From a virus (Duplodnaviria > Heunggongvirae > Uroviricota > Caudoviricetes): 14,385 nucleotides of DNA. The notes under the pieces were generated by a model. The model was not told the origin of the DNA. It made no database searches and saw nothing but the letters and a program-made list of their open reading frames with translations. Where the stretch lies: IMG/VR virus record IMGVR_UViG_2718217884_000002, positions 1-14,385 of that record; one strand, given 5' to 3'. Below, in pieces: positions 1 through 14,385 of this stretch (within the stretch, counting starts at the first letter, position 1; the number at the start of each line of letters is the position of its first letter). Made by a program: the position numbers and the translations under genes.

Positions 1-201
1 TTACCCATTGGCGCGGCTTAAGAGCTTATTTTTGAATTCACAATGGTCACGATATAACCATCTTGCTCGCCCGTGGATAACTTTGGCTTTAGGCAGGTCT
101 CCGGACTTAATCCGGTCATAGATGAAGGTTTTACCGAAGCCAGTATCAGCCATGATGAATTTCAAATCAACCAGTGAATCAGGCTGTAGTTCGTGTTGCA
201 T
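1..201 (-). CDS. torI: TorI/Xis-type excisionase (recombination directionality factor), 66 aa, AlpA-like winged-helix DNA-binding protein
   Basis: Complete ORF: ATG at 201..199 with GGAG 9 nt upstream, TAA at 3..1. Protein MQHELQPDSLVDLKFIMADTGFGKTFIYDRIKSG... has the Xis/AlpA HTH pattern and is recalled as matching the 66-aa TorI excisionase of KplE1/CPS-53 (memory, not searched). Sits at the opposite end of the element from the integrase. Confidence 0.6.
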   Translation of the reverse strand: MQHELQPDSLVDLKFIMADTGFGKTFIYDRIKSGDLPKAKVIHGRARWLYRDHCEFKNKLLSRANG

Positions 202-246
202 GAGTGCTATCTCCGAATAGGGAATCGAACCTGCAAATCAGGCAAT

Positions 247-268
247 AAAAAACCGCCATCAGGCGGCT
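247..268 (-). terminator. Short hairpin with U-run on the minus strand, between the Zn-ribbon gene and the excisionase
   Basis: CCGCC (253..257) / GGCGG (262..266) with a 4-nt loop; on the minus strand the stem is followed by TTTTTTATT (reverse complement of 243..252). Stem is only 5 bp, so it may be an attenuator rather than a full terminator. Confidence 0.35.
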
Positions 269-347
269 TGGTGTTCTTTCAGTTCTTCAATTCGAATATT
301 GGTTACATTGTTTTCATATATGAATAAATAAATTAGCTTTTTTCGTT

Positions 348-356
348 GCCTTCGCG
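348..356. repeat. Left copy of 9-bp target-site duplication GCCTTCGCG flanking IS1 copy A
   Basis: Identical 9-mer at 348..356 and 1111..1119, directly abutting the IS1 termini. Confidence 0.85.
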
Positions 357-371
357 GGTAATGACTCCAAC

Positions 372-861
372 TTATTGATAGTGTTTTATGTTCAGATAAT
401 GCCCGATGACTTTGTCATGCAGCTCCACCGATTTTGAGAACGACAGCGACTTCCGTCCCAGCCGTGCCAGGTGCTGCCTCAGATTCAGGTTATGCCGCTC
501 AATTCGCTGCGTATATCGCTTGCTGATTACGTGCAGCTTTCCCTTCAGGCGGGATTCATACAGCGGCCAGCCATCACCACGTCAAAGGGTGACAGCAGGC
601 TCATAAGACGCCCCAGCGTCGCCATAGTGCGTTCCCGAATACGTGCGCAACAACCGTCTTCCGGAGCCTGTCATACGCGTAAAACAGCCAGCGCTGGCGC
701 GATTTAGCCCCGACATAGCCCCACTGTTCGTCCATTTCCGCGCAGACGATGACGTCACTGCCCGGCTGTATGCGCGAGGTTACCGACTGCGGCCTGAGTT
801 TTTTAAGTGACGTAAAATCGTGTTGAGGCCAACGCCCATAATGCGGGCTGTTGCCCGGCAT
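372..861 (-). pseudogene. insB: insB of IS1 copy A, disrupted by a 13-bp and a 1-bp deletion
   Basis: The ORF track shows only an 86-aa N-terminal InsB fragment (601..861) beginning [21 protein letters not shown]...; the copy-B equivalent is an intact 167-aa ORF. Alignment of the two copies in this window shows the missing bases. Confidence 0.8.
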
Positions 862-1055
862 CCAACGCCATTCATGGCCATATCAATGATTTTCTGGTGC
901 GTACCGGGTTGAGAAGCGGTGTAAGTGAACTGCAGTTGCCATGTTTTACGGCAGTGAGAGCAGAGATAGCGCTGATGTCCGGCGGTGCTTTTGCCGTTAC
1001 GCACCACCCCGTCAGTAGCTGAACAGGAGGGACAGCTGATAGAAACAGAAGCCAC
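780..1055 (-). CDS. insA: IS1 InsA (91 aa), intact
   Basis: 91-aa [46 protein letters not shown]... with the zinc-finger and HTH typical of IS1 InsA, inside the IS1 boundaries. Confidence 0.9.
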
Positions 1056-1083
1056 TGGAGCACCTCAAAAACACCATCATACA

Positions 1084-1275
1084 CTAAATCAGTAAGTTGG
1101 CAGCATCACCGCCTTCGCGTTCTTTATTAATTTTGACAAAATCGTTTTTACCACGCTCTCCAAATGCGTCTTTAGAGTCGTTGTATCCGCAATCGCAGCA
1201 CACATAATCATCAGACCATCCACGCATTGTTTTTTCTTTTGCAATATTTCCAGAACCGCATTTTGGACAAGACAT
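1084..1275 (-). CDS. Small zinc-ribbon protein (CPKCG...CCDCGY), C-terminus rewritten by the IS1 insertion
   Basis: ATG at 1275..1273 preceded by GGAGG 7 nt upstream; the 11 N-terminal residues in the ORF track are read-through of the RBS region. Two Cys pairs (CPKC, CDCG). The frame now runs 8 codons into IS1 (GDAANLLI, stop at 1084). Joining the flanks across the duplication gives a native end ...KEREGNEKS with stop at 335..333. Confidence 0.5.
   Translation of the reverse strand: MSCPKCGSGNIAKEKTMRGWSDDYVCCDCGYNDSKDAFGERGKNDFVKINKEREGGDAANLLI
1111..1119. repeat. Right copy of 9-bp target-site duplication GCCTTCGCG flanking IS1 copy A
   Basis: Identical to 348..356. Confidence 0.85.
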
Positions 1276-1371
1276 ATCACTACCTCCAAAGCATGAGTGA
1301 GATGACAACGTAACATTGATTGGAGATTAACAATAGATTGCTGATGTAAAAGATATGTATAAGCTTCGCTT

Positions 1372-2022
1372 TCAAAGTGGAGGCTCTGGTAGCGGCATCC
1401 AGTGAGTTACGTCATCCAAGATATTTCCTGATAAATACGTGAAAGCTCTATATTTTTTGTAATCAATTGGATTTACAACCCAGTTCCAATATGCGGCCAC
1501 GATTTCACCTTGACTAAATGCCAGTAACATTTTGGTGTCTTCCGGCATTCGCTCACTACAGCCAATCCAACCATCAGGAGTAACCGGAGAGTTGCCACCG
1601 GGAATATTTTCCGGAATATTTTGTTGTGCGTTTTGTGGTTGTTCGGATTTACCCTGAAGCATGGCAGCACGGCAGGCGTTCCAGCCAGCTGTTCGCCCAA
1701 GCGCGTAAACTTCAGATGGCTCAAGATAATCAATGTCCTGCCCGTCCTCATCGTCGTTCTCAGGTAATGCAGCAGGTACTACCGGTACTGGCGGGGCGGC
1801 GTAGACTTCAATTGTCCCATTATCAATAGGCCACTCCCCATCCTTGATGTAGTCACTTGTGCCGTCAACTTGCTGTTCAGCAATGTGGAATGCACCAACT
1901 GGCTCTGCCTCAAGCGAGGCCAGTGCAATTCGTGCCAGTTCCATTTGTTCGCCACGGGTAAGCCCGTTTTCAAGCGGGGATTTAATGAACAATTCGATAC
2001 GTTCTTTAGTGATAGTGCTCAT
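1372..2022 (-). CDS. DUF551-family prophage protein (about 216 aa)
   Basis: Start ATG 2022..2020 with AGGAGA upstream, 1 nt after the stop of the preceding gene. C-terminal region (...DGWIGCSERMPEDTKMLLAF...THWMPLPEPPL) resembles the DUF551 domain common in enterobacterial prophage early regions (recall). Confidence 0.55.
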   Translation of the reverse strand: MSTITKERIELFIKSPLENGLTRGEQMELARIALASLEAEPVGAFHIAEQQVDGTSDYIKDGEWPIDNGTIEVYAAPPVPVVPAALPENDDEDGQDIDYLEPSEVYALGRTAGWNACRAAMLQGKSEQPQNAQQNIPENIPGGNSPVTPDGWIGCSERMPEDTKMLLAFSQGEIVAAYWNWVVNPIDYKKYRAFTYLSGNILDDVTHWMPLPEPPL

Positions 2023-2023
2023 A

Positions 2024-2746
2024 TCACTCTCCTTTGATGCGAATGCCAGCGGCGCGGATAGATTTCCATTGTTTCCACATTCGGTTGAAGTCTGTGCCTG
2101 ATAAGGTTGCGTTACGGTATCCAGTTTCGGTGCGCAATCCTTCAAGCGTCGATTTGGAGATACAAATTGAATGCATTACCCATGATTCAAACAAATCACG
2201 CTCACGGGCTTCGCAACTTTGCTTACTCATCTCTTCGATACGTTCAGCCATCGCAGCACACTCTTCAAAGTTGCTTAATGCTTTTCGCTCCCATTCGGCG
2301 CATTGTTTTTCCAGTTCTGCAATGCGCTTACTTCCATCCGCGATTACTCCCTCGTAATATTCACGCTGCTCGTTGAGTTTTGATTTTGCTGCTTCAAGCT
2401 CAACGCGCAGCTTCCCTACCGTTAACACAATCTCCTCGTTCTCCTGGTCGCGGCGTTTGATGTATTGCTGGTTTCTTTCCAGCTCATCCAGCAGCGCCAA
2501 GACGGTAGCGGGATTGGCTGCGGCGATGAATTCAGCATTGGCCTGCTGTTCCATTTGGAAATCTTCATCGAAACCGCTTTCTGGATGCGCTCCTTCAATT
2601 CTGCAAATGGGAAGATATCCAACAACTTCACGATGAATTAGTGCATCACCAGCATCAAATCTCTCCTCTCCATATTCGAGCGACCACACACCACACGTTG
2701 CTTTTTCTGCCGCTTCACGCAGTGCCTGATAGTCAATCTTGTTCAT
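2024..2746 (-). CDS. Ead/Ea22-like early-left protein (240 aa), coiled-coil rich
   Basis: ATG 2746 with GGTGA 6 nt upstream; N-terminus MNKIDYQALREAAEKATCG... and central heptad-rich region resemble the Ea22-like family of lambdoid prophages (recall). Confidence 0.55.
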   Translation of the reverse strand: MNKIDYQALREAAEKATCGVWSLEYGEERFDAGDALIHREVVGYLPICRIEGAHPESGFDEDFQMEQQANAEFIAAANPATVLALLDELERNQQYIKRRDQENEEIVLTVGKLRVELEAAKSKLNEQREYYEGVIADGSKRIAELEKQCAEWERKALSNFEECAAMAERIEEMSKQSCEARERDLFESWVMHSICISKSTLEGLRTETGYRNATLSGTDFNRMWKQWKSIRAAGIRIKGE

Positions 2747-2747
2747 G

Positions 2748-3047
2748 TCACATCACCCTGAAGCCGTTGCATTTACGTAAGAAATCGCAGATATAGCCCT
2801 TCATTTTTTCATGCCAATCTCGATCATTCCCATTGCACCACCCATCAGGTGGAGTCCAGTTTTCTATCAGAGCAGCCATTTTCTTTGCTTTCGCCGGAGT
2901 AGCTGTTGCGGTATCGCAGTAATGACGAGTGTCAACAAACTTATCCATGCCATCGATATCAAGTACGCAAAACCATGTGTGATTCGGAATTCCTACAGGT
3001 GGTATTTGTTGCCCACGTCGGCGTTTATCAATGAGATATACACTCAC
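2748..3047 (-). CDS. Hypothetical early-left protein (99 aa)
   Basis: GTG start at 3047 with a strong AAGGAGG 6 nt upstream; start overlaps the stop of the upstream gene (GTGA). No family recognised. Confidence 0.5.
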   Translation of the reverse strand: MSVYLIDKRRRGQQIPPVGIPNHTWFCVLDIDGMDKFVDTRHYCDTATATPAKAKKMAALIENWTPPDGWCNGNDRDWHEKMKGYICDFLRKCNGFRVM

Positions 3048-3493
3048 TGGTTACCTCCTTTGCGAAGCTCTGCGGCGAACTCGTTAAGTGATATGTAGCA
3101 ATCTCCAAATGTTAACGAACCGCTCGACTGCATATGCTCCATAGCCATCTCCACGCCCTGCGCCCGTACTTCAGCCAGGAAAGCATCGGTGGCTGGGGTT
3201 TCAGTAACATCATCTTCCCATTCGCTAAACTCCTCACGACAAAAGTCATTAAATTCCTTCTCAGATTGCTTAAGCGAGGTATTTTCAGCAGCCATCTTCG
3301 CGCATTTAGCCTCAAGGTTATCAATCGTGATTCCAGCAGAACGACACTCCCGCAACGCCGTTTCTAGTTTTGATTCAAGTTCACCGAACTTACGCACCAG
3401 ATATTCAGCGTTTGTTTCGTTAACCTTTAAATCTCGGGGGATGCATTTACCTTTCAGAAAACCATCCATCTCAATTAGTGACATTTGTTTCAT
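3044..3493 (-). CDS. Hypothetical coiled-coil early-left protein (149 aa from [12 protein letters not shown]...)
   Basis: ATG 3493 with GGAG 9 nt upstream, overlapping the stop of the upstream small ORF (ATGA). No family recognised. Confidence 0.5.
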
Positions 3494-3654
3494 TTCTTCC
3501 CACTCCGCCACATTGCATTCAGATATTTGTTGTCATTAACAGAGCCGAAACTATTTCTCTTAAGCAATTCCTCTCTCGATGGCATTGGCTTTACGCGTTG
3601 GCGAATAATCATTTCTGCCGGAAGAATGCCGGGATTGTATGCAAGTCCTCTCAT
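3490..3654 (-). CDS. Small hypothetical protein (54 aa, [32 protein letters not shown]...)
   Basis: ATG 3654 with GAGGA 7 nt upstream; translationally coupled to neighbours on both sides. The longer 104-aa ORF in the track is probably an unsupported N-terminal extension. Confidence 0.4.
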
Positions 3655-3664
3655 GGTAAATTCC

Positions 3665-3958
3665 TCAGTCATTACTGATAGCGCCATAGCGTGAGCGGTA
3701 ATTACGCAGGCGCGGGTCAATTTCAGGGAAGTGGGTATATGTGGCTTTGCGGAATGGTCGGATTGATATCTGGTAAATTCGCTCGCGTTCTTCTTTCTCT
3801 GCAAGCCATATACAATAGCGAAATTCCTTTTCCTCTTTCGTTTCCTGCGGTAGAGACATTATTCGATCGTAGTTTTTTCTGAATTTATCCAGCACCTCCG
3901 ATACGGAATTGCCGGAACAGCGGCGCGGGTCATCCGCACCATACAGAGGCGCTGGCAT
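3665..3958 (-). CDS. Hypothetical early-left protein (97 aa)
   Basis: ATG 3958 with AAGGA 8 nt upstream; same strand and tight spacing as neighbours. No family recognised. Confidence 0.45.
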
Positions 3959-3981
3959 AATTAAATCCTTATTTTTCTAAA

Positions 3982-4365
3982 TCAGAATGGGATGGAATCG
4001 TCGTATACAGGATGATTTTGATGATTGCTACTTTGCTGCTGTTGGCTGTTTCCTGAAGTTGCAAATCCAATCTTTGCATTCAGTAATTCAAGAGTGATTG
4101 ATTGACCATTTTGCCCCTGATAAACATCAACCCTGATGTTTTCTCCGGTAATTTCCACAATTCCACCTTCAACAAGAACACTACGGTAGTAATCCGCTTG
4201 CGCTCCCGGCTTGGCAAATACAACGGCGCTGTAGTTTGTCCATTCTTTCTTTTTTGTCTGGCGATCGTAATACTGAACGCCAGCACGGATGTTGAATCCG
4301 ATATTTTCCCCGGCCTGAAACTCTCTTGCGGGCTTGTTTAGTCTTACAGTAATCGAATGTGCCAT
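3982..4365 (-). CDS. ssb: Phage single-stranded DNA-binding protein-like (127 aa) with acidic C-terminal tip ...YDDSIPF
   Basis: ATG 4365..4363 with AAGGAG 10 nt upstream, overlapping the upstream stop (TAATG). OB-fold-like core (KEWTNYSAVVFAKPG...LVEGGIVEITGE) followed by a Q/S-rich linker and a DDSIPF tail resembling the bacterial SSB C-terminal DDDIPF motif (established knowledge). Confidence 0.6.
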   Translation of the reverse strand: MAHSITVRLNKPAREFQAGENIGFNIRAGVQYYDRQTKKKEWTNYSAVVFAKPGAQADYYRSVLVEGGIVEITGENIRVDVYQGQNGQSITLELLNAKIGFATSGNSQQQQSSNHQNHPVYDDSIPF

Positions 4366-4577
4366 TAAGCAGCCGCTCCTTCTAATTCGTCTCGTCTGAT
4401 GTTGTAAACGTCCTGCGCTTTGTGCTGCTCCGGTGTGCCTTCGAGCATCTTCCACGCTTTGGCGAACGCCTGTTTAAGCTCTTCCACGGTGTTTTTCTGC
4501 AATGCTGCGTCAGTGAATGCTTTTAGAACCTGTTCTGATGCGGCTAACTTTGAAGCAAGGCTCGACACCTTTAAAGC
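4365..4577 (-). pseudogene. 5'-truncated remnant of an early-left gene, possibly the C-terminus of a recombinase that normally precedes ssb
   Basis: Frame opens only 3 codons above a GTG at 4568 with no usable RBS; the remnant ends TAA overlapping the ssb ATG. Sits exactly at the predicted deletion junction. Recombinase identity is inference from typical phage gene order only. Confidence 0.3.
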
Positions 4578-4578
4578 T

Positions 4579-4845
4579 CAAACATTCCTTCCTATGGTGC
4601 AGTCCCTGAAGGGTATGGGCGCTCTTTCAGATGCTGAGGGTAAAAAACTATCCGATGCGGTTGGTGCCCTAAGTCCCAAAATGAGTGAAAAGGCTTTTCG
4701 TGACTCTATCGGAAAGATTAGAAATCAGCTTGAAAGCAAGTTGAGCACTGTTAAAAAACAGTTTGATTATCAGGAGCCGGTGCAGAATATGCCAGGGCAA
4801 CAATCTACTACTGGCAGTAACTTTTCTTCACTATGGGGTGATTAA
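4579..4845 (+). pseudogene. 5'-truncated 3' remnant of a virion ejection (DNA-transfer) protein gene
   Basis: Protein-like reading (...FKAQTFLPMVQSLKGMGALSDAEGKKLSDAVGALSPK...) with no plausible start or RBS; its stop TAA overlaps the next ATG (TAATG at 4843..4847). Ejection-protein assignment is from position upstream of the tailspike only. Confidence 0.3.
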
Positions 4846-5744
4846 TGGCTAAAGCATGGAAAGATGTTATCGCCTCTCCACAGTATCAGGCGTTAGCACC
4901 AGAACAAAAAGCGCAGGCTCAGGAGCAATACTTCAATGAAGTCGTGGCCCCGCAAGCCGGAGAAAATGCAGAGCAGGCTAAGCAAGCTTTCTATGCTGCC
5001 TATCCATTGCCATCTGTGCAGCAAGTGGAGACACAGCAACCAGTAGCACAGCAACAACCACAGCAAAGTGGATTTATGTCTGATCTTGGCGAAGCAGTAA
5101 AAGAGACTGGCCGCGGACTGGTGCAGGCTGGCGTGAACGTGGCAAACATACCTGCATCAGTTGCAGATGCTGTAACAAGCGCGGCGGCTTGGGCTGGCGG
5201 TAAACTCGGAATTGGCGATGGGACATATCACCCTGCGCCACGAGTAACAACGCAGGGATTAGAGCAGGACTTTGGCCTTCAGCAAGGCGCGCTGACTCCA
5301 CAAACTACAGAGGGAAGGGTATTTGCTGAGGCATTGCCTTACCTCACTCCTGCTGGCATTGAGAGAGCGGCAACACAGGCACCAACACTCGCTGGTAGAA
5401 TCGCTCAGGGTGCAACTCGCCTTCTCGCTGAAAACGCAGTCGGGTCACTTGCTGCAAATAGTGCGAAAGATGATGCGGAAGCACTCGCTACCGATTTAGG
5501 CGTTGGCGTTCTGGCTGGCGGCGCTATTAACGCTGCCGGACGTGGATTAGGCGCTGCTTATCGTGGCGTTCGTGGTGCTATTGCACCAGAAGCGCAGCAA
5601 GCTATCAGATTTGCAGAGCGTGAAGGAGTGCCTCTGCACACCACAGACCTGTTACAGCCTACTTCCCGCGTCGGAAAAATGGCGCAAACGACAGCAGAAA
5701 ATATCCCCCTGGCTGGCACAAGCGGAATGAGAGCAACGCAATAG
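4845..5744 (+). CDS. Ejection/internal virion protein-like, A/Q/G-rich (299 aa)
   Basis: ATG 4845 coupled to the upstream remnant. Low-complexity A/Q/G-rich composition and location two genes upstream of a P22-type tailspike fit the gp20/gp16-like ejection proteins of P22-like phages (synteny inference). Ends at TAG 5742..5744, in frame with the next ORF. Confidence 0.45.
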   Translation: MAKAWKDVIASPQYQALAPEQKAQAQEQYFNEVVAPQAGENAEQAKQAFYAAYPLPSVQQVETQQPVAQQQPQQSGFMSDLGEAVKETGRGLVQAGVNVANIPASVADAVTSAAAWAGGKLGIGDGTYHPAPRVTTQGLEQDFGLQQGALTPQTTEGRVFAEALPYLTPAGIERAATQAPTLAGRIAQGATRLLAENAVGSLAANSAKDDAEALATDLGVGVLAGGAINAAGRGLGAAYRGVRGAIAPEAQQAIRFAEREGVPLHTTDLLQPTSRVGKMAQTTAENIPLAGTSGMRATQ

Positions 5745-5759
5745 GAAGCGAGAAGCCAG

Positions 5760-6842
5760 TTGGTTCAGAGATTTGCTGATAAATTCGGTGAGTATGATCC
5801 AGCGGTTGTTATTGACAGCCTTAAAGCGAAAACATCAGGAATTCGTCGCGCTGCAGGAAATCGACTGGAGCAGGTTCAGAATGCTATGGCGGGAATAAAC
5901 ATTCAGCCTGCAAGAGCAATTCAGCAGATTGATACAGAAATATCTAACCTGCAGAAGCTTGGTAAGGTTGCTGATAACGAGACTATTTCAAAACTTCAGT
6001 CCTATCGTGATGAGCTTGTTCGCAATGCTGGTCCTGATGGTCCGGTAAATCTGGATTTGAAGCAATTAAGCGATCTGCGCAGCCAGTTCAGAATGGACGT
6101 GAAGGGGGAGCGACCAGTGTTACCAAACCGTTCCGATGCTGCCATTCAGCGCGTTTACAAGGCAATGACCGACGATATCAATGGTGCCATTGGTCAGAAT
6201 CTTGGCAACGATACTCTCCGTAAATATCAGCAGGCCAATGCCGTCTACGCTGACGAAGCGGCGAAACTAAAGAATACCAGGCTGAAGAATGTTCTCATGA
6301 AAGGCGACCTGACGCCGGAAGTTGTCAACAACATGCTATTCAGCAAGAACAAATCGGAAATTAAGACTCTCTATAACTCAGTTGGTCGTGTTGGCAGGGC
6401 GCAAATGCGCAATGGCATCATTGGAAAGGCGATGGAGAAATCAGGTGGTTCCCCTGACCAGTTCCTTCGGCAGCTTAACATCCTGCAAAACCAGACTGGC
6501 ATCACATTTAAAGGTCAGGAAGCCGCTTATCTGAAAGGATTGAAAAACTACCTGCAATCCACGCAGCAGGCTGCAAAAGCGGCAGTAACAACACCCACAG
6601 GGCAGCAAACTATCCCGTTCATTATTGGGTATGGGACGGCAATGAACCCGGCGACAACTGGCGCAGCAGTAAGCTACGGACTTCTTACTCGCGCCTATGA
6701 GAGCGAGCCATTCAGAAATGCAATGCTCCGAATGGCAAACACCCCACGCGGATCAACAGCGTTCGAGAAAGCCATGCAGCAGGCACAAAAGGCCATTAAC
6801 GCCCTGACTCAGGGGGCTAAGTCTGATGCGCTGTCAGAATAG
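5760..6842 (+). CDS. Ejection/internal virion protein-like (360 aa), possibly the downstream part of one gene interrupted by an amber codon
   Basis: Same reading frame as 4845..5744, separated by a single TAG and 5 codons. The only start is TTG at 5760 with a poorly spaced GGAAG; the first in-frame ATG is about 40 codons in. Confidence 0.4.
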   Translation: MVQRFADKFGEYDPAVVIDSLKAKTSGIRRAAGNRLEQVQNAMAGINIQPARAIQQIDTEISNLQKLGKVADNETISKLQSYRDELVRNAGPDGPVNLDLKQLSDLRSQFRMDVKGERPVLPNRSDAAIQRVYKAMTDDINGAIGQNLGNDTLRKYQQANAVYADEAAKLKNTRLKNVLMKGDLTPEVVNNMLFSKNKSEIKTLYNSVGRVGRAQMRNGIIGKAMEKSGGSPDQFLRQLNILQNQTGITFKGQEAAYLKGLKNYLQSTQQAAKAAVTTPTGQQTIPFIIGYGTAMNPATTGAAVSYGLLTRAYESEPFRNAMLRMANTPRGSTAFEKAMQQAQKAINALTQGAKSDALSE

Positions 6843-6931
6843 CTTCGCAAACACCAGGAACGTGCAAAAACCAAATATGTAGAACGCAATATTCAGCATA
6901 TCTCTTTGCATAAATCCTCCGTAATGGATGG

Positions 6932-7192
6932 TTATCTGCTGTCTTTTTTATATAGCTTCTTGAGCGTATCAAAGACAATTTTCTTAACCATATCAGATTG
7001 TTGTTCTGCCATACGCTCTGCATCGTCAATGTAAACTGATGCAGAGCTTTGTTTAGCCAACGATTCTTCAATCGCTGCAATTATCTCTGAGTTCAGCGAT
7101 CTGTTATTCATCTTCGCACGCTGCTTAATTTTCGCGTGGAGTTCATGCGGAAGTCTCAAGTGAAACTGCGCCTCGTCGTATTTGCTGTACAT
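6932..7192 (-). CDS. mnt: Mnt-like ribbon-helix-helix repressor (Arc/MetJ family), 86 aa
   Basis: ATG 7192 with GGTGAGG upstream. ...YDEAQFHLRLPHELHAKIKQRAKMNNRSLNSEIIAAIEESL...DDAERMAEQQSDMVKKIVFDTLKKLYKK aligns along its length with phage P22 Mnt as recalled (FNFRMP...NGRSMNSE...NDAERLADEQSELVKKMVFDTLKDLYKK). Divergent from the tailspike, as in the P22 immI region. Confidence 0.7.
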   Translation of the reverse strand: MYSKYDEAQFHLRLPHELHAKIKQRAKMNNRSLNSEIIAAIEESLAKQSSASVYIDDAERMAEQQSDMVKKIVFDTLKKLYKKDSR

Positions 7193-7265
7193 CCTTGATG
7201 CCTCACCAGTTGGGTGGAATGGCATCGTAACCTACTGGATAAATACTCAATAGTACCATTTCGGT

Positions 7266-7296
7266 ATGCAATCACATCATGGTTGCATCATATCAT
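7266..7296. promoter_or_regulatory. Candidate operator/promoter: palindrome ATGCAA-N11-TTGCAT overlapping direct repeats ATCACATCAT / ATCATATCAT, 18-48 bp upstream of the tailspike ATG
   Basis: ATGCAA 7266..7271 and TTGCAT 7283..7288; ATCACATCAT 7271..7280 and ATCATATCAT 7287..7296; TATCAT (7291..7296) is a possible -10. In the divergent mnt-tailspike intergenic region. Confidence 0.25.
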
Positions 7297-7313
7297 TCGT
7301 CTGGAGCAATGAA

Positions 7314-14385: not shown

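Follow-up and report, generated by a model that had tools for sequence, protein, structure and literature searches.

The stretch of DNA analysed here, 14,385 nucleotides in length and referred to below as the window, runs from the torI stop codon to the intS start codon, both genes lying on the minus strand, and comprises a whole prophage interior. The prophage is a decayed HK620/KplE1-type remnant at the argW-dsdC locus. A TorI-type RDF and IntS stand at opposite prophage ends, with torI on the dsdC side, as is characteristic of the KplE1/HK620 recombination module; the att sites fall beyond the ends of the window, and in L025 and L026, two contigs with the same remnant that are described below, torI is followed by dsdC-dsdX-dsdA. 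Because TorI is identical to its K-12 and HK620 counterparts and IntS is about 99% identical to K-12 IntS, the recombination module looks functional. K-12 KplE1/CPS-53 occupies the same chromosomal place next to dsdC and encodes the identical TorI, but it carries yfdT/ypdJ upstream of torI where the remnant carries eag.

Which parts of the prophage have survived? On the left there remain torI, eag, DUF551, Ead/Ea22, DUF7739, DUF2737, Abc2, a 127-aa gene and the last ~175 bp of erf. At a deletion junction the end of erf (minus strand) abuts the C-terminal third of gp20 (plus strand), and after it come the C-terminal part of gp20, gp16-type ejection genes, mnt, the tailspike and acyltransferase genes and, beyond the acyltransferase, a 320-aa ORF, an IS1 (copy B) and intS. 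Measured against HK620 and intact relatives, the remnant is without pL, nutL, N, cI, cro, cII and the replication, lysis and head genes. The erf/gp20 junction is absent from all 5,426 complete E. coli genomes searched, and no complete E. coli genome matches the window over 80% or more of its length. An ORF at 3982-4455 was considered as a truncated ssb on the basis of PHROG and was rejected, since intact prophages show the 127-aa gene to be complete and erf to be the truncated gene. The 320-aa ORF, which lies between the O-antigen acyltransferase gene and copy B, matches nothing in Pfam or PHROG at E<=0.001, and an Rfam scan of the window returned no family at threshold.

A second IS1, copy A, lies near the left end of the window, with insA and insB read in the direction of torI (Table 1). 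Its termini are GGTAATGACTCC, from position 357, and GGCAGCATCACC, up to position 1110, and each of them directly touches a copy of the 9-mer GCCTTCGCG, which occurs exactly twice in the window. The chance of a 9-mer match at two fixed positions is ~4e-6, and the identical 9-mers that the preliminary description of this DNA placed against both IS1 ends are indeed there. Copy A has the features of the IS1 family: a length of 768-14 bp, imperfect inverted repeats of ~23 bp (GGTRATG...), a 9-bp target duplication, and insA followed by insB' in the -1 frame with the A6C frameshift motif. Compared with IS1A of strain M217 (L004), 754 of 754 aligned bases are identical, with 0 substitutions, and the sole differences are one 13-bp and one 1-bp deletion, both in insB. 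The same loss of 13 + 1 bp had been proposed from a comparison with copy B, and it is found on alignment to copy B and to IS1A alike. InsB is identical to the full form for 76 aa, is then frameshifted and stops after 86, and the 13-bp deletion lies downstream of this premature stop. Because the 1-bp deletion halts the insB frame after 86 of 167 codons, copy A is without InsAB', as had also been proposed. Copy A thus shares with IS1A the inverted repeats, insA, the A6C motif and the 9-bp duplication, but, being short of 13 bp and 1 bp in insB and unable to encode InsAB', it is a family member and yet non-autonomous. Both of its ends are identical to those of IS1A, in agreement with the earlier claim that they are intact, and with such ends copy A could be mobile only given transposase from another IS1. 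The promoter-like site in IRL we take to be IS1's own insA promoter.

Table 1. Features of the window, with positions counted from its first nucleotide
Feature	Position	Strand	Remarks
torI (excisionase/RDF), 66 aa	1-201	minus	start at 201; protein identical to K-12 TorI and HK620 HkaC
'Promoter, phage integration' as annotated in HK620, identical sequence	208-246	minus	annotated cII-binding site 233-245
Intrinsic-terminator-like hairpin and U-tract	241-269	minus	between eag and torI; identical in HK620
Original eag stop	333-335	minus	
Left target-site duplication copy, GCCTTCGCG	348-356		also single in the empty site of L025 and in three E. coli genomes
IS1 copy A, 754 bp	357-1110	minus	
IRR, terminal inverted repeat, intact	357-379		both copy A ends match IS1A
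13-bp deletion site	between 572 and 576		flanked by ATC microhomology, exact position ambiguous
Truncated insB frame, 86 aa against 167 in full	601-861	minus	frame begins normally
1-bp (A) deletion site	between 634 and 635		shifts the insB frame
insA, 91 codons, GTG start, intact	780-1055	minus	no substitution relative to IS1A
Programmed -1 frameshift motif TTAAAAAAC (A6C), intact	798-806	minus	IS1 coordinate 305 counted from IRL
eag::IS1 chimeric ORF, 63 aa	1084-1275	minus	55 Eag residues (both CxxC pairs) and 8 IS1-encoded residues
IRL, terminal inverted repeat, intact	1088-1110		overlaps promoter-like site 1103->1076 on the minus strand
Right target-site duplication copy, GCCTTCGCG	1111-1119		abuts the IS end at 1110
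erf/gp20 deletion junction	near 4540 (region ~4365-4845)		
320-aa ORF	11268-12230	minus	
IS1 copy B, 768 bp	12239-13006		
intS	13228-14385	minus	

The gene interrupted by copy A encodes a small Zn-ribbon protein of PHROG 2945, annotated as 'Eag protein' in RefSeq and named hkaD in phage HK620. Its start is the ATG at 1275, with GGAGG upstream; a 75-aa ATG ORF at 1089-1316 was discarded as the Zn-ribbon gene, being in the wrong frame. When the IS and one 9-mer are removed in silico, the eag product is 59 aa long and ends in KEREGNEKS*, whereas the current eag::IS1 product ends in KEREGGDAANLLI*; the duplicated 9-mer codes for R-E-G. Eight IS1-encoded codons therefore substitute for the last four codons of eag, the number given in the preliminary description, and both CxxC pairs are unaffected. 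Eag acquires an altered C-terminal tail, and the consequences of the insertion for it are likely to be small. The exact chimeric product is present on 6 further public contigs (NCBI, Logan, ENA), and the 5 of these that were compared with the window are identical to it or nearly so; all of the compared contigs end within the IS, hence the deletions are not visible there.

The site before insertion can be recognised in several other sequences. The sequence restored by taking out the insertion is present with 100% identity over 329 bp in three complete E. coli genomes, and with 98.7% identity over 637 bp in HK620. When an adjacent gene was used for an exact-protein look-up, two IS-free versions of the remnant itself came up. 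One of them, L025 (Logan ERR7226512), has the same prophage remnant and no copy A, with the 9-mer present once; its identity to window positions 1-356 and 1111-12267 (11,513 bp of flank) is 100.000%, its two matching blocks overlap by precisely one 9-mer, and its contig stops 29 bp into IS1 copy B. The other, L026 (ENA ERZ24930417), is the same IS-free remnant with 5 mismatches. The single 9-mer in an isogenic empty site bears out the earlier reading of copy A as a clean IS1 insertion with a 9-bp duplication, and the comparison with related prophages without the insertion, which had been put forward as a check, yields IS-free counterparts (L025, L026, HK620 and the three E. coli genomes). Because the flank in L025 is 100% identical over 11.5 kb and holds one 9-mer, the insertion was not only clean but recent, and because the IS-free L025 already has both the large internal deletion and copy B, these two events precede copy A. 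The order of events, with the internal deletion and copy B first and copy A last, dates the decay steps of one argW prophage remnant.

Copy B, 11 kb from copy A between the 320-aa ORF and intS, is a full-length IS1 with both ORFs intact. It belongs to the same IS1 family and length class as copy A but to a divergent isoform: the two copies are ~91-92% identical, and copy B has 72 differences from IS1A and is 99.3% identical to copies widespread in E. coli. As a different isoform at this level of identity, copy B is a poor reference for copy A, and IS1A is the more informative one. Its presence in a strain without copy A makes copy B the older of the two. The 9-bp duplication of copy B, CGCTGTAGG, is a GC-rich 9-mer in AT-rich DNA, like the target of copy A.

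We favour, at a probability of about 0.85, the reading that copy A is an ordinary, recent insertion of an IS1A-type, non-autonomous element at a recurrent hot spot in eag, with little effect on torI. As the duplication and the empty site show, an IS1 transposed into the last codons of eag, the final gene before torI, duplicating GCCTTCGCG, and it did so recently, after the large internal deletion and the arrival of copy B. The inserted element still encodes InsA but no InsAB', so that it could move only if another IS1 supplied the transposase. For torI the effect is probably small, since an intrinsic terminator would already have cut it off from upstream transcription in a remnant without pL, N and cII. 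Both the element and the mechanism are of a known kind, an IS1A type with a classical 9-bp duplication in a familiar prophage family, and existing knowledge of IS1 and of KplE1-type excision control is left unchanged. Less routine are the two matched natural strains, of which one lacks the IS, the reuse of one 9-mer in prophages of three types, and the presence of two indels in a recent copy that is flawless elsewhere.

What might explain why an element without a single substitution relative to IS1A should have lost 14 bp from insB? The preliminary description regarded copy A as crippled after its insertion, a step that the analysis does not support: there are 2 indels in the IS and 0 changes in the 11.5-kb flank. 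If two changes were spread uniformly, the probability of both falling inside the IS would be ~0.004, the flanks being 15 times longer. A defective donor mobilised in trans, gene conversion or a sequencing error would account for this indel pattern roughly as well as in-place decay does. Copy A may already have been defective on insertion, mobilised in trans by another IS1, or its interior may later have been gene-converted from such a copy; the concentration of two separate indels in 754 bp as opposed to none in 11,513 bp, the 0 substitutions that mark the copy as young, and its intact ends are all consistent with this. On the other side, megablast found no other IS1 with the 13-bp deletion among ~75,000 IS1 places in 5,426 complete E. 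coli genomes, a 39-mer spanning the 13-bp deletion is absent from GTDB species representatives and JGI metagenomes, and the 86-aa truncated InsB has no exact record among 153 billion gene positions. Mobilisation in trans is also at odds with the preference of the IS1 transposase for acting in cis, and the stretch of insB concerned is prone to slippage, with independent 12-bp deletions in other strains. The failure of these searches to find another deleted copy and the slippage-prone insB stretch favour in-place decay, the uneven spread of the changes speaks against it, and an element that was defective on arrival is a serious contender at somewhat less than even odds. The part of insB equivalent to window positions 572-590 is a putative hot spot for small deletions in its own right: independent in-frame 12-bp deletions overlap the 13-bp site of copy A, both in an IS1 on the Survcare045 chromosome and on a set of plasmids of ~143 kb, and the 12-bp-deleted copies at L001:3001-3756 and L002:1501-2256 are annotated as intact frameshifted transposases.

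The target of copy A has been used more than once. A 100-bp probe over the left junction detected the same junction in three complete genomes (14EC033, EA13 and PEC414). In 14EC033 an intact 768-bp IS1, 8 substitutions from IS1A, is inserted at the same nucleotide and in the same orientation with both copies of GCCTTCGCG, and its host is a prophage next to sbcB with an integrase and excisionase that differ from those of the window. In EA13 and PEC414 the same left junction lies beside lambda-type xis/int at the bio-side attachment site, and the IS1 differs from IS1A at 2 positions. These insertions share with copy A the nucleotide, the orientation and the 9-mer, but they are intact 768-bp elements of other isoforms in prophages with other integrase/excisionase modules. 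Since other-isoform IS1 copies sit there in at least two other prophage types, the GCCTTCGCG site can be regarded as an IS1 hot spot, a reading based on 3 insertion events, two of them known from single assemblies only. An exact-match scan of GTDB representatives for the left junction found none, IMG/VR and JGI metagenomes gave no further instances of the junction, and a search for IS1 in the opposite orientation at the GCCTTCGCG site in eag also found none.

The target itself has a composition that would suit IS1. It is a 9-mer of 78% GC between flanks of 82% and 72% AT, and a GC-rich 9-mer in AT-rich surroundings is a known regional preference of IS1; target preference is therefore what we infer to be the cause of the recurrence. 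The repeated 9-bp site in eag would then be a small, concrete case of IS1 target preference in prophage DNA. An IHF site accompanies the IS1 hot spot of pBR322, and a corresponding site at the eag target was considered and dropped, the sole match to the IHF consensus WATCAANNNNTTR in the window (368-380) falling within IS1's own IRR.

Could the identical site instead reflect one ancestral insertion that spread by recombination between prophages, with no hot spot at all? Lambdoid prophages exchange modules freely, and the eag-terminator module is 97-99% identical across the contexts. However, the insertion in the window has its own isogenic empty site, the three IS copies are 0, 2 and 8 substitutions from IS1A, and in the other prophage contexts there are SNPs 13 and 31 bp from the IS ends. 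Because of the empty site and these nearby SNPs we regard the insertions as independent, and a shared ancestral insertion as unlikely.

The eag region gathers IS1 at several positions. Other copies lie in or near eag in GPEC206-621 (L014:2527-3456) and FDAARGOS_1277 (H126/H127), and one of these copies, of the divergent isoform, is inserted close to codon 3 of eag in a prophage integrated at thrW. In EA13 and PEC414 (L011/L012:16051-16818) the far side of the IS1 at eag is joined to corA, and a second IS1 lies 1.7 kb beyond, adjoining a phage tail gene; the corA junction indicates an IS1-mediated inversion or deletion.

Does copy A affect the excisionase gene that lies next to it? TorI supply is the switch for KplE1 excision, and TorI alone is sufficient to trigger it (PMC2951348). 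Copy A lies between the early-left genes and torI, as the preliminary description stated, and it was proposed there that the IS blocks read-through into the excisionase gene, a claim that the present analysis does not support. The DNA between the IS and torI is almost that of a functional phage. Over the 161 bp upstream of torI there is one base that differs from HK620, and it is within the 9-mer; the whole eag-terminator-promoter-torI stretch of HK620, which unlike the remnant is IS-free and a complete phage, is 98.7-100% identical to that of the remnant. Within this stretch, and in place before the insertion, is a predicted terminator read from 269 to 241, with an 8-pair stem (269-250) of -13 kcal/mol followed by UUUUUUAUU, although its z-score relative to shuffled sequences is only -2.1.

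Promoters in this region were also sought. By the preliminary description's own standard, a characterised promoter of the excisionase downstream of the IS would refute the proposal; a putative cII-dependent one is annotated there in the HK620 record, which goes part of the way towards such a refutation. The GenBank record of HK620 is the one source for this cII-dependent promoter at 208-246. A sigma-70 consensus scan gave no site at 208-246, as is expected of an activator-dependent promoter. The only minus-strand sigma-70-like site in positions 1-1500 is the one in IS1's IRL, and no hybrid outward promoter at the junction of IRR and flank passed the scan criteria.

In an intact phage, leftward transcription toward torI comes from pL with N antitermination, and N-modified polymerase is expected to read through IS polarity. 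The remnant is without pL, N, cI and cII, so there would be no phage-type early-left transcription for the IS to interrupt. IS1 is classically polar, and an extra 754 bp of polar IS1 could possibly add to the barrier before torI, in a minor way. Judged from the sequence, copy A probably does not silence torI any further.

It could nevertheless be argued that the IS insulates torI from early-left read-through, lowers TorI and thereby helps to lock the remnant in the chromosome. The IS1 is positioned exactly between the upstream minus-strand genes and torI, IS1 is polar, production of TorI by itself is enough for excision, and three different excisionase genes have an IS1 at this site upstream of them. 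Rho inhibition, moreover, is reported to release KplE1 in K-12 and to raise the copy number of its region (PMC11551753, citing Menouni et al. 2013), so that read-through into torI from unconventional promoters may occur in a related remnant. Yet a terminator identical to that of functional HK620 is predicted between eag and torI, and the annotated cII-dependent promoter is downstream of the IS. In the intact phage an N-modified polymerase would be expected to pass the IS in any case, and the remnant had lost pL, N and cII ahead of the insertion, the IS-free L025 having the same deletion. Public data hold the remnant without the IS just as well, which makes the IS unnecessary for retention, and target preference explains the recurrence more simply, eag always being the last gene before xis. 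We consider insulation of torI by copy A improbable. The matched natural strains with and without the IS upstream of torI are usable for a comparison of excision.

A little less probable again is that one or both deletions are an artefact of sequencing or assembly in a multi-copy repeat and that the real element is an intact IS1A. IS copies are difficult to assemble, one of the changes is a single missing A (TTCACC to TTCCC), and these changes are in no other record. However, a 13-bp loss with 3-bp microhomology is atypical of base-calling error, several independent assemblies contain genuine 12-bp deletions of a similar kind, and the remainder of copy A is base-perfect. Least credible of all is that IS1 is retained at the eag 3' end by selection, as a polar barrier before the excisionase and beyond what a hot spot would give; if true, IS1 would be a recurrent 'grounding' device in lambdoid/P22-like prophages with three different xis/int modules.

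The hairpin between eag and torI marks a boundary of another kind. Similarity to K-12 KplE1 ends at window position 251, in the U-tract at the foot of the hairpin (window 202-251 against L013 10761-10810). Because the shared sequence stops there, the hairpin marks a mosaic boundary, with the conserved recombination module on one side and the early-left genes, which vary, on the other.

Follow-up and report, generated by a model that had tools for sequence, protein, structure and literature searches.

A probable deletion scar joining erf to the gp20-homologue gene in a putatively defective P22/Sf6-type prophage at the argW-dsdCXA site of Escherichia coli

Two short genes point away from each other between positions 4365 and 4845 of the viral record analysed here (IMGVR_UViG_2718217884_000002; the window, that is, the whole stretch of 14,385 nucleotides). 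A preliminary description had taken them for an early-gene and a late-gene remnant brought together by one deletion with both endpoints inside genes. This raises the questions of where exactly the joint lies, what has been lost and how such a locus came about. Our preferred reading, to which we assign a probability of about 0.77, is that the window represents a complete defective P22/Sf6 (Lederbergvirus)-type prophage, extending from torI to intS, at the argW-dsdCXA site, and that its scar stems from the loss of about 26 kb in a single illegitimate deletion independent of RecA.

Window positions 3000-7300 were compared by megablast with phages and with 5,426 complete E. coli genomes. Alignments of the early-left arm stopped at 4535, and those with Sf6 genes 12-13 and related sequences started at 4534. 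A 301-bp probe centred on the joint retrieved hundreds of erf genes that were 100% identical over 4385-4535 and ended at 4535, and among the phages and E. coli genomes no record spanned both sides. The erf genes of H-19B, HK106 and many E. coli prophages were 100% identical as far as 4535 and not beyond, and from 4534 on the other arm was 97% identical to Sf6 at the nucleotide level. When the window was aligned with HK633 erf and Sf6 gene 12 together, the change from one gene to the other was abrupt and fell at 4534/4535. The same switch was obtained when the window was compared base by base with both breakpoints of an intact P22-like prophage of E. coli strain H1. The joint had previously been placed at about 4577-4579, with a spacer of about 10 bp and possible microhomology at 4565-4600. 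The alignments locate it about 43 nt further left, the spacer does not exist, and no microhomology was found in that interval, the sole overlap being the TC at 4534-4535.

The divergent stubs represent the C-terminal fragments of a 201-aa Erf and a 431-aa gp12, as expected for two 5'-truncated genes. The erf stub agrees with residues 146-201 of HK633 Erf in 55 of 56 amino acids, and the gene 12 stub with residues 329-431 of Sf6 gp12 in 100 of 103. The stubs amount to 28% of erf and 24% of gene 12, and neither is a complete gene. The outer limits given before, 4365 and 4845, were exact and coincide with the stop codons of erf (4365-4367, minus strand) and gene 12 (4843-4845). The inner limits have to be revised: the minus-strand remnant, drawn as 4365..4577, is indeed an early-gene fragment but ends at 4535, positions 4536-4577 being antisense gene 12, and the plus-strand remnant, drawn as about 4579..4845, is a late-gene fragment but starts at 4534. 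The statement that both lack a start and a ribosome binding site is correct for the native starts, but a GTG at 4568, an ATG at 4594 and a TTG at 4420 are fortuitously present, none of them, as read from the sequence, with a well-placed Shine-Dalgarno motif. Automatic gene callers report two of the resulting frames, a chimeric 67-aa and an 83-aa ORF; an exact look-up of a 141-aa ORF with a TTG start gave no record. A scan for promoters and terminators around the junction yielded no signal beyond shuffled expectation. The features of the window are compiled in Table 1.

Table 1. Features of the window, with the position, strand and basis of each assignment
Feature	Position	Strand	Basis and remarks
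torI/xis (recombination directionality factor)	1..201	-	ORF; annotated torI in matching E. coli loci; attR-proximal end
IS1 copy 1	357..1110		754 bp, 14 bp short; insB frame disrupted; 9-bp target duplication GCCTTCGCG at 348-356 and 1111-1119; cuts 3' end of Lar-like gene
Early-left genes, promoter-less: Lar-like, DUF551, ead/Ea22, DUF7739, 149-155-aa ORF, DUF2737, abc2 (anti-RecBCD), 127-aa HK97 gp40-like ORF	1111..4365	-	ORFs; Pfam on identical sister contigs; HK633 annotation
3' remnant of erf (ssDNA-annealing recombinase)	4365..4535	-	codons 146-201 and stop; 5' 435 nt and start codon deleted
Fortuitous chimeric 67-aa ORF	4365..4568	-	11 codons of antisense gene 12, then 56 erf codons; exact marker of the junction
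Deletion junction	4534..4535		2-bp overlap TC (T4534, C4535) common to both parental sequences, no filler DNA; three-way alignments: HK633 erf and Sf6 gene 12, and both H1 breakpoints
3' remnant of Sf6 gene 12 / P22 gp20 homologue (DNA ejection protein)	4534..4845	+	codons 329-431 and stop; first 984 nt deleted
Fortuitous 83-aa ORF	4594..4845		reported by gene callers
Gene 13 (Sf6) / P22 gp16 homologue, ejection protein, pseudogene	4845..6842	+	split at 5742-5744 by a nonsense codon (CAG to TAG) into two same-frame ORFs of 299 aa and 360 aa
Mnt/Arc-family repressor gene	6932..7225	-	PF11423, PF03869
Tailspike, P22-type head-binding domain, intact	7314..9683	+	789 aa from ATG 7314 (longest ORF begins at 7266); PF09008 5.8e-67; gene calls in sister contigs
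Acyl_transf_3 family acyltransferase, lysogenic-conversion position	9713..10786	-	PF01757 5e-35; called as a 357-aa gene on sister contigs
Conserved 335-aa gene of unknown function, adjoins intS	11268..12238 + 13016-13052	-	first ~12 codons split off by IS1 copy 2; no Pfam family above threshold
IS1 copy 2	12239..13006		768 bp, divergent variant, ~91% identical to IS1A; 9-bp target duplication CGCTGTAGG at 12230-12238 and 13007-13015
intS integrase, intact, 385 aa	13228..14385	-	full integrase domain set; attL/argW-proximal end

Intact relatives had been said to carry more than 20 kb, from the immunity region to the head genes, between the two arms. In the H1 prophage, which is located at thrW and contains both arms in the same relative orientation, the breakpoints lie 25,981 bp apart, a distance measured on a relative of 96-98% identity and hence an approximation of the true deleted length. 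The erf side is 97.7% identical to the window up to position 6613 of that locus and the gene 12 side 96.3% identical from 32593. A near-identical (>99%) intact parent was not found. On the scale of H1, the missing interval comprises 41 annotated CDS and 2 tRNAs. It begins with the 5' 435 nt of erf, kil, cIII and the immunity region (cI-like, cro-like, cII), continues with the replication genes, the nin region, Q, the two tRNAs, holin, endolysin and Rz, and includes both terminase subunits, portal, scaffold and coat as well as the gp4, gp10, gp26, gp14 and gp7 homologues and the first 984 nt of gene 12. The functions that the preliminary description considered lost, namely replication, lysis and capsid formation, all fall within this interval. 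Since complete immunity, replication, lysis, packaging and head modules are absent from the ORF map of the window, the element is a defective remnant and not a phage.

The left arm finds its best matches among isolated phages in the lambdoid siphoviruses mEp506, HK633 and HK544 (97-98%), which would be in line with an origin of the two arms from different prophages, be it two lysogens in tandem at argW or a lambdoid siphovirus next to a P22-like phage, followed by deletion or recombination across their boundary. The order of intS, attP core and torI in E. coli no107 (see below) is compatible with the occurrence of such tandem arrays. However, the same early-left module is present in a bona fide P22-like prophage, that of H1, at 97.7% identity and in the expected orientation, and it is mosaic among lambdoid phages. 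A tandem origin would moreover need a deletion longer by one prophage length and explain nothing more. We consider a two-prophage origin very improbable and continue with a deletion inside one prophage.

The arms of the window are collinear with the intact relative, and they meet abruptly in the 2-bp TC overlap, with neither filler DNA nor an IS between them. Alignments with HK633 erf, Sf6 gene 12 and both H1 breakpoints revealed no IS and no repeat at the junction, and the comparison with the H1 prophage revealed no extended homology between the parental sequences at the two breakpoints. On these grounds IS-mediated, homologous and site-specific recombination were excluded. A deletion mediated by IS1 was likewise rejected: both copies are distant from 4534, each is flanked by its own target duplication, and copy 1 is missing from the otherwise 100% identical contigs L020 and L008. 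With IS, repeat and extended homology lacking at the joint, RecA-independent illegitimate joining, by end-joining or slippage, would be the process that remains. By our own arithmetic, a random joint has an overlap of at least 2 bp with a probability of 1 - 0.5625 - 0.281, or about 0.16, and significant microhomology was rejected on this basis. The overlap thus appears no greater than random joining yields, and the repair pathway would not be identifiable from it.

Is the junction a real and heritable structure? The adjacency was found in none of 50,697 phage records, in agreement with the earlier expectation for intact phages, and it was absent from the 5,426 complete E. coli genomes. The exact 24-mer across the joint was absent from IMG/VR viral contigs and from one-genome-per-species contigs, and was detected in one human-gut contig of the metagenome set. 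When the chimeric 67-aa product was looked up by exact match, 41 blocks of a public assembly collection were returned. In total, at least 24 contigs carry the identical junction. They stem from Logan SRA assemblies, from ENA human-gut metagenomes and from the NCBI assemblies GCA_907175915.1 and GCA_900526845.1, and every contig read has the same 24-mer across the joint. Wherever flanks are present, their order is yfdC, argW (tRNA-Arg CCT), intS ... torI, dsdC, dsdX, dsdA, emrYK, evgAS, which is the order of the E. coli argW-dsdCXA island. Since the joint is identical in all these contigs and always lies in the same chromosomal order, it is not an assembly artefact and is vertically inherited and fixed in one lineage. 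An assembly chimera, or a natural mosaic joint of a viable phage, has the abruptness of the switch as the only point in its favour, and is refuted by the identical joint in many independent assemblies, the truncation of both genes and the lack of any phage or viral contig with the joint; its probability is negligible.

Comparison of the junction-bearing contigs allowed the changes to be ordered. Contig ERR7226512 is 100% identical to the window apart from IS1 copy 1. A sister lineage (L018/L007) has inherited the same joint and differs by 4 SNPs in 8.5 kb. Here both IS1 copies are absent and gene 13 retains the CAG codon, encoding an intact 665-aa product (PF26808 on L018). This lineage has in addition suffered a deletion of its own, of 1,649 bp (~1.65 kb; window 2114-3762), whose ends meet in a TT overlap and combine the DUF551 gene and abc2 into a 311-aa hybrid ORF (L018 9150-9190, corresponding to window 2113/3763). 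The two lineages thus share the large joint and differ in these other respects, and therefore the large deletion came first and small-scale decay followed independently in each lineage.

Such stepwise decay, comprising the second deletion with its TT overlap, the IS1 insertions and the nonsense codon, also bears on the number of events behind the main scar. Several successive deletions, the last of which erased the earlier scars, would produce the same junction; other E. coli remnants, for example L019, carry multiple scars. On the other hand, partial-deletion intermediates were not found among contigs with related sequence, and one event is sufficient. We regard a series of deletions as unlikely. 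That both endpoints lie within genes, in erf and in gene 12, is observed directly; for the single event that the preliminary description also assumed, we infer that one deletion took place.

What remains of the element is organised like a KplE1-type prophage. In the IntS/TorI recombination module of KplE1, intS and torI are located at opposite prophage ends (PMC2951348, PMC3509656). KplE1, Sf6, HK620 and Kapi1 share a layout with attP between int and xis, so that these genes end up at opposite ends after integration (PMC2951348, PMC3509656, PMC8787464). The same arrangement is seen here, with torI and intS at the two ends of the window and both on the minus strand. Since attP lies between int and xis in this phage group, the window spans the entire prophage remnant. 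The genes for the gp20 and gp16 homologues and, behind them, the tailspike gene with its P22-type head-binding domain stand in the order of Sf6, and genes 12-13 share 97% nucleotide identity with Sf6, as in a P22-like phage. The retention of int, xis, the tailspike and conversion genes, as proposed before, is borne out by intS, torI, the tailspike gene and the gene for an O-antigen-type acyltransferase. The 335-aa gene takes a moron position between the acyltransferase gene and intS; L018, L007 and E. coli Z1323HEC0011 carry an intact copy.

The att sites are not part of the window and were read from sister contigs of identical sequence. In L018, argW (tRNA-Arg(CCT)) adjoins intS. The argW copy of the 16-nt core CTGCAGGGGACACCAT agrees at 15 of 16 positions, and a dsdC-side copy is present that is 1-2 nt shorter. 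The shortening of this attR core affects a C-run between dsdC and torI (L018 7730-7750 and L020 ~6080-6100). Together with the argW mismatch, it may point to impaired excision competence or to homopolymer assembly errors. In E. coli no107 (L006 11442-13052), gtrABC, intS, an intact 16-nt core and torI follow one another on the chromosome in vegetative (attP) order, within a prophage region containing many frameshifted genes; this points to a tandem array, to integration at another place or to a poor-quality assembly.

One of the closest known systems is KplE1/CPS-53 of E. coli K-12. It occupies the same site, argW, with the same IntS/TorI module, intS first and torI last; it too is devoid of immunity, replication, lysis and head genes, and O-antigen-modification-type genes adjoin intS (PMC2951348, PMC3509656). 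In contrast to KplE1/CPS-53, the window keeps a gp16 homologue, the Mnt/Arc gene, a complete tailspike gene and an acyltransferase gene on one side and abc2 with the erf stub on the other, and its deletion junction is still readable to the base. The intact, argW-integrating phages Sf6, HK620 and Kapi1 and the H1 reference prophage resemble the window in gene order and, on both arms, at 96-98% nucleotide identity, but in them the ~26-kb block lost from the window is present, and erf and gene 12 have their full length. The prophage remnant carrying oac1b in S. flexneri was considered and found to be unrelated to the element. Judged by its sequence, the element would be a KplE1/CPS-53-type cryptic prophage, hence a known phenomenon, and a remnant different from KplE1/CPS-53 itself.

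Comparable scars exist in other P22-like remnants of E. coli. Gene 12 is joined to N in AST198 (near sbcB; 435 nt of gene 12 left), to ead in H2 (argW; 78 nt), to the post-cII region in L017 (near sbcB; 508 nt) and to holin in L019 (thrW; K1-endosialidase tailspike; 620 nt). The scars with left ends in N, ead, the post-cII region and holin were located at L003 9363-10025, L004 4826-5263, L017 9674-9745 and L019 9222-9635, respectively. As in the window, an internal deletion has removed the central lethal and structural block, and the gp16 homologue, tailspike and conversion genes are kept. The left and right breakpoints differ from those of the window and the loci are partly others (near sbcB, thrW), indicating independent events. 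A separate observation concerns L019, L021, L023 and L024, in which thrW harbors a multi-scarred P22-like remnant resembling CUS-3. It keeps a K1-type endosialidase tailspike of 981 aa together with a hexapeptide acetyltransferase.

With the window included, the five remnants come from different E. coli lineages and three loci and all keep the block of gp16 homologue, mnt, tailspike, conversion genes and int. Their right endpoints lie 620, 508, 435, 312 and 78 nt from the stop codon of the gp20 homologue, values obtained by searches biased towards the 3' region of gene 12, a strongly mosaic gene in which alignment ends are unreliable. That at least five independent right endpoints within the last 620 nt reflect a deletion hotspot, or selection for the downstream module, instead of chance seems quite improbable to us. 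A hotspot is not claimed, given the search bias, the mosaicism of gene 12 and the existence of remnants that break elsewhere, such as that of ECL27977, where abc2 is joined to the middle of gene 13. The common right endpoint in gene 12 is possibly an ascertainment effect.

We propose the following course of events for the window. One RecA-independent illegitimate deletion of ~26 kb inside an integrated prophage would have brought codon 146 of erf next to codon 329 of the gp20-homologue gene; either end-joining or slippage during replication may have produced it, with no more than 2 bp of homology involved. Lost with the deleted block are PL, N, the immunity and replication regions, nin/Q, both phage tRNAs, the genes for lysis, terminase, portal, scaffold and coat, those for head completion, and the gp7 homologue. 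Neither gene stub retains its 5' end, and both operons, early-left and late, are left without promoters. With promoters and central functions gone, the remnant would be incapable of induction, replication, host lysis and particle formation, and its inheritance is vertical. Loss of the lethal functions may have been selected for; Bobay et al. reportedly argued in 2014, for defective prophages in general, that such loss is under selection.

No new mechanism or system is revealed by this locus, and its value lies mainly in annotation and lineage marking. The scar accounts for the short ORFs at 4365-4845 that lack full-length homologues, and the whole window becomes definable as a grounded KplE1-type prophage. 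The 24-mer across 4534/4535 provides a base-exact marker of one E. coli lineage. Finally, the element offers an ordered example of prophage decay, in which a large deletion was followed by a nonsense codon, IS1 insertions and smaller deletions.

Follow-up and report, generated by a model that had tools for sequence, protein, structure and literature searches.

Mnt of phage P22 is a textbook repressor that binds as a tetramer to one roughly 17-bp symmetric operator, and to our knowledge its sole job is the silencing of the antirepressor gene. In the P22 immI region the order is mnt, Pmnt/Pant with Oarc and Omnt, arc, sar and ant, and the region is located between gene 16 and gene 9. The name "ant moron" was given by Villafane et al. 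2008 (PMC2629481) to the variable DNA that separates gene 16 from the tailspike gene; in ST64T, ST104 and one Paratyphi prophage this block was reported to hold just mnt and one unknown gene, and some phages, Sf6 among them, lack a moron (PMC2629481). It was also suggested there that the moron and its repressors may affect the amount of late transcription reaching the tailspike (Villafane et al. 2008, PMC2629481). The mnt-only arrangement was found in phage L too, with the comment 'another function or a remnant' (Zaworski et al. 2020, PMC8022706). The two explanations offered in the original prediction for the locus described here, a rewired Mnt and a relic, were both already in print for phage L (PMC8022706). 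Larger blocks are known from CUS-3, which has two mnt genes and ant with no arc, and from JEP4-type phages, in which a gene for an mnt1/C2-like repressor, arc, Rha and KilA are followed by an mnt of class 3 (see below) before the tailspike.

The locus lies in a 14,385-nucleotide stretch of DNA (IMG/VR virus record IMGVR_UViG_2718217884_000002, positions 1 to 14,385), referred to as the window. By its gene content, the window cassette is an mnt-only "ant moron", a layout already described, with a specificity class of its own. Common to P22 immI and the window are the genomic slot, the orientation of mnt, the two-domain Mnt and the register of the operator past CTCAATAG; the operator sequence and the DNA-reading residues differ. 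L, ST64T, ST104 and ST160/SE1 resemble the window in having an orphan mnt 120-135 bp from the tailspike start and in keeping Pmnt and a palindromic operator next to a decayed Pant. Unlike the window, they combine QFNLR with AGACCAC-N-GTGGTCT and have gene 16 and mnt separated by an extra small gene (orf62/orf64).

Prophage context of the cassette

From torI to intS, the window comprises an entire P22-like prophage, defective and of the KplE1/Sf101 type. Its place among the P22-like phages (Lederbergvirus) was recognised from the head-binding tailspike, the gene 16-type ejection protein, IntS/TorI and the genes collinear with Sf101. The features of the window are listed in Table 1. Early-left genes collinear with phage Sf101 (eag, ead, abc2 and the 3' end of erf) occupied positions 244-4535, and at a junction at about 4535-4570 the early-left region ran straight into the last part of the late operon. 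Missing were the genes for primary immunity, replication, lysis and the head together with most tail genes, and the late promoter region was deleted altogether. The acyltransferase gene was followed by an unassigned ORF, an IS1 copy and intS; a second IS1 copy splits the early-left region.

Table 1. Positions of genes, predicted regulatory sites and repeats in the window.
Feature	Position	Strand	Remarks
torI excisionase gene	1-201	minus	Window begins at the torI stop codon
Gene 16-type DNA-transfer/lytic transglycosylase gene	4845..6842	+	Convergent with mnt; in-frame stop at 5742-5744
mnt (86 aa + stop)	6932..7192	-	N-terminal ribbon-helix-helix DNA-binding domain, C-terminal Mnt tetramerisation helix
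Inverted repeat GATGCC-N18-GGCATC	7197..7226		Inner CACC/GGTG pair; covers Pmnt -10 and the mnt leader/ribosome-binding region
Pmnt (predicted)	7224..7250	-	-35 TTGAGT 7250->7245, 15-bp spacer, -10 TACGAT 7229->7224
Mnt operator (predicted), GTACCATTTCGGTAT	7253..7267		Arms TACC 7254-7257 and GGTA 7263-7266
Palindrome ATGCAA-N11-TTGCAT of the original prediction	7266-7288		Present in the sequence
Direct repeats ATCACATCAT / ATCATATCAT of the original prediction	7271-7280, 7287-7296		Present; 9/10 match
Tailspike Shine-Dalgarno GGAG	7303..7306	+	7 nt before ATG; read directly from the sequence
Tailspike gene (789 aa, intact)	7314..9683	+	P22-type head-binding domain, then receptor-binding domain
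Acyltransferase gene	9713-10870	minus	Downstream of the tailspike gene
intS	13228-14385	minus	Window ends at the intS start codon

The two ORFs of the interrupted gene 16-type gene (4845-5744 and 5760-6842) share one frame, and E. coli H2 encodes an intact homologue of 665 aa, equal in length to the interrupted gene. In the window, mnt was the only gene between this gene and the tailspike gene, at a distance of 89 bp from the stop of gene 16, and no terminator was predicted between the gene 16-type gene and mnt. The tailspike matched the Pfam families Head_binding (residues 1-113, E 5.5e-67) and Tail_spike_N. Its start is the same as in the RefSeq annotation of E. coli H2, and the sequence TCTGGAGCAA at its ribosome-binding site is kept across P22-like phages. 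The E. coli H2 prophage at argW is a similar remnant, with an mnt-tailspike junction 100% identical to that of the window.

An intact Mnt homologue without arc, ant or sar

Pfam analysis of the window Mnt showed an N-terminal Arc/MetJ-type ribbon-helix-helix domain (PF03869, residues 7-49, E 6.8e-15) and a C-terminal Repressor_Mnt domain (PF11423, residues 57-82, E 9e-15). Matches in the PDB were 1mnt (E 5e-19) and the tetramerisation-domain structure 1qey (E 4e-8), and the C-terminal tetramerisation helix reads DAERMAEQQSDMVKKIVFDTLKKLYKK in the window protein compared with DAERLADEQSELVKKMVFDTLKDLYKK in P22. The original prediction had called the gene an Mnt homologue and named alignment with P22 Mnt as the test of this; similarity was present (48.8% identity over 80 aa, E 9e-26) and, together with the Pfam and PDB matches, bears out the homology.

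By homology and RefSeq annotation, the start of mnt is almost certainly the ATG at 7192, giving 86 aa, and not the ATG at 7225 of the longest ORF (97 aa). RefSeq E. coli genomes annotate the product as an 86-aa Arc family protein. With the start at 7192, the mnt-tailspike spacer comprises positions 7193-7313 and measures 121 bp, in agreement with the distance of about 120 bp given earlier.

The absence of arc and ant, also predicted, was confirmed by tblastn in all six frames of the window. Three Arc proteins, that of P22 among them, matched only the ribbon-helix-helix domain of mnt itself, and P22 Ant, CUS-3 Ant, JEP4 KilA/Rha and the VSe13 antirepressor fragment produced no match better than E 0.19. 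No Rfam match for sar RNA was obtained at the gathering threshold in the window, nor at E<=1 in 6800-7400. The features by which a P22-type immI region is recognised, namely arc, ant, sar and a strong Pant overlapping Pmnt with Omnt at the start site, are missing from the window, and so are the ant terminator, sieA, hkcC and orf59a.

Predicted promoters in the mnt-tailspike spacer

Alignment with annotated P22 showed that, towards mnt, the layout of the spacer is still that of P22. The predicted Pmnt had a PWM score of 8.5, in the top 0.04% of the window background, although its 15-bp spacer is suboptimal, and its register relative to the operator is that of P22 Pmnt (TTGAGA-17-TATCAT in the P22 annotation). 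Sister promoters predicted in the same register were TTGTTG-17-TACGAT (VSe13, JEP4), TTGTGG-17-TATGAT (L), TTGAGG-17-TAAGAT (Gally) and TTGTAA-17-TATTAT (Brookers). Pmnt is retained in every orphan lineage (PWM 8.5-11.8), and the motif GCATCGT was invariant across 62 distinct spacer sequences.

Rightward promoters showed the opposite picture. P22 Pant (TTGACA-17-TATATT) scored 16.7, whereas its counterparts in the orphan cassettes scored 4-7, which is background level. The best rightward candidate of the window, the equivalent of P22 Pant, was a weak ATGGCA-17-AATACT at 7219-7247 (PWM 6.9) with a predicted start that falls at the operator. No plus-strand promoter was found in the spacer by the consensus scan and none above background by the PWM scan. 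By these scores the strong rightward Pant is lost from the window cassette. The original prediction had proposed that the direct repeats overlap a possible -10 of the tailspike gene; the hexamer TATCAT at 7291-7296 was rejected as such, having no usable -35 and a score of 4.9, within background. The sole call of the consensus scan, a leftward CTGACA-17-AATGAT at 7320->7292, was lineage-specific and compatible with chance, and was set aside.

Predicted operator and rejected motifs

The sequence GTACCATTTCGGTAT lies upstream of both the Pmnt -35, at 2 bp, and the tailspike ATG, at 47 bp. In the alignment with annotated P22 (BK000583) it takes the position of Omnt, directly past the shared CTCAATAG. 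P22 has CTCAATAG-GTCCACGGTGGACC, in which TTGAG on the opposite strand is the Pmnt -35 and the palindrome is Omnt, and the window has CTCAATAG-TACCATTTCGGTA at 7246-7266. The palindrome at this position spans 13-15 bp. The pattern TACC-N5-GGTA occurred once in the window, where 0.07 occurrences were expected, and once in the whole 38.7-kb genome of the complete phage Sf101, with no second Mnt site elsewhere in it. Each of 69 out of 71 further class-3 loci had it a single time, at 61-78 bp upstream of mnt; its arms never changed in these loci, but its inner bases did. Right past this site, spacer conservation drops sharply. Among 71 near-identical loci the site, which makes up 14% of the spacer length, held 4 of 32 distinct changes, a sparse data set. 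By its register and its invariant arms, GTACCATTTCGGTAT is likely the operator for the window Mnt.

The comparison of 7193..7313 with P22 Omnt, as proposed originally, thus revealed an in-register counterpart, located at 7253-7267 and not at the palindrome ATGCAA-N11-TTGCAT. That palindrome and the direct repeats do occur where they had been reported, and as an operator both were rejected: two 6-bp inverted repeats arise within 121 bp in 18% of shuffles and a 9/10 direct repeat in 3%, and the motifs are poorly conserved across relatives. The stretch 7266-7296 was the most variable of the spacer among the 71 near-identical loci, and unrelated sequence replaces it in VSe13, JEP4, L and Gally. 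In these alignments it is a filler particular to the lineage, placed after the operator and before the tailspike ribosome-binding site.

Specificity classes of Mnt

Three classes of Mnt were distinguished by the N-terminal DNA-reading strand and the operator. Class 1 (P22, epsilon34, UPF_BP1) has the strand DDPHFNFRMP and the operator GGTCCACGGTGGACC, and arc-ant always follows. Class 2 (L, ST160, Gally, Brookers) has the strand DDPQFNLRLP (EDTQFNLRLT in Brookers) and the operator AGACCAC-N-GTGGTCT; over 80 loci, all of them orphan (80/80), the arms were conserved and the centre base was A, C, G or T. Class 3 (the window, VSe13, JEP4) has the strand DEAQFHLRLP/T and the operator GTACC-R-TTT-M-GGTAT. 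As read from these alignments, the operator sequence differs in step with the DNA-reading strand across the three classes.

The N-terminal strand sets the specificity of Mnt and Arc via residues that correspond to the contact residues Arg2, His6, Asn8 and Arg10 of P22 Mnt, and these positions are where the Mnt classes differ. Their equivalents in the window Mnt are Lys4, Gln9, His11 and Arg13. By strand and operator, the window Mnt is of another specificity class than P22 Mnt, and the P22 operator specificity, GGTCCACGGTGGACC, is not found at the locus.

Distribution and origin of the cassette

The window cassette was found in 226 IMG/VR relatives and in 253-276 of 5426 complete E. coli genomes (about 5%). 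It was present with the 121-bp spacer in Sf101 (NC_027398), IME10 (NC_019501) and E. coli H2-type argW prophages at 97.5-100% nucleotide identity (97.5-97.8% for Sf101 and IME10); unlike the window, which is a deleted remnant, these two phages are complete. The mnt of Sf101 is mis-annotated as a 97-aa 'partition protein ATPase', and that of IME10 is unannotated. Among the best 80 of the 226 IMG/VR loci, 70 had gene 16, mnt and the tailspike in the order of the window, 60 had a spacer of exactly 121 bp, and none had arc or ant next to mnt.

An mnt directly divergent from the tailspike gene and without arc/ant was found in L, ST160, Gally, vB_EcoP-720R6, Brookers (Proteus), VSe13, JEP4, Sf101 and IME10, and mnt was the immediate divergent neighbour of the tailspike gene in all of about 230 loci. 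Neither arc nor an intact ant stood beside mnt in the class-3 loci of two scans (80 in the first) or in 80 class-2 loci, and this uniformity indicates that the orphan state is stable and not transient. In many relatives a second module is located upstream (a P22-like mnt or C2-like repressor, arc, Rha, KilA). These two-repressor morons are like the window in having the class-3 mnt cassette and the same operator directly before the tailspike gene, and unlike it in having a complete upstream antirepressor module with its own repressors. The class-3 site was absent from this upstream module.

Relatives also retain traces of how the cassette may have arisen. The relative L149 has the last 110 codons of a P22-type ant and a terminator between the same operator and the tailspike gene, with the junction at CGTAGCCACGCTGCGGCGAT, a 'boundary sequence' annotated in CUS-3 and repeated in the P22 ant-gene 9 spacer. 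In VSe13 and JEP4, CGTAGCCACGCTGCGGCGAT directly links the operator to the tailspike ribosome-binding site; the window lineage instead carries another 30-bp filler (7267-7297), and homology to the sequence upstream of the Sf6 and HK620 tailspike genes starts only at about 7298. Recombination between copies of the boundary sequence would have excised arc-ant and left mnt, Pmnt and the operator. An origin of the window cassette by arc-ant deletion from an immI-type region is supported by these junctions. The relic of a deleted immI region proposed in the original prediction holds in this sense of origin, through the Ant remnant of L149 at the boundary sequence. It does not hold in the sense of a dying gene, given the state of mnt described next.

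Selection on mnt

Of the 81 mnt copies compared, which represent 56 distinct alleles, 80 were intact; there were zero frameshifts and one nonsense codon. Distinct codon changes comprised 32 synonymous and 34 non-synonymous ones, for a crude dN/dS of about 0.25, and the DNA-reading strand was near invariant, with a single Q-to-K change in the 81 copies. The intact copies, the lack of frameshifts and the crude dN/dS speak against a decaying pseudogene, and the pattern argues for purifying selection on mnt.

Possible present role of the orphan Mnt

An intact Mnt with a matching operator, but no antirepressor, is found in hundreds of P22-like prophages of E. coli, Shigella, Salmonella and Proteus. 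Mnt kept in this state has either an unrecognised second function or is an unusually persistent fossil. The purifying selection, the co-variation of operator and strand and the loss of the opposing promoter narrow this question, and the exact candidate sites can now be named. For the window itself, the result is an ordinary one, a common cassette in a decayed prophage.

We consider it probable, though only modestly so, that the cassette is a minimal "ant moron" composed of a selected Mnt, its own Pmnt and one cognate operator, left by the loss of arc, ant, sar and Pant, and with a putative role as roadblock or insulator. Recombination beside the operator would have removed arc, ant, sar and the strong Pant, and a self-contained mnt cassette would have stayed. 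Its product would be a working tetrameric ribbon-helix-helix repressor with the strand ...DEAQFHLRLP in place of the ...DDPHFNFRMP of P22. We infer constitutive synthesis of this Mnt from Pmnt (7250->7224) and its binding to one palindrome, GTACCATTTCGGTAT. The bound protein and leftward Pmnt transcription would then most likely block or dampen rightward transcription that passes the operator into the tailspike gene in the prophage, and Pmnt itself would stay free. Neither under the operator nor downstream of it was a credible sigma-70 promoter for the tailspike gene found, and from this it follows that in intact relatives the tailspike gene would be read from the late operon, with transcription probably running antisense through mnt as in P22. 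In P22, Mnt at Omnt reportedly does not repress Pmnt, and a site upstream of the -35 with no opposing promoter would for that reason have no obvious regulatory output. A gp23-modified late polymerase may ignore an Mnt roadblock. Since the prophage in the window is defective, any role in late transcription is moot there.

A wider reading is put forward tentatively, and we regard it as possible but doubtful: the solitary cassette of mnt and operator would be a module maintained for a task that needs no antirepressor, and it would have diversified into at least two operator specificities while orphan. One candidate task would be that of a roadblock and convergent promoter that insulate the tailspike gene in lysogens or set the late tailspike dose.

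The original prediction offered, as one option, an Mnt rewired to control the tailspike gene, which would repress a dedicated tailspike promoter through ATGCAA-N11-TTGCAT or the ATCA(C/T)ATCAT repeats. Such a regulator would fit with mnt always adjoining the tailspike gene divergently in about 230 loci, with TATCAT at 7291-7296 and with the weak ATGGCA-17-AATACT whose predicted start falls at the operator. The adjacency, however, is accounted for by moron synteny, the consensus scan gave no plus-strand promoter, and the PWM scores of 4.9 and 6.9 are at the level of several chance sites in a region of such size. The motifs are themselves at chance level, variable, and missing from sisters that keep mnt, operator and tailspike gene. 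With Pant gone (6.9 at the equivalent position compared with 16.7 in P22, and 4.9 for TATCAT), no tailspike-ward promoter is left for Mnt to repress, and the rewiring proposal is considered quite improbable. The loss of arc, ant and Pant would suit a functionless cassette, kept by linkage to the tailspike gene and frequent horizontal spread. This would also agree with the lack of a second operator in the Sf101 genome, the persistence of the cassette even in defective prophages (the window and E. coli H2), the nonsense codon in 1 of 81 copies and an operator for which no stronger constraint than in the remaining spacer could be measured in close relatives, where data are sparse. A dead cassette is nevertheless unlikely in our estimation: mnt is free of frameshifts and intact in 80 of 81 copies, its crude dN/dS is 0.25, the DNA-reading strand shows one Q-to-K change in these copies, two independent specificity classes hold their palindromic arms while centre bases drift, and Pmnt has been retained in all lineages, unlike the decayed opposing Pant.

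Two further explanations place the target of Mnt elsewhere. As established by P22 genetics, P22 Mnt acts on superinfecting P22 genomes, and by this precedent a resident Mnt could repress the ant promoter of incoming relatives through the same operator, shielding the prophage repressor from antirepressor-mediated induction. Immunity in trans would account for selection on both the protein and its specificity, and within this prophage family relatives commonly carry an Ant, Rha or KilA antirepressor module. Against this, no intact ant stood under a class-3 or class-2 operator in about 230 loci, and the antirepressor operon of the two-module relatives has its own Mnt/Arc pair and no TACC-N5-GGTA. 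The IMG/VR pattern scan found no antirepressor under the same operator in other phages and returned just the same cassettes, chance matches and one unrelated phage family. We hold this explanation to have little probability, comparable to that of a dead cassette. Action on the host chromosome or another mobile element, with Mnt as a regulator of lysogenic conversion, would explain purifying selection without an obvious cis target and the retention of the cassette in cryptic remnants beside O-antigen-modifying genes. No evidence for such a target was found, short motifs give chance matches in large collections, and an external target is regarded as very improbable.

In the unrelated IMG/VR phage family, the palindrome formed the tip of a 5'-leader hairpin, and its one Ant-like match was located 12 kb from the site. 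The GATGCC/GGCATC inverted repeat upstream of mnt was conserved in class 2 and class 3 cassettes; its covariation amounted to one compensatory pair, in an alignment that had the Brookers sequence misaligned.

Signals around the mnt-tailspike spacer

An inverted repeat with an inner CACC/GGTG pair, positioned over the -10 element of the predicted leftward mnt promoter Pmnt (Table), was retained in both class 2 and class 3 cassettes of Mnt specificity. At the same position, the class 2 phage Brookers had TTTGTC...GACAAA instead, which hints at a compensatory change in the inverted repeat. The consensus scan gave a sole promoter-like call, CTGACA-17-AATGAT. If this promoter is real, its transcript would span the predicted Mnt operator at approximately +19 to +33, and this would imply negative autoregulation. 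The site was confined to the lineage of the window and is compatible with a chance occurrence.

The operator-like 16-mer GTACCGTTTCGGTATG was present twice, 515 bp apart, in an unrelated phage family (L181, as well as L185, L204, L212, L233, L244, and L284). Each copy was located about 25 nt 5' of a small gene and was nested in a longer GGCTGT...ACAGCC inverted repeat that took in the ribosome-binding site. Rather than a Mnt site, the 16-mer in this family probably represents a repeated hairpin of the 5' leader.

Coordinates of the features in the window and in two compared loci (L149 and L181)
Feature	Location	Strand	Remark
torI	window 1-201	minus	stop codon is one prophage boundary
IS1 copy 1	window ~343-1110		terminal repeat 1088-1110
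Gene 16-type DNA-transfer/lytic transglycosylase gene	window 4845-6842		in-frame stop 5742-5744
GATGCC-N18-GGCATC inverted repeat	window 7197-7226		overlaps Pmnt -10 and mnt ribosome-binding region
CTGACA-17-AATGAT	window 7320->7292	minus	overlaps tailspike start codon, directed at mnt
IS1 copy 2	window ~12239-13006		terminal repeat 12984-13006; InsA/InsB ORFs 12254-12951
intS start codon	window 14385		other prophage boundary
Ant C-terminal fragment and its terminator	L149 414-795		between class 3 Mnt operator and tailspike
Regions with GTACCGTTTCGGTATG copies	L181 7545-7615 and 8060-8125

Prophage extent and insertion sequences

The KplE1/Sf101-type defective prophage occupied the entire window (1-14385), and E. 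coli H2 carried a similar prophage remnant at argW. At its 3' end, erf was fused to the end of the late operon by a deletion at ~4535-4570, which took out the genes for immunity, replication, lysis, and the head. The gene 16-type gene was interrupted by a stop codon, and its neighbours mnt and the tailspike gene were both intact. The two IS1 copies had the same orientation and flanked the mnt and tailspike segment in a composite-transposon-like layout. The first copy split the early-left region, where comparison with Sf101 showed an apparent target duplication of 9 bp.

Related morons and annotation of mnt homologues

Many P22-like prophages contained two Mnt-type repressors within a single moron, the variable block ahead of the tailspike (L101, L109, L127, about 40 other IMG/VR loci, JEP4, and CUS-3). 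In these, mnt1 or a C2-like repressor gene made up a complete module together with arc and, after it, either Rha/KilA or Ant; next came a second mnt, of class 3, that was convergent and immediately ahead of the tailspike. The Ant fragment of L149 corresponded to residues 191-300, with 93% identity to P22 Ant, and its junction was at the boundary sequence CGTAGCCACGCTGCGGCGAT. This arrangement looks like an intermediate step of arc-ant loss.

The Sf101 mnt homologue (NC_027398.1 gp14, L001 4007-4300) was labelled "partition protein ATPase" or "chromosome segregation ATPase", and its annotated start codon, which gives 97 aa, is probably too early. The homologue in IME10 (NC_019501) carried no annotation.
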